NCBI GenBank assembly: GCA_963718665.1
Contig: OY970359.1
Span: forward strand, 2,464,001-2,528,000
Length of the DNA: 64,000 bases
Source: an uncultured Phycisphaerales bacterium
GTDB lineage: Bacteria > Planctomycetota > Phycisphaerae > Sedimentisphaerales > Anaerobacaceae
Direction: 5' to 3'
Part shown: piece after piece, positions 1 through 64,000 of the stretch
Position numbering within the stretch: the stretch's first letter is position 1
Layout: every line of letters begins with the position of its first letter
Program-made: the position numbers and the translations under genes
Notes under the pieces: generated by a model
Databases searched by the model: none
What the model was told of the DNA's origin: nothing
What the model saw: only the letters and a program-made list of their open reading frames with translations

Positions 1-303
1 CAATAGCCCCGTGTCCTGTATAATCAGCCCGTCGATTCCTGCTTTTTGAAGCTGGCCAATCATCATCTCCGCCGGCGCAAGCTCATCATCCTTCAAAAGC
101 GTATTCAGCGTAACATAGACCTTCGCGTAATACTGGTGAGCGAAGTCCGCGACCTGCTTTATTGATTCAACGGTGTTATACGCCGCCTCGCGTGCCCCGA
201 AGCGTTGTGCCCCCATATAGACCGCGTCCGCTCCGCATTGTATTGCTGTTATCGCTGTTGCCGCGTCCTTCGCCGGCGCCAATAATTCGATTCTTCTGGT
301 CAT
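1..303 (-). CDS. U32 family protein (RlhA/TrhP-like), runs off the window edge
   Basis: Manual translation from ATG at 303: MTRRIELLAPAKDAATAITAIQCGADAVYMGAQRFGAR...KVYVTLNT...GIDGLIIQD. ELLAPA and GADAVY are U32 hallmark motifs. Confidence 0.9.
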   Translation of the reverse strand, partial: MTRRIELLAPAKDAATAITAIQCGADAVYMGAQRFGAREAAYNTVESIKQVADFAHQYYAKVYVTLNTLLKDDELAPAEMMIGQLQKAGIDGLIIQDTGLL

Positions 304-847
304 TACTGTGATTTTAGAACAAATCACGCCTTTAGAAAAGGATTTATCGTCGCTGTTGGCTGTAGTATGATGGACAAAACTTGGAATGAGGTATTTCAAA
401 CCCGACCTTTGATATATCAAGTTTCATCCGTGACATATCATTGTTCAGCTGAGGCAATCAGCCACAAAAAGGGCTTCTACAGCGTCAAAAATGCTGTTCG
501 CCGCAAAAATGCACAAAAGGGGCACAAGAAGGGATTAGGAAAGCTTATGTTGGACTAGTTCACGGTTATCAGACACAGATTCACGCAGATTTACCTGATA
601 TTTCCCATATTAAACGCTTGGCTACGCAACCAAGCCTTCCAGTTCCATAATAATATCAAAATCTTCCTCGAATGACAATAATCCAAGCTGGTTTTTTAGA
701 TTTTGTCTCCAAATCCGCATCTTATTCAAAACGTTACTTTTATTTGGGAAACCAGATTAACATTTCTTAACGGATAATGTTATTTATGTGCCGGACCTGA
801 CGATTTTCTGTGACAACTGGCCGCACTAATTGTCAATAAACCTGTGA

Positions 848-1969
848 TTATGATGGGTATTGCGATCCTTGCTTGGCTAATTCACAACTTACGTTGTTAT
901 GCATGCTCTTCGTTTCGGGCTTCAATAGTTTCCTATTCTTCTTGTTCCTATCAGTTTTGTCAAAATAGTCGTCAATCTCATAATAGTACTTGGCAACGAG
1001 CTTCGCCTTGATTGTGATCATTTCACAAAATTCTGAAGCCCAATCTCCACTGAATTTAAAATATTTCAGGTACACATTAACAGGGCAGTAACTCACTAAC
1101 GGGTATTTTCTTGCTGATTCCGAACCGTAAGCTCTCTCTTGAATGTAGGCGCGAAGTTTGTGGTTTCTCTGTTCGTCAATACCTCTGTGTACGTCTCCAA
1201 TCGCAAATTGAGTGCCGAGCTCCATTGCTCTGTGACAAGGATAAAGAATGCCTTGCCAATCGCAAGCGAGCCCCTCGGCTGTAATGCCGCACATTTGGGG
1301 ACAACTGACCTTCTTTAACATCTCATAAAGTTGCCTCGCACAAAGCAAGATACCCTCGCCACGTAGCATTCCCTGTACCAACTTTTCGTATTCCTTCTCA
1401 AAGAGATCAACATCTTTGCGAGTATACCATCCGTAGTTCTGAATCACATTGATGTAAACTCCGTTCTGAAATCCAACATCCCATAGATATCGGAGATTAT
1501 CGTACAGACTAGGAATAATTCCAGCCTGCATCGCAATTGTAACTCTCCCTAACGAGGCCAAACGCGGCAACCATCTACTTATACGGTCAAATCCCCCCCG
1601 CATGGTATCGTGGCGTTTTTTCCGACCATCCAAGCTCAAGAGGACAGAAATTGGCTCACTTTCAAGGAGCGCCATGGTTTTTTTGCCGATTAGAGTTCCA
1701 TTTGTGACAACGCCAATACTTGTATCTGGAAGTTTATGGCGAAGAGCCTCAACTATATGTTCAAACGCATCTTTGCATAGGAGCGGTTCTCCTCCGAAAA
1801 TCTCGACATGATGCGGTCTGCATTTCACGCAGTATTCAACAAAATTATCAATTACCTCTCGGCTAGCTCTTGCCTTGGGCTGCTTATGATATTTTGTGCC
1901 CTGAAAACAATATTTGCATTCTAGGTTGCAACTCGGTGTCAACAGAATATATATGGTCTTGCTATCCAT
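848..1969 (-). CDS. Radical SAM enzyme with Twitch/degenerate SPASM domain, probable peptide maturase
   Basis: CNLECKYC (CxxxCxxC), FGGEPLL, VTNGT, SLDG; C-terminal CG...DWQGILYPCH...GDV; lies directly downstream of a Cys-rich small ORF. Confidence 0.9.
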   Translation of the reverse strand: MDSKTIYILLTPSCNLECKYCFQGTKYHKQPKARASREVIDNFVEYCVKCRPHHVEIFGGEPLLCKDAFEHIVEALRHKLPDTSIGVVTNGTLIGKKTMALLESEPISVLLSLDGRKKRHDTMRGGFDRISRWLPRLASLGRVTIAMQAGIIPSLYDNLRYLWDVGFQNGVYINVIQNYGWYTRKDVDLFEKEYEKLVQGMLRGEGILLCARQLYEMLKKVSCPQMCGITAEGLACDWQGILYPCHRAMELGTQFAIGDVHRGIDEQRNHKLRAYIQERAYGSESARKYPLVSYCPVNVYLKYFKFSGDWASEFCEMITIKAKLVAKYYYEIDDYFDKTDRNKKNRKLLKPETKSMHNNVSCELAKQGSQYPS

Positions 1970-2172
1970 TTCAACACAGTCTTTCCTTTGCGTGTCGTCG
2001 GCTCAACCTCTACAGCAACCAGTGATAAACTGAAGGTGGGTTCGAGTCACAAAGACACAAAACTCGCTTTGCGGGTAACTCGCGCCACAAAAACCAGACG
2101 TCACTTGGCAAGCATCTGGCGCAGTTCTCACTCGCTTTCTTCATCAGTTTGTTAAAAGCCGGTCCTACAGAT

Positions 2173-2535
2173 TTAGCCTTGGTTGCTCTGAAGGCACGTG
2201 AACAAACAAGCGGTTCCAATCTGACAACCGCCCGTACTACCGGTTGACTCACAACCCGATGGGGGACATCCTTCAGTCTGAAGAGCCGTGAACAAACAAG
2301 CGGTTCCAGGTTGACAACCGCCCGTACTACCGGTTGACTCACAACCCGATGGGGCACATCCTTTAGAAAGATCTTCGCAAGGTTTTACTTTAATTCGTGC
2401 GAGTATGGTTCTGCTCAATTCAATGAAATGGGATCGTTCTTCCGGTGTGGCGTATTGGTAGGCCATCCTCAATTGAGCCCACAGTGGAATTTCTTTGCCC
2501 TCTGCGTCACTCTGTCTTTTCTGATTTTTAGCCAT
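2173..2535 (-). CDS. Putative RiPP precursor peptide with duplicated Cys-rich core
   Basis: 120 aa with a strong RBS (GAAAGGAG, 6-7 nt before ATG). A 58-aa leader-like region is followed by two 30-aa repeats, GC[A/P]PSGCESTGSTGGCQ[P/I]GTACLFT[A/C]LQ; 10 Cys in total. Confidence 0.8.
   Translation of the reverse strand: MAKNQKRQSDAEGKEIPLWAQLRMAYQYATPEERSHFIELSRTILARIKVKPCEDLSKGCAPSGCESTGSTGGCQPGTACLFTALQTEGCPPSGCESTGSTGGCQIGTACLFTCLQSNQG
2187..2363. repeat. 90-bp tandem direct repeat (2 copies) inside the precursor gene
   Basis: cgtgaacaaacaagcggttcca starts at 2197 and 2287; tgacaaccgcccgtactaccggttgactcacaacccgatgggg recurs with a period of 90. Confidence 0.97.
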
Positions 2536-2800
2536 TGCTCTACTCCTTTCGACATAATAGATAGGAACTTAGATTTCATGACAATGCCCACAAGTCAAAT
2601 GCCGTCGTCCCAGTGGTATTAAGAACACCGCACGCTACACGCTCAACTATTAATTTCCCAACCGGGATTTCCCATTTAAATCTGCTCAGCTACGCCTCTT
2701 AGTCTCATTTCCAATAGAACACAGATAAGTAATACTGCGCCTGTTTTGGAACACATAGCCCACCCATGAGGTTTTCCCTCGCTCAATTCAAATATCTCCT

Positions 2801-3843
2801 TGCTTTGTAGAAACCTTTAATTAAAAGTTCTTTATGAAAAGTAAATAGAGAAGCATCAGGTTGTAGGTCAGAACTCTCATGACGCACTCGGTACTGCGAG
2901 ATTCATTCGTTCGGCTACGAAGGGCGTAGCCAAGACGACGTTTCATGCGAGACATAACACTCTCAACTTGCCATCGCTGACCAAACTTACGTTTCGGGAA
3001 GTTATTCTTCATTTGATTTCGGTAATGGCCTGTAAGCTCGCCTTTTTTACCTCGTCGGTTGTTGATAGCGATAATCGTCGAGCGGATGCCGAGATACTGA
3101 CGACAGAATTTATGGTTGGCTTCTGCGTCATATCCTGCATCACCCAAAAGCCGGTCTATAGGCAGATTAGTTACCGCCTGGGAAACTGCCGGCATAAGGT
3201 AGGAACAATCATTGCTGGGACCAGTGCTGACCAAGCCGGCAGCAATCAGATGGCTGGCATTGTGGCAGACAACCGTAAGTTTTGTCCATCGGCGATATTG
3301 CTGGGTATGTTTGCCTTGACGCATTAGAAAATGTCGGCTGACAAACCGGCTTTCCAGCCCCGTCGAATCAATGGATGCCTCGGGGCGTTCCTCGATTAAG
3401 CCATCGCGGCTGGCAATACTGAAAATGGCGGCTAACAGCTTGTCCCAAGCCCTTTTTTTAGCAGACGTTGCTGTGCTTTTTGAAGGGTAGTGTAGTGAGG
3501 AATTTTTGACAACCCAATCGCAGCTCTCAAGTCCGTGAAGTCCGCCAGCAACTGTACAATCCCACGATAGTCGGTTTGAAAAAACTGTCGCAGAGTCAAA
3601 ATGGCGAACAACTGTGCCTGTGTAAAATCGTGGCGTGAGCGATTGGCTGAATATGGCGAGAGTGCCGTTGTGGCTGTCTGAAGTGCCTGCTTTGCCAGCA
3701 TAACAGGTGATTTGGTCATAACTCCGTGTTTGGCCATCGTGGAATCCTTTCCAACGCGGTTTATGGCTGAAACCTAAGTTATTGTTATTATTAACACTTA
3801 TCGCCATGACTAAACCTTATGCTTCAATCTTTTCTACAGAGCA
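2801..3843 (-). mobile_element. Complete IS5-family insertion sequence
   Basis: Terminal inverted repeats tgctttgtagaaa (2801-2813) and tttctacagagca (3831-3843) match 12/13. A 9-bp target duplication, atatctcct, lies at 2792-2800 and 3844-3852. Confidence 0.92.
2821..3737 (-). CDS. IS5-family DDE transposase split across two frames, joined by a -1 frameshift at an A7 run (3453-3459)
   Basis: The N-terminal frame (3432-3737) reads FTQAQLFAILTLRQFFQTDYRG...IPHYTTLQK. The catalytic frame has ASIDSTG, LGDAGYD and RWQVESVMSRMKR. The junction is CTA AAA AAA GGG. Confidence 0.85.
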
Positions 3844-3937
3844 ATATCTCCTGTCATATCTGAACATATTTTTCTCCCAAGCAAGGCACAATTAAATATA
3901 TCATCCTCCACAGGTGTGGGGCCATGTTGCTTTTGTC

Positions 3938-3965
3938 AGCTTATGCAAGCCACTGAAGTTGTCAA
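3938..3965 (-). promoter_or_regulatory. Possible sigma70 promoter facing the precursor/rSAM pair
   Basis: Minus strand TTGACA-16 nt-TAAGCT. Confidence 0.35.
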
Positions 3966-4133
3966 GTAAATTTTGCCACTTTTTGGGATTTATTTTTATT
4001 AACCGTCAACAATTGGGAGCGGGGGACGCCTTTAATTGTGGGGTTTAAGCTGCGGAGGGTTTCTGCGCGATTAACGACCTTGACAGTGAATCCTGTTCCA
4101 ATTCTTTTGTGATGCTCATTTTACGAACGATTT

Positions 4134-4781
4134 TCAGCGGTCTCCGCGATCCCCGCGGTTAATGATTTCTTCTGCTCTTTTGCGCCACTGCTGGGGCCCT
4201 TTTTGCAGAAAATACTCGAACGACTCATCATCCGCCAGTTTCCCCAATATGGCTTTGCGTTCCGATGCGTCTGCTATCTTTTCGATTATGAACCCTCGAA
4301 TTGCCTCAAGCGAAGCCAGAAATTCCCCGTGCTTTTCTGTAAATATATTTTCCAGTTTCTTTCGCAGGTGTCCCGCGTAAGATGGGCAATTTCCATCGGT
4401 TCCTATCGCAATCTGTAAATCCCCTCGCTGCACCACGGCAGGTACATAAAAATCACAAAGCTCAGGCGAATCGACCACGTTGCACAATATCTCCAATTGC
4501 TGGCAATCCTTGTAAATCTGCCTGTTTAACGCCTCATCATTCGTTGCCGCGATGACCAGCGTCGCCCTTCCGATGTAATCCTTTGAATATTTGCTCTCTA
4601 TCAGCTCTGCTGTAGTCCCTGAGCATACTTTGCGAAGCATCTCATCGAGACGCGGGGCCACCACGACTAAGCGTGCGCCGCTGCACAGAATTGTCTCTGC
4701 CTTTCTTGTGGCCACGCTGCCGCCGCCGATGATAACGACTCGCCTGCCGTTCAAATCCAGGAATATCGGATATTTCGCCAT
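4134..4781 (-). CDS. sirC: Precorrin-2 dehydrogenase/sirohydrochlorin ferrochelatase (CysG N-terminal, SirC/Met8-like)
   Basis: YPIFLDL, IGGGSVATRK, CNVVDSPELCDFYVPA, IAIGTDG. Confidence 0.9.
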   Translation of the reverse strand: MAKYPIFLDLNGRRVVIIGGGSVATRKAETILCSGARLVVVAPRLDEMLRKVCSGTTAELIESKYSKDYIGRATLVIAATNDEALNRQIYKDCQQLEILCNVVDSPELCDFYVPAVVQRGDLQIAIGTDGNCPSYAGHLRKKLENIFTEKHGEFLASLEAIRGFIIEKIADASERKAILGKLADDESFEYFLQKGPQQWRKRAEEIINRGDRGDR

Positions 4782-4812
4782 AACACACCATTATACCGCG
4801 CATACTTCCTAA

Positions 4813-4841
4813 TTGAAATAATTGCCGACCTGTGTTACACT
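4813..4841 (+). promoter_or_regulatory. sigma70 promoter with extended -10
   Basis: TTGAAA-17-TACACT preceded by TG-n; lies 9 nt before the ATG at 4851. Confidence 0.55.
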
Positions 4842-4850
4842 CCTTCGATT

Positions 4851-5378
4851 ATGGCTGTGAAATTAATCAGACCGCCGTTGACGGATGCGATTATCCGCTC
4901 GCTCAAAGCGGGCGACGAGGTCATTATTGCGGGCACAATCTACACCGCCCGCGATATGGCCCATAAGCGTCTTTGTGAGGCGATTAACAAAGGAGCATCG
5001 CTGCCTTTCGATATCAAAGGCGCACTCATCTATTTCTGCGGCCCGACTCCCGCTCCTCCCGGCAGACCAATCGGCTCCGCAGGTCCGACAACCTCCGCAA
5101 GGATGGATGCCTTCAGCCCTACGCTTATCGCCGCAGGCCTCAAGGCGATGCTTGGCAAGGGCTATCGTAATCAGGCCGTCCGCGATGCTCTCAAACAGCA
5201 TTGTGCCATTCACCTTTCAACCATAGGCGGGGCAGGGGCCTTGCTTGCTAAACATATTACCTCCGCCGAGATTATCGCCTACGAAGACCTCGGCACCGAG
5301 GCAATCAGACGGCTCGAAGTTGTCGATTTCCCCGCCATCGTCGCTTACGACTGTTACGGTAATTCCGTTTATAAATGA
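4851..5378 (+). CDS. Fe-S fumarate/tartrate hydratase, beta subunit
   Basis: LKAGD...GTIYTARDMAHKR, GPTTSARMD, GGAGAL, EDLGTEAI, DFPAIVAYD. Confidence 0.92.
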   Translation: MAVKLIRPPLTDAIIRSLKAGDEVIIAGTIYTARDMAHKRLCEAINKGASLPFDIKGALIYFCGPTPAPPGRPIGSAGPTTSARMDAFSPTLIAAGLKAMLGKGYRNQAVRDALKQHCAIHLSTIGGAGALLAKHITSAEIIAYEDLGTEAIRRLEVVDFPAIVAYDCYGNSVYK

Positions 5379-6283
5379 ATAACTCCGACGTATATCTGTA
5401 TGGTATGACCGTGCTTTCAACGATTCACCAGTTGAAGGCGAAATTCCCCTTAGCGGATGGCTATCAGGAAATTACCAATACTTTTGTCATCCCTGGCGGC
5501 GAGGCGGCTAACGGCGCTATCGTGTTAAGTAACCTCGGTGTCCCCGTAACGCTTGATGGTCCCTTCCTCGGTGATGCAACCGCCGAACCTCTTTGCTCGT
5601 ATCTGAAAAATCGCAACGTCGATTGTTCCCTTCTGCATCATCACCCCAGCTTCCCCGGCTGGCGAGATATCGTCTTCTGCGATGGCGATACCCGCACCGT
5701 CTTCGGCTGGTTTGTCGATTATTTCTCCGGCGGACACAAATTCTGGAATAAACCAAATGAACAGGCAATCAAATCCGCCAAATGCGTCGCCCTCGACCCA
5801 TTCTTCGGCTCAGAATCCGAAGATGTCGCCAAATTATGCCAGAAAAATCATAAGGATTATGTAACCATCGACAGCCGTTTCGATACCGTTATCGCCAAAG
5901 GCGCAAGGGCGATTGTCTGCTCGCGGGAATTTCTCGACCGCGAATATGCGGGCATCGAACCTCAGGAGTTATTAAAGCAATACCAGTCAAACTGCGCAGG
6001 CCTTATAATTTTCACCTTCGGCAGTCGCACCGTTTTATTTGCCTCCGCGAAAACATCTGTTCAATCATTTCAACCATATCCAATAAAGGTTGTGGACACT
6101 TTGGCCGCAGGCGATACCTTCCGTGCAGGCGTCGTATATGGCATATTGAAGGGCTGGTCCGATTTGGAGGTCGTCCGTTTCGCCTCCGCCACCGCCGCCG
6201 TCTCCTGCCTCCGCTTCCCCTCTGTATATGAACCGCCTACACTTGCCGAGATAACGGATTTGATAAACTCGCGTTTGGATTAA
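5375..6283 (+). CDS. PfkB family carbohydrate kinase
   Basis: PGGEAANGA near the N-terminus; VVDTLAAGDTFRAG PfkB signature 2. Confidence 0.88.
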   Translation: MNNSDVYLYGMTVLSTIHQLKAKFPLADGYQEITNTFVIPGGEAANGAIVLSNLGVPVTLDGPFLGDATAEPLCSYLKNRNVDCSLLHHHPSFPGWRDIVFCDGDTRTVFGWFVDYFSGGHKFWNKPNEQAIKSAKCVALDPFFGSESEDVAKLCQKNHKDYVTIDSRFDTVIAKGARAIVCSREFLDREYAGIEPQELLKQYQSNCAGLIIFTFGSRTVLFASAKTSVQSFQPYPIKVVDTLAAGDTFRAGVVYGILKGWSDLEVVRFASATAAVSCLRFPSVYEPPTLAEITDLINSRLD

Positions 6284-6358
6284 ACACCCTTGTTTTCCAC
6301 CTGTGATTCTCCTATAATCGTCCTTGTCCAAAAATCGTAAAATAAAGGAGATATCCCT

Positions 6359-7399
6359 TTGAAAGTCGCGTTACTTGGTTTGATGCAGTCAGGCAAAAGC
6401 ACCCTCTTTTCCGCAATCAGCGGCAAGGCGATGTTGCCCGCCGGAACTACTAACATCGAGCAGGCAATCATAGCCTCTCCTGATGAACGAATCGAATGGC
6501 TCACTAATTTATACAAGCCAAAGAAAACGGTTCACGCGACAATCGAATGTCTCGATGTCCCCGGCCTCAACTTCTCCGACGACCACGGCCGCGCCGCCGC
6601 AAAACGCCTCATCGACCAGATTCGCATCGTCGATATGATTGCCCTCGTTATCGGCGCGTATGAAAATTCTGCCAACCCCGCCAAAGACCTCATCGACCTC
6701 CGCACCGAGCTGTTGCTTACAGACCTTGCCCTCGTAACGACGCGAATCGAAAAACTCGAAAAGGATGCCCACAAGCCCTCAAAAACCCAGGCCCACGACA
6801 AAGCCGAGCTTGAGCTTCACAAAAAACTCCAGGAGGCAATCGAATCAGAAAAGCCAATCCGCTCAGTAATCACCAGTGAGGCCGAGCTGGAAATGGTGAA
6901 GGCGCTTGGTTTTCTCACCCTCAAGCCGATGGTCGTCGCCGTAAATATAGGCGAAGGCGCACAGGAGCAGAAACTGGAAATCGCCGGCGACGCTTCAACG
7001 CCCATAATCAGTGTCTGCGCAAAGCTCGAATACGAATTGTCGCAACTGGACGCCGAAAGCAAAAAACAGTTTATGTCCGATTTGGGTATCACCGAGTCCG
7101 CCGCGGGCAAATTCGTCCACGCCTGTTTCAAAACGCTCGGCCTGATTAGCTTCCTCACCGTCGGCCCCGACGAAGTCCGCGCCTGGCCCATAAAGCAGGG
7201 CACTACCGCTCTCGACGCCGCCGGCAAAGTCCACTCCGATATCAAACGCGGCTTCATTCGCGCCGAAACATTCGCTTACAGTGATATAAAACAGTTAGGC
7301 GATGAAAAGGCCGTCAAAGCCGCCGGCAAATTCCGCCTCGAAGGCAAGGAATACGTCGTCCGTGATGGCGATATAATCAACTTCCGCTTCAACGTCTGA
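6359..7399 (+). CDS. ychF: YchF-like P-loop ATPase (divergent)
   Basis: GLMQSGKST and DVPG; C-terminal ISFLTVGPDEVRAW, AAGKVHSDIKRGFIRAE, EGKEYVVRDGDII. TTG start with an AAGGAG RBS. Confidence 0.88.
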   Translation: MKVALLGLMQSGKSTLFSAISGKAMLPAGTTNIEQAIIASPDERIEWLTNLYKPKKTVHATIECLDVPGLNFSDDHGRAAAKRLIDQIRIVDMIALVIGAYENSANPAKDLIDLRTELLLTDLALVTTRIEKLEKDAHKPSKTQAHDKAELELHKKLQEAIESEKPIRSVITSEAELEMVKALGFLTLKPMVVAVNIGEGAQEQKLEIAGDASTPIISVCAKLEYELSQLDAESKKQFMSDLGITESAAGKFVHACFKTLGLISFLTVGPDEVRAWPIKQGTTALDAAGKVHSDIKRGFIRAETFAYSDIKQLGDEKAVKAAGKFRLEGKEYVVRDGDIINFRFNV

Positions 7400-7434
7400 C
7401 CGTCCTCCGTTCTCTGTCTTCTGTCCTCCGTAAC

Positions 7435-7508
7435 TGCGGCTGAAGGGGCTCGAACCCCCAACCTTTGGTTCCGTAGACCAACGCTCTATCCAGTTGAGCT
7501 ACAGCCGC
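7435..7508 (-). tRNA. tRNA-Arg(ACG)
   Basis: Reverse complement gcggctgtagctcaactggatagagcgttggtctACGgaaccaaaggttgggggttcgagccccttcagccgca folds as a cloverleaf with a GTTCGA T-loop; CCA is not encoded. Confidence 0.96.
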
Positions 7509-7623
7509 TATTGTCGAACATAAAAATCGCCTATAATTCCACGTCCAACACCTTAATTATATGTGTCCGCCCCTGTTTTGCAAGCAAATTAGGCGGCTGT
7601 CCGCTGGTCGTGATTGTTTGGCG

Positions 7624-9030
7624 TTACCTGTGCCGGTAAAACTCCCAGCCCATATAATTGCCTATTGCCTCGGTAATTGCGTCGGCCTTTTGCGACATAT
7701 TCATTGCCACGTGATGCTCGAAGCCCATCCTGCATATAAACTGCAAAAGGTTCTGCAGATTCGGTATCTTTATCACGCCGTAACCCCCGAATGTGTCGAG
7801 CCGGTCGTTTGTGAACTCGCCTTCGCCCACGTATGCGCTGATAACGCCCGCCGCGTCGTCCGTAGAAGTCCTGCAGAATGTCGCGCTGCCCGGCGCGATT
7901 CTCCCCACTATTGTCCCGTATGTGTTGTCCTTGCCTACCGACCCCGCGATGATTGCCTGGTAATCCATCTGTGCGGATTTGAAAAAGCTCTTCGGCAGGT
8001 TGCTGCAGTGGAACAGCACGCATTTGTCCGGCTCGTCCGCGTAATTGTTGTTCCAGTCCAGCAGCGCGCTCGGCGTCCCTGAAGCTAATTGCAGGATATA
8101 CATCCCCAATAGTCCCGTGATATCGACCTCGCATGCGCTTGGCATCAACGACTCGCTCATCATGCTCATCACCGTGCAGGGCACTATCCCGAAAAATTCC
8201 TCAAGCGACGTCCAGCACTGAATCGCTGTCCCGTCAAGCTCGTTTTCCTTTATCCACTGGTCAACCACGTATCCGAACTTCGCCATTTTCAAAAGCGATT
8301 CAGCCGGAATCGATTCAGTTGATGTGTATTGCTGGATTGCGCCCAGTTTCTTTTTTACGTTCCTGTCGTTGTCGGTAAGCTGTGTGATTCTGCCCACGAT
8401 TTCCGAAAGGTCAATCGTCTCGACCGCTATGCCCGACAATTCCAGAATCTTTTCGCTGTATCGGACGGTGTTGAATGCCCCTGTCCTTGCGCCGATTGCG
8501 CCGAAGCGGGCGTTCTTTAACCCTTTGACAATCCTGCAAACCGACGCGAAATCATCCAGCTCCTGTTTGAACTCCGCCGAAGCAACCCCCATGGTATGGG
8601 TTTTTGTCAGGGTGTACGGTATGCCTGCCTGCTTCAGGTTATTGCAGACGCTCATTTTCCCGCAGAACGAGTCCCGCCTTCGTTCTATCTGCATATTCTC
8701 AGTTGCATCGGGTTCCGCCTGTATCAGAATCGGCACATCGAGCCCCGCGCGTTTTACTGATTCCGCCACGCCTTTTTCATCGCCGAAGTTGGGCAGCGTT
8801 ACTATGATACCGTCGATTTTTTCGCTATTTTTCGCGAATAGTTCCGCGCACTTTTTCGCGTCCGCGTATGTCTCAACCGACCCGTATTTGGTATCCTGCA
8901 TCGACAGAGCGATAGCGCCGAACCCGTTGCTCTTGAGCACTTCGAGAATATCTTTGCGTCCCTGCTTTGCCAGTATATCCGGGAAAAATCCCCTGTTTCC
9001 GACTATTACTCCAAACGTCGTCTTTTGCAT
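7624..9030 (-). CDS. L-fucose/L-arabinose isomerase (FucI-like) family protein
   Basis: NFGDE, RRDSFCGKMS, AIQCW, ACEVD, FHCSN and GFEHHVA motifs. Confidence 0.85.
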   Translation of the reverse strand: MQKTTFGVIVGNRGFFPDILAKQGRKDILEVLKSNGFGAIALSMQDTKYGSVETYADAKKCAELFAKNSEKIDGIIVTLPNFGDEKGVAESVKRAGLDVPILIQAEPDATENMQIERRRDSFCGKMSVCNNLKQAGIPYTLTKTHTMGVASAEFKQELDDFASVCRIVKGLKNARFGAIGARTGAFNTVRYSEKILELSGIAVETIDLSEIVGRITQLTDNDRNVKKKLGAIQQYTSTESIPAESLLKMAKFGYVVDQWIKENELDGTAIQCWTSLEEFFGIVPCTVMSMMSESLMPSACEVDITGLLGMYILQLASGTPSALLDWNNNYADEPDKCVLFHCSNLPKSFFKSAQMDYQAIIAGSVGKDNTYGTIVGRIAPGSATFCRTSTDDAAGVISAYVGEGEFTNDRLDTFGGYGVIKIPNLQNLLQFICRMGFEHHVAMNMSQKADAITEAIGNYMGWEFYRHR

Positions 9031-9314
9031 TTTATATCCTTTCCAGCCGAAGTGTTACTTACAGATTTTAACCTGTTACGCAGACGGTATTATAACACGT
9101 TGGAGTGCGATATTCCACAGACAGAGCTTCAGGATTTTAGGTTGCCGAATGCCGATTTTAGCCGTGAAGAGAACGGTTCCTGCCCTCTTTTCCTTTTCTT
9201 TCTTCAAAATAGTCATCCAAAAAGTTATAGTATCCTTTTAGAAACGGCCATAGATTCGGTCTTTGGCCTGCTGATGAAACTGATGGCGGTTAATAAAGGT
9301 TGGGGTGTTGACGG

Positions 9315-10349
9315 ATGAATAATAAGCAATGGCAGGTGCTTGTAGATGTTATATCAGGCAAAGACGTTAATTTTTTGCCGGTTGGTTTTATAATAGACAG
9401 TCCCTGGCTGCCGGGCTGGGCGCATATTTCGACTCTTGATTATTTCACCAATGATGAGCTTTGGTTCGAGACCAATAAAAAAGCGGTGCAGACTTTCCCG
9501 GAGGTTTTGTTTTTGCCGGGGTTCTGGGCGGAATACGGTATGTGCACGGAACCGTCGGCGTTTGGCGCTAAATGTGTGTGGCATGAAAATGAGCTGCCGT
9601 ACGCGGAAAAGATTATCTGGCAGATTGAGGACATCGACCAGCTGACCGTGCCTGAGCCGGAAAAGTGCGGGCTGGGGCCGTTTGTGCTGAACCGTCTTAA
9701 GCTCAACCGCAGTAAAATTGAGGCGCTCGGACATTCCATAAAGTTTGCCGTATCGCGTGGGCCTTTAAATATCGCGTCTTTTCTTATGGGTACGACGGAG
9801 TTTTTGATGGCCCTGAAGACAGATACCGAAAAGGTTCACAAACTGCTTCGTGTCATTACGGACTTTACGACAAGATGGCTTCGATTACAGAAAGAGACGT
9901 TCGACACAATTGATGGGGTTTTGATACTGGATGATATTGTTGGGTTCTGCGGAGAGCCCGATTTCAAGGAATTCGCGAAGCCATATCTGAAGGAGATATT
10001 CGGCTGTCTGGACGTGTCCGTTAAGTTTTTCCATAATGACGCTGGCGGAAAGGTATGTGCGCCGCATCTTGCGGACATTGGAATCAATATGTTTAACTTC
10101 AGTTTTGAGCACTCATTGGAACAAATGAAGCAGTGGACCGAAGGCAAAGTTGTGTTGGTTGGAAACATACCGCCGAGGGACGTATTGGCACAGGGCAGCT
10201 CCGAGCAAATCGCTGAAAAGGTCAATGAGCAGATGCAGGGGCTGGATGATAAAACCGGGATACTTTTTTCGTGCGGAGGCGGAATGCCTCCGGGCGTATC
10301 TTCCGAAAATATCATGGCTTTTATACAGGCGGTCCGTGCAAATAATTAG
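9315..10349 (+). CDS. Uroporphyrinogen decarboxylase-fold (URO-D/MtaA-CmuA-like) protein
   Basis: EPSAFGA, RGPLNIASFLMG, ILDD, FHND, GNIPP, SCGGG. Confidence 0.8.
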   Translation: MNNKQWQVLVDVISGKDVNFLPVGFIIDSPWLPGWAHISTLDYFTNDELWFETNKKAVQTFPEVLFLPGFWAEYGMCTEPSAFGAKCVWHENELPYAEKIIWQIEDIDQLTVPEPEKCGLGPFVLNRLKLNRSKIEALGHSIKFAVSRGPLNIASFLMGTTEFLMALKTDTEKVHKLLRVITDFTTRWLRLQKETFDTIDGVLILDDIVGFCGEPDFKEFAKPYLKEIFGCLDVSVKFFHNDAGGKVCAPHLADIGINMFNFSFEHSLEQMKQWTEGKVVLVGNIPPRDVLAQGSSEQIAEKVNEQMQGLDDKTGILFSCGGGMPPGVSSENIMAFIQAVRANN

Positions 10350-10370
10350 CTCAAACCAGGGGTAATACAA

Positions 10371-12446
10371 ATGAGGATTAAAATTTACATCGTGGCGGTT
10401 TTGGCTGTTCTTTTGGGAACCGTTAATGTTTTTTCACAGGACTTTTTGGGGCATCGTGATAACTTCAACATCGTTGACTGGAAGTTTTATAAGGGCGATA
10501 TACACTCTGCCGAAAGCGGCGACAAGATATCGGAACAGGGATGGGAAGATGTAACTATACCTCATACCTGGAATGCGAAAGACGTTCTGACTGAGGGAGA
10601 CCATTGTTATCAGGGGGTAGGATGGTATCGAAGCAGTTTTGATTTGCCAAAAAAGCAAAATAGCAGGCGATACTTTATTCGTTTTGAAGGCGTATGCTTG
10701 GTGTCTGATGTATATGTCAACGGTATTTTCATCGGCCGGCACAAAGGCGGTTATTCGGCTTTTTGCTACGAAATTACCCGGCAGGTCAGGACTGGCCGGA
10801 AAAACAGTATTTCCGTCAAGGTGGATAATTCGATGCAGCCGGACGTGGCGCCTTCTGGGACCTATCTTTATCCTTTGTTCGGCGGCATTTACCGTCCTGT
10901 CACCGTATTCAGCACGGATGATTTATGTATTTCACCTCTCGATTACGCTTCGAGTGGGGTATATATTTGCCCCGTGAATGTTTCTGCTAAACAAGCGGAT
11001 ATTGAAGTGGCGACGCTCTTGGATTACAGCGCAGCAAAAGACCCAAACGACGCCGAAGTAATGCTGAAGACGAACGTGCTGGACAATAATAATGTGATTG
11101 CTCAAAAACTTGAGAAAGTCATCGTTAAAAACAGTCAACAGACCAAAAACATTTCGAAAATTCACATAGACAATCCGCATCTCTGGAACGCTAAAAAAGA
11201 CCCGTATTTGTATAAGGTGAATGTTTGCGTGGAAGACACGCAGGGAACAAAAATAGACGAAATAGACCAGCCGCTTGGGCTGCGTTTCTTCGAAGTTGAC
11301 AGGGACAAAGGTCTTATACTGAACGGCCAACCGTATCATTTGCACGGCGTGTGCAGGCACCAGGAATGGGAAGGATTGGGGTCTGCGCTAACCGATAAAC
11401 AGCACGAAAAGGATATCGAACTGATTCTTGAGCTCGGTGCCAATGGCGTTCGTCTGGCTCATTACCAGCAGGCGGACAAGATGTACAGCTTGTGTGACGA
11501 GAAAGGCCTTGTTGTCTGGGCGGAAATCCCGAATACTCCGGCGTATCGGGCGGAAAACCCTGCATATCTTCAGAACTGCAAAGAGCAGCTCACGGAACTT
11601 ATCAAACAAAACTACAATCACCCCGCAATTTTCTTCTGGGGAATGTACAACGAAATTCCAATCTCCGCCGAAGATGTAAAATCGCTGCACCAGACCGCCA
11701 AACAGCTTGACCCCTATCGTTTAACCACTCAGGCGGACTTCACGCAGGTTACAGGCAGACATTTCGTGACCGATGTCGCCGCCTGGAACTGGTACTTCGG
11801 CTGGTACTACGACAAGTTTGACAAATACATCACATGGTATGACAACCTTCACAAACAACACCCCCAAATAAAAGGCGGCCTGAGCGAATACGGCGCCGAA
11901 GGTTGTATCAGCCAGCAACAGGAAGACCCGAATCGCCCTAATCCTTACGGCAGGTTTTTCCCCGAGCAATACCAGCGCCTTTACCACGAGGAGGTCTGGA
12001 AGAATATAAAAGACAGGGACGATATCTGGTGCAAGTTTATATGGAACATGTTCGACTTCAGCTGGACGTTTGCCAAACGCGGCGACCGTGATTTTATTAA
12101 TCACAAAGGGCTTGTTACGCATGACCGCCAGGTGAAAAAAGATGCCTTCTATTTCTACAAGGCAAACTGGTCCGATGAGCCGGTGCTTTACATTCTAAGC
12201 AGACGCAATACACAGCGAACCAAAGAAGCGGCAGAGGTGGCGGTTTATACGAATCTTGACGAGGTCGAGCTGTATGTTAATGAAAAACTGATTTCGAGTA
12301 AGAAAATGGATTCAGATATTCACAAAATTGTCTGGAAAGACATTGTGCTTAGGCCCGGCCCAAATAAGATAAGTGTAATCGGCCAAAAAGGTGATAAGAA
12401 ATACACCGATGCATGCGAATGGACGTATGTAAAAAACAAAGGTTAA
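10371..12446 (+). CDS. GH2 glycoside hydrolase (beta-galactosidase/glucuronidase-like), secreted
   Basis: Signal peptide; IPHTWN, HKGGYSAF, GVCRHQ, RLAHYQQ, NHPAIFFWGMYNE (acid/base), SEYGA (nucleophile), NHKGLVT. Confidence 0.93.
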   Translation: MRIKIYIVAVLAVLLGTVNVFSQDFLGHRDNFNIVDWKFYKGDIHSAESGDKISEQGWEDVTIPHTWNAKDVLTEGDHCYQGVGWYRSSFDLPKKQNSRRYFIRFEGVCLVSDVYVNGIFIGRHKGGYSAFCYEITRQVRTGRKNSISVKVDNSMQPDVAPSGTYLYPLFGGIYRPVTVFSTDDLCISPLDYASSGVYICPVNVSAKQADIEVATLLDYSAAKDPNDAEVMLKTNVLDNNNVIAQKLEKVIVKNSQQTKNISKIHIDNPHLWNAKKDPYLYKVNVCVEDTQGTKIDEIDQPLGLRFFEVDRDKGLILNGQPYHLHGVCRHQEWEGLGSALTDKQHEKDIELILELGANGVRLAHYQQADKMYSLCDEKGLVVWAEIPNTPAYRAENPAYLQNCKEQLTELIKQNYNHPAIFFWGMYNEIPISAEDVKSLHQTAKQLDPYRLTTQADFTQVTGRHFVTDVAAWNWYFGWYYDKFDKYITWYDNLHKQHPQIKGGLSEYGAEGCISQQQEDPNRPNPYGRFFPEQYQRLYHEEVWKNIKDRDDIWCKFIWNMFDFSWTFAKRGDRDFINHKGLVTHDRQVKKDAFYFYKANWSDEPVLYILSRRNTQRTKEAAEVAVYTNLDEVELYVNEKLISSKKMDSDIHKIVWKDIVLRPGPNKISVIGQKGDKKYTDACEWTYVKNKG

Positions 12447-12525
12447 AAATCAACAATCAAATATAGATTAAAAATTTTAAAAAGATGGCAGTTCCTCGTC
12501 GCGGTTTACATTTGCCTTTTACTTT

Positions 12526-13221
12526 TTAATTGTCTCTTTGTCCGTAATAGGCGCCTTTGCCATGTTTGCGAAGATAGTGTTTGTCCAATAGTTCCCTGCT
12601 GATTTGACGCTGTTTCGGACTTAACACAAGCGTCCTCATCGCCATTGTCGCTATTTCTTCGAGAACAACCATTGACTCGACTGCCTGCCCCGCGGTTTTT
12701 CCCCAGCTAAACGGCCCGTGGTTCGCGACAAGCGCCGCCCGCATTTGCATCGGGTCAATCTTGGCAAATCGTTTGATAATTGCTTTTCCGGTGTTCAGCT
12801 CGTAGTCGTTTTGTATTTCTTTTTTCGTCAGCGGCTTGGTGACGGGCACCGTGCCGTAAAAATAATCCGCGTGAGTTGTGCCTAAGCACGGTATTTCCCT
12901 GCACGCCTGCGCCCAAACCGTCGCGCTCATCGAGTGCGTGTGACATATCCCGCCTATCGACTTGAAGTTTCGATAAAGCGCAAGATGTGTAGGCGTATCG
13001 GATGATGGTTTGAGATTGCCTTCGACAACTTTACCCGCCAAATCCACCAGCACGATCTTGTCGGCTGTCAGCTCCTCGTAAGATACGCCGCTGGGCTTTA
13101 TCGCGACTATTCCCTCCGCACGGTCGATTCCGCTTACATTGCCCCAGTTGTAAATCACGAGGTTTCGTTTTTGCAGTTCGATATTCGCGTCACAAACAAA
13201 TTTTTTCAGTTCTTCGTGCAT
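12526..13221 (-). CDS. araD: L-ribulose-5-phosphate 4-epimerase
   Basis: WGNVS, IKPSG, PSSDTPTH, HTHS, GTTHADYF, HGPF, KHYLRKHG. Confidence 0.96.
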   Translation of the reverse strand: MHEELKKFVCDANIELQKRNLVIYNWGNVSGIDRAEGIVAIKPSGVSYEELTADKIVLVDLAGKVVEGNLKPSSDTPTHLALYRNFKSIGGICHTHSMSATVWAQACREIPCLGTTHADYFYGTVPVTKPLTKKEIQNDYELNTGKAIIKRFAKIDPMQMRAALVANHGPFSWGKTAGQAVESMVVLEEIATMAMRTLVLSPKQRQISRELLDKHYLRKHGKGAYYGQRDN

Positions 13222-14894
13222 AGGTCCTTAATATTCAAAAGTTTCTTCATAACGTTCGCCATTGTTCCCGAACCAAAAGCATCATGAATCTGTTTATAAA
13301 GGGCGTAACCCCTTTTGTAAATGGCGTGGTTTTCCGCGATAGGTTTGTAAGTGACCTTTTTTATCCCGCACATCGCCCTCTGCGCCTCGGCAAAATTCTT
13401 ATGACCGCCCGCCGTAACCGCCGCCGCGATTGCCGCTCCGAGCGCGCAGCTTTGTGCCGAGCGTGACACCTTCATTTCCCTGCCTGTAACATCCGCGTAA
13501 ATCTGCATGACCAGCGGGCTTTTTTCCGCTATCCCGCCGCAGTTGATTACTTCCGATACCTTCACTCCGTATTCCTCGAACCTGTTTATGATTGTCAGCG
13601 CCCCGAATGCCGTCGCCTCAATCAGCGCACGGTATATCTCTTCGGGCTTGGTATGCAGCGTCTGTCCCAGAAGCAGCCCCGTCAGCCGCTGGTCAACTAA
13701 AATGGTGCGATTCCCGTTGTTCCAGTCCAGTGCCAGTAATCCCGATTGTCCGGGTTTGAGTTTCGCTGCTTTTTTGGTTAGGGCATCGTGCGAACCCGCT
13801 ATTTTGCCTCCCGGCTGGATATAATTCACAAACCAGTTGAATATGTCCCCAACTGCCGACTGTCCCGCCTCCAGTCCGATATACTCTGGCAATATCGACC
13901 CCTCAACTATTCCGCATATCCCCGGTATGTCCGCCAGCTGTTTGCCTTGTTCTGATACGAGCATATCGCATGTGCTTGTCCCTATTATCTTGACTAACTT
14001 GCCCGGAGCGATGCCTGAGCCAACTGCCCCCAAATGTGCATCGAACGCGCCCACTGCAACCGGTATACCCGCATTCAATCCCAACTTTTTCGCCCATTGC
14101 TGCGTAAGTTTACCCGCCTCTGTTTCGATGGTATATGTCTTGTCATACAGCCGGCCGCGAAGCTCGCCAAGTTTGGGGTCCAATTTCGCTAAAAAATCCT
14201 TCGCAGGCAGTCCGCCCCAGTCCGCGTTGAACATCGCCTTATGTCCCGCCGCGCACCTGCTTCGTTTCATCGCCGCTGGCTTTTCTGTCCCCGTCAGCAC
14301 CGCCGGTATATAATCGCAGCACTCAACCCAGCTGTACGCCGCGTCAAATACCTTCGGGTCAGTTCGCAGGCAATGAAGTATCTTGCTGAAAAACCATTCC
14401 GATGAATATACCTGCCCGCACTTTGCCAGATATTCCGGATGCTCTTTTTTCGCCAGCTCCGTTATTTCCGCCGCCTCCGCGAAACCCGTATGGTCCTTCC
14501 ACAGCCACGCCTGCGCGTTTTTATTCTTCTTAAACTCAGGCAGCATCGCCAGGGGTGTCCCGTTTTTGTCCATTGGCAGGGGGGTTGACCCCGTCGTATC
14601 AACGCCGATCCCGATTACCGCTTCAGGTTTGAATTTCTTATCGCTTTTTTTGGCCTGTCCTGAGCATTGTCGAAGGGCAAGAGTAATCGCCTTTTTGATT
14701 GTTACTTCGATACCTTTGATGTAATCCGCCGGATTCTGTCTTGCGAGATTATGGTCGTTCTTATCTAAGATGATACCTGCTTGTCCCGTCGGGTAATTAT
14801 AAACTGCTGTCCCGATTTCTCTCCCGTCCGCGATATCGACAATTACGCACCGAACCGAATTCGTCCCGTAATCCAATCCTATTGTATATGCCAT
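13206..14894 (-). CDS. araB: Ribulokinase
   Basis: IGLDYGTNSVR, GVDTTGST, LWKDH, YSSEW, CAAGHKAM, GTSTCD, EAGQSAVGDIF, LDWNNGNR. Confidence 0.95.
   Translation of the reverse strand: MAYTIGLDYGTNSVRCVIVDIADGREIGTAVYNYPTGQAGIILDKNDHNLARQNPADYIKGIEVTIKKAITLALRQCSGQAKKSDKKFKPEAVIGIGVDTTGSTPLPMDKNGTPLAMLPEFKKNKNAQAWLWKDHTGFAEAAEITELAKKEHPEYLAKCGQVYSSEWFFSKILHCLRTDPKVFDAAYSWVECCDYIPAVLTGTEKPAAMKRSRCAAGHKAMFNADWGGLPAKDFLAKLDPKLGELRGRLYDKTYTIETEAGKLTQQWAKKLGLNAGIPVAVGAFDAHLGAVGSGIAPGKLVKIIGTSTCDMLVSEQGKQLADIPGICGIVEGSILPEYIGLEAGQSAVGDIFNWFVNYIQPGGKIAGSHDALTKKAAKLKPGQSGLLALDWNNGNRTILVDQRLTGLLLGQTLHTKPEEIYRALIEATAFGALTIINRFEEYGVKVSEVINCGGIAEKSPLVMQIYADVTGREMKVSRSAQSCALGAAIAAAVTAGGHKNFAEAQRAMCGIKKVTYKPIAENHAIYKRGYALYKQIHDAFGSGTMANVMKKLLNIKDLCTKN
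14652..14675 (-). repeat. REP-like mini-element (CTTCGACAA(T)GCTCAGG family) inserted in frame in araB
   Basis: Reverse complement cttcgacaatgctcaggacaggcc. Near-identical intergenic copies lie at 21904-21927 and 32844-32865. Confidence 0.75.
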
Positions 14895-14909
14895 TTTATA
14901 ATCCCGTAA

Positions 14910-15854
14910 TCAGCTTTTTGCCTTTCGTCTGCCGAGAATCTGGTCGGTTATGACGCCGATAAGAATGACTGTCCCCATCACCGCGAAATTCAGCGAGCTT
15001 GGAATACCTAAGAGATTTACAAGATTCTGCAAAACCTGCAATAGGGCGGCGCCTATAACAATACCGATGACCGAACCCTCGCCCCCGCGAAGTGAACACC
15101 CGCCAAGCACCGCTGCCGCGATTGCGTAAAGCTCGTAAAAATTCCCGTGCGACGAAGGCGAAATCGAATTGGTATAAAACGCCAGCAATATCGCCCCGAT
15201 ACCTGCCATTAACGCTGAAACAACATAAGAGCTTGCGATAACTAAAGATGTATTGATGCCCGAAAATCGCGCCGCCTCCTCATTTCTGCCCACCGCGAAA
15301 AGATACCGCCCATAAACCGAGCGATGCAGAATGACCCACATAATAAAACTGATGATAATCAAAAGAACAAACGGCATAGGTACGCCCAGCACCTCGCCTG
15401 TGGTTAATTTCTGCAATGTCTCGAAACCCGTGCAGTACCCGAAGCCCAGCGTCTGGTCTTCCGCAATATATCGTGCCAGTCCCCTGTAAAATAAAAGTCC
15501 GCACAAAGTAACAATAAAAGATTGCAGATGCATCTTCGCGACTAAGAAACCATGAAAAATGCCTATCACGATGGCAATCAGCAGGAGGGCTGCGATAGCC
15601 AATGGCCAAGGCCAGCCCCACCGCATCAGCATAAACGAAAGCAAAACCCCGAACAATGCGAAAAGCGAACCCACCGAAAGGTCAATCCCGCCCGTGATAA
15701 TGACTATACCCACGCCGATGCTGAATATGCCGAACATTCCGACCAATCGCGCTGTGTTCTGCAAATTCATAACGCTAAGAAACAGCGGATTTAGAATCGC
15801 CACCACAATGCATAAAACAACCAGCATCGCGAATATACCGAGTTCCTTTTTCAT
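14910..15854 (-). CDS. Sugar ABC transporter permease (RbsC-like)
   Basis: GGIDLSVGS, GRNEEAARFSGI, YELYAIAAAVLGG; multiple TM segments. Confidence 0.95.
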   Translation of the reverse strand: MKKELGIFAMLVVLCIVVAILNPLFLSVMNLQNTARLVGMFGIFSIGVGIVIITGGIDLSVGSLFALFGVLLSFMLMRWGWPWPLAIAALLLIAIVIGIFHGFLVAKMHLQSFIVTLCGLLFYRGLARYIAEDQTLGFGYCTGFETLQKLTTGEVLGVPMPFVLLIIISFIMWVILHRSVYGRYLFAVGRNEEAARFSGINTSLVIASSYVVSALMAGIGAILLAFYTNSISPSSHGNFYELYAIAAAVLGGCSLRGGEGSVIGIVIGAALLQVLQNLVNLLGIPSSLNFAVMGTVILIGVITDQILGRRKAKS

Positions 15855-15862
15855 TCTGCTCC

Positions 15863-17392
15863 TTAGTTATCTTTATTGCCTGCCCGGCTCGTCTGCCCGA
15901 CCGCCAATCGCATTACGGCCTCTTCCTCGAACTTGTCGCGCGTCAAAATCCCCGTGATTTGCCCTTCATGCATCACTGCGATGCGGTCGCTGACCCCGAG
16001 AATCTCTTCCATATCCGAGCTTATCATTACAATCACAACCCCGCTGTCCGCCAACTCGCGCATAAGGTGATAAATTTCCGCCTTGGAGCCGACATCGATG
16101 CCGCGCGTCGGCTCATCGAAAATCACAACCTTCGGCTTTAACGCGAGCCATTTCGCCAAAACAACTTTCTGCTGATTTCCGCCGCTGAGGTTTTTAACTA
16201 ATGTCTCTACCGACGTAATTTTCATTTTCAGCTTTTCGCATTGCTTCTCTGAGACGCTTGTTTCCCGTCTGCGTTGTATAAGCCCCAAAGTCGTATAACT
16301 GTTCAAATCAGGCAGCGTTATGTTCTCGCGAAAAGTCATATCTGTTATAAGTCCCGATTTCCTGCGGTTCTCCGGTATAAGGTAAATCCCGTTTTCGATA
16401 GCGTCGCCCGCGCATCGTATCCGCAATTTCTCCCCGCCGACGTTTACCGAGCCGCCCGTAGTCGCTTCAACCCCGAAAATCGCATGTGCCATTTCTGTTC
16501 TGCCCGCGCCGACAAGCCCCGCGAATCCGAGTATCTCCCCGCGTGAGGCCTCGAATGTTATTTTATGGTGCGGATATCTCTGTGTCCTCAAATCGCTGAC
16601 GCTAAAATAATTGTCCCCGGCCTGCGACTTCGGCGAGACAAAAAAATCTTCGAGTTTTCTGCCAATCATCAGCCGGACCATATTGTCGTGAGTTATCTTG
16701 TCCCCTTCGAGCGAGCCGACGTTCGCCCCGTCTCGCAGGCCCACAACACGGTCGGCACATTCCTTAACCTCAGACAATCGGTGCGATATGTAAATGATGC
16801 TTACGCCGTTAGAACGTAATTGCCGTATCACCTCGAAAAGCTTTTTCGCCTCCGACAGCGTCAAACTCGACGTCGGCTCATCCATTATCAACAATCGTGC
16901 GTTTAACGATAACGCCTTCGCCACCTCGACCATTTGTTGTTGTGCGATGGACATCTGGCTCAAAATCGTTTTCGCGGGCAGGTTGAGTCCGAGTTGTTTC
17001 AGGTATGGCTCCGTCTCCGCCCACATCCGCCGCCGGTTGATAATCCTCAATGGCCCCAGCCGAGTCGGCTCTCTGCCCAAAAATATATTCCCCGCGATGC
17101 TTAAATTATCCAGGATATTTAACTCTTGGTGAATAAAGCCAATCCCCAGCTTTATTGCTTCGGACACATTTTTAATAACGACGCCTTCCCCGCCGATTTT
17201 GATTGTCCCCGAGTCCTGCTCCAAAACCCCGCCGAGTATGTTCATCAGCGTTGACTTGCCCGCCCCGTTCTCGCCAATCAGCGCTACCACCTCGCCTGCA
17301 TACACCGTCAGGTCAACCTTATCGAGTGCCTTCACGCCCGGAAAGCTCTTCTCGATTCCCTGCATCTCTAACAATTGTATGTCAGCGGTCAT
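15863..17392 (-). CDS. Sugar ABC transporter ATP-binding protein (RbsA-like, two ABC domains)
   Basis: GENGAGKST, MDEPT, LSGGNQQK, DEPTRGIDVG. Confidence 0.96.
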   Translation of the reverse strand: MTADIQLLEMQGIEKSFPGVKALDKVDLTVYAGEVVALIGENGAGKSTLMNILGGVLEQDSGTIKIGGEGVVIKNVSEAIKLGIGFIHQELNILDNLSIAGNIFLGREPTRLGPLRIINRRRMWAETEPYLKQLGLNLPAKTILSQMSIAQQQMVEVAKALSLNARLLIMDEPTSSLTLSEAKKLFEVIRQLRSNGVSIIYISHRLSEVKECADRVVGLRDGANVGSLEGDKITHDNMVRLMIGRKLEDFFVSPKSQAGDNYFSVSDLRTQRYPHHKITFEASRGEILGFAGLVGAGRTEMAHAIFGVEATTGGSVNVGGEKLRIRCAGDAIENGIYLIPENRRKSGLITDMTFRENITLPDLNSYTTLGLIQRRRETSVSEKQCEKLKMKITSVETLVKNLSGGNQQKVVLAKWLALKPKVVIFDEPTRGIDVGSKAEIYHLMRELADSGVVIVMISSDMEEILGVSDRIAVMHEGQITGILTRDKFEEEAVMRLAVGQTSRAGNKDN

Positions 17393-17418
17393 AAGTTAGT
17401 AGCAATGAATTTGCGTTA

Positions 17419-18390
17419 TTACTTTTTCAGGATTTCGTGGACCTTGTCCATAAACGGCACAACGTTGTCCTTTTTAATAATGATCGTCGGCACAATAATC
17501 ATCCCGTCCGCCGGTATCTTCGCGTCATTGCCTTTTACTATATCAGCCAGCACCTTCATCGAGCGGTATCCGAACTCGAATGGCTGCTGGACCACCGTCC
17601 CGTATATGTGCCCGTCGCGCACGCCCGTCAGCGTCTCCTCGTTCTCATCGAAGCATACGATTTTCACCTTCTCTAATTTCCCCGCGTCCGTGATTGCGTT
17701 GAGAATGGCAGGCCCGTTGTAATTCCAAAGTCCTACGCAGCACGCCAAATCCGGGTATGTCACCAAAGCGTCCGCTACATTTGCCTTTGCACGAACCTGG
17801 TCCACATCGTCCGTCTTCACGTCGATGATTTCTATTTTCGTCCCCCCGATTGCCTCTATGATGCCCTGTATTCTTTCCTTTGCGTTCTGCGTGTCCTGTT
17901 TACCCACAAACAGCATTATCTTCCCCCCGTTCGGCAGGACCTCTTTTATCATCTCGCCCGCCTGCCTGCCCGCCGCCACGTTGTCCGTCCCGATGTAGCA
18001 TTTACGCTTGCTCCCCGGTATGTCACTGTCGCAGGTAATAACTGCTATCTTCCCCGCAAGCTCATCGATAAACGGCTTCTGATTCAGCGGGTCAACGGGC
18101 GATATCGCTATCCCCTTCACGCCCCTGGCCATCAAATCATCGATAATCCTTCGCTGTTCCGCAGGCGTCGCGTCCGATGTAATCCTGAAATCAACCTCAA
18201 CGTCGGGCGATTCGCTCGCCGCCTTCTCGCATCCTCTCTTCGCGAATACCCAGAAATTCGCCGTGTTGTTCGTTATGAAAGCTAATTTTGTTTTCCCCGC
18301 TTTGCCGCCTTCCTTTTTGGAACACCCATCCGTAAATACCCCCAACACAATCGCACATACCATTAAACTGATGAAAACTGTTTTCTTCAT
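17419..18390 (-). CDS. Sugar ABC substrate-binding lipoprotein
   Basis: Signal peptide ending in Cys (DGC); YIGTDNVAAG, VVQQPFEFGY; RbsB-like. Confidence 0.93.
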   Translation of the reverse strand: MKKTVFISLMVCAIVLGVFTDGCSKKEGGKAGKTKLAFITNNTANFWVFAKRGCEKAASESPDVEVDFRITSDATPAEQRRIIDDLMARGVKGIAISPVDPLNQKPFIDELAGKIAVITCDSDIPGSKRKCYIGTDNVAAGRQAGEMIKEVLPNGGKIMLFVGKQDTQNAKERIQGIIEAIGGTKIEIIDVKTDDVDQVRAKANVADALVTYPDLACCVGLWNYNGPAILNAITDAGKLEKVKIVCFDENEETLTGVRDGHIYGTVVQQPFEFGYRSMKVLADIVKGNDAKIPADGMIIVPTIIIKKDNVVPFMDKVHEILKK

Positions 18391-18547
18391 TTTTGAATCC
18401 TTTCATATAGGGTTTTTCATAAGTAATAACGCCTGGTGAAGGACTATTATATGTGTTTGCCCGCTTTCATCAACACCCCTTATAATCTTCTTGTGGCCAA
18501 ATTCGCCTCTAACGTTTAAAATGCCCGATTGTTTGAAAGGGGCCAAA

Positions 18548-20074
18548 ATGAAAAGAACAATCAATATCGTTTGCGTGTCAGTCATCATTGCGTTGTTCGC
18601 CGGCTGCGCAAAACAAACCTGCCAAAATAAACCCGCCGATGCCAAATCAAAGCAGACGTTTACCGCCGATTGGGAATCCCTCAAACAACGCAACCCCGCC
18701 CCCGAGTGGTTCCGCGATGCGAAATTCGGAATATATTTCCACTGGGGTGTTTACTCTGTCCCCGCCTTCGGCAACGAATGGTATCCCCGCAATATGTATG
18801 ATATAAACTCGCCGGAATACAGGCATCACGTCAAGACCTGGGGCGAGCCGAATAAATTCGGCTATCCCGATTTTGTCCCGATGTTCAAAGCCGAGAAATT
18901 CAACGCCGACGAGTGGGCAGACCTCTTCAAAAAAGCAGGCGCACAGTTCGCCGGCCCCGTCGCCGAACACCACGATGGCTTCTCGATGTGGGCGAGCAAA
19001 CGCACCCCCTGGAACGCCAAAGATATGGGCCCTCACCGCGACATCGTAGGCGAGCTTGAAAAAGCAATCCGTAAACGGGGTATGCGATTCGTCACCACCT
19101 TTCACCACGAGCGCAATGGCCTCTACGAAATCACAAAAAATGGCAAAACTTACTGGACAGGCCACTACGAATTCGTCAGACGCTATTTTCCCGACCTCCT
19201 CAACGACCCCTGTCGCGCGATTATGTATGGCTATATGCCCGCCGACAAATTCTACCAGATGTGGCAGGATAAGCTCATCGAGGTCATCGACCATTATCAT
19301 CCCGACCTGATGTATTTCGATGCCTGGCTCGACGAAATCCCCGACAAATATAAGATGGCCTATCTTGCCCATTATTTCAACGATGCCGCTCGATTGAATA
19401 AGGAAGTCGTCGTAACCTGCAAAAATGACCAGCTGCCTCGTGAAGTCGGCATGGAGGATTACGAAAAGGGCAGGGCGGACAAACTCACTGATTTCGTCTG
19501 GCTCACCGACGATACAATCAGCCGCGGTTCCTGGTGCTATACGGAAAACCTTAGCATAAAGAGGTCCCTCGAAATCGTGCGTACCCTTGCGGATATCGTC
19601 AGCAAGAATGGCCAGCTGATGCTCAATATCTCCCCCAAAGCCGATGGAACCATACCGGATAACCAGAAAAAAGTGCTTCTCGAAATTGGCGACTGGCTTA
19701 AAACAAATGGCGAGGCCATTTACGGTACAAGACCGTTTGTCGAATACGGCGAAGGCCCCGCGAAAATGGAATCAGGCGGTGGTTTCGCCAAAATGAAGGG
19801 GGGCTATTCCGCCAAAGATATCCGCTACACCCGCAAAGGCGATACCGTTTACGCCATCGTCCTCGGCTGGCCGGGCGAAAACCAGCAGGTCACAATGACC
19901 CTCTTCGCCAAAGGCGGCAAAGCGGAAAATATAAAGGTCAAGGATGTCACTATGCCGGGCGTCTGGGGCAAAATCAAATGGCAAAGGACCGACGCCGGCC
20001 TCGTCGTTACCACCCCCGCCAAAAAACCCAGCGACCTCGCCATTGTCTTTAAATTAACGACCGATGGAAAATAA
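18548..20074 (+). CDS. GH29 alpha-L-fucosidase lipoprotein
   Basis: Lipobox LFAGC; WFRDAKFGIYFHWG, EHHDGF, YFD nucleophile, DIVSKNG, NGEAIYGTRP. Start set to ATG 18548 after the RBS. Confidence 0.93.
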   Translation: MKRTINIVCVSVIIALFAGCAKQTCQNKPADAKSKQTFTADWESLKQRNPAPEWFRDAKFGIYFHWGVYSVPAFGNEWYPRNMYDINSPEYRHHVKTWGEPNKFGYPDFVPMFKAEKFNADEWADLFKKAGAQFAGPVAEHHDGFSMWASKRTPWNAKDMGPHRDIVGELEKAIRKRGMRFVTTFHHERNGLYEITKNGKTYWTGHYEFVRRYFPDLLNDPCRAIMYGYMPADKFYQMWQDKLIEVIDHYHPDLMYFDAWLDEIPDKYKMAYLAHYFNDAARLNKEVVVTCKNDQLPREVGMEDYEKGRADKLTDFVWLTDDTISRGSWCYTENLSIKRSLEIVRTLADIVSKNGQLMLNISPKADGTIPDNQKKVLLEIGDWLKTNGEAIYGTRPFVEYGEGPAKMESGGGFAKMKGGYSAKDIRYTRKGDTVYAIVLGWPGENQQVTMTLFAKGGKAENIKVKDVTMPGVWGKIKWQRTDAGLVVTTPAKKPSDLAIVFKLTTDGK

Positions 20075-20099
20075 AATTGCAGTAATTTCTTTATAATGT

Positions 20100-20218
20100 T
20101 TAGCCCGGCAACTTTATTGCCGGGTCATGTATTATGGTTAGCCCCGAAGCCTGCTTCGGGGTCATCCAAATAATATTTAGCCCCGCCATCTTCGCCTTTG
20201 GCGAGTGGCGGGGTTACT
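20100..20218. repeat. Array of three REP-like hairpins
   Basis: Units start at 20100, 20138 and 20177. Each is TTAGCCC...GGGT(C/T)A with a different internal palindrome. Confidence 0.75.
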
Positions 20219-20239
20219 AAATACTATCGACTATCAACT
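20214..20239 (+). repeat. 26-bp direct repeat, left copy
   Basis: ttactaaatactatcgactatcaact, identical to 21969-21994. Confidence 0.95.
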
Positions 20240-20354
20240 CGCGCAGTGTGGTTTCTTCTTGAACACTCCCCATTTCTCGTTACAATGCATCCCAGAAAAA
20301 AAGATGAACTTTGGCAGAGTGAAAAATAGTGTTTTATCTCTTTAGGTTTTTTCT

Positions 20355-21833
20355 ATGAATAAAATCAAATTAGAAATTGCTGAATGGGAATATGACCTTG
20401 ATAGACAATTAGGACCGGAAGGTGGATTTGGAGCTGTTTTTTGGGGGAGAGGGGAAAAACATAGCCCTGTTGCTATCAAGAAACTGAAAATCAACGCTCA
20501 ACAAGCTGCTCATAGAGAATTGAGAATTGCTAAAGAATTGGCTAACCGCAGTTTATCTAATGTGATTCCAATATACGACTCTGGACAAGATGCAAATTCA
20601 AATTCATATTTTATTGTGATGGCTTTGGCAGAAAAGAGTTTGCAGGACGAAATCAAGGTCGCTCAGGTCTGCGAAGGTGCACGAGCCGTCACTATTTTAC
20701 TTGATATCGCGAATGGACTTTCTGAGATATCAGATATATTTGTTCACCGCGACCTTAAGCCAGGTAATGTGCTTTATCATGAAGGAAAATGGAAGGTTGC
20801 AGATTTTGGAATAGCAAGATTTGTAGAAGATTCCACCTCTTTACATACACTTCAGGGTTGTTTAACTCCGCCATATGCAGCCCCTGAACAATGGAGATCT
20901 GAGCATACAACGACAGCGACAGATATTTATGCTCTTGGTTGCATTGGTTACTTTCTTTTAACAGGTAATCCTCCCTTTCAGGGGCACAGTGAAGCAGAGT
21001 TCAGACAGCAACATCTTTCGGGAACACCACCACATTTGGAAGGTAATTGCCCTCAGTTGACTTCCCTACTTGCGATGATGCTCAGAAAAGCACAAGAGGC
21101 GAGGCCAAATTTGAAACGAGTTATAGACAACCTGATGGAGATTGCCAAAAATCCTGATAGCGGCAAATTAGATAAGGGATTCGGTTCATTGGCTTCAGTG
21201 GGAGCAGAAATGGCCACCCAACAGGCGAAAAAGGAAGCTGAGCAACAAGCAATAAAAGCTGAACAGGAACGGCGGAAAGCCATTGCTGCAGAAGCAGAAA
21301 AGATATTTATAGGAATGAGAAAGGAATTATTTGAGAAGATATGTCGAGTAGCTTCGGTAGCAACTTATACTCGTGACGAAATTACTTTGGGTAATGCGAG
21401 CATGTATATTAAACTCCTTTATAGTAACCAAGAACTTGCAAATGTAAAAGCATTTCGACGATCGAATTGGGATGTTCTGAGTGCGGCAATAATAAGGGTA
21501 ATACAAAAAGAACCACAATATCAATGGAGTGCATCGCTGTGGTACTCGAAATTGCCAGGTGAACTTGAGTATCGATGGCGAGAAGTGTCATATTATGTGG
21601 ATCCTTTACGGGCAAAGCTACATTTACATTATATGTATCAACCATTTGGTCTCGAAGACTTAAATGAAGCTGATTTAGCAACTTCTCCCACTTATGGGTC
21701 CATTTACCGGATTGCCTTCGGCCCTGAAATTATTGATGATGAATGTTTCGATGTTTTTTGCTCTCGATGGGTAGAACTATTTGCAACGGCTGTAAAAGGA
21801 CAGCTTAGAAAACCTCGATTACCTTTGAAATGA
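20355..21833 (+). CDS. Hanks-type Ser/Thr protein kinase, cytoplasmic, with coiled coil and unrecognised C-terminal domain
   Basis: GGFGAVF, VAIKK, HRDLKPGN, DFG, YAAPE, DIYALG; no TM segment; AT-rich. Confidence 0.93.
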   Translation: MNKIKLEIAEWEYDLDRQLGPEGGFGAVFWGRGEKHSPVAIKKLKINAQQAAHRELRIAKELANRSLSNVIPIYDSGQDANSNSYFIVMALAEKSLQDEIKVAQVCEGARAVTILLDIANGLSEISDIFVHRDLKPGNVLYHEGKWKVADFGIARFVEDSTSLHTLQGCLTPPYAAPEQWRSEHTTTATDIYALGCIGYFLLTGNPPFQGHSEAEFRQQHLSGTPPHLEGNCPQLTSLLAMMLRKAQEARPNLKRVIDNLMEIAKNPDSGKLDKGFGSLASVGAEMATQQAKKEAEQQAIKAEQERRKAIAAEAEKIFIGMRKELFEKICRVASVATYTRDEITLGNASMYIKLLYSNQELANVKAFRRSNWDVLSAAIIRVIQKEPQYQWSASLWYSKLPGELEYRWREVSYYVDPLRAKLHLHYMYQPFGLEDLNEADLATSPTYGSIYRIAFGPEIIDDECFDVFCSRWVELFATAVKGQLRKPRLPLK

Positions 21834-21968
21834 ATGAGGTATCTTCTTGCAAAATTAGTAAAAGTGTAAAATTACCCAAAGCTGCCCGACAGAGAAGTAA
21901 AAACCCCTCGACAAGCTCAGGGCAGGCAATCTGCGATTTATCCGCCGAATTTCCGGCGGCATCCTAAA

Positions 21969-22025
21969 TTACTAAATACTATCGACTATCAACTAACGAC
22001 TAAATACTAACGACTAACGACGAAT
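21969..22025 (+). repeat. 26-bp direct repeat, right copy, extended by ACTAACG-type heptamers
   Basis: ttactaaatactatcgactatcaact followed by aacgactaaatactaacgactaacgacgaat. Confidence 0.9.
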
Positions 22026-22380
22026 AATTAAAACCCCCCGTTTGTAAAACCCCCGGCCTAAGGCGTCGGGGCAATCTGTTAATATAGGCAATTTGGCCAA
22101 ATGTTTGTGCGCGAGGGTCTAAAAAAATCCGGGAATTTTTGAAATTTTTTCTATTCCTTTTCTCACAAGAACTTACCGACTTTGGGCAGAAAAATAATGT
22201 TTCGTAACTCCTTAAAAACCCCGTAATTTCACCCTATATATAGAGGCACATAGTTCCTCTGTAGTAGCGCAGAAGCGCAAGGAAGTTGGGTCCCCGCCAA
22301 AGGCATGCGAGGATCTCCGCTTCGCTCCGACAAGCATTTCGCCCCAGGAGGGCAAGGCATCAGGAACAGAAGTTCCAGGA

Positions 22381-22480
22381 AGATTTCCGATTTTCGATTG
22401 CCGATTGGCGATTTAACTTTGGATTTCGGATTGTAGTTAAAACAAAAAAACTCTGTGAACTCTGTGGCCTCTGTGGCTAA
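22381..22480. repeat. CGATTGC-type heptamer run followed by CTCTGTGxx nonamer run
   Basis: agatttc cgatttt cgattgc cgattgg cgattta...; ctctgtgaa ctctgtggc ctctgtggc. Confidence 0.8.
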
Positions 22481-22512
22481 AAAATTTGCTCTGTGGCAAG
22501 AAAGGAAGAGGA

Positions 22513-23103
22513 ATGAGTATGTCTGCGAAACTAACAATAACAATACCCGTCTGTCTCGACCTTATTTTCACCTGTCCACTGCTGCTTTATCGGCTTTTGC
22601 GATATGGTTATCACTTTCGCCGAATTTACTTAGGCGAAGGCAAATGGACTCTCCTCGACGTTAAGGATTATTATCGTCTCAGAATTTTCAAATGGATTCT
22701 CTATGGCAACGGCACCAACTTATATGCCATCCGGCATCAGTTAATCGAACCAAATAAGACAAAGACCGTGTATATGCACAGGGAAATAATGAATCCGCCT
22801 GCCGACCTTGTCGTTGACCACAGGAATTGTGATGGCCTCGACAATCGCAGGTCAAATCTCCGCTTTGCTACTCACGCTCAAAACACCCGCAACAGGCGAA
22901 AGAAAAAGAACGGCTCTTCCCGGTTTCTCGGCGTCTATTTTAATAAAGAAAAATCCACCTGGGACAGTCAGCTTAGACATAACGAGAAAAGAATATGGGT
23001 TGGCAGATTCAAAACCGAAATCGACGCCGCAAAGGCGTATGATAAAGCTGCTCTCAAATACCATAAGGAATTTGCTCGACTTAACTTTCCGAAGGAAAGT
23101 TGA
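22513..23103 (+). CDS. HNH endonuclease with C-terminal AP2 DNA-binding domain
   Basis: YMHREIM, VDHRNCDGLDNRRSNLR (HNH_3), SSRFLGVY, GRFKTEIDAAKAYD, EFARLNF (AP2). Confidence 0.92.
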   Translation: MSMSAKLTITIPVCLDLIFTCPLLLYRLLRYGYHFRRIYLGEGKWTLLDVKDYYRLRIFKWILYGNGTNLYAIRHQLIEPNKTKTVYMHREIMNPPADLVVDHRNCDGLDNRRSNLRFATHAQNTRNRRKKKNGSSRFLGVYFNKEKSTWDSQLRHNEKRIWVGRFKTEIDAAKAYDKAALKYHKEFARLNFPKES

Positions 23104-23138
23104 CTGAACGCTACACGCTGAACGCTGTTCGCTGTATA

Positions 23139-23177
23139 TACCACGGCGAATTCGCCCGCCTTAACTTTTCGGAGTGA
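23139..23177 (+). pseudogene. Remnant 3' end of a second HNH-AP2 gene
   Basis: Encodes YHGEFARLNFSE*, versus YHKEFARLNFPKES* in the intact gene 80 bp upstream. Confidence 0.75.
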
Positions 23178-23249
23178 AACGGAGACCTCGGCGTAGTCCT
23201 TCGACGAAGCCGGGCTGGCAAATTATGGAATTTACACGAAATCTGAATC

Positions 23250-23278
23250 TTGACAGTTGTAGGGGCGGGTCGTATAGT
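23250..23278 (+). promoter_or_regulatory. Near-consensus sigma70 promoter of the oxidoreductase cluster
   Basis: TTGACA-17-TATAGT. Confidence 0.75.
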
Positions 23279-23347
23279 AAACCCTCCATACAAACGATAG
23301 TGATTCCGCTGACTGGCGGCTAAAGGTCGTAATTGAAAGGAGTTATT

Positions 23348-24520
23348 ATGAAGCTCGGCCGGAAGTTGAGGATGGGAATGATTGGGGGAGGCCCCGGGGC
23401 ATTTATCGGGGATGTGCATCGCAAGGCATCACGTTTGGACGGCGAAATCAAGCTTGTCGCAGGCGCATTCGATATCAATCCTGAAAAATCCGAGCAAATG
23501 GGCAGAGAGCTTGCGCTCGACCAGGCGAGGGTTTATGGCACTTATACCGAAATGCTCAAATCGGAGTTGAAGCTGCCTGAAAGCGAGCGGATTGATTTCG
23601 TTTCGATAACGACGCCGAATAACTGGCATTTTCCCATCGCGAGGGATTTCCTCAAGGCGGGATTCCACGTTATGTGCGAAAAGCCGATGACGATTACGAG
23701 CAAGGAAGCAAAGCAGCTTCAGGCGCTTGTGAAAAGCACAGGCAAGGTTTTTGGCCTGATGCACAATTACACCGGCTACCCGATGGTGAAATTGGCCAGG
23801 GATATGGTCAGGAAGGGCGATATGGGCGCGATTCGCAAGGTTGTTGTGCAGTATCCGCAGGGGTGGCTCGCGACGGCTTTGGAAAAAACAGGCAGTATGC
23901 AGGCGGGCTGGCGAACTGACCCCAAGCAAAGCGGCGCGGGCGGCTGCGTCGGCGATATCGGAACTCACGCTGCGAATTTAGCTGAATACATCACAGGAAA
24001 TAAAATCACGCATATCTGCGCGGAGCTGACGGCATTCGTCAAGGGACGTCTGCTTGATGACGATTGCAACTGTCTGCTCAAGTTCGATAACGGGGCCAAA
24101 GGTATTCTGCACGCAAGCCAGATTTCGATTGGCGAGGAAAATAACCTTGCCATCTGGGTTCACGGCGAAAAGGGCAGTTTGGAATGGCATCAGGAAAATC
24201 CTAACTACTTATATACAAGGGCGATGAACGCGCCTGAGCAGGTCTGGAAACGCGGCAATGGCTACATAGGCGAATACAGCGCAGCGGCTGGACGCGGAAC
24301 AAGATTACCCTTTGGACATCCTGAGGCGTTTTTCGAGGCATTTGCGAACAATTACCGCAATTTCGCGGAAACGGTCAAGTGTGCGATTGCGGGCGACAAG
24401 CCCGGTGAGCTTGAGAAGGATTTCCCGGGCGTCAACGAGGGTGTTCGCGGCATATTGTTTATCGAAACGGTTGTCGCAAGCGCAAAGAGCGCGAAAAAGT
24501 GGACGCCGATGAAAAAATAA
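23348..24520 (+). CDS. Gfo/Idh/MocA oxidoreductase (cytoplasmic)
   Basis: GMIGGGPGAFIG, TPNNWH, CEKP, GDIGTH, GHPEAF. Confidence 0.93.
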   Translation: MKLGRKLRMGMIGGGPGAFIGDVHRKASRLDGEIKLVAGAFDINPEKSEQMGRELALDQARVYGTYTEMLKSELKLPESERIDFVSITTPNNWHFPIARDFLKAGFHVMCEKPMTITSKEAKQLQALVKSTGKVFGLMHNYTGYPMVKLARDMVRKGDMGAIRKVVVQYPQGWLATALEKTGSMQAGWRTDPKQSGAGGCVGDIGTHAANLAEYITGNKITHICAELTAFVKGRLLDDDCNCLLKFDNGAKGILHASQISIGEENNLAIWVHGEKGSLEWHQENPNYLYTRAMNAPEQVWKRGNGYIGEYSAAAGRGTRLPFGHPEAFFEAFANNYRNFAETVKCAIAGDKPGELEKDFPGVNEGVRGILFIETVVASAKSAKKWTPMKK

Positions 24521-24636
24521 ACACTTTTTACCGCGGAGCACGCGGATACCGCAGAGAAAAAATAAATAAATGAATCTCGGCGTTCTTTGCGGTCTCGGCG
24601 GTGGATATGTAAACATAAAATTAAGGAGAAGGAAAA

Positions 24637-25635
24637 ATGGCAAGACCGGTAACATTATTCACGGGACAATGGGCGGACCTTCCTCTTGAGGTTTTGGCGG
24701 AGAAGGCGGCGAGCTGGGGATATGACGGGCTGGAGCTGGCCTGCTGGGGCGACCACTTCGACGTTGACAAGGCGCTTGAAGACGATAAATATTGCGAATC
24801 GAAGCGCAAATTGCTGAAAAAGCACGGGCTTGAGGTTTTTGCGATATCGACGCACTTGGTAGGCCAGGCGGTTTGCGATAATATCGACGGGCGTCACAAA
24901 TCGATACTGCCCCCGGACGTCTGGGGCGACGGCGACCCGGAGGGCGTTCGCCAGAGGGCCGCAAAGAAGCTGATGGATACCGCCAAGGCCGCCAAAAAAC
25001 TCGGCGTCAAAGTCGTCAACGGTTTTACCGGCAGCTCGATTTGGCACTATGTGTATTCCTTCCCCCCTGTTTCAGCGGATATGATAAAGGCGGGGTATAA
25101 GGATTTCGCGAAACGGTTTACGCCGATACTGAATGTTTTTAGGAGCCAGGGCGTGAAGTTTGCGCTGGAAGTTCACCCGACGGAGATAGCGTTTGATATC
25201 GCGTCGGCACAGAGGGCGCTGGAGGCGGTGAAGAACCACCCGGCATTCGGGTTTAATTATGACCCGAGCCATTTCGGGTATCAGGGGGTTGATTACGTGA
25301 AGTTCATCCGGACGTTTGGGAAGCGGATATTCCACACACATATGAAAGACGCGTGGTGGGGGCACGGGGATGGGACGGTCGGGGTGTTCGGGGGGCATAC
25401 GGAGTTTGCGGACCCGAGGCGATTCTGGGATTTCAGGTCGATTGGGCACGGCGATATCAATTTTGAAGAGATAATCGTCGCGCTGAACGACATCGGTTAT
25501 CAGGGGCCGCTTTCAGTTGAGTGGGAAGACAGCCGGATGGACCGCGAGCATGGGGCGAAAGAGGCGTGCGAATATATCAAGAGGGCGGACTTTAAGCCGT
25601 CGCAATTGGCATTCGACGCTCAGTTTGACAAATAA
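24637..25635 (+). CDS. Sugar phosphate isomerase/epimerase TIM-barrel (IolE/3-ketoglycoside lyase-like)
   Basis: [37 protein letters not shown]. Confidence 0.9.
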
Positions 25636-25675
25636 ACCACGCTGAATAATTGGTTTAGTTAGGTTGTTGATTTAG

Positions 25676-27004
25676 ATGAATGTGAACCTGAATCGGCGCC
25701 GGTTTCTAAGGCAGACGGCCGGTGTCGCAATAGGCGGTATCGCACTTCCATATATAATCCCTGCGCGTACTTGGAGCTGACGGGGGTGTTGCGCCGAGCA
25801 ACCGTATTACGATGGCCGGTATCGGGGTGGGGATGCAGGGGCCGTGGAATGTCAAACAGTTTCTTCAGGAGGGCGACTGTAAGATTGCGGCAATCTGTGA
25901 TATCGACAAGAATAATCTGCGCGACGGCGTTGAGATGGTGAACAGCCATTACGGGAACAAGGATTGTGATGCTTACGCGGATTACCGGGAGGTTTTGGCG
26001 AGGGGCGATATTGATACGGTTGTGATAAGTGTGCCGGACCACTGGCACGCGATTACAGGGATAGCGGCGGCGAAGGCAGGTAAGGATATTTATTGCGAGA
26101 AGCCGTTGTCGCACGATTTGAAGCAGGGCAGGGCGATGTGCGAGGCGGTGAAGCGATATGGAACGGTGTGGCAGACGGGGAGCTGGCAGAGGTCGGAGGA
26201 AAGATTCCGGTATGTTTGTGAACTGGTGCGCAACGGCAGGATAGGCAAGATTAAGCATATTGAGGTTGCGCTTTATCCGGGGCACCGGGATTTCGCGGGG
26301 ACGAAAGGACAGGAAAAAATCGGACCAGCGCCTGCGGAGCTTGATTATGATACATGGCTTGGGCCGGCACCATACGCGCCATATTGTCCGGCAAGGGTAC
26401 ACAGGAACTGGAGATGGAACCTCGATTACGGCGGCGGACAATTGATGGACTGGGTGGGGCATCACGTTGATATAGCTCACTGGTCGATGGGACTTGATTA
26501 CACGGGACCTGTGGAGGTGGAGGGCAAGGGAGAATTTCCGGTTAAGGGCGTGTGGAATAGTCCAACGGATTACGATATAAATGTGAAATACGCCGACGGG
26601 CTGACAATGCTGGTAACCAGCAGGATAAAATACGACCTTGGAAAAGAGTGGACGGACGAAAGCGGAGTGAAATGGTACGGGGAAAAAGGGTGGATTTGCG
26701 TTACGCGCGGGGGAATGGACTCGGAGCCGAAGGACGTGGTGAGGGAGAAGATAGGGCCAAATGATATACGGCTGTATGAATCGCCGGGACACTGGCGGAA
26801 TTTTCTGGATTGCGTGAAAAGCAGGAAGACAACGATATCGCCGGCGGAGATAGCACATCGCTCGGCGACGGTGGGGCACTTAGGGCAGATAGCGATGCTT
26901 CTGGGCGCAAGATACGATTTAAGCCGGAGACGGAAGAAATTATCGATGACGCGACGGCCGCGAGGTTGCTTGGCACAGAGATGCGAAGCCCGTGGCATGT
27001 ATAA
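25676..27004 (+). pseudogene. Tat-exported Gfo/Idh/MocA oxidoreductase with two frameshifts
   Basis: MNVNLNRRRFLRQ...PYIIPA stops at 25778-25780. The body (CEKP, WQTGSWQRS) is in the 25812 frame. The true C-terminus, KIRFKPETEEI...MRSPWHV, is in another frame after ~26905. Confidence 0.8.
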
Positions 27005-27030
27005 ATATTTTTTGTAAAGGGGACATAACG

Positions 27031-28341
27031 ATGCCAGAGAACAATAAAGTAAATCGACGGGGCTTTTTAAAGACAGCGGCAGGCGCGGCGGCGGGGGCAA
27101 TAGCGATACCTTATATTGTGCCATCGTCGGTATTCGGAGCCGATGGCGGGGTTGCGCCGAGCAACCGGCTGCACGTGGGGATGATTGGAGTCGGCAGCCA
27201 GGGGACCTGGGACATGCGAGGATTCCTGGATAAGCCGGAGGCGCTGGTTGTGGCCCTGTGCGATATCGATGTCAAACACCAGAAGACCGCAAAGGCGGAG
27301 ACGGACCTGAAATACGGGAACAACGACTGCAAGACGTATGGTGATTTTCGCGATATGATAGCGCGAAGCGATATAGACATAATATCGACGGCGATACCTG
27401 ACCACTGGCATTCGATACCTGCAATAATGGCTGCTGAGGCGGGGAAGGATATTTACGGTCAAAAGCCGCTGGCGCGGACGATTCGCGAAGGGCAGGCGAT
27501 ATGCGACGCGGTGAAGCGATACGGGAGAATTTGGCAAACGGGGAGCTGGCAGCGGTCGGTGTATAATTTCCGGCGGGCGTGCGAGCTTGTGCGCAACGGG
27601 AGGATAGGCAAGGTTCATACGGTTGAGGTTGGTTTGCCGACGGGCAGCACGCGAGGCAACGAATCGATTAAGCCGGTGCCTGAGGGGGTTGACTGGAATA
27701 TGTGGCTGGGGCCCGCACCGTGGGTGCCGTTTAGGGGAATTTTGCACTGGGACTGGCGGTGGATTATGGATTATTCGGGCGGGCAGATGACGGACTGGGC
27801 GGGGCATCATATTGATATCGCGCACTGGGCACTTGATTTGGAGAGAACGGGACCTGTTGAGGTCGAGGGGCACGGGACATATCCGAAGGACGGGATATTT
27901 AACGTTCCTTATCAATACAAGGTAACGACGAAATACGCGAACGGGCTGACGATGATAATCGCAAACGACAGGCAGCTTCCTCACGGTATGGGGACATGCT
28001 GGTACGGGGACAAGGGCTGGCTGCACGTTACGCGAGATGAGCCGATACACGCGGAACCAAAGAGCGTGGTGGACGAGGTAATAGGGCCAAACGAGATTCA
28101 TTTATACGAGAGCAAGGACCATTTTCAGAATTTTCTGGACTGCATAAAAAGCAGGCGGGAGACGATTGCGCCGGCGGAAATTGCTCACCGGTCGCTGACG
28201 CCTGCGCTCTTAGGCGAGATTTCGATGCTGACGGGCAGGAAGCTGAAATGGGACCCGGAAAAAGAGGTTATCATCGGCGATGAAGAGGCCAGCCGGATGT
28301 TGTCACGGCCTATGAGAAGCCCGTGGCATTTGTATATGTAA
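27031..28341 (+). CDS. Tat-exported Gfo/Idh/MocA oxidoreductase
   Basis: NRRGFLK, IGVGSQG, PDHWH, QKP, DYSGGQMTDWAGHHID. Confidence 0.93.
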   Translation: MPENNKVNRRGFLKTAAGAAAGAIAIPYIVPSSVFGADGGVAPSNRLHVGMIGVGSQGTWDMRGFLDKPEALVVALCDIDVKHQKTAKAETDLKYGNNDCKTYGDFRDMIARSDIDIISTAIPDHWHSIPAIMAAEAGKDIYGQKPLARTIREGQAICDAVKRYGRIWQTGSWQRSVYNFRRACELVRNGRIGKVHTVEVGLPTGSTRGNESIKPVPEGVDWNMWLGPAPWVPFRGILHWDWRWIMDYSGGQMTDWAGHHIDIAHWALDLERTGPVEVEGHGTYPKDGIFNVPYQYKVTTKYANGLTMIIANDRQLPHGMGTCWYGDKGWLHVTRDEPIHAEPKSVVDEVIGPNEIHLYESKDHFQNFLDCIKSRRETIAPAEIAHRSLTPALLGEISMLTGRKLKWDPEKEVIIGDEEASRMLSRPMRSPWHLYM

Positions 28342-28414
28342 ATAAGAAACGTTATACGGTTGCGGTCGCGCGGCTCGCATCGGCAACGTATTGCGAATAG
28401 TTAAGGAAAGAAAG

Positions 28415-29308
28415 ATGAAAAATTTCATATTAACGACTGTTATAGCACTGGGAGTTATTATGGTTTTTGCGAAAAACGTTATGGCGGACGGTTCGCCGAA
28501 GGTACTAAAGCCGGTGTCGGATGAGATGACGGCTAAGATTGAGGCGGCGGCTCCGGAAAAAGCAACCGCCAAACCTCTAAAGGCGAGAAAGATATTAGTA
28601 TTCTGGCTTTGCAGGGGTTATTACCACGAGAGCATACCTGTAGCGAACAAGGCGATTGAGATTATGGGCAAAAAGACCGGGGCATACAGCGTGGTTTTCA
28701 GCGACGATATGAATATGTTCGACGCGAAGAAGCTGGCGGAGTTTGACGCGATATTGTTTAACAGTACGACGAAGCTGGAGTTCAATGAGCCGGGGCAGAG
28801 ACAGGCGCTGATGGATTTCGTGAAGGGCGGGAAGGGCATCATCGGTTTACACGCTGCGACGGATAATTTTTACAACTGGCCCGAGGCGGCGGAAATGATT
28901 GGCGGGCAGTTTATCGCGCACCCGTGGACAGCCAATGGGGTTTGGGCGATAAAGAATTATGAGCCGAATCACCCGCTGAACGCGTCGTTTAAGGGAGAGG
29001 GTTTCAAGGTCAGGGACGAGATTTATCGCCAGAAGAAGCTTAGCCGGGTTGAGAACCGTCGTATTTTGCTGGCGCTCGATTTTGATGACCCTGCGACGAA
29101 GAACGCAAAAGGAGCAATGGAGAGCGACCGGGACATGCCTGTGAGCTGGATAAAAGATTACGGCAAGGGGAGGATATTTTTCTGCGGACTTGGTCATAAT
29201 AACGAGATATATTATCGTCCCGCCATACTGCAGTATGAGCTTGACGGCATCCAGTTTGCGCTGGGTGATTTAAAAGTTGACGCGACGCCTATTAAAGAAG
29301 GCAAATAA
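28415..29308 (+). CDS. ThuA-like domain protein, secreted
   Basis: Signal peptide; GYYHESIP, GGKGIIGLHAATD, GGQFIAHPW, DEIY, YGKGRIFFCGLGH. Confidence 0.88.
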   Translation: MKNFILTTVIALGVIMVFAKNVMADGSPKVLKPVSDEMTAKIEAAAPEKATAKPLKARKILVFWLCRGYYHESIPVANKAIEIMGKKTGAYSVVFSDDMNMFDAKKLAEFDAILFNSTTKLEFNEPGQRQALMDFVKGGKGIIGLHAATDNFYNWPEAAEMIGGQFIAHPWTANGVWAIKNYEPNHPLNASFKGEGFKVRDEIYRQKKLSRVENRRILLALDFDDPATKNAKGAMESDRDMPVSWIKDYGKGRIFFCGLGHNNEIYYRPAILQYELDGIQFALGDLKVDATPIKEGK

Positions 29309-29322
29309 GAAAGGAAGAAAAT

Positions 29323-31368
29323 ATGAATCGCCTGTTAAAAGTTTCAGTTGTTGCGGCCGTTGTTTTGTGTTTTGGCGGAGTGATATACGCTGCCGATTCC
29401 AACGAATTTGGCCAGTTGTTAAACAATATCAAGACGTATGATTTCAATAAAAGCCGGGTGGACCTTATCAAAATCAGCGGTATGATTCGCGAAGCGAGCG
29501 GTAAACCCGAAATGAAGGCGATGGAGAAGCAGCTTGATGATTTTCTCAAATCGGACGCCAGTTACGCGGCGAAGGATTTTGTGTGCAGGGAGCTGAGCAT
29601 TGCCGGGACGGAGGCGTCGGTTCCTGCACTGGCTTCGATGCTGACGGATGAGAAGGTTTCGGATATTGCGAGATATGCCCTTGAGCGGATACCCGGGGCG
29701 GCAGTTGATGATGCGCTGCGGCAGACATTATCGAAGTCCGAAGGCAAAGCAAAGGTTGGAATCATAAATACGCTTGGGGTTCGCGGGGACAAGAAGGCGG
29801 TCGAGCAGCTGGCGAAACTGACTAATGACGCAAATGAGACGGTCGCGGTCGCGGCGGTTGCTGCACTTGGAAGGATAGACGACAAGAGCTCTACGGACGC
29901 GATTGCCAAGGTAAAAGACAAGGCGACAGGCGCGGTTAAGACGGCGGCGACTAACGCATATTTGCGGTGTGCGGACCGATTGACGACCAAGGGGGAGAAG
30001 GAAGCGGCGGGGGCGATTTATAAACAGTTATACGCCGCAAGCGAACCAATGATTATCCGCGTAGCGGCGGCGAGAGGTATGATTGTGACTGCTGGCGACA
30101 AGACGGGCGAATTGATTGTTGAGATGCTGAAATCAGCCGACAAGCCGATTCAAACAGTGGCGATAGCGACGCTGAAAGACGTGGCGAAGACCAATGTGAT
30201 AAAGGTGGCTGCGGAGCAGATGCCAAATCTGGAAACCACGCAACAGTTACAATTAATTTCAGCCCTGGCGGATTGTGGGGACAAGGTCGCGCTACCGGTG
30301 GTTCTGTCGGCGGTCAAGAGCAAGGATACGGCTGTGCGTGTTACAGCTTTGAGGGCGATGGGGATATTAGGCGACGTATCGTCTATTGATATGCTTGTAG
30401 CGGCAGCGGTTTCGAGCGGCGGCGAAGAGCAAAAGGCGGCACAGGAGAGCTTATATCGGCTGCGCGGTCCTGACATTGACGACGCGATTTTGAAGAAACT
30501 TCCTGATGCCGAGCCAAAGGCGAAGGTCGAGCTTGTTCGCAGCTGCGAACAACGGGATATAAAGAAATCGGTGCCCGTGCTGATGAAGACAGCTAAAGAC
30601 GCGGACGCGAAGGTGAGAATAGAATCAATCAAGGCGCTGCGAGCGCTGGCGGAGCCGCAGGATATGGCTGCACTTATCGAACTGCAATTGGCAGCCACGG
30701 GCAATGACAGGGGTGAGCTTGAAAAGACGGTAGTAGTTGTGGCTCATAAAATTGCAGAGGACAAAGGGCAGGGACAAGCAGTTCTTGCGGCATTGCCAAC
30801 GGCGAAAGACGTGGACTCGAAATGTTCGCTGCTGAGCGTTCTGGGAAAGATTGGCGACGAGGCAGCGTTGCCGGTTCTGCGGGAATCGCTTGGGGACAAA
30901 GAAGACAAGATTAAGGACGCGGCGGTGAGGGCACTTTCGGACTGGCCAACTGCGGCACCTGCGGCGGATTTGCTGAAGGTTGCGCAGATGTCTGAGAACC
31001 AGGTTCACAAGACATTAGCTCTTCGCGGTTACGTCCGGCTGGCGGGATTGAAGAGCAACAGGCCTGCGGAAGAGACGATGAAGATGTATAAAGACGCGAT
31101 GGCGCTTGCGGCGGATGTTTCCGAGAAAAAAATGGTGCTGTCGGGCCTTGGGAGCACGGAAAGTTTTGAGGCGATGCAAATGGCAGCGGGCTATCTCGAT
31201 GATAAGGATTTGAAGGAGGAGGCCGAGGCGGCGGTGGTTAAGATAGCAGAAGCGACTATGAAGGGACATTCGAGAGAAACAAAAGAGACGCTGCAGAAGG
31301 TGATTGACGGCACGACTAATGAGTCGGTGCGTGAACGGGCGCAGAAACTGCTTAAACAGGGCAAATAA
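29323..31368 (+). CDS. HEAT-repeat protein, secreted
   Basis: Signal peptide followed by repeated helical motifs (ARYALERI, AVAALGRI, ALRAMGILG, AAVRALSDWP). Confidence 0.85.
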   Translation: MNRLLKVSVVAAVVLCFGGVIYAADSNEFGQLLNNIKTYDFNKSRVDLIKISGMIREASGKPEMKAMEKQLDDFLKSDASYAAKDFVCRELSIAGTEASVPALASMLTDEKVSDIARYALERIPGAAVDDALRQTLSKSEGKAKVGIINTLGVRGDKKAVEQLAKLTNDANETVAVAAVAALGRIDDKSSTDAIAKVKDKATGAVKTAATNAYLRCADRLTTKGEKEAAGAIYKQLYAASEPMIIRVAAARGMIVTAGDKTGELIVEMLKSADKPIQTVAIATLKDVAKTNVIKVAAEQMPNLETTQQLQLISALADCGDKVALPVVLSAVKSKDTAVRVTALRAMGILGDVSSIDMLVAAAVSSGGEEQKAAQESLYRLRGPDIDDAILKKLPDAEPKAKVELVRSCEQRDIKKSVPVLMKTAKDADAKVRIESIKALRALAEPQDMAALIELQLAATGNDRGELEKTVVVVAHKIAEDKGQGQAVLAALPTAKDVDSKCSLLSVLGKIGDEAALPVLRESLGDKEDKIKDAAVRALSDWPTAAPAADLLKVAQMSENQVHKTLALRGYVRLAGLKSNRPAEETMKMYKDAMALAADVSEKKMVLSGLGSTESFEAMQMAAGYLDDKDLKEEAEAAVVKIAEATMKGHSRETKETLQKVIDGTTNESVRERAQKLLKQGK

Positions 31369-31404
31369 CGGTTTTATACGCGATACTAAACAGGAGACCT
31401 TATT

Positions 31405-32808
31405 ATGACTAATGAAAACGTCGGCAAAGAAAAGGGATACGGCATTTCACGGAGGCAACTGCTGGGTTCGGCGATGGCGGCAGGGGCGTTTACGATTATT
31501 CCGAGTTATGTGCTGGGAATGGATGGTAAAAAGCCGCCCAGCGAAAAGCTGAACATCGCGACAATCGGCGTGGGCGGTATGGGAGGCAATAATACCCGCA
31601 GATGCGCGGACGCGGGTGAGAATATAGTTGCGCTTTGCGACGTTGACGAGAAACTGCCGGGGACGGTAAGAGTTTTCAACGATTATCCCGACGCGAAGAA
31701 GTATAAAGATTTTCGCAAGATGCTCGAAGAGATGAAGAATATCGACGCGGTGATAGTCGCGACGCCTGACCATACGCACACGGTGGCGGCGATGATGGCG
31801 ATAAAGATGGGTAAGCACGTATATGTGCAGAAACCACTGACGCGTACGGTTTATGAGGCGAGGAAACTAACCGAGGCGGCGAGACAGTATAAGGTAGCGA
31901 GCCAGATGGGTAACCAGGGACATTCGGGCGAGGGAATTCGGCTGATGTGTGAGTGGATATGGGACGGGGCGATTGGGCCTGTGCGGGAGGTTCACGCGTG
32001 GACAAACAGGCCAGTGTGGGCGCAGGGAATCGACAGGCCGAAAGAAACGCCACCGATTCCAGAGGGATTTGACTGGGACCTCTGGCTTGGGCCTGCTCCG
32101 GAGAGACCATATAACCCGGCGTATCATCCTTTTGCGTGGAGGGCGTGGGTGGACTTCGGAGGCGGGGCTTTAGCCGATATGGCGTGTCATATTCTTGACC
32201 CGGCATTCTGGGCGTTGAAGCTGAAATACCCGATAAGCGTCGAGGCGTGTACATCGACGAGGATGTCGGGCGAGGGCTGGGGCAAGGTAGGTGTGCGAGA
32301 GACGTATCCGCAGGCAAGCATCGTTCGCTATAAATTCCCGGCGCGAGGCAATATGCCTGAAGTGAAAATTAACTGGTATGATGGCGGGCTTATGCCGGCG
32401 AGACCGGAAGAGCTTGAGCCGGGCCGGATGATGGGAGATGATGACGGCGGCGTGCTGTTTGTCGGGGACAAGGGCAAATTGATGTGCGGCTGTTACGGTA
32501 TGAACCCGCGTTTGATACCGGAAAGCAAAATGGAGGCATACAAGAGGCCGGCGAAGACGCTGCCGAGAATCAAAGACGGCATTGACGGTCACGAGAAGAG
32601 CTGGATTGAGGCCTGCAAGGGTGGTATCGCGGCAAGCTCGAATTTCGAGTATTCGGGGCCATTCACGGAAACGGTGGTGATGGGAAATCTGGCGATGATG
32701 AACCCATATAAGGTGCTCGAATGGGACGGCGAAAATATGAAGTTTACCAATGACGAGACCGCCAATGCGTTCGTTAATCCGCCTTATCGAGCGGGCTGGA
32801 CGATATAA
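31405..32808 (+). CDS. Tat-exported Gfo/Idh/MocA oxidoreductase
   Basis: SRRQLL, IGVGGMG, TPDHTH, VQKPL, QMGNQG, DMACH. Confidence 0.93.
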   Translation: MTNENVGKEKGYGISRRQLLGSAMAAGAFTIIPSYVLGMDGKKPPSEKLNIATIGVGGMGGNNTRRCADAGENIVALCDVDEKLPGTVRVFNDYPDAKKYKDFRKMLEEMKNIDAVIVATPDHTHTVAAMMAIKMGKHVYVQKPLTRTVYEARKLTEAARQYKVASQMGNQGHSGEGIRLMCEWIWDGAIGPVREVHAWTNRPVWAQGIDRPKETPPIPEGFDWDLWLGPAPERPYNPAYHPFAWRAWVDFGGGALADMACHILDPAFWALKLKYPISVEACTSTRMSGEGWGKVGVRETYPQASIVRYKFPARGNMPEVKINWYDGGLMPARPEELEPGRMMGDDDGGVLFVGDKGKLMCGCYGMNPRLIPESKMEAYKRPAKTLPRIKDGIDGHEKSWIEACKGGIAASSNFEYSGPFTETVVMGNLAMMNPYKVLEWDGENMKFTNDETANAFVNPPYRAGWTI

Positions 32809-32830
32809 CTACAAACCATTTTATAGCTTC

Positions 32831-32880
32831 TGGATTCCTGCTTCCTTCGACAAGCTCAGGACGGGTTCACGGGAATAACA
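32831..32880. repeat. Nested REP-like elements
   Basis: tggattcctgctt[ccttcgacaagctcaggacgggtt]cacgggaataaca. Confidence 0.65.
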
Positions 32881-32916
32881 GTTGTGAAAATGGGTTGTTA
32901 AACTTGGGATTGGTTT

Positions 32917-34248
32917 ATGAATAGTAACGGGATTTCACGCAGGAGTTTCGTGAAGGGGACCGTGTCTGCGATAGCGGGCTTTACGATTTTGCCGAGGTTT
33001 GTTCTGGGCGGGGCGGGTTTCAAGCCGCCAAGCGAAAAGCTCAATATCGCCTCGGTGGGTATAGGCGGTCAGGGCAAGGAGAACTTGAAGGCCTGCGAAG
33101 GCGAGAATATCGTTGCGCTTTGCGACGTTGACTGGAATTACGCGGGGCCGGTTTTTCAGGGCCATCCGAACGTGAAAAAATACAAAGATTTTCGCAAGAT
33201 GTTAGACGAGGTGAAGGATATCGACGCGGTGGTGATTGCGACGCCTGACCATACGCACGCGACGATTGCTATGGCGGCAATCAAAATGGGCAAGCACGTA
33301 TATGTGCAGAAGCCGCTGACGTGGTCAATAGAAGAGGCGCGTAAACTGACGGCGGCGGCGCGAGAGGCGAAGGTTGCCACCCAGATGGGCAACCAGGGAC
33401 ATTCGAGCGAAGATATTCGGGTGCTGTGTGAAATGATATGGTCGGGGGCGGTAGGGCAGATTCGCGAGGTGTATGCCTGGACGGACAGGCCATACTGGGC
33501 GCAGGGCATAGTTCGGCCGGCTAATTCGCCGGCGATGCCTGAAGGGCTGGACTGGGACAACTGGCTGGGGCCTGCGCCTGTTCGAGCATATAATCCTGTT
33601 TATCACCCGTTTGCGTGGCGTGGCTGGCAGGATTTCGGGACTGGCGCGCTGGGGGATATGGGCTGTCATATAATGGACCACGCGTATTGGGCGTTGAAGC
33701 TGGACAGACCGACTGCTGTTGAGGCGTGCGTTTCATCGCGTGTGGTTAAGAACTGGGAGAGGATGAAAAATAAGGAGACGTATCCGGATGCGTCGATTGT
33801 CCGTTACGAATTTCCGGCTCGCGGGGATTTGCCTGCGGTGAATCTGACGTGGTATGACGGCGGATTGAAGCCACCTCGACCGGCGGGGCTGGAAAAAGAA
33901 CGTAATCTCGGAGACAACGGCGTTATTTTCATCGGCGACAAGGGAACGATAGTGGAAGGGCGAATTATTCCTGAGTCGCGAATGAAGGATTACCAGCGGC
34001 CGGCCAAGAGCATACCGCGAATAGCCGGCACACATGAGCAGAACTGGATTGACGCCTGCAAGGGCGGGACTGCGGCGTGCTCGAATTTCGAATATGCGGG
34101 GCCTCTGACGGAGACCGTCCTGCTGGGCAATGTCGCAATACGCACGGGTAAGCGGATTGAGTGGGACGGGCCAAATATGAAAATAACCAATATCCCGGAT
34201 GCCAATGAGCTTCTTGGCCGCCAGTACCGCGAGGGCTGGACTTTGTAG
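32917..34248 (+). CDS. Tat-exported Gfo/Idh/MocA oxidoreductase (close paralog of 31405..32808)
   Basis: SRRSFVK, PPSEKLNIA, TPDHTH, VQKPL, GDMGCH. Confidence 0.93.
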   Translation: MNSNGISRRSFVKGTVSAIAGFTILPRFVLGGAGFKPPSEKLNIASVGIGGQGKENLKACEGENIVALCDVDWNYAGPVFQGHPNVKKYKDFRKMLDEVKDIDAVVIATPDHTHATIAMAAIKMGKHVYVQKPLTWSIEEARKLTAAAREAKVATQMGNQGHSSEDIRVLCEMIWSGAVGQIREVYAWTDRPYWAQGIVRPANSPAMPEGLDWDNWLGPAPVRAYNPVYHPFAWRGWQDFGTGALGDMGCHIMDHAYWALKLDRPTAVEACVSSRVVKNWERMKNKETYPDASIVRYEFPARGDLPAVNLTWYDGGLKPPRPAGLEKERNLGDNGVIFIGDKGTIVEGRIIPESRMKDYQRPAKSIPRIAGTHEQNWIDACKGGTAACSNFEYAGPLTETVLLGNVAIRTGKRIEWDGPNMKITNIPDANELLGRQYREGWTL

Positions 34249-34336
34249 TTGCCATGCGGGCGGAAATTAGGTATTATTTAATCGCGTTGTGGGGCGGGGT
34301 GGAAGTGCGTTTGGTTAGGTTTTGAAAAGGGCTAAA

Positions 34337-35689
34337 ATGAACGAAAATAGGACATCAACGGGGCTTAACAGGCGGGAATTCATTCGTTCGACGGCAGCGG
34401 TCGGGGCGGGGCTGATTTTTTCGCCGATGGTTCTTGGGGAAACAGGAGCCGTCGCCAAATCGGACGATATAAACGTGGCAATAATAGGAGTGGGCGACGA
34501 GGGCAGGGTGCTGCTTGAGTCGGCGGTGAAAATACCGGGCCTGAGGTTCAAAGCACTGTGCGATATCTGGACGAGTTTCAATCAGCAAAACGCGTCGAGA
34601 TTCCTGAAGGCATACAAGCAGGAGCATAACGTATATGTTGACTATCAGGAGATGCTTGCCAAGGAAAAGGATTTGCAGGCGGTCATAATCGCGACGCCTG
34701 ATTTCTGGCATTCAGAGCAGACAGTGGCGTGCCTGAAAGCCGGATTGCATGTTTATTGCGAGAAGGAGATGTCGAACACGCTGGATGGCGCCCGCAAGAT
34801 GGTTGTGGCGGCGAAAGAGACGGGCAAACTGCTTCAGATAGGGCATCAGCGGCGAAGTAATCCGCGATATCTTCACTGTTATAATAAGCTCCTGAAAGAG
34901 GCGGGCATCCTCGGTCGTATTACGACGGTCAACGGGCAGTGGAATCGCTCGGTTCAGCCGATACAAGGTTTCCCGAAAGGCAAGGAAATTGATGAGGCGA
35001 CGCTGAACAAATACGGTTTCAAATCGATGGAGCAATTCCGCAACTGGCGATGGTATAAGGGACTTGGCGGCGGGCCGATAGTTGACCTCGGCTCGCACCA
35101 GATTGATGTATACAACTGGTTCCTCGAAACGGCTCCTAAGGTTGTTATTGCCAGCGGAGGGACAGATTACTACAACAAGAAAGACCACGAGTGGTATGAC
35201 AATGTAATGGCGGTTTATACCTACGAAACGAAGAAGGGGGTTGTCAGGGCATTTTACCAGACAATCACTACCAACTGTTATCAGGGTTACTACGAGGTGT
35301 TTATGGGCGACCAGGGTTCGCTGCTTATTTCAGAAGCGGGCAGCAGGGGCGAGGCGTATCGTGAGCCGACGGCCCCGCAGTGGGACCAGTGGGTCAAGAA
35401 CGGTTTCCTGCTTGCGCCTCCTGAAAAGAAGGAAGAAAAATCGGACTCAGGCGCACTTGTGGATGTTCGTGAGTCGCCGATTCCGGATATGTATAAAATC
35501 GGCGTAGAATTCAAGGACTTGTATCACAAGCCGCATTTGGAGAATTTCTTTAACGCGGTCCGCGGCAAAGGGAAACTAAACTGCCCGGCCGAGGTTGGAT
35601 ACGAGACCGCGGCGACGGTTCTGAAGGTTAATGATGCGGTTGAGGCGGGCTGCAAACTGGAATTCAAGCCGGAAGAATTTAAGGTTTAA
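34337..35689 (+). CDS. Tat-exported Gfo/Idh/MocA oxidoreductase
   Basis: NRREFIR, IGVGDEG, TPDFWH, CEKEM, GHQRRS, DLGSHQID. Confidence 0.92.
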   Translation: MNENRTSTGLNRREFIRSTAAVGAGLIFSPMVLGETGAVAKSDDINVAIIGVGDEGRVLLESAVKIPGLRFKALCDIWTSFNQQNASRFLKAYKQEHNVYVDYQEMLAKEKDLQAVIIATPDFWHSEQTVACLKAGLHVYCEKEMSNTLDGARKMVVAAKETGKLLQIGHQRRSNPRYLHCYNKLLKEAGILGRITTVNGQWNRSVQPIQGFPKGKEIDEATLNKYGFKSMEQFRNWRWYKGLGGGPIVDLGSHQIDVYNWFLETAPKVVIASGGTDYYNKKDHEWYDNVMAVYTYETKKGVVRAFYQTITTNCYQGYYEVFMGDQGSLLISEAGSRGEAYREPTAPQWDQWVKNGFLLAPPEKKEEKSDSGALVDVRESPIPDMYKIGVEFKDLYHKPHLENFFNAVRGKGKLNCPAEVGYETAATVLKVNDAVEAGCKLEFKPEEFKV

Positions 35690-35712
35690 CGGTTCAAAGG
35701 ACTGATTGAACA

Positions 35713-37617
35713 TTGAGAAACGGATTGATTGCCAAGGCATTGCTTTTAGTAATCGTACTGGCGACAGGGATCGCTGTCGGTGCGGAGGCGAAACTTGGCG
35801 ACACTCCCGACGGCAGCAGAAGTAATTTCGTTCATTTAATACCGCTGCTTGCCGAACCGGTGGTGGGCAAAGAGCCGGACCAGATTCACCCCGATTCAGA
35901 CCCTGTGCTGCCGTTTTCAACGAAACAGACATGCGGGGCGTGCCATAGTTACGACAAAATCAGCACCGGCTGGCATTTCAACGCGATTGACCCGAATGTT
36001 AACCCGGGCCGCAAAGGGCAGCCGTGGATATTCGCGGACCCGACAAGCGCGACTCAGATACCACTGTCATACCGTAAATGGCCGGGGACATTCAGGCCTG
36101 AGCAGATAGGGCTGACGCCGATGGCGTTTTTGCAGTCATTCGGCAGGCAGATGCCGGGGGGCGGTATCGGTGAAATGGTCGATAAAAGCGATAATCCCGA
36201 AGAGGCCTTGCGTTCGGATGTTACCGGCAAGCTGGAGATAAACTGCCTTGCCTGCCACGACGGCAACCCCGGGCAGGATATGGGCGGGGCGAGCGGTTAC
36301 GCGATACAGGTAATTCTTCGCGGCAATTACCGCTGGGCGGCGACGTCGTCCTGCGAGTTCGCTTATGTAACTGGCTCGGTAAAGGGATTGCCCAACGAAT
36401 ATGATTTCAGAGCTCCTTTCACGTCCGGCGATTCAAAATTAAAGCCGCCCGTTGTGGCGTATCGCAAAGAGGCGTTTGGCCACAATGACTGGGCGGGTTT
36501 TGATATTCGCAGAGAGCCACCGAAGCAGCGATGTTATTTTTGTCATTCGAATGTTGATGTCCGCGACGGCAAAACGGAGAAGTGGTTTACGGATGAGGAC
36601 GTCCATGTTGCCTCGGGATTGATTTGCGTGGATTGCCATCGCAATGGTCTTGAACATAATATCATCCGAGGGTACGCGGTCGAATCGCGGGACAGCAATA
36701 ATCCTTTAACAACGATTTCATCGTGCGAGGGTTGTCACATCGGCAAGAACGGTGAGAAACCCGTTGCCGGACGATTTGCCGCGCCGACGCCGAAGCACGC
36801 GGGTATTCCGCCTTCACATTTTGACAAGTTGAGCTGCACGGCATGTCATTCAGGCCCGTGGCCCACGAATGAGACGATACGGACAAAGACCGCGAGGGCG
36901 AATGCGCTGGGTATCGCAGGCGCGAGCAAGGAAGGCGAAATCCTGCCTCATCTGCTGTACCCGGTTTTCGCGAAGGGACAGGACGGCAAAATCGGAGTAT
37001 TCAAACTTTTCTGGCCCGCTTACTGGGCGACGATGAGCGACGGCAATGTAACGCCTTTAGCGATGGAAACCGTCAAGTCGGCCACTTCAAGGGTAATCAC
37101 GAAGGCGGCATTTTCAAAGACGGGCAGTTGGCCTGAATTGAAAGACGAAGACGTTATTAAAATTCTGACGGCCCTTGGCGAAAAAGTTGAGGCGGGCGCC
37201 AAGCCGGTTTATGTCACGGGAGGCAAACTGTATTCGCTGGATGCGGGCGGAAAACTTGTGTCGGCGGACAGTAAAATGGCGAAACCGTATATGTGGCCGA
37301 TAGCGCACGACGTCAGGCCCGCGGCCCAGGCGCTGGGAGTTCGCAACTGCCAGGATTGTCATACGACAAATTCGCCGTTTTTATTCGGGCTTGTTTCGGT
37401 TGATTCGCCTTTGAAAAATCTTACCGGCAGGGAAATGGTTGCTTTTGAAAACCTGCCGCGGTGTTATACCAGGGCGTTCGCGTTCTCATTTGTGTTCAGG
37501 CCGTGGCTGAAGGTCGTGGCGATTCTGTCATCGCTGGTTATTATGGGCGTGCTGGTCCTGTATGCGTTGAAGGCACTTGGTTTTGTGGCTAAGGTCGTTG
37601 TTGGAGACGAGAAGTGA
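35713..37617 (+). CDS. Multiheme cytochrome c (7 CxxCH) with C-terminal membrane anchor
   Basis: Sec signal; CGACH, CLACH, CYFCH, CVDCH, CEGCH, CTACH, CQDCH; hydrophobic C-terminus. Confidence 0.92.
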   Translation: MRNGLIAKALLLVIVLATGIAVGAEAKLGDTPDGSRSNFVHLIPLLAEPVVGKEPDQIHPDSDPVLPFSTKQTCGACHSYDKISTGWHFNAIDPNVNPGRKGQPWIFADPTSATQIPLSYRKWPGTFRPEQIGLTPMAFLQSFGRQMPGGGIGEMVDKSDNPEEALRSDVTGKLEINCLACHDGNPGQDMGGASGYAIQVILRGNYRWAATSSCEFAYVTGSVKGLPNEYDFRAPFTSGDSKLKPPVVAYRKEAFGHNDWAGFDIRREPPKQRCYFCHSNVDVRDGKTEKWFTDEDVHVASGLICVDCHRNGLEHNIIRGYAVESRDSNNPLTTISSCEGCHIGKNGEKPVAGRFAAPTPKHAGIPPSHFDKLSCTACHSGPWPTNETIRTKTARANALGIAGASKEGEILPHLLYPVFAKGQDGKIGVFKLFWPAYWATMSDGNVTPLAMETVKSATSRVITKAAFSKTGSWPELKDEDVIKILTALGEKVEAGAKPVYVTGGKLYSLDAGGKLVSADSKMAKPYMWPIAHDVRPAAQALGVRNCQDCHTTNSPFLFGLVSVDSPLKNLTGREMVAFENLPRCYTRAFAFSFVFRPWLKVVAILSSLVIMGVLVLYALKALGFVAKVVVGDEK

Positions 37618-38312
37618 GCTGGTTGATGGACGTCAGTATGTTTCGCACGGTGGCTGAGGCCGGGTTCGCGGCAGTGGTCGCAGCGATACTGCTGCACTTT
37701 ATCGCATCAAAGCCGAAGTTCGATGACGTCTTCGGCAAAGACAGGGGACTGCGCATACTTGACCCGCTGCGGCTGGTGGTTTTCGTTAAGACGCTCTTCT
37801 TCATCGAGCAGAAATGGAGTTTGGTCGGCGTGCTGAGAAAATTAGTGTTCCTGCTTGCGATTTTATGTTTTGTTGTGCTGGTGATTACGGGTTTTACGCC
37901 GATGATTTTCCTGGGTAAGTCAATAACGGGCTGGTGGCTGATGATTCATGCGACGACTGCGCCGGTTTTCGCGGCTTGTATGGCGATACTCGCTATCCTG
38001 TGGGCGGACAGGAATCGATTAGACAAAAACTACTGGCCTTTGCTTAACAGGATTGTTGGCCGCAATCCGAAAAGCACAGCTGCTCCCGAAAAGCACGAGC
38101 TTAAGCTGCGGATATGCTTCTGGGTGATTTTGACGATGTCGCTGCCGGTGATTCTTAGCGCGGTAGTGAGTATGTTCCCGATTTTCGGTACGCATGGTCA
38201 GGAAGTGCTGCTGCAAATTCATCGTTACAGCACGTTGCTCTTGTCATTATTTGCGATTATATATCTGTATCTTGCGGCGATGACCGAGATGAACAGGACC
38301 GCTGCGAAGTGA
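37614..38312 (+). CDS. Cytochrome b-like (FdnI-type) membrane protein
   Basis: About 5 TM helices with His in or near membrane segments (LLHF, MIHA, QIHR); start overlaps the cytochrome c stop (GTGA). Confidence 0.7.
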   Translation: MSWLMDVSMFRTVAEAGFAAVVAAILLHFIASKPKFDDVFGKDRGLRILDPLRLVVFVKTLFFIEQKWSLVGVLRKLVFLLAILCFVVLVITGFTPMIFLGKSITGWWLMIHATTAPVFAACMAILAILWADRNRLDKNYWPLLNRIVGRNPKSTAAPEKHELKLRICFWVILTMSLPVILSAVVSMFPIFGTHGQEVLLQIHRYSTLLLSLFAIIYLYLAAMTEMNRTAAK

Positions 38313-38391
38313 TTCATTGGCTGGCGCGAATGTCCCCGGCTATGTTTGGCCGGGTTATGCAAATATGAATTTATAGTTAGGAGAACAGATT

Positions 38392-39723
38392 ATGAGTAAC
38401 GGAATGCTGCCAAGTTACCTTGGTATGGCAAAGCCAAACCCTGCCGACAAGCGAGCGCCGTGGTTTAAGGGCACAGCGCCTGTTTACGCGGGCATCTTCC
38501 TGTGGGTCGTCTTTTATATGAAGATAGCCGACGGGACGCTGTCGAAAGCTGGTCTGGGCTTAAGCTTACTCGGGCTGGTTGTTGGCGCCCTGATATGTTA
38601 TTTCCTGTTTTACCTTGTTCCCGGTCTTTTGGGTATGAAGACGGGTTACCCGCTTTACGTTGTCGGCTCATCGACGTATGGCACAGTGGGCGGTTTTTTA
38701 ATGCCCGGGTTGCTGATGGGACTTTTGCAGTTCGGCTGGCTTGCGGTCAATTCAGCCGTATCGACAAGTTTTATCCTCCAGGCATTGGGATACGATGCTT
38801 CGCCTGGAACGACTCCGTTTATCATCGTGTCAATAATCTGGACGGTCCTGGCTGTGTTTGTCGCGCTTAAGGGGATTCAGTATGTCGGCAAGGTCTCGAC
38901 ATTCCTGCCGATTGTTCCGTTGGTTATGATTCTGCTTGTGTTTTTTACCAACGTCGGCTCGGCGGGGAATTTTAAGCCAACACCCGGCGCAGACGCGTCT
39001 GAGGGATTTCTGACGATTATAACCATTGTTGTGGGCTTCTTTGCAACAGCGGGGGCGGCGGGCGTCGATTTCGGGATGGGGAATCGCAACGCGAAAGACG
39101 TTCAATTAGGCGGTGTTGTGGGCATAATGCTGGCGATAATAGTGGCGGGTGGTTTGCCTTTAATAGCCGTAGCAGGCGCCCACGCGGCCAATCCGGCGAT
39201 GACGAGTTTTTCCTTTGACAGCGTTATCAGCGCACAGGGAGGGGCTTTGGCAAAGTCGATGTTCGTACTGTTTGCGATAGCGAGTTTTGCTCCCGCGTGT
39301 TTCAGTACATTTATAGCAGCCAACAGTATCGGCACGATGTTCCCGAAGGCCAATAAGGTCGTTATGGTTTCGATTGGCGGAGTTATTGCGATTATTCTCG
39401 CGGCGACGGGCAAGGCACTGAATCTTGTCGGGGTTTTCAGCATTATCGGCGCGTCATTCGGACCGATTTGCGGCGCGATGGTAGCGGATTATTTCCTGAG
39501 CGGCAAGAAGTGGGCGGGGCCTCGCAAGGGAATCAACATGGCTGGATATATCTCCTGGGCGATTGGATTTGTCGTTGCGATACTGCCGACGATTAACGCC
39601 GAAAAGTTCGGTTTTATCAGTCCGGCCCCGGTGATTGCGTTCTTTATCGGCCTTGTTGTTTACGCGGTTTTAGCCAAGGCGGGTTTACAGCCGGCAGTTG
39701 TTGAGATGACGCAGAACAAGTAG
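38392..39723 (+). CDS. NCS1/cytosine permease-like transporter
   Basis: Many TM helices; GMKTGYPL...YGTVGG, QFGW, GPICGAMVADYF. Confidence 0.8.
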   Translation: MSNGMLPSYLGMAKPNPADKRAPWFKGTAPVYAGIFLWVVFYMKIADGTLSKAGLGLSLLGLVVGALICYFLFYLVPGLLGMKTGYPLYVVGSSTYGTVGGFLMPGLLMGLLQFGWLAVNSAVSTSFILQALGYDASPGTTPFIIVSIIWTVLAVFVALKGIQYVGKVSTFLPIVPLVMILLVFFTNVGSAGNFKPTPGADASEGFLTIITIVVGFFATAGAAGVDFGMGNRNAKDVQLGGVVGIMLAIIVAGGLPLIAVAGAHAANPAMTSFSFDSVISAQGGALAKSMFVLFAIASFAPACFSTFIAANSIGTMFPKANKVVMVSIGGVIAIILAATGKALNLVGVFSIIGASFGPICGAMVADYFLSGKKWAGPRKGINMAGYISWAIGFVVAILPTINAEKFGFISPAPVIAFFIGLVVYAVLAKAGLQPAVVEMTQNK

Positions 39724-39754
39724 CTGTCCGCGATTGTTCTTATGAACTGATTAT

Positions 39755-39796
39755 ACGGCAGGGGCCTTGGACTTAGGGTCTCTGCCGTTTTATTTT
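39755..39796 (+). terminator. Intrinsic terminator
   Basis: acggcaggggccttg/tagggtctctgccgt stem followed by a T-rich tract. Confidence 0.65.
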
Positions 39797-39807
39797 AACG
39801 CTAAAAA

Positions 39808-41097
39808 ATGACTGAAAAATATTACAGATTATCAAGACGGGTTTTTTTGCGGAAAGGATTTGTCGCAGGCGTGGTGTGCGCGTTGCCTGTTATCGTTCCA
39901 TCTTCGGTATTTGGCGAAAACGTGCCGAGCAACAGGATTACAATCGGGATAATCGGCACTGGCAGCCAGGGTATATTGAACCTTAAGGCGTTTTTGCGTA
40001 AGCCGTCTGCACAGGTAACAGCCGTTTGTGATGTTGATTATGCACATCGTGAAGAGGCGAGAAAAATAGGCAAATTGTCCGCAGATTCGTCATATAATGA
40101 TTTTCGCGAATTGCTTGCTCGACAGGACGTTGACGCGGTAGTGGTTTGCACGCCTGACCAGTGGCATGTGCCCATATCAATCGCCGCGGCAAAGGCGGGC
40201 AAAGACATATATTGCGAAAAGCCGCTCGCTTACAACGTTGCCGAAGGCAGGATGTTGTGCGATATCGTAAAACGATACGAGCGTGTTTTACAAACGGGGA
40301 GCCATCAGCGGTCGGATAATAATTTCAGGCAGGCCTGCGAGCTTGTTCGCAACGGCAGAATCGGGAAGCTGCAAACAATCAAAGTCGAAATCCCGGAAAA
40401 CAGCAGGCCCAATCCGCTTACATGGAAAGTTGAGCCGCCGCCGGCGGGTTTGGATTATGACCTGTGGCTGGGGCCCGCACAATACAGGCCTTATATCCAG
40501 CAGGGATGTCATTACAACTGGCATTTTATTTATGATTTCGGATGGGGACAATTGACAAACTGGGGAGCGCACGCGATCGATATCGCTCAGTGGGGTAACG
40601 GCACAGATTTGACCGGCCCTGTGGAGGTCAGCGGGACAGGCGAGTTTCCTAAAGAAGGACTGTTTGAAACGCCGTTGCGTTATGACATAGAATACAAATA
40701 CGCCAATGGGGTTCGCCTGTTATGCACAACGGGCAAAGCAGGAATCCAGGAATCACCTGTCCGCTTTGAGGGGACCGAGGGTTGGATATTTGTAAGCCGG
40801 GAGAGTTTTTTCTCGCAGCCGGCGTCGATTGTTCAGTCAACAACAGGACCGGATGAAGTTCATCTTTATCGCAGCAAAGACCATCATCAGAATTTTCTTG
40901 ATTGTGTTCGGCTGCGGACAAAGCCGGCTGCGGACGTCGAAACAGGACATCGTTCAGCCACGGTTTGTCACTTAGGCGGTATCGCAGTTCGGCTCGGCAG
41001 GAAACTGCGGTGGGACCCGGCAGGAGAACACTTTATAAATGACGCTGAAGCGGATAAAATGCTGGCCCGGCCGATGAGGTCGCCGTGGTGTTTGTGA
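39808..41097 (+). CDS. Tat-exported Gfo/Idh/MocA oxidoreductase
   Basis: SRRVFLR, IGTGSQG, TPDQWH, CEKPL, QTGSHQRS. Confidence 0.93.
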   Translation: MTEKYYRLSRRVFLRKGFVAGVVCALPVIVPSSVFGENVPSNRITIGIIGTGSQGILNLKAFLRKPSAQVTAVCDVDYAHREEARKIGKLSADSSYNDFRELLARQDVDAVVVCTPDQWHVPISIAAAKAGKDIYCEKPLAYNVAEGRMLCDIVKRYERVLQTGSHQRSDNNFRQACELVRNGRIGKLQTIKVEIPENSRPNPLTWKVEPPPAGLDYDLWLGPAQYRPYIQQGCHYNWHFIYDFGWGQLTNWGAHAIDIAQWGNGTDLTGPVEVSGTGEFPKEGLFETPLRYDIEYKYANGVRLLCTTGKAGIQESPVRFEGTEGWIFVSRESFFSQPASIVQSTTGPDEVHLYRSKDHHQNFLDCVRLRTKPAADVETGHRSATVCHLGGIAVRLGRKLRWDPAGEHFINDAEADKMLARPMRSPWCL

Positions 41098-41126
41098 AAT
41101 AATAATAGTTGTGAAGGAGTGAATTG

Positions 41127-42611
41127 ATGGCATTATTATTCGGTTATGATATTGGCAGCTCGTCGATAAAGGCGACGCTGATGGAAGCGGAATCAGGCAA
41201 AGTACTCGCGTCGGCGACAGTGCCGGACAGGGAGATGGAAATCATCGCGAAAAAGCCCGGCTGGGCGGAACAGCACCCGCAAACCTGGTGGGATAATGTC
41301 GTTGCTGCCACACAAAAGATAAAAGCGCAGACCAATTTCGCCGCGGGAGACGTCAGGGCAATCGGAATATCGTACCAGATGCACGGTCTGGTGGTTATTG
41401 ACGCCAAACACGAGGTTCTCAGGCCCGCGATAATCTGGTGCGACAGCAGAGCGGTCGAAATCGGAAAAAAGGCGATGAAAAGTATCGGTGAGAAAAAATG
41501 CCTGACGCATCTTTTGAATTCCCCCGGTAACTTCACCGCGTCAAAACTCAAATGGGTCAAAGACAACGAGCCGAAGATTTACGCGAAGATTTATAAGATG
41601 ATGCTCCCCGGCGATTATATTGCGATGAAGATGACCGGCGAAGTCAAGACCACGCCATCTGGGCTTTCGGAAGGCATAATGTGGGACTTCAAGGAGGAAG
41701 GGCCGGCACAGCTTGTTTGCGGACAATATGGTATTTCGCAAAATCTTGTCGCGGAGGCGATGCCGACGTTTTCGGTTCAGGGGCATCTTACGAAGGAATC
41801 AGCCAATTTGCTGGGATTGAAGGCGGGCACTATTGTTTCTTACAGGGCGGGCGACCAGCCGAATAACGCGCTATCACTGAATGTTCTCAATCCCGGTGAG
41901 ATAGCGGCTACCGCGGGGACATCGGGAGTTGTGTATGGAATCACCGCCAAGGCGAAATACGACGCCAAATCGAGGGTCAATACGTTTGTTCACGTCAATC
42001 ACAGCGCGGACAAGCCAAGATACGGCGTGCTGCTTTGCGTAAACGGCACGGGAATACTTAATAGCTGGCTAAAGCACAACACGGGGGCGATTGATTATCC
42101 TGAAATGAACGCTCTTGCGGAAAAAGTTCCGGTCGGCTCTGATGGTCTTGTGATTTTGCCTTATGGCAACGGCGCGGAGCGGACTCTCGAAAACAAAAAT
42201 CTCGGTGCTTCGATACACGGCCTGAATTTCAATATTCACAACAAGTCGCATTTGCTGCGGGCCGGGCAGGAGGGAATTGTCTTTGCACTAAATTACGGGC
42301 TTGAGATTATGAGAGGTGCGGGCGTTGAGGTGCGGACGGTCAGGGCGGGTTGCGCAAATATGTTCCTTAGCCCTATTTTTGCCGAGGCGTTTGCGACGGT
42401 TACAAAGTCGGTTGTGGAATTGTATAACACCGACGGTTCACAGGGGGCCGCACGCGGGGCTGGAATCGGCGCCGGGTTATACAGAGACGCCAAAGACGCG
42501 TTCGCGGGCCTGAAACCTGTAAAGAAAATAGAGCCAAATAAGAAATTGACAGCAGCATACGAAAACGCTTATAAGAAATGGTTTGGGATTCTAAAACAGC
42601 AGTTACAGTAA
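41127..42611 (+). CDS. xylB: Xylulokinase (FGGY family)
   Basis: GYDIGSSS, GISYQMHGLV, IIWCDSR, PGNFTASKL, RAGDQPNNA, GTSGV. Confidence 0.88.
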   Translation: MALLFGYDIGSSSIKATLMEAESGKVLASATVPDREMEIIAKKPGWAEQHPQTWWDNVVAATQKIKAQTNFAAGDVRAIGISYQMHGLVVIDAKHEVLRPAIIWCDSRAVEIGKKAMKSIGEKKCLTHLLNSPGNFTASKLKWVKDNEPKIYAKIYKMMLPGDYIAMKMTGEVKTTPSGLSEGIMWDFKEEGPAQLVCGQYGISQNLVAEAMPTFSVQGHLTKESANLLGLKAGTIVSYRAGDQPNNALSLNVLNPGEIAATAGTSGVVYGITAKAKYDAKSRVNTFVHVNHSADKPRYGVLLCVNGTGILNSWLKHNTGAIDYPEMNALAEKVPVGSDGLVILPYGNGAERTLENKNLGASIHGLNFNIHNKSHLLRAGQEGIVFALNYGLEIMRGAGVEVRTVRAGCANMFLSPIFAEAFATVTKSVVELYNTDGSQGAARGAGIGAGLYRDAKDAFAGLKPVKKIEPNKKLTAAYENAYKKWFGILKQQLQ

Positions 42612-42646
42612 AAATATGACAGACAATCTAATAAGGAGCAGGTGAA

Positions 42647-43807
42647 ATGGCTGAGACACGAAGCGAAGTGAAGAGCCCCGAAGGGAAATCATTACACAGT
42701 ATATGCAGATGGACGTTTAATGCGGGTAAGGGCGGTTTTGTGCCTGGTGATATGAGGCCGGAATGGGGCGGGTCATTCGGCACGCCTGAAATGATTGAGT
42801 TGACGGCTAAAAAGGTCAGGCCGCGACTGCCGAAAAATGTCGAGTTGGCTATCGAGATGCACGTTGACGCTGAGGTTGATGAAAACAACGCCGAGGCCGT
42901 GGCGGATGCGCTTATTAGCAATAAATTGTATCTGGCGATGATAACGCCCGGCGCTCACAGCCACTTCGCTTATGGCGGCATAGCGTCGCTGGACCCAAAT
43001 GAGCGTAAGGCCGCTGAGGAACTGGGGACAAGAACCGTTGACCTTGCTTACGGGACACTGAGGAAGGCCTGGCATCCTGATATCAAAAAGGCGCCGTCGT
43101 TTGTGATTTGGAACGGCTCGTTTGGATACGATATCGCGACTGTGGGCGTTAAGCAGATGTATCAGAACCTCAAGGAAAGCGTCGCGGGGCTTTGCAAGTA
43201 CGAGCAGAAAAAGGGCGGCAATCTGCATATCGGATTTGAGCCGAAGCCAAACGAGGGGCACCCGGCGATGCTGATACCGACGGTGGCAAGCGCGATATTG
43301 TTCTGGAGGAGAATCGAGGAGGAATTCGGCGTACCGAGAAAGAACAAGGGCGTCAACAAGGAATTCGGCCATTCGGAAATGATTGGGCTGGACCACGTTT
43401 ACGACAGTGTTGAGGAGCTTGATAACGGTATGATGGTGCATATGCACCTTAACAGCCAGGGTTACAACGACGGGATAATTCTCGGCGGGCCTGGTAAGTA
43501 TGATATCGACCACGGCGCGAGAATCAACGGTATGAATATCGCGATTGCGGGGCTTATTCAGCAGGCGGGATATGCCCGTTGGAAGGGCCACGATATGCAG
43601 ACCCGTGCGTATGACAACGCTGAGCAGGGAATCGACAGGGTTATCAGAAGCGTATTGAGCTGGGAGGCGTGCGAAAAGGCCGCCAAAGGACTGAATACAA
43701 AGGCGTTGATGGCTTTACTTGCCAAACGCGAGACCGCAAAGGCCGAGGATATGATGCGTGCCGCGGTTGTGGCCGCCCAGAAGTATTTTGATGAGATGTA
43801 CAAGTAG
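42647..43807 (+). CDS. Divergent xylose isomerase-family enzyme
   Basis: IWNG, FEPKPNEG, NKEFGH, HMHLN, KYDID; adjacent to xylB. Confidence 0.8.
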   Translation: MAETRSEVKSPEGKSLHSICRWTFNAGKGGFVPGDMRPEWGGSFGTPEMIELTAKKVRPRLPKNVELAIEMHVDAEVDENNAEAVADALISNKLYLAMITPGAHSHFAYGGIASLDPNERKAAEELGTRTVDLAYGTLRKAWHPDIKKAPSFVIWNGSFGYDIATVGVKQMYQNLKESVAGLCKYEQKKGGNLHIGFEPKPNEGHPAMLIPTVASAILFWRRIEEEFGVPRKNKGVNKEFGHSEMIGLDHVYDSVEELDNGMMVHMHLNSQGYNDGIILGGPGKYDIDHGARINGMNIAIAGLIQQAGYARWKGHDMQTRAYDNAEQGIDRVIRSVLSWEACEKAAKGLNTKALMALLAKRETAKAEDMMRAAVVAAQKYFDEMYK

Positions 43808-43824
43808 CCGAAGCCCGGTTGCGA

Positions 43825-43853
43825 TTGACAAGACGCTGCTGAATCAATAAAAT
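43825..43853 (+). promoter_or_regulatory. sigma70 promoter
   Basis: TTGACA-17-TAAAAT. Confidence 0.7.
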
Positions 43854-43918
43854 GAATAAACCCTTTTATTGGTTTTGTGGGTGGTTTGACTAATTTTAAC
43901 GAAGGAGATATACGCAAA

Positions 43919-44671
43919 ATGGCACGCAAAAGCATTCGCATAACAGCAAGTATAGCGTTGGTAATACTTTTGGGATTAGTTGCCGCGGCAACACTGAAAG
44001 CTGGGCCCAAATCCGCCGACGGCAATGCCCCGGCAACGGATACCAATGTCGTCGAGTCAAAGCCCGCCAGCGATTTAGTGCCTATACCGCTGGTTTTGCC
44101 CAAGCCGCAGTTTGTGGGTACGCCGCAGAATTTTCAGGGCATCGCGAATCTCGAAAAGCCGATAGGTAAACCCAGGGAGCCGTTTTACGCCCCAAAGGGG
44201 ACGACAAATGTTGCTTTTAAGAAGCCGGTGAAAAGCTCGGATGAGCAGCCGATTATCGGCGAAATCGAGATGATTACCGACGGGGACAAAGAAGCGACAG
44301 ACGGCAGCTACGTCGAATTAGGCCCGTTAAAACAAAATATAACCATCGACCTTGGGGCGTCATACAATATCTATGCCGTTGTAGTGTGGCATTATCACAA
44401 GCAGGCCCGTGTTTATAAGGACGTGATTGTGCAGGTCGCCGGCGACCCAGATTTTATTAAGAACGTCCAGACTATTTTCAACAATGACACGGACAACACA
44501 ATGGGCCTCGGCGCCGGCAAAGACAGGAATTATGTCGAGACATCCGAGGGCAAGCTCATCGACGCCAAAGGCGTGGTGGGCCGGTATGTTAGGTGTTACA
44601 GCAATGGCAACAGCGCTAACGACCTGAATAATTATATTGAGGTCGAGGTTTACGGAACGCCTGCGAAATGA
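43919..44671 (+). CDS. Secreted discoidin (F5/8 type C, galactose-binding-like) domain protein
   Basis: Signal peptide; NVAFKKPV, ITDGD, ITIDLG, GRYVRCY, YIEVEVYG. Confidence 0.8.
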   Translation: MARKSIRITASIALVILLGLVAAATLKAGPKSADGNAPATDTNVVESKPASDLVPIPLVLPKPQFVGTPQNFQGIANLEKPIGKPREPFYAPKGTTNVAFKKPVKSSDEQPIIGEIEMITDGDKEATDGSYVELGPLKQNITIDLGASYNIYAVVVWHYHKQARVYKDVIVQVAGDPDFIKNVQTIFNNDTDNTMGLGAGKDRNYVETSEGKLIDAKGVVGRYVRCYSNGNSANDLNNYIEVEVYGTPAK

Positions 44672-44676
44672 AGTAG

Positions 44677-46257
44677 ATGAGATACTGGCTTGCAGTATCA
44701 GCCGTTCTGATTTTGGCCGCAGCATTGCGGATTTCCCGTTTGGATATCCGCCCGATGCACGGCGATGAAGCGGTCCACGCTTACCGATTCGGGCAGCTTC
44801 TCGAGGCAAACAACTATCGCTACGACCCGACCGAATTCCACGGGCCGACGCTGAATTATTTTACGCTGGTTTCCGCGTTGCTTTCCGGCCAGCATACCTA
44901 CGCTTCACTTACAGAAATAACGCTGCGAATTGTGCCGGTATTTTTCGGACTGATTTTAGTCCTGATGCCTTTGTTGCTGATGGATGGTCTTGGCAGACCT
45001 GTCGCGGTGGTTGCCGCTGCGCTTACGGCGATTTCGCCCGCGTTTGTTTTTTACAGCCGATATTATATCCCGGAAATGCTGCTTGTTTGTTTTACTTTCG
45101 GGATGATTGTATCGGGATACAGGTATGCTCGCAGCCCAAAGTGGATATGGGCGCTGCGGACGGGGGTATTTGCGGCGTTGTGCTTTGCCACAAAAGAAAC
45201 GTCCGTCATTGCTTTTGGTGCGGTTATAGTTGCTTTGGCGATTGCGCTGTTGACTCGCAAAGACGGCAGGGCGACGCTTAATCTGGTGCGCCCCGGTCAT
45301 TTGGTTTTGGCGATTATTGGTGCGATAGTTGTATGGGGATTATTTTATTCTTCCTTTTTCAAAAATCCGGCCGGATTGCTCGATTCATTCAGAACCTACA
45401 CCATATATTTTGAGCGAGCGGGTCATAATCAGCTTCATATTTATCCGTGGTATTATTATTTGCAGTTGCTGATTTATAGTAAGGCCGGGATGGGGCCGCC
45501 GTGGACTGAAGGGTTTATAGTGGTAATGGCTTTAGTAGGCCTGTTAGTTATTATAAGCAGGCGGGGCGTATCCGGCCTCGATTCAAACCTGCTTAAATTT
45601 ATTGCCTGTTACACTGTGATAATGACCGTCGTTTATTCGGCGATACCCTATAAGACACCGTGGTGCCTGCTGAGTTTTTATCAGGGTATGATTCTGCTGG
45701 CGGCGGTTGCCGTTGTCGCGGTAGTTAATTCGCTTGGGCGGGTGTTGTCTCGAATAATAATAGTCCTGTTTTTTCTGGTGTTCGCAACGGACCTGTGCTT
45801 AGAGGCGTTTCTGGCGAGCCGTGTTTATGACGTTAATGCCGGCAATCCTTATGTATATGCTCACCCGACAAAAGACGTGCTGACAATCGCCCGGCGAGTC
45901 GGGGAAGTTTCACGAGCGTATCCGGCGGGGGTCGATATGCCGGTACTGGTGGTTTGTCCCGATGGTGATTATTGGCCGTTGCCGTGGTATCTGCGCTCAT
46001 TCAAAAACGTGGGCTATTATAATGATGTTAACGAGATTAGCACGCCTGCGCCGGTCGTAATCGCATCCGCCGGTTTTCAGGAGCGGCTTATAGGTCGATT
46101 GTTTGATATTGCACCGGCGGGGCAGAAAAATCTTTATGTCCCCCTGTTCGATAAAGGTATTGAGCTTAGGCCTCAGGTCGAGCTTCGCGGCTACGTAACA
46201 AAAGACCTCTGGGACCAATGGCAATCGAGCAAATCCGATAATCAGGTCGTCAAATGA
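44677..46257 (+). CDS. PMT/GT39-like membrane glycosyltransferase (TIGR03663/Agl23-like)
   Basis: RPMHGDEAV, YRYDPTEFHGP, FYSRYYIPE, ATKET, YKTPW, YWPLPWYLR; many TM segments. Confidence 0.82.
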   Translation: MRYWLAVSAVLILAAALRISRLDIRPMHGDEAVHAYRFGQLLEANNYRYDPTEFHGPTLNYFTLVSALLSGQHTYASLTEITLRIVPVFFGLILVLMPLLLMDGLGRPVAVVAAALTAISPAFVFYSRYYIPEMLLVCFTFGMIVSGYRYARSPKWIWALRTGVFAALCFATKETSVIAFGAVIVALAIALLTRKDGRATLNLVRPGHLVLAIIGAIVVWGLFYSSFFKNPAGLLDSFRTYTIYFERAGHNQLHIYPWYYYLQLLIYSKAGMGPPWTEGFIVVMALVGLLVIISRRGVSGLDSNLLKFIACYTVIMTVVYSAIPYKTPWCLLSFYQGMILLAAVAVVAVVNSLGRVLSRIIIVLFFLVFATDLCLEAFLASRVYDVNAGNPYVYAHPTKDVLTIARRVGEVSRAYPAGVDMPVLVVCPDGDYWPLPWYLRSFKNVGYYNDVNEISTPAPVVIASAGFQERLIGRLFDIAPAGQKNLYVPLFDKGIELRPQVELRGYVTKDLWDQWQSSKSDNQVVK

Positions 46258-46266
46258 GAGCAAGTT

Positions 46267-47247
46267 ATGGCTGAGCAGCAACCTGATACAATCTCGTTTG
46301 AAAAAGACCGGTGCGGAATCGCCAATCTCAGCTCGTTTAAACATAACGCAATGGCGGCGACGTTCGAGATATTCATAGTTCATCGAGATGCAGTTTACGC
46401 TGAGCAGGCCGCGTGGGCGGCGTTTGAAGAGCTTGACCGCATCGAAAACAATCTCAGCCGATTTATGGATAACAGCGACGTTTCGCGAATTAACTCTCTC
46501 GCCGCAAATCAGCCGCTGCAACTCGGCCCGACGGCTTTCGAATGTCTGGCGACAAGTATTGAGTTGTCTATACAAACAAAAGGGGCTTTTGATATTACAA
46601 TCGGCCCATTGTATGACTGCTGGCTCGATAAAGACCGGACGCCTCGTAATCCGTCGAAAAAGGATATTGAGGCCGCACTTAAAAAAATGGGCAACAATCT
46701 GCTTGTGCTTAACGAGACCGAACATACCGTTACCTTAAGAAGCGATGATGTCAGAATTGATTTCGGCGCGGTCGGCAAAGGTTACGCCGCGGACAAAATC
46801 GCACAGTTACTTGGCGAGTGGGGGATAAAGGTCGCTCTTATTTCAGCGGGACAAAGCACGATTTTGCCTGTTGGCGTCCCGGATGGTTTAGCGGGCTGGC
46901 CTATATCGTTGTCAGACCCGGCGGATTACAGCCGACTCATTGCGAAGATTAATTTGGCGGGCAGGGCGATTAGCGCATCTGGGCTGCGCAAGGGACAACA
47001 CATAATAAATCCGCGTTCAGGAAAACCGGTTACGAGGCCTGGCGCGTGGTCAATGGCAAAGACGGCTGCCGAGGCGGACGCTCTCTCGACAGCTTTTATG
47101 GTGATGCCGGCTAACGCGGTGCAATCTTTTTGCGAGAAGCACCGTGATGCCTCTGCTCTGCTGGCTTTATCAGGTAAAAGCAAAAAGACGGGTGGTCGAA
47201 TCCTGCGTTTCGGGCGATGGGGAAGGGCGAATTTTTACTCGAAGTAA
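46267..47247 (+). CDS. apbE: FAD:protein FMN transferase
   Basis: AMAATF, SDVSRIN, GAFDITIGPL, DFGAVGKGYAAD, HIINPRSG, ADALSTA. Confidence 0.92.
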   Translation: MAEQQPDTISFEKDRCGIANLSSFKHNAMAATFEIFIVHRDAVYAEQAAWAAFEELDRIENNLSRFMDNSDVSRINSLAANQPLQLGPTAFECLATSIELSIQTKGAFDITIGPLYDCWLDKDRTPRNPSKKDIEAALKKMGNNLLVLNETEHTVTLRSDDVRIDFGAVGKGYAADKIAQLLGEWGIKVALISAGQSTILPVGVPDGLAGWPISLSDPADYSRLIAKINLAGRAISASGLRKGQHIINPRSGKPVTRPGAWSMAKTAAEADALSTAFMVMPANAVQSFCEKHRDASALLALSGKSKKTGGRILRFGRWGRANFYSK

Positions 47248-47261
47248 TGCGGGATATTTGT

Positions 47262-47981
47262 TTAAGTTGATTTTCTTATTTTCAGCAGTTCTGAAAGTAT
47301 TCGCCAAAAGCTTTTTGCTGGTGAAAGCCGGCTGTCGAGGTCGCATGTCCAGTCGATGGGAAATTCCGCGATTCTGTAATGCTGATTTATAGCCCGCCTG
47401 ATTATTTCGATATCGAACATAAAGCCGTCGGTTATGCACTGACCATAAAGCAGGCGAGCGACGTCACCGCGGTAAATTTTGAAGCCGCACTGAGTGTCCG
47501 TGAGCTGGGCTGGCAGTTTCATCATTCGTATTACAAACCAGTGAAAAAGCGCCGAGCAGATATGCCTATAAAGCCCCTGGTCTTTTACGAGGTGCGTCCC
47601 GGCTAATTTACGAGAACCGTGAGCGATATCGTATTTGCCGGTTTTGAGCAGTTCCAGTCCTCGCAGGATATTATCGGGAGGGACGCAACTGCCGCTGTCC
47701 GCGAACATCACGTAATCGCCGGTCGTCTGGATTATTCCGCTGCGGACGGCGTATCCTTTGCCGTGGCGATGCCGGTTTCGGATTACATTGATTCGTATCC
47801 GGCTGTTATATTTATCGCCCGCTTTTTGTGCTTCGTCAGCCGTTGTGTCGCTGCTGCCGTCGTCGGCAACTATAACTTCCCCGTCGAAGCTGTTTTTCAG
47901 GAGAAATTCGCAGGCGGATTCGACGTCGCGTCCGATTTTGCCGCATTCATTAAATGCAGGGATGACGATTGACAGCTTCAT
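47262..47981 (-). CDS. GT2 polyprenol-phosphate glycosyltransferase (Alg5/DPG synthase-like)
   Basis: SIVIPAFNE, DDGSSD, GKGYAVRSG, DTQCGFK, FDIE. Confidence 0.9.
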   Translation of the reverse strand: MKLSIVIPAFNECGKIGRDVESACEFLLKNSFDGEVIVADDGSSDTTADEAQKAGDKYNSRIRINVIRNRHRHGKGYAVRSGIIQTTGDYVMFADSGSCVPPDNILRGLELLKTGKYDIAHGSRKLAGTHLVKDQGLYRHICSALFHWFVIRMMKLPAQLTDTQCGFKIYRGDVARLLYGQCITDGFMFDIEIIRRAINQHYRIAEFPIDWTCDLDSRLSPAKSFWRILSELLKIRKST

Positions 47982-48012
47982 CAGGTTCCTTGATTCTCGC
48001 ATCGGGAGAACT

Positions 48013-49428
48013 TTAGCTTGCCTGGAAACGAACCTTGGCCTGGCCGATGAGATAGAAACTTCCCGTAATGCAGACAAGGTCTTCCTTGCCTACTGCGTTT
48101 TTTGCCAGACGAAGCGCCTCCCCAAGAGCGGGGGCGGTTTGGCACATCTTGCCGGATATGGCAATGTATTTTTCAGCCAGCTCATCGGGCGACATCGCTT
48201 TGAGGGAGTTGCTGCGAGTGAAAATCACCTTATCGGCGCCGAATTGCAGCTCCTGGAGCATTCCAGCGACGTCTTTATCATCGTTACAGCCGAAGATTAC
48301 TATCATCGAATCGTAGGGGATGCTCTGGCCTATCGCGTGCATAAGCGCTCTTATGCTTGCGGCGTTGTGCGCACCGTCTATGAGGACTCGCGGGTCTTCA
48401 CAAATCATCTCCATACGGCCCGACAATTTGACTTTTGCAAGGCCTGTGACCGTTTTATCGTTATCTATCTCGAAACCGCAACCCTTGAGCTTGTCGAGCA
48501 TCGCAAGAGCGAGACCGCAGTTTACCGCCTGATGAATGCCGAGCAGCGGGACTCGAAAGTGCTCAAATTTGCTGGTGGGCGTTGTCAGGCACACGCGATT
48601 ATGCGGCCCGTGCTCGGACGACGTCTCAAAGCGATGCGAGAAATCGATATCTACGCCGGTTACGCTGATTGGCGCCTTGACTGCCGCGGCCTGCGCCCTC
48701 AGCACCCGCATTGCGTTAGGGTCCTGCTGGACCGTTACGATGGGGACACCCGGCTTGAAAATACCGGCCTTTTCCTTTGCGATTTCTTCTATCGTGTTTC
48801 CCAGTTGTTTCTGATGGTCGAAGCTCAGATTGGTGATGCCGACGACCTTTGGCTTTATCACATTGGTGCTGTCTAATCGACCGCCAAGGCCCGTCTCAAT
48901 TACCGCGACATCCGCCTTGGTATCCGCAAAGTGCATAAAGGCGAGCGCCGTAATTATCTCAAAGAAAGTCGGGGCGCTGGTTTTTGAAACGGTTTCGACC
49001 GCTTTGTATATACGGTTAAGCAAACCGAGCATCGCGGTTTTAGTTATCATTTCAGAGTTGACCATAATTCGCTCGTGCAGGTTAACCACGTGCGGCGAGG
49101 TGTACAGGCCGACCTTATAGCCGTTTGCTTCGAGCATATTCGCAAGCATTGTGGCGGTACTGCCTTTACCTTTTGTACCGGCTATATGGACTGTATCGAT
49201 TTTGGTGTGAGGATTACCTACCAGCGAAAGCAAATGCTCCATCCGCTTCAGGTTGAACGTATCGACGTTGTATCGTAAGTGCTTTTCCTGCTCGTAGTTA
49301 GTTCTATTAAAAAGGTATTTGATTGCCTCATCGTATGTCTTGAAGGGTTTGCGCGAGACCACCACCGCCGTTTTAGAGGTGCGGCCTTTTGCCTGTTTCT
49401 TCCGAGTTTTCGTAATGCTTCGTACCAT
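48013..49428 (-). CDS. folC: Dihydrofolate synthase/folylpolyglutamate synthase
   Basis: HIAGTKGKGST, YTSPH, ETGLGGRLDSTN, DGAHN, TGSFY. Confidence 0.95.
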   Translation of the reverse strand: MVRSITKTRKKQAKGRTSKTAVVVSRKPFKTYDEAIKYLFNRTNYEQEKHLRYNVDTFNLKRMEHLLSLVGNPHTKIDTVHIAGTKGKGSTATMLANMLEANGYKVGLYTSPHVVNLHERIMVNSEMITKTAMLGLLNRIYKAVETVSKTSAPTFFEIITALAFMHFADTKADVAVIETGLGGRLDSTNVIKPKVVGITNLSFDHQKQLGNTIEEIAKEKAGIFKPGVPIVTVQQDPNAMRVLRAQAAAVKAPISVTGVDIDFSHRFETSSEHGPHNRVCLTTPTSKFEHFRVPLLGIHQAVNCGLALAMLDKLKGCGFEIDNDKTVTGLAKVKLSGRMEMICEDPRVLIDGAHNAASIRALMHAIGQSIPYDSMIVIFGCNDDKDVAGMLQELQFGADKVIFTRSNSLKAMSPDELAEKYIAISGKMCQTAPALGEALRLAKNAVGKEDLVCITGSFYLIGQAKVRFQAS

Positions 49429-49813
49429 AAAAACCTGAGTATAACACAATACCTTGTGTTTTTCAACTTAATAGGCCCGTTAATCGCACAGAATGCTGTT
49501 TTACAGGCAAACCGTAAACATAACTCGTTGTTAAAAATAAGGTTATGAATGCGACAATATACGATTCTTTTGCCTTGGGTGAGCCGTAGTATTAGGAAAC
49601 CCAAATATGTTATTATGAGTGCTTATAATGCGACAAGAATTCGCAAACTACAAGGCCCAAACTGCAATTATATACGGAATTAGAGAGTGGTTGTTCACCT
49701 GGCAGTAGTGACAAGCTGGCTTATATGTTTTATCGTCGTATCATAATTTGACTTGACCTTACACAATGGGGACATATACTCTTGTGGTAATTGTTTTAAA
49801 TTCAGGTTGTTTA

Positions 49814-50959
49814 ATGCACCCAAATTCACCGGATATCGAGAAGTGGTTGAAACTGGCAGGCGCGGAAGGCGTCGGCCCGGTTACTTTTGGCAAGATGCTC
49901 GCTTATTTCGGTTCGCCGGAAAGAGTTCTTGGTGCGTCGGCTTATGAACTGGCGAAAGTTGAAGGGATAGGTCTTCACACCGCGGAAAAAATTGCGGCCA
50001 GTTGTGATAAAAGGGATGCCGAAGCCGAACTGACATTGGCTGAAAAACTTGGGGTATGGATTATTCACCTTCAGGATGAACGTTACCCGGCACAGCTAAA
50101 ACTTATTTACGACCCGCCTCCTCTTTTATATGTCAAAGGAACTCTCGTTGAGTCGGATAATCTTAGTGTGGCGATAGTGGGGTCCCGGCGGTGCAGCTTA
50201 TACGGCAGCGAGCAGGCGTCGCGATTCGCGCACATATTGGCAGGCGCAGGTTTTACAATATGCTCAGGATTGGCGCGCGGCATCGACACCGCGGCTCATC
50301 AGGGCGCTCTTGCCGCCGGCGGACGCACCATCGCGGTCGAGGGCTGTGGATTAGCCAATGTATTTCCCCCCGAAAATAAAAAGTTATTCGATTCAATTGT
50401 CGAATCCGGCGAATGCGTAAGTGAATTGCCTATTCGTTATGAACCTTTGGCTGAGAATTTTCCCCCTCGCAACAGGATTATAGCCGGCTTGTCTCTGGGG
50501 ACAATCGTTATCGAGGCGGGCAGCAATTCCGGTGCGCTTCATACCGCCAAATCGGCTCTGGAATATAATCGCGAGGTTATGGCCATGCCGGGCAAAATCG
50601 ATTCTCCGCTAAGCAGGGGAGCCAATCAGTTGATTAAGCAGGGGGCCAAATTAGTTGACTGCGTCGATGACATAATGGAGTCGCTTGGGTACATAGGCGA
50701 CAAAATAAGAGGGCACGTTAATCAGCAGGCCGATTTGCTTACGGCGAAAGCCGAGATGCCTTTGTTCGATATCGCCCAGTTAAACCTCAACGCCGGCGAA
50801 AAATCGGTTTATGAGTGTCTGCATAGCGAGCCAGTTCATATTGAGCAGATTATCGAGGATTCGCAATTGCCGGCGGGAACCGTAAACGCCTCGATTGTTT
50901 CGCTGCGATTAAAAGGCCTGGTGAAGCAATTGCCGGGCAGTATGTTCGTGCGAAAGTAA
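49814..50959 (+). CDS. dprA: DNA processing protein DprA
   Basis: YDPPPLLY, VGSR, SGLARGIDTAAH, FPPRNRII, VIEAG; C-terminal winged helix. Confidence 0.95.
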   Translation: MHPNSPDIEKWLKLAGAEGVGPVTFGKMLAYFGSPERVLGASAYELAKVEGIGLHTAEKIAASCDKRDAEAELTLAEKLGVWIIHLQDERYPAQLKLIYDPPPLLYVKGTLVESDNLSVAIVGSRRCSLYGSEQASRFAHILAGAGFTICSGLARGIDTAAHQGALAAGGRTIAVEGCGLANVFPPENKKLFDSIVESGECVSELPIRYEPLAENFPPRNRIIAGLSLGTIVIEAGSNSGALHTAKSALEYNREVMAMPGKIDSPLSRGANQLIKQGAKLVDCVDDIMESLGYIGDKIRGHVNQQADLLTAKAEMPLFDIAQLNLNAGEKSVYECLHSEPVHIEQIIEDSQLPAGTVNASIVSLRLKGLVKQLPGSMFVRK

Positions 50960-51113
50960 ACAGTTTTTATTCCCACAGTAGCAGTTTGTGAGCTATTGTG
51001 GGCGAGGCCGTGGGGGGAAACGACGTGGGGCAAGGTAGCCAGGATACTTCCTGTTCTGTATTGCATAGTTGCCGGCCTTTTTAAAATATTTCGTATTTTC
51101 CGAAAAATTTCTG

Positions 51114-51149
51114 TTGGCGCGGTAGCACTAATTTGATATTTGTATGCGC
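51114..51149 (+). promoter_or_regulatory. Putative promoter sharing a 20-bp motif with the cbiM promoter
   Basis: TTGGCG-17-TATTTG. aatttgatatttgtatgcgc matches 53515-53534 at 17/20 positions. Confidence 0.45.
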
Positions 51150-51208
51150 AGATAGAAAGCCGTGTTGGCTGAACGTATAACATTTATTATTTTTAGGAGG
51201 AGTTGATT

Positions 51209-52213
51209 ATGAACAGAATTATGGTTTTGGCGGCGATGGTGATGTTAACTTTTGTTGCCGCAGTCAGGGGCGATGGGCCCACCGTTGCTGCAGTGACTAA
51301 CTGGCAGCTTCAGGCGGTTGATGAGGACGGCGTCGGGACCTATGACGCCACGGACAAAGTCACCATCACCGGAATCGTCCTTAATAATCCTGAAGAGATG
51401 CTCGACCCAACCCCGAGCACGACCGGTATGGGCGGCCAGTGGCAGGTTTACATCCAGGGCGAAGGTAGCGACCACGCTGGCACCGCCGTTTATATGGGGC
51501 AAAATTACGTCATGATGGGGGGCGGGAACGAAACGGCTGACCAGTGGTCTTCGAAAATGTGGAGTGCGAATCACGACCCCAATACCGGTTACACTTTCCA
51601 CATAGGCGACAGGGTAAGCGTAACCGGCTGGTATACGTTCTACGACGGCAAGACGAACATCAATCAACAACATAACACCGACCCGTTCTATGACTTTAAT
51701 GTTGTGCTGGTTACCCCGGCGGCAGGATTACCTCAGCCGGAAACTATTACCCTCAGTATGGTAAAGAACAGCAGCAACCAGTTTATCTTTGACCCGACCA
51801 GAACAACCGGCTGCGAGTATTACCAGGCGAGATTAGTGCGGGTTGACGACGTCAATATCACTGACCCCAACGACTGGGCTCCTAATAATACCCTGACGGT
51901 TATGGATAACGCCGGCCGGACCTTCCCGCTGCTGCTCGGTATCGGTGACGGCTTCACAAAATATTCCTGTCCGACGGGCCAAATCAGCATCATCGGGATT
52001 TTCGACCAGGAAAGTACCGATAATACAGATGGATATCGGCTGTGGGTTACCAATTACGACGGCAACGGCTTGGTATTGACCGACCGCAGACACAAGAGAG
52101 GCAACCTGCCCGGTGATATTAATTCGGATTATATGGTTGATTTTACGGACTTCGCCGAACTTGCGAACAACTGGCTCCAGCAGGCGCCGGGCCTGTATCC
52201 CGGCAGCCCCTAA
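51209..52213 (+). CDS. Secreted acidic beta-rich protein (possible OB folds) with dockerin/EF-hand-like C-terminus
   Basis: Signal peptide; IGDRVSVTG; terminal PGDINSDYMVDFTDFAELANNWL; strong AGGAGG RBS. Confidence 0.7.
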   Translation: MNRIMVLAAMVMLTFVAAVRGDGPTVAAVTNWQLQAVDEDGVGTYDATDKVTITGIVLNNPEEMLDPTPSTTGMGGQWQVYIQGEGSDHAGTAVYMGQNYVMMGGGNETADQWSSKMWSANHDPNTGYTFHIGDRVSVTGWYTFYDGKTNINQQHNTDPFYDFNVVLVTPAAGLPQPETITLSMVKNSSNQFIFDPTRTTGCEYYQARLVRVDDVNITDPNDWAPNNTLTVMDNAGRTFPLLLGIGDGFTKYSCPTGQISIIGIFDQESTDNTDGYRLWVTNYDGNGLVLTDRRHKRGNLPGDINSDYMVDFTDFAELANNWLQQAPGLYPGSP

Positions 52214-52219
52214 TTACGG

Positions 52220-52948
52220 ATGAAACGGGCCTTCACCTTAATAGAAATTCTGGTTGTTATCTCGATCATCGGGCTGCTGATGGGAATGCTGCTGCCTGCT
52301 GTTTCACGGGCGAGAGAGCAGGCTAAAGTTACCGTTGTTAACGCCGAGCTTCGCCAGATAGGTATTGCGATGGATATGTATTTCGATGATAACCATAAGT
52401 ATCCTCCTACTCAAGAAGATTGTGCCACGGGCAAATTGACGGACCACTTGTATCAGCTTCCCAGGGCGCTGATTACAAGCCATTATCTTCCGTCAATGCC
52501 AAAAGACCAGGCGATGACGACGAATTTGGAAGACAGGTATCACCTTGGCCATACCTATAAGTACCGGAGTTGCGGTGAGGTAATTGTGAGTACTAACGTC
52601 ATTGCGCCATATATGTGCGCAGAGCTATGGATACCCGATAATTTCCCCACAAGCAGCAGCATCGACCCTGAAGAAGGTCAATGGCGTCCTGACGATAACG
52701 AATGCAATCCGTACTCGAAGGGAAATAAGAGTTTCTTCCCTCTGGTTTCGCCAGTAAGCTGGGTGGTTTTCAGTTTGGGGCCTAATTTCAGCCAGGACTG
52801 GCTCGATGAAAAACTCGGCGCAGATAATGACAACAGATATCCCGTGCCTAAAGAATTATGGTACACGCCGAAGGAGCGCAGGGGGTTCATTGTAAGAATG
52901 CGAATTAAAAACGGGGCACAGATTGGTTCATTTGAAGGTAACCAATAA
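52220..52948 (+). CDS. Prepilin-type N-terminal cleavage/methylation protein
   Basis: AFTLIEILVVISIIGLLMGMLLPAVSRAREQA. Confidence 0.9.
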   Translation: MKRAFTLIEILVVISIIGLLMGMLLPAVSRAREQAKVTVVNAELRQIGIAMDMYFDDNHKYPPTQEDCATGKLTDHLYQLPRALITSHYLPSMPKDQAMTTNLEDRYHLGHTYKYRSCGEVIVSTNVIAPYMCAELWIPDNFPTSSSIDPEEGQWRPDDNECNPYSKGNKSFFPLVSPVSWVVFSLGPNFSQDWLDEKLGADNDNRYPVPKELWYTPKERRGFIVRMRIKNGAQIGSFEGNQ

Positions 52949-52985
52949 ACGAAAGCAATTTAATTGTATCTGAAAGGTGTTGACT

Positions 52986-53459
52986 ATGAGTTGTGTGCAA
53001 GTAAAAGGAATGGTTGTTACTCTGGTTTTTGTGTGTCTTACAGGTTGTATATTTGTTTCGGGATGCTCGATGGGAAATAATAACGAGGCCGAGATGACTC
53101 CAGGAAAAGCTCTGGTAATCGATTTGACAGATGCTCCTGAATATCAGCCGCTTTTGAAAGGTGTGCCGCAAACGTCAGGAATGCACTCGGGCAGGGTATA
53201 TTTGAAACCTGGCGAGGAGTGCGGCAGGCACAGCACGGGAAGCCACGAGGAAATGCTTGTTTTTCTGGCAGGCAGAGGCGAAGCCATGATTGGTAAGAAA
53301 GGGCGACCAGTGGGGGAGGGAAAGATTTGTTATATACCACCTTATACGTTTCATAACATTAAAAACACAGGCACTGAGCCGCTTGTTTATATTTACTGTG
53401 TTGCGCCTGTGAGTCCGGCCGTTGCGGACGGTGCGGATGAGCATCAACACCAGCATTAA
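52986..53459 (+). CDS. Cupin-domain putative lipoprotein with His-rich tail
   Basis: Hydrophobic N-terminus with GC; HSTGSHEE...PPYTFHNIKN; C-terminal EHQHQH. Confidence 0.82.
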   Translation: MSCVQVKGMVVTLVFVCLTGCIFVSGCSMGNNNEAEMTPGKALVIDLTDAPEYQPLLKGVPQTSGMHSGRVYLKPGEECGRHSTGSHEEMLVFLAGRGEAMIGKKGRPVGEGKICYIPPYTFHNIKNTGTEPLVYIYCVAPVSPAVADGADEHQHQH

Positions 53460-53498
53460 ATAATCGCAACAGACAGGTTTTTTCGAGGATTTTTTGTG

Positions 53499-53531
53499 TT
53501 GATAGGTTCATAAGAATTTGTTATTCTTATG
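53499..53531 (+). promoter_or_regulatory. Promoter overlapped by a perfect 9-5-9 palindromic operator
   Basis: TTGATA-17-TATTCT with a TG extension; CATAAGAAT-ttgtt-ATTCTTATG at 53509-53531. Confidence 0.65.
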
Positions 53532-53592
53532 CGCTGGCTATTTGCTCAAAATGCGAATGGTGCACGGCGGACGTCGAAAGGGGAAATGAATT

Positions 53593-54609
53593 ATGCATAT
53601 GGCGAATGAATTATTGTCGGTGCCGGTGGCTACGGGGACATTGGCAATTGCGGGAGGGTGTCTGGGGCTGATTTGCAAAAAAGTCAGCAAAATTGTCAGT
53701 TCGGATAAATTGCCCCTGATGGGTATTCTTGGCGCGTTCATATTCGCAGCGCAAATGGTCAACTTTCAGCTTCCTGCGATGCCCGGCACAAGCGGCCATA
53801 TGGTCGGAGCCGTCCTGCTGGCGATTATATTAGGCCCGCATCTGGCGGCGATTGTCATTTCATCGGTAATTATCGTGCAGTGCCTCATCTTCCAGGACGG
53901 CGGTCTACTTGCCCTTGGCTGTAATATCATCAATATGGCCCTTGTACCGTCTTATGTCGGTTATTTTCTTTATAAAGGGATAACAGCGGGACAATGCAGC
54001 AGCAGGCGAACATACATCGGCGCGATGCTGGCTTGCGTGGTTGCTGTGGAAAGTGGAGCGGTTTTAGTCCCCATCGAGGCGACTTTATCCGGCGTGCTTG
54101 CGGTTCCATTCTCGACTTTTCTTATAACAATGATAGGCGTGCATTTTCTTGTTGGTTTGGTTGAGGGTCTGATTACCGTAGCTGTTCTGGGCTATATTCA
54201 GCAGGTCAGGCCTGATTTGGTTTTGAATTCACTACCCGGCAAAATCCGGCTAAGCCGAAAAACTGTGCTGGTAACATTGCTGGTTTTCGCGATGATTGCA
54301 GCCGCCGGGCTTTCACTGCTGGCGTCGAAAATGCCCGATGGACTTGAGTGGAGCTATCGCGAAAGACCCGACCAGCCCGATTTCAAGCCGGTTATCACGA
54401 ATGAAAATACAACAATCAATGCGGTTGACCAGTTGCAGTCAAAATACACGCCTTTGCCCGATTATACCCTGCGAGGCGCATCCGCGGACACCTCAAAGGC
54501 ATGGACAAGCTTCGCGGGTGTTTCGGGTTCACTCCTGACGATGCTGGCGGTCTGGGCGGGTATGTCGCTGATGAGAAGAAAAGAAGCAAAGGCGCTAAGT
54601 GGTTCGTAA
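53593..54609 (+). CDS. cbiM: Co/Ni ECF transporter substrate component CbiM/NikM fused to a PDGLE (NikN-like) domain
   Basis: N-terminal MH, FAAQMVNF, GTSGH, FQDGG, PDGLEW. Confidence 0.9.
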   Translation: MHMANELLSVPVATGTLAIAGGCLGLICKKVSKIVSSDKLPLMGILGAFIFAAQMVNFQLPAMPGTSGHMVGAVLLAIILGPHLAAIVISSVIIVQCLIFQDGGLLALGCNIINMALVPSYVGYFLYKGITAGQCSSRRTYIGAMLACVVAVESGAVLVPIEATLSGVLAVPFSTFLITMIGVHFLVGLVEGLITVAVLGYIQQVRPDLVLNSLPGKIRLSRKTVLVTLLVFAMIAAAGLSLLASKMPDGLEWSYRERPDQPDFKPVITNENTTINAVDQLQSKYTPLPDYTLRGASADTSKAWTSFAGVSGSLLTMLAVWAGMSLMRRKEAKALSGS

Positions 54610-55386
54610 ATGCACCACGCGTACATAGACAAATTCGCTTACCAGGATTCACCGATACATCGCCTTGACGCAAGGGTGAAGTTTATTATCACGGTTGTTT
54701 TTACAGCCGTGATAATTTCGCTGCCTCGCACTTCGGTTAGTATCTTATTTTGTTATGCCGTCGGGCCGTTTGTCATTTTGGTTATGGGTGGCATACCGCT
54801 GCGTTTTACGCTCAAGCATATTCTGTATGTCAGCCCTTTTGTGCTTGTGCTGGCGTTTACCGGCCCCTGGTATGACAGGACAGCCGCGACGGTTGTTTTT
54901 GGCCCGTGGATTTGGCACACGACCGTCGGCTGGCTTCGTTGCTGGGGTATCCTCAGCAAATTTGTGGTTACCATGCTGGCCCTGATTGCGCTGATTTCGA
55001 CTACCCGCTTTGCGAATCTGCTTGCGGGTCTTCAACGGCTTGGCGTACCTCGGCTGCTGGTTATCCAGATGGGATTTTTATATCGATACATTTTTCTCCT
55101 GATTGACAGCGCCCATCATATCCTGCGTGCCCGTGCCGCACGCTCGGCGGGCGGAGTGGCTTTCGGCAGGGGAGTCAAATACGCCGCTGCTATGGTCGGC
55201 TCATTATTTGTCCGCAGTATTGATGCCGCTGAGCATATAAACGCCGCTATGCAGGCACGCGGTTTCGACGGCAACTGGCGAACCATCAATCGGCTGGAAG
55301 TCCATGTCGCTGATTATATTTTTATTGTTATCGCCGCCTGTTTTATTCTTGGATTGTATTTTTTTGTCAAACCTGTTTTGGGATAG
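54610..55386 (+). CDS. cbiQ: ECF transmembrane component CbiQ/NikQ
   Basis: SPIHRLDARVK, YRYIF, AMQARGFDG. Confidence 0.93.
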   Translation: MHHAYIDKFAYQDSPIHRLDARVKFIITVVFTAVIISLPRTSVSILFCYAVGPFVILVMGGIPLRFTLKHILYVSPFVLVLAFTGPWYDRTAATVVFGPWIWHTTVGWLRCWGILSKFVVTMLALIALISTTRFANLLAGLQRLGVPRLLVIQMGFLYRYIFLLIDSAHHILRARAARSAGGVAFGRGVKYAAAMVGSLFVRSIDAAEHINAAMQARGFDGNWRTINRLEVHVADYIFIVIAACFILGLYFFVKPVLG

Positions 55387-55392
55387 CCGGCT

Positions 55393-56133
55393 ATGGTAAA
55401 AGCGATAGAGGTTGAAAATTTTTCATACAGGTATCCCGACGGGACGATTGCTCTCAATGGTATTACGCTCGACGTCGAATATGGCGAGCGTCTCGCCCTG
55501 ATAGGCCCCAACGGCGCGGGCAAATCCACGCTGCTTTTGGCGATTACGGGTTTTGTCAGGGGAACAGGCAGGGTGGTTGTTGACGGGCTGGAAATCACAA
55601 ACGGCAATCTAAAGCAGGTGCGTTCACGAATCGGCTGTTGTCTTGAAAACCCAGAAGACCAGCTTTTTATGCCGACGCTTTTTGATGATGTGGCGTTTGG
55701 GCCGTTGAATATGGGTCTCGATTCTCAACAAGTCAAAGAGCGGGTTAATCTTGCCTTGGCCGAAGTCGGTCTTGCAGGGATGGCCGAGCGTGCGCCACAT
55801 CACCTCTCCGCAGGCCAGAAACGCGCCGCGGCAATAGCTACCGTGCTGTCAATGTCCCCGAAGATTATCACGCTCGATGAACCGGATGGCTCGCTGGACC
55901 CGCGAAACCGCGACAATCTTGTCAAGCTGCTTGCCGGGTTATCTCAGACGCTTGTTATAGCGACCTGCAATATGGATTTTGCCGCCGCTGTTGCTGATAA
56001 GGCGGCTGTGATTGACGGCGGAAGGGTTATTGCCGCCGGACCTGCAAAAAAGATAATGTCTGATTCAAAACTTATGACGAGTCACGGGCTGGAAGTGCCG
56101 AGAAAATTTATAAGTGGCTGGTCGCCGGCCTGA
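55393..56133 (+). CDS. cbiO: ECF ATPase CbiO/NikO
   Basis: GPNGAGKST, NPEDQLF, DVAFGP, LSAGQK, LDEP. Confidence 0.93.
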   Translation: MVKAIEVENFSYRYPDGTIALNGITLDVEYGERLALIGPNGAGKSTLLLAITGFVRGTGRVVVDGLEITNGNLKQVRSRIGCCLENPEDQLFMPTLFDDVAFGPLNMGLDSQQVKERVNLALAEVGLAGMAERAPHHLSAGQKRAAAIATVLSMSPKIITLDEPDGSLDPRNRDNLVKLLAGLSQTLVIATCNMDFAAAVADKAAVIDGGRVIAAGPAKKIMSDSKLMTSHGLEVPRKFISGWSPA

Positions 56134-56144
56134 TTATTTAGCGG

Positions 56145-56420
56145 TTAGAAAGTGATTCTGAAATCGGTGAGTTTCGGGTCGGGTGTCGCTTCCTCAATAT
56201 CTATATGGCTTATGGTCCCTACGAAGGAATCCTGCAGGTCGCGGATGCAGTTGTCTATCATTTCTGCTGGCCCCTGGGCAAACATTTCAACGTCGCCGTC
56301 CGGAACATTTCGCACGTAGCCCGTCAGACCGCATCGGTTGGCTACATTCAGGGCCGTAAACCGAAAACCTACGCCCTGAATGCGTCCCGAAAAGACAATG
56401 TGTCTTGCAATTACGTCCAT
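56145..56420 (-). CDS. acyP: Acylphosphatase
   Basis: GRIQGVGFR, GYVRNVPDGDVE. Confidence 0.93.
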   Translation of the reverse strand: MDVIARHIVFSGRIQGVGFRFTALNVANRCGLTGYVRNVPDGDVEMFAQGPAEMIDNCIRDLQDSFVGTISHIDIEEATPDPKLTDFRITF

Positions 56421-56516
56421 AGATAACCTCTTATCGCAAAAAACTAACTTTCTCAACATTCTATGCTAACCAAAAAACATATTATATGCAAGCGCGGGTT
56501 AATGACTAATTTGATA

Positions 56517-56545
56517 TTCACGGATGGCTTGACGTAGGGTATAAT
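56517..56545 (+). promoter_or_regulatory. sigma70 promoter
   Basis: TTCACG-17-TATAAT. Confidence 0.55.
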
Positions 56546-56618
56546 CTCCCGACTGTTTAGTACTAAAAATAATGATTTTTTCCGCACAACTTTGCGGTTG
56601 TATCAGTATTGGTTGGCT

Positions 56619-57893
56619 ATGCCTGTAAGAACGAAAGAGCAAATTGAACGGGATGAGCAGATATACCAGATAACGACGCTGGTAGCCGGCCGCTTTACGC
56701 TCCAGGAAGCGCTCGACAAGCTTGCCGAGGCCGCGGTCAAAATCACCGGCCTCAAGGCCTGCTCGATTCGCCTGCTCGACGAAGATGCCGGTGACCTGAA
56801 GATGCGAAGCACCTACGGGCTGAGCGAAGAATATCGCAACAAGGGCGTTGTCACCAAAGACGACCCTGTTATCAAGGCCGCCTTCGCGGGTGAAGCCGTC
56901 GTCCTCGATGATATGCAGGATGACGACAGGGTCTCATTCAGGGAATCCACGATAAAAGAAGGACTCGTCGGCCAGCTCACCGTCGCGATGAAATTCAGAG
57001 ATAAGCCTATCGGCGTCCTGCGGCTTTACAGCGGAAAACCCGTGCATTTTAAAGATGACGATATTGACCTTGCAAGAGCCATCGGTTCGCAGTGCGCCGT
57101 CGCTATCACCAACGCCAAGCTTTACGCCGAGGCCATTGAGGGCGCCCGAATCACCGAGCAGATGCGCCTCGCGGGGCATATCCAGCGGCGAATGATTCCG
57201 GAAAAGGCGCCTCAGGTCTCAGGACTTGATATAGCCGCTACGTATATCCCCTGTTTCGACGTGGGCGGCGACTTTTACGATTTTCTGGAACTGGGCGACA
57301 ACAAAATCGGTATCGTCATTGCCGATGTTATCGGCAAAGGTATCCCGGCTGCGATTATGACAAGCTCGTTTCGCGGTGCGCTGCGGGCTTATTCGGAATG
57401 GACCGATGAGCTGCTCGAAACTGTTCGCCGGCTCAATAAAATGGCGTGCAAGGAATGCGCCGCGGGAGAATTTATCTCCCTGTTTTATGGCATTATCGAC
57501 GTGAGCAAAAAAAACATCACCTATTGCAACTGCGGCCACGAACCGCCCGCTTTATACAGGGACAAACATATCATTGACCTGAACAAGGGCGGTCTTGTCC
57601 TTGGCGTTTTGCCGAATGCCGAGTACCAGTCGGAAACCGTTCAGTTAAACGAAAATGATTATCTGCTTTTTTATACCGACGGGCTGATTGACGCCGCCAA
57701 TTTCGAGGGCGATACATGGGGCAGGGACCTTCTTCTCAAAAGCTTTGGTAAATGCCATATAAGCTCTGCCTCCCAGGTGATTAATAATATACTCGCATAC
57801 CGCAGACGGTTTGTAGGCCTGGCCCGGCAGGTGGATGACACGAGTATGGTCGTCGTCAGGGTCGCAAAACCGGCTGACCCGCTTGTGCGTTAG
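56619..57893 (+). CDS. GAF + SpoIIE (RsbU-like PP2C) phosphatase
   Basis: N-terminal GAF-like domain; VGGDFYD, ADVIGKG, CGHEP, YTDG, DDTS. Confidence 0.93.
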   Translation: MPVRTKEQIERDEQIYQITTLVAGRFTLQEALDKLAEAAVKITGLKACSIRLLDEDAGDLKMRSTYGLSEEYRNKGVVTKDDPVIKAAFAGEAVVLDDMQDDDRVSFRESTIKEGLVGQLTVAMKFRDKPIGVLRLYSGKPVHFKDDDIDLARAIGSQCAVAITNAKLYAEAIEGARITEQMRLAGHIQRRMIPEKAPQVSGLDIAATYIPCFDVGGDFYDFLELGDNKIGIVIADVIGKGIPAAIMTSSFRGALRAYSEWTDELLETVRRLNKMACKECAAGEFISLFYGIIDVSKKNITYCNCGHEPPALYRDKHIIDLNKGGLVLGVLPNAEYQSETVQLNENDYLLFYTDGLIDAANFEGDTWGRDLLLKSFGKCHISSASQVINNILAYRRRFVGLARQVDDTSMVVVRVAKPADPLVR

Positions 57894-57930
57894 GTGGTTA
57901 AAATTTTCTGCGGTCTTTGCGGTTAAATTT

Positions 57931-58614
57931 ATGGCTCGACTTGTAATTACTATTGATGGTCCAGCCGCCAGCGGCAAAAGCACCGTTGCCCGCTTACTGG
58001 CGGTGAAACTTGACGCTGTGTTTCTCGATACCGGCGCGATGTATCGGGCTGCCACTCTTGCCGCGATGCTCGATAGTGCGGACATGACTAATCAGCAGCG
58101 AATACTCGAAGTGATTGACGAAAGCGTATTTGAGTTTAAAGCGACCCCTGACGGTATGCTCGTGCGAATCGACGGTGTAGATACCACTACGCAAATACGC
58201 GACCCCAAAGTTACCGAAAATGCCCGTTACGTCGCTTGTCTTGCCCCCGCGCGCCAGCGTCTGGTCGATATGCAAAGGCGGTTTGCTCAGGCGTACGAAA
58301 GGATTGTTAGTGAGGGCAGGGACCAGGGGACGGTTGCTTTTCCCGACGCTAACGTCAAATTTTATCTGACCGCCGACCTCAACGAGAGGGCACGCCGAAG
58401 GCAGGTGGAGCTGAAAGCCAAGGGCATAATGCAAACCGATGATGAAATCCGTCAGGCCATTCTCAAAAGAGACCAGAGCGATGAAAACAGGGCCGTCGGG
58501 CCTTTGAAACCGGCTGATGACGCGGTTATCGTTGATACCACCGACTTGTCTGTCGATGAGGTCGTCGAAAAGCTGGTTGATTTTGTGAAACAGAAATGCC
58601 CAATGAAACTTTAA
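57931..58614 (+). CDS. cmk: Cytidylate kinase
   Basis: IDGPAASGKST, DTGAMYR, EGRDQGTV, RDQSD. Confidence 0.96.
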   Translation: MARLVITIDGPAASGKSTVARLLAVKLDAVFLDTGAMYRAATLAAMLDSADMTNQQRILEVIDESVFEFKATPDGMLVRIDGVDTTTQIRDPKVTENARYVACLAPARQRLVDMQRRFAQAYERIVSEGRDQGTVAFPDANVKFYLTADLNERARRRQVELKAKGIMQTDDEIRQAILKRDQSDENRAVGPLKPADDAVIVDTTDLSVDEVVEKLVDFVKQKCPMKL

Positions 58615-59255
58615 AAAATCGCTGGAGTTTATTTGCACGGCGGTGCTGCTGGTTATTCTGCCGAGTGTTTTTCCGTATGCGGTTTATCGGCCTGGAAAAT
58701 ATCCCGGCGAGCGGGCCGTTCATTCTCGCCGTTAATCACCAGAGTTTTTTTGACCCGCTGTTTGCCGGCATTATGTTTAGAGGGCAGCTTTGCTTTATGG
58801 CACGCGACTCACTCTTTAAAAGCAAAATTTTTGGCCCGCTTCTTAAATCGGTCAAGGCGATACCGGTTCGCAGGGGACAGGCCGACCTCGCGTCTATAAA
58901 GGCCATTATCGCCAGGTTGAAGGAGGGCGACGGAGTATGTCTGTTTCCCGAAGCGACACGAACTACCGACGGCAAAATCGCTCCCTTTAAAGGGGGCTTT
59001 ACGCTTTTGTCCCGCCGTGGTAATGCCCCTGTTGTCCCCGTATTGATTGATGGCGCATTCGAATGCTGGCCCAGGCATCGAAAGTTATTCAAAATCGGCT
59101 CGAAGATTACCGTTACTTACGGCCAACCAATATCGGTTGAAAAAATAACAGGTATGGAAGACGACGATTTCGCCGCTATGCTGACCAATACAATGAGACA
59201 AATGCAGTCCGAAACCAGAATCGCCCAGGGCAAACAGCCGTTTAATTATGACTGA
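58596..59255 (+). CDS. plsC: 1-acyl-sn-glycerol-3-phosphate acyltransferase
   Basis: NHQSFFD, FPEATRT; follows cmk. Confidence 0.92.
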   Translation: MPNETLKNRWSLFARRCCWLFCRVFFRMRFIGLENIPASGPFILAVNHQSFFDPLFAGIMFRGQLCFMARDSLFKSKIFGPLLKSVKAIPVRRGQADLASIKAIIARLKEGDGVCLFPEATRTTDGKIAPFKGGFTLLSRRGNAPVVPVLIDGAFECWPRHRKLFKIGSKITVTYGQPISVEKITGMEDDDFAAMLTNTMRQMQSETRIAQGKQPFNYD

Positions 59256-59271
59256 ATCCTCATTGGTGCGG

Positions 59272-60180
59272 TTATTTTCTGCTGCTTATTATCTCTTTAA
59301 TACTTCGATTTAGCAGCTTATTAAATTCATCCGGCCGTTCCAGCATTAAAAAATGCCCCGCGCCTTTCATTATCGAAACGTCGAATGACTGCATATATTT
59401 ACGGTTCGCCTCGGACTTTGTGGGCCAGAGGTCCGCGTTAATACATCTTACCGGTACCTTGACTTCCTTGAAAACACTTATCATTTTCTTGTCTGCTATT
59501 GTTCCTGTATATTCCTCAAGCGCGCTTATCGCGATATTCGGCGGCGCCGATGACATATCGTCTATAATCCATTTTTCAAGTTCGGGGTCGATGCCTTTGC
59601 CCATCATCTGTTCCACAAATGTCTTTACCGATGCCTTGAAATCCTTTTTGAATCCGTCTATCCCTATCAGCTTGCCGGCTTCCTCTCTGCTGTACCACTC
59701 TTCCACGTTTTGCAGGGTATCGACGCCTATAATCCCGATAACTTTCTTCTGCTCCATGCTCGCCGCTGTCGCGACTATTTCCCCGCCAAATGAATGCCCG
59801 ATTACAATTACCTTGTTTGCGTCAACCGCCTCGATTACCGCCTTAACGTCCTGCGCGAAACTTTCCACCGAATAAATTTTGCGACCCATGCTCGAATTGC
59901 CGTGTCCCGCCAAATCCATCGTAACTACCCTGTATTCCCTGGCAAAAATCGGCACCTGCTCCCGCCAGTATCTGCTGTCACAGCTCCACCCGTGAACGAA
60001 TACCAGGGTTACATCACCGCTGCCGTAGACGTTATAAGTTATCGTCTCCCCGTCAAATGATTTGACACAGCGAATCTGGCCGCAGGGCTTTTTTGCTGAA
60101 CAGGATAGGGAAAGAATCGCAGTTGCGGCCAATAAAATTGTCGGGAAGCCAAATTTGTGTATTAAAGAGCTTTTTGTCAT
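59272..60180 (-). CDS. Alpha/beta hydrolase, probable lipoprotein
   Basis: FVHGW, DLAGHG, GHSFGG, GHFLMLE; LSLSC lipobox-like motif. Confidence 0.9.
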   Translation of the reverse strand: MTKSSLIHKFGFPTILLAATAILSLSCSAKKPCGQIRCVKSFDGETITYNVYGSGDVTLVFVHGWSCDSRYWREQVPIFAREYRVVTMDLAGHGNSSMGRKIYSVESFAQDVKAVIEAVDANKVIVIGHSFGGEIVATAASMEQKKVIGIIGVDTLQNVEEWYSREEAGKLIGIDGFKKDFKASVKTFVEQMMGKGIDPELEKWIIDDMSSAPPNIAISALEEYTGTIADKKMISVFKEVKVPVRCINADLWPTKSEANRKYMQSFDVSIMKGAGHFLMLERPDEFNKLLNRSIKEIISSRK

Positions 60181-60235
60181 AACTTCCTCCCTGTTTTTTA
60201 AATTCGTAAATAATAATTCATAAATCATAAATGAA

Positions 60236-63200
60236 TTATGTCGCGACAAGCTCTGCTACCCCGACCTTGTTTCTCGCTCCGACCTGTTCGACAAACGCCT
60301 CAAGACGTGTCGTCAGCGTTACGTCCTCCTGGCCGTCGAAGCTGAGATTCAGAATCGGCATCTCATTGCAGTCGGCGCTCAATCGCCTTGTCTGTGTGCT
60401 GACTATCGTCGAGGGCATACAGGTAAAAGGCATTACGTTTACGACGCCGCCGAAGCCGTCTGTGTGGTATTCAACCATTTTGCCTATACTCAGTATCGCC
60501 TCACCTTCAAATGACGCATCGATATATGGTTTTGCCAAGTCGATTGTATGTTTTGTGGGGTGTTCGGCAAGCCGGCCAAATTTTTTCTCCATCGGCTCCG
60601 CCAGCGACCGTTCAATCCTGTGCTGGAAGAAATTCTGAACTGCGTTATTGAGCAGGTTTTTCCACTGACCTCTGCGATGCGCCATTTTGTGGCGTGTGAA
60701 ATTAGTATAATAAATCCATTCCGCGAGCGGGGCGAGGTCGCAGGCCGCCCCAAGGTCTTCAAGCCGACGAATGATATTGAGATTCGCGAACGGGTGGTTG
60801 CGGACGTATATCTCGCCAACGATGCCAATCCTGGGTTTTTGCAGTTTGTTGTTCAGTTTGACTTTCGCAAACTCTTCGGCAAATTGTCTAAAAAGCAGAA
60901 CCTTGTCTGGGAATCGGCTGTGCTTCACCAGATGCCGGGTCCATTGCTGAACACAATTTTCATATACCTGCTGAACCTGTTTGGTATCGACTGCAAACGG
61001 GCGCAACCGCAGAATCAATTTATGCAGCAGGTCGATGCCGACGATTGAGGTCCAGATGTCTTTCATAAAAGTCACCGGCCCAGCGCCGTCGAAATTGCTC
61101 ACGAAATGGCTGTAGAAGTTGCTGTCCTGATTAGGGGCGAAGATAATTGCCTCATCAACGCCGGCATGTTTGAAGACAAGTTTATGCATACAGTGATAAA
61201 GGCCGAATCTGCAGGGGCCTGATGTGCCGGGCATAAAGAACGCCGCATTCCGGGGCTTTATGCCGTCCTGCTCCAGAACCTTAAGCATTTCTCCGCATGT
61301 TATCGCGCAGGGCAGGCACTCTTTGCCTGTGGTATAAGCCCTGCCTCGCATAAGCGCCGCCTCATCCGCAATCGGCATAACCTCCGAGGGCTGTCCGTAT
61401 GCCTTCAGACATGCTGCTATTCCGAACGACGCGTCACCCATGTAGGGTATGTACAGCGTCCTCTTTCCAGCATACGTTTTATTTACTTTGTCTTCTGTCT
61501 TCTGCCTTCTGTCTTCTGTATTCTGTTTGTAGTTCTTCAAACTTTCTAAAAACGCCTCAATTCGCGTTACTACCCCCGCATCCGCAGAATGCTCATCTAT
61601 TTCCAGCTGCAGGCAGGGCTTATTTCCCATTATGTCTTTGAAGAAGGGCATCAAAAACGAATCAGGTCCGCAGCTGAAATTGGACAGATACACCGCGAAG
61701 AGGCGGTTGTCCCGTTTGATAATTTCCGCCGCACGCAGAATTTTTTGTCCGTACGACCAGTAAATTTCACTGTGCAGTTTTTCATCGCTTAGCCGGGCTT
61801 CTTTGAGGTCGAGCATATCCATCGGCATCATTTCCACGCCGGCGTCGATGAATTTTCCGGGCAATTGCAGGCTCACGCCTTCGTCGCAGCCGTTGTATGG
61901 CCTGCTGACTAACACAAACAATTTCTCATTTGGCCCGATACCGGCAAGAATCTCTTTGCCTTTGTCCAACAGCGCCTGCTCAAAGCCCTGTTGCGTCTCG
62001 AATCCTTTTTCCACCGCCTTGCGAACCAGCGATGATGAGACATTTAATTTTTTGCCGAGTTCCGCGAATGTCTTTTGCGTAATACTGTCACCCTCACCGA
62101 GACGCAGCGTGGCAATTAACAACTTCGTTTTGCCAAGCTTATCGCCGAATGCGCTTCGCACCTGGTATGGGAACGACTGAACGTATGGACAAAAATGATT
62201 GTGCTTGTTCTGCGGGAAGCTGCCCGCTACGGAAACTATGCTTGGCAGGAAGATATAATCCACGCCTTTTTCAATCAGTTCGACAATATGTCCATACGCG
62301 ACTTTGACTGGAAAACAGGGTTGAGCTGTTACCGATTCTACGCCTTTGCGAATCGTCTCTTTGTTTGTTCGACCTGATAAAACAACCTCGAAACCCAGCT
62401 CTTTGAAAAATTGTGAAAATGTGGGCAACAACTGCCAGGATACAAGCGCCATCGGGATGCCAATTGTTTTTGATTGTCGGTTGCCGATTGCCGATTGTCG
62501 ATTAAGCCCTGCGAATTCAAGGAGTTTGGTCTGGCGGTATTGGAAGGCATTGAAACGGCTCTTTTTTTGAATGGTTTTTTTGAGGTTATACCTGTCGCAT
62601 CGTGACCCGTAATATAATGGTTCCGAGCCGGCCAGTTGCACTTTCTTTATCTCGCAATGGTTCGAACAATGGTCGCAGGTGAACGACTCTACGGTATAAT
62701 TGGCATTTACAAGATTTTCGAATCCCTTGAACCTGCTTTCGGGTTTGATACCTGATTGTGTGGCGGCCTGTTCGATATGTTCGGCAGCAATTGCCGCAGC
62801 GCCAAGAGCGCCCGTAATTTCATGATGGTCGGGGACCATAATGGGTTTGCCGGTTACTTTTTCGAAAGCCGCCCAGACAGCCGTGTTAAACGCCGTGCCG
62901 CCCTGGAAGCAGATGTTATTCCCGATTTTTCGTCGTCCGACAACGCGGTTGAGGTAATTGGCGACAATAGAGTAAGCAAGACCCGCGACGAGGTCTTCAG
63001 TAATCGCTCCCTGCTGTTGATAACTCAGCAAATCCGATTCCATAAAAACCGTGCATCGCTCACCCAGTTTGACGGGCGATTTGCTCGCGAAGGCAAGCCG
63101 GGCAAACTCTTCTTTAATGCTTATCCCCAATCGACTTGCCTGTTCTTCAATGAATGAACCTGTCCCCGCGGCACAGGCGTGATTCATCTCGAAATCAACG

Positions 63201-64000
63201 ACCACGCCGTTGTTCAGCGAGATATATTTGCTGTCTTGGCCGCCTATTTCGAAAATGGTGTCCACTTTGGGATTTATGATGGCTGCCCCGGTGGCCTGAG
63301 CGGTAATTTCATTTATAACGACATCCGCACCGATAAAGTCGCCCGTTAGGTATCGCCCGGAGCCGGTGCTGGCTGCGCCGATGATTTTCACTTTGTTTTG
63401 CACCTGTTCGCCGATTGATTTCATCACCTGATGTATCGCGTCTAAAGGCCTGCCGGCGGTCATCAAGTAGATTTTAGCGAGGATGCGTTTTTGCCTGTCT
63501 ATCACGACTGCCTTGGTACTTAATGAGCCGACGTCGATGCCGAGATATGCCTCTATTGGTTCAGCAGCTTTTGCGAGCAGGTCGTTGCGAACATTATTTT
63601 TCGGAGGAGGTAAAACCGGCGTTGCGAGCAGTTCCCTGCGAGGGGCGTTTTGAAGTGATGAACCACGTTGACTGGTATATTCGTCGATATTCTCAATCAG
63701 CGAGTTGGCGGAGATGCTGTGTAATCCTTTGCTTTTTGCGGTGAGGACCGCACCGATTGCGCCTGTGAAGAAATGGGTCTCGGGGACGATGAGCCGGCCA
63801 TCTGTAGTTTCAAAGACCTCGGAGATTGCCTTGACGACACCGGCGTTTGCGGCTACGCCTCCTGTAAAGATGATTGGTTTGATAAACTCACGTCCGCAGC
63901 CGAGGTTGCTTTTGAGGTTTCTCGCAAGGGCCAAGCAAAGCCCCGCGAGGATATCGGCCACCGGCGTTGCCTGCTGCTGGAGGTGAATCATATCGCTTTT
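60236..64000 (-). CDS. Acyl-CoA dehydratase activase (BadF/BadG/BcrA/BcrD repeats + DUF2229), 5'-truncated by the window
   Basis: GGVAAN, GIDVGSLSTK, EIGGQDSK, CAAGTGSF, RCTVF, CFPVK, FSCGPDSF, GPCRFG, PFTCMP. Confidence 0.92.
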   Translation of the reverse strand, partial: KSDMIHLQQQATPVADILAGLCLALARNLKSNLGCGREFIKPIIFTGGVAANAGVVKAISEVFETTDGRLIVPETHFFTGAIGAVLTAKSKGLHSISANSLIENIDEYTSQRGSSLQNAPRRELLATPVLPPPKNNVRNDLLAKAAEPIEAYLGIDVGSLSTKAVVIDRQKRILAKIYLMTAGRPLDAIHQVMKSIGEQVQNKVKIIGAASTGSGRYLTGDFIGADVVINEITAQATGAAIINPKVDTIFEIGGQDSKYISLNNGVVVDFEMNHACAAGTGSFIEEQASRLGISIKEEFARLAFASKSPVKLGERCTVFMESDLLSYQQQGAITEDLVAGLAYSIVANYLNRVVGRRKIGNNICFQGGTAFNTAVWAAFEKVTGKPIMVPDHHEITGALGAAAIAAEHIEQAATQSGIKPESRFKGFENLVNANYTVESFTCDHCSNHCEIKKVQLAGSEPLYYGSRCDRYNLKKTIQKKSRFNAFQYRQTKLLEFAGLNRQSAIGNRQSKTIGIPMALVSWQLLPTFSQFFKELGFEVVLSGRTNKETIRKGVESVTAQPCFPVKVAYGHIVELIEKGVDYIFLPSIVSVAGSFPQNKHNHFCPYVQSFPYQVRSAFGDKLGKTKLLIATLRLGEGDSITQKTFAELGKKLNVSSSLVRKAVEKGFETQQGFEQALLDKGKEILAGIGPNEKLFVLVSRPYNGCDEGVSLQLPGKFIDAGVEMMPMDMLDLKEARLSDEKLHSEIYWSYGQKILRAAEIIKRDNRLFAVYLSNFSCGPDSFLMPFFKDIMGNKPCLQLEIDEHSADAGVVTRIEAFLESLKNYKQNTEDRRQKTEDKVNKTYAGKRTLYIPYMGDASFGIAACLKAYGQPSEVMPIADEAALMRGRAYTTGKECLPCAITCGEMLKVLEQDGIKPRNAAFFMPGTSGPCRFGLYHCMHKLVFKHAGVDEAIIFAPNQDSNFYSHFVSNFDGAGPVTFMKDIWTSIVGIDLLHKLILRLRPFAVDTKQVQQVYENCVQQWTRHLVKHSRFPDKVLLFRQFAEEFAKVKLNNKLQKPRIGIVGEIYVRNHPFANLNIIRRLEDLGAACDLAPLAEWIYYTNFTRHKMAHRRGQWKNLLNNAVQNFFQHRIERSLAEPMEKKFGRLAEHPTKHTIDLAKPYIDASFEGEAILSIGKMVEYHTDGFGGVVNVMPFTCMPSTIVSTQTRRLSADCNEMPILNLSFDGQEDVTLTTRLEAFVEQVGARNKVGVAELVAT
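61490..61526 (-). repeat. In-frame heptamer microsatellite (ACAGAAG-type, 5 units)
   Basis: gtcttct gtcttct gccttct gtcttct gtattct; encodes QNTEDRRQKTED. Confidence 0.85.
62471..62503 (-). repeat. In-frame heptamer microsatellite (AATCGGC-type)
   Basis: tgattgt cggttgc cgattgc cgattgt cgatt; encodes NRQSAIGNRQS. Confidence 0.85.

Follow-up and report, generated by a model that had tools for sequence, protein, structure and literature searches.

The window (the whole 64,000-nucleotide stretch of DNA analysed) carries a gene for a small cysteine-rich peptide followed, in the same orientation, by the gene for a radical SAM enzyme (Table 1). Both open reading frames are separated by 203 bp in the ORF list, consistent with the co-oriented pair about 200 bp apart described in the initial annotation. 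The strong ribosome-binding site given there for the 120-residue ORF is also present, as AGGAG 7–8 nt ahead of the ATG; that of the enzyme gene is weaker and more distant. The unit had also been called AT-rich, and here the two genes stand but the base composition is only modestly biased, with a GC content of 44% for the unit (enzyme gene 43.5%, precursor gene 49.3%) against 49.2% for the genome. Contigs assembled from public DNA runs span most of the unit and have zero listed differences in both genes (one study, possibly the source sample), and the public-run search listed no RNA datasets carrying it. A 22-nt inverted repeat with a 73% match is found at 585–606/2664–2685.

Table 1. Features of the two-gene unit and its surroundings (positions are those of the window).
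Feature	Position	Strand	Remarks
Precursor peptide gene	2173..2535	-	120 aa, 10 Cys; homologs known
Conserved leader motif	2437..2490	-	Residues 16–33; alignment, leave-one-out profile
Core copy 1	2277..2366	-	Cys60, 65, 74, 80; Ala in place of the fifth Cys
Core copy 2	2187..2276	-	Cys90, 95, 104, 110, 114; resembles the single core of homologs
Radical SAM maturase gene	848..1969	-	373 aa; no N-terminal RRE; degenerate SPASM domain
SAM-cluster motif	1907..1930	-	C14-x3-C18-x2-C21
Auxiliary-cluster region	1025..1342	-	C210, C227, C245, C295, C315; AuxII C-x2-C-x5-C absent
Insert relative to congeners	304..4133 (approximate)	.	Flanking genes adjacent in 4/6 relatives
IS5-family insertion sequence	2801..3848	-	266 bp upstream of precursor; context, outside the system
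Multi-copy palindromic repeat	595..690	.	Downstream of enzyme; terminator-like hairpin 616–635

The precursor has zero matches to Pfam and NCBIfam models. Its last 60 residues are two 30-residue cores, which form a 90-nt tandem duplication that is 91% identical; the 29 codons compared contain four amino acid substitutions and a single synonymous difference. Both cores have the spacing C-x4-C-x8-C-x5-C reported earlier for them; copy 2 adds C114 where copy 1 has Ala84, and an additional cysteine, C53, lies inside the presumed leader. Because this spacing has three more chance matches in the genome (six frames), it is weak evidence by itself and outside support is needed. The core was modelled with a pLDDT below 50, giving no confident model, and the cores are predicted to be unstructured.

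The enzyme matches PF04055 (53.5 bits, cut-off 29.5), has no match to PF13186, and reaches none of the NCBIfam cut-offs. Its top-scoring NCBIfam model is that of PapB (NF047865; 125.1 bits, cut-off 340), which is also the best model in five of five other family members scanned (115–150 bits). Scores against the models for SCIFF (TIGR03974), the CXXX maturase (TIGR04115) and CrpC (TIGR04463) were 80.7, 76.3 and 48 bits, with cut-offs of 425, 350 and 525. The best models (PapB, SCIFF) are those of thioether maturases, and the HMM comparison proposed in the initial annotation leaves the enzyme without a fitting curated family.

Searching with the enzyme sequence by itself gave 74 proteins, among them one from the window's own strain group. 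There were 63 homologs at 39–66% identity, with E values from 1e-158 to 1e-63, and the next best match falls to 3e-15. When a profile of 56 homologs was run over 1.84 billion representatives, eight members scored 270–550 bits, and below these were fragments and distant proteins at about 200 bits or less. By these searches the window enzyme belongs to a discrete clade with 63 homologs. Among the source names are Deltaproteobacteria, Alphaproteobacteria and Ignavibacteriaceae, and one precursor is labelled Planctomycetes. A search of the ESM Atlas with the enzyme gave generic radical-SAM clusters only. A search of viral contigs gave no close family member (the best segments of 35 loci have 23–35% identity), and there was none among the matches listed for phage records (best 10 of 55, 23–30% identity) or for plasmids (best 10 of 133, 25–28% identity); plasmids were also searched for CXXX cores, without a match.

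A quick tree was made from 69 rows that were picked from our own search matches and hold no true TIGR04115 members. In it, the 20 rows from the family cluster together (support 99), and their sister (support 98) is a group of 11 RRE-less proteins (P0087, P0090, P0092, P0096, P0099, P0101, P0103, P0104, P0114, P0123 and P0130). Four members of this sister clade are about 600 aa long and have a C-terminal extension. The family is a clade separate from SCIFF, and the tree does not place it firmly as the sister of SCIFF/PapB (support 80, on a branch of 0.003). A TIGR04115 relative scoring 171 bits (L082) lies outside the family in the same tree, and none of the 401 genomes carries a TIGR04115 member over the cut-off.

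Pattern scans located 39 loci, two in species-representative genomes and 37 in metagenomes, comprising 24 family members (36–65% identity over long stretches), three C-terminal fragments and 12 distant proteins. For 19 family loci the sequence reaches 500 bp or more upstream of the enzyme gene, and in every one of them a small ORF in the same orientation immediately precedes that gene. Four others have less than 100 bp upstream, and no precursor was seen in the 403 bp upstream of the enzyme in L003. A leader profile recognised 17 of the 19 upstream ORFs at 36–52 bits; L019 scores 11 bits, and the L014 precursor was picked out only by visual inspection. In 45 control loci, whose radical SAM enzymes are distant ones, no score exceeded 11.5 bits. 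Most of the loci scored had gone into building the profile, so it was rerun in leave-one-out form, and 16 of 17 rows still gave at least 20 bits (L020, 9.9). As four locus pairs are near copies, the independent cases of co-occurrence number about 15. The two-gene order is shared in unrelated contexts of 35–74% GC. Homologous enzymes do, then, consistently neighbour related peptides, as the initial annotation had asked; its call of a radical-SAM peptide-modification pair is borne out, and because conserved homologous peptides adjoin homologous enzymes, the pairing is beyond chance. The peptide and radical SAM genes are a conserved two-gene unit in unrelated bacteria. One homolog (L008, 1530–2600) is without a start codon and is interrupted by an in-frame stop, and L029, L030 and L033 hold only the C-terminal end of the enzyme.

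Alignment of the precursors gives a leader motif, P-x-W-x3-R-x5-A-x3-E, in which P17, W19, R23, A29 and E33 are invariant. The leader is predicted to be a helix-turn-helix (residues 18–25 and 31–47), and was modelled with a pLDDT of 87–89 over residues 21–40. Leader identity correlates weakly with enzyme identity (rho 0.35, 132/5000 permutations; n = 17, kin non-independent). An ESM Atlas search with a precursor gave one match at 0.75, and two homologous precursors have a precomputed match to PF27846.

The cores are hypervariable, with 1 to 21 cysteines, and cysteine is the sole residue common to all of them; aligned precursors diverge too much to serve for a pattern scan. Across 22 precursors (189 Cys), 111 of 167 intervals between cysteines are C-x3-C, as against one of nine in the window's own peptide. 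Long perfect C-x3-C repeats occur in the cores of L007, L009 and L016, and short ones in L008 and L012. Cores of the window type are also found in L001, P0076, P0077 and P0224. Intermediate cores (L002, L005 and L020) keep the four-residue register with one cysteine replaced, and P0224 was counted among these intermediates too. Because such cores tie it to the C-x3-C register, the window core is a degenerate CXXX repeat of recent duplication; the doubling was not found in any other precursor examined. The initial annotation had set this spacing apart from the CxxxC-repeat type, a distinction that does not survive the interval counts, the intermediate cores and the weak scores of family precursors against the CXXX-repeat peptide models. 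Among 19 family precursors, all at 10–26 bits, the best scores were 16.2 for TIGR04114 (cut-off 20) and 26.3 for TIGR04117 (cut-off 50); the window peptide has no match to either. Cysteine at every fourth residue is thus found across the family, and in degenerate form in the window peptide, and the family is defined by its leader and enzyme architecture, not by core spacing.

Residues around the core cysteines are biased. The residue after Cys is T, L, Q, E, K, M, I, V or R, and so carries a gamma C–H, in 87% of cases, compared with 48% across the cores overall. The third residue after Cys is mostly S, T or G, and the position at +4 is Asp after only 6 of 189 cysteines and never Glu. This composition suits acceptors of the CteB type, not the C-x3-D of PapB or cyclophanes, although a bias of this kind does not show which residue is the acceptor. 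The precursors of L014 (186–584) and L019 (5454–5960) have a very long, Lys/Ala-rich, histone-H1-like N-terminus and a degenerate leader; they have one and four cysteines, respectively, and the adjoining enzymes look intact.

The predicted structure of the enzyme (pLDDT 91.7) was compared with solved structures. CteB is the top match by sequence profile (E 5e-32, the next being 4e-20), with an identity of about 22%, and is also best by Foldseek. In VIA-align, residues 1–334 of the model superimpose on CteB 91–450 (Z 30.7, rmsd 3.2 Å, 317 aligned); anSME (Z 28.4) and ChlB (27.8) are only 2–3 units behind. The match begins at CteB residue 91, so the RRE is absent from the window enzyme, which has 13 residues ahead of the SAM motif. 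This stretch is at most 28 residues in 55 of 56 family rows, and 91–104 residues in SCIFF enzymes. A search for PqqD (stand-alone RRE) in the window's own genome (94.6% complete) gave no match. As for an RRE acting in trans, none was found in this genome, and two other host genomes have one each, on other contigs.

In CteB, the ligands of AC1 are C344, C362 and C413, and those of AC2 are C400, C403, C409 and C432 (PMC10177961, in excerpt). The window residues C227, C245 and C295 align with the three AC1 ligands, and C315 is the equivalent of C432. Over the enzyme alignment C210, C227, C245 and C295 are invariant (56/56) and C315 is present in 54/56, while the AC2 motif C-x2-C-x5-C occurs in 0/56. 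The window enzyme consequently fails the canonical seven-cysteine SPASM motif (AuxI plus AuxII), although the AuxI cysteines are kept. Lacking both RRE and AuxII motif, it fits the description of a minimal maturase given at the outset. The sister clade keeps a C-x2-C remnant of AuxII, which suggests that the motif may have been lost stepwise. The cysteine pattern predicts a single, Twitch-like auxiliary cluster, yet inside a full-length SPASM-like domain. In P0079 and P0080, the most divergent pair of members, an acidic residue (Asp/Glu) takes the place of C210, and the sister clade has a neighbouring Asp.

The enzyme is found in one of 24 genomes of the genus and one of 401 of the phylum, in both cases the window's own. 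The gene at 4134–4781 and the gene starting at 303, which flank the insert, are 40–70 bp apart in four of six congeners; a fifth has an unrelated 999-aa gene at that site (L095, 988–3987) and the sixth is uninformative. The two-gene unit accordingly lies in an insertion, and these neighbours bound a hotspot for insertions. The transposase of the nearby IS5-family element is encoded in two overlapping frames (3432–3737 and within 2821–3807). Since the element has six further near-identical copies in the genome (seven in all), and many insertion flanks in public contigs, it was recently active. Related copies of the palindromic repeat downstream of the enzyme number six or more in the genome, and public contigs show many further flanks for it.

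Each independent locus has different flanking genes. When 45 of about 100 neighbouring ORFs were scanned against Pfam, no protease, transporter or further tailoring enzyme recurred, and there were no conserved metal-resistance neighbours. Downstream of the enzyme, ABC transporters occur in just two loci, L006 and L022; compared with each other they match at 23% over 145 residues, so they were not taken as a conserved, dedicated exporter. In L010 (89–3334) and its near copy L011, the unit lies downstream of a co-directional integron integrase (TIGR02249, 417 bits, cut-off 265), and an attC-like hairpin comes after it (z -5.15, 0/200 shuffles). The unit is accordingly classed as a putative integron cassette at these two loci. 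Folding of the window flanks gave z values of -0.29 and -1.92, with no integron features seen, and for this reason an integron origin of the window's copy is not claimed. An attC candidate upstream in L009 did not fold (z 0.12), and the remaining candidates at other loci were weak. The custom attC scanner was non-discriminating, giving 14 matches in 88 kb of shuffled DNA and missing the L010 site.

Among known systems, CteB/CteA and Tte1186 (TIGR03974; PDB 5WGG, 5WHY) are nearest in both structure and sequence, sharing the radical SAM plus SPASM fold and the AuxI ligands. CteB/CteA systems have the same layout of precursor gene and maturase gene as the window, and the SCIFF core has a cysteine at every fourth residue with Thr, Gln or Ser between. 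Unlike CteB, the window family has no RRE and no AuxII C-x2-C-x5-C, and has in addition the invariant C210. It also differs from SCIFF in its longer precursor, helical leader and hypervariable cores, and in being patchy across phyla, whereas SCIFF is clostridial. The CXXX-repeat system (TIGR04114/TIGR04117 peptides, TIGR04115 maturase) shares with the family C-x3-C cores with small flanking residues, and its maturase model (359 positions) is similar in length to the window enzyme. That system has partners (TIGR04116/TIGR04119), whereas the window family has no partner genes and a leader of its own. PapB/freyrasin (NF047865) resembles the window pair in the multi-site cysteine cross-linking of a repeat core that is proposed for it. 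PapB has an RRE and two auxiliary clusters (PMC10177961, in excerpt), and its substrate motif C-x3-D is essentially missing from the window family. CrpC of Methanococcus voltae (TIGR04463) is a radical SAM enzyme that installs ranthionines on a long Cys-repeat substrate, CrpA, and has an RRE, three clusters, and a different repeat and leader from those of the window family (PMC13692751, in excerpt). SuiB, ChlB and anSME are precedents for binding substrate without using an RRE, the alignments to ChlB and anSME starting at the first residue of each. Their structural scores are below that of CteB. ChlB makes cyclophanes, SuiB makes Lys-Trp links and anSME makes formylglycine. Both clusters of SuiB and anSME are fully ligated, unlike the window enzyme with its loss of AuxII (PMC8326336, in excerpt). 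The unit is therefore not a new class, as radical SAM enzymes next to Cys-repeat peptides are already catalogued. It is real, conserved and mobile, and lies outside every curated family; its working would be ranthipeptide-like. The literature covered, in part and mostly non-subscription papers (including PMC8172795, PMC10352776 and PMC9062424), has no description of the leader or of a CXXX maturase lacking RRE and AuxII, and supplements of older surveys may list such sequences.

The enzyme is probably a thioether maturase with a single auxiliary cluster and no RRE, which would carry out S–C chemistry and read the helical leader directly. Cysteine sulfurs of the core would be cross-linked to nearby side-chain carbons as ranthipeptide-like thioethers. 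Cleavage of SAM would give the 5′-deoxyadenosyl radical, which would abstract H from the acceptor residue, while the one auxiliary cluster (C227, C245 and C295) would hold the donor cysteine and accept the electron, with 2 Da lost per bridge. The acceptors would most likely be gamma carbons of the Thr/Gln/Glu/Leu type, and the leader would dock on the catalytic barrel or on the conserved C-terminal helices. In CteB and Tte1186, Cys is linked to the gamma carbon of Thr and the open AC1 iron grips the substrate sulfur (PMC10177961 and PMC8326336, in excerpt); AC1 of Tte1186 binds substrate Cys even with AC2 deleted (PMC10177961, in excerpt). Reduced activity of CrpC persists without AuxII or without the RRE (PMC13692751, in excerpt), and the helical leader of SuiB binds the barrel/bridging region, not the RRE (PMC8326336, in excerpt). 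As there is no conserved protease or exporter, the product may remain an intracellular, full-length stapled peptide, or use host machinery.

The main objection to thioethers is that C210 might supply AuxI with its fourth ligand and so shut the open iron site on which thioether enzymes rely. Also counting against them are the L014 precursor, with its single Cys beside an intact-looking enzyme, the near absence of C-x3-D/E, the weak placement beside SCIFF/PapB in the tree, the identity of only about 22% to CteB, and the small Z margin of CteB over anSME and ChlB, whose chemistry is different. Fully ligated clusters accompany C–C chemistry in SuiB and PqqE (PMC8326336, in excerpt). Another radical chemistry, in which C210 would complete an electron-only four-cysteine cluster, is nonetheless unlikely; the enzyme would then form C–C or C–O links, epimerise, or oxidise Cys or Ser, and the peptide cysteines would form disulfides or bind metal. 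There are indeed exactly four invariant C-terminal cysteines (210, 227, 245 and 295), of which C210 gives way to an acidic residue in P0079/P0080, with an Asp adjoining in the sister clade, as a metal ligand might; the RRE-less anSME and ChlB score Z 27.7–28.4, and Ser, Thr and Gly make up 40% of the non-Cys core residues. The top sequence and structure matches are nevertheless thioether enzymes, the aromatic residues that cyclophanes need are scarce and unconserved in the cores, and SkfB makes thioethers despite a spare cysteine nearby (PMC8326336, in excerpt). Thioethers to alpha carbons, as in sactipeptides, are distinctly improbable: SkfB lies far below CteB (Z 19.6 vs 30.7; E 6e-11 vs 5e-32), sactisynthase models are outside the best NCBIfam matches, and the nested-hairpin layout of Cys and acceptor was not found in cores of 1–21 Cys. 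These outweigh the small residues at -1 and +3 of the core cysteines (S/G/A, 54–55%) and the example of SkfB and ThnB, which are sactisynthases with one auxiliary cluster (PMC8172795, in excerpt).

The regular C-x3-C arrays of widely varying length, the missing AuxII motif with C315 mostly retained, and the lack of a conserved protease or exporter would also suit a metallothionein-like scavenger of metal or Fe-S, which the enzyme would load, edit or borrow ligands from, the CXXXC array replacing the lost AuxII cysteines. This is very improbable; it is purely inferential, the leader/core layout and the kinship to peptide maturases suit a RiPP-type substrate, and the 45 flanking ORFs are without conserved metal-resistance neighbours. 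That the two genes are chance neighbours, or the decayed remnant of a larger cluster, is barely credible, even with an insertion sequence adjoining, the unit in an insertion site, the in-frame stop of L008 and three loci reduced to C-terminal fragments. The same gene order in 19/19 informative loci, in unrelated contexts of differing GC content, in effect refutes chance, and the window copy retains every key cysteine.

The thioether reading can be extended, more tentatively, to something possible although doubtful: a self-sufficient stapler of about 345 residues that would have shed the RRE and second auxiliary cluster, would read a 20-residue helical leader directly, and would processively bridge cores of nearly any length or sequence (1–21 Cys), with the invariant Cys210 serving either as an iron ligand that can be switched or as a relay for the radical, and with spread between phyla as a two-gene cassette, including in integrons. 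If so, it would be a new architecture for cross-linking cysteines and a compact, promiscuous tool for macrocyclisation. The roles of auxiliary clusters and RREs in thioether radical SAM enzymes are a current subject of work with deletion mutants. The enzyme family resembles a natural double deletion (RRE and AuxII motif) with an extra invariant cysteine, and as the compact unit can be expressed whole and has many natural leader and core variants, these roles become directly testable. The unit may also yield the first chemistry for CXXX-repeat peptides.

Two further kinds of precursor depart from the others in the family. That of L002 (5614–5967) has a hydrophobic, signal-peptide-like N-terminus ahead of the leader motif, which the others are without. 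Those of L015 (2334–2540) and P0233 have a short, family-atypical core of three cysteines that ends in two Trp residues, for which a different chemistry is possible.
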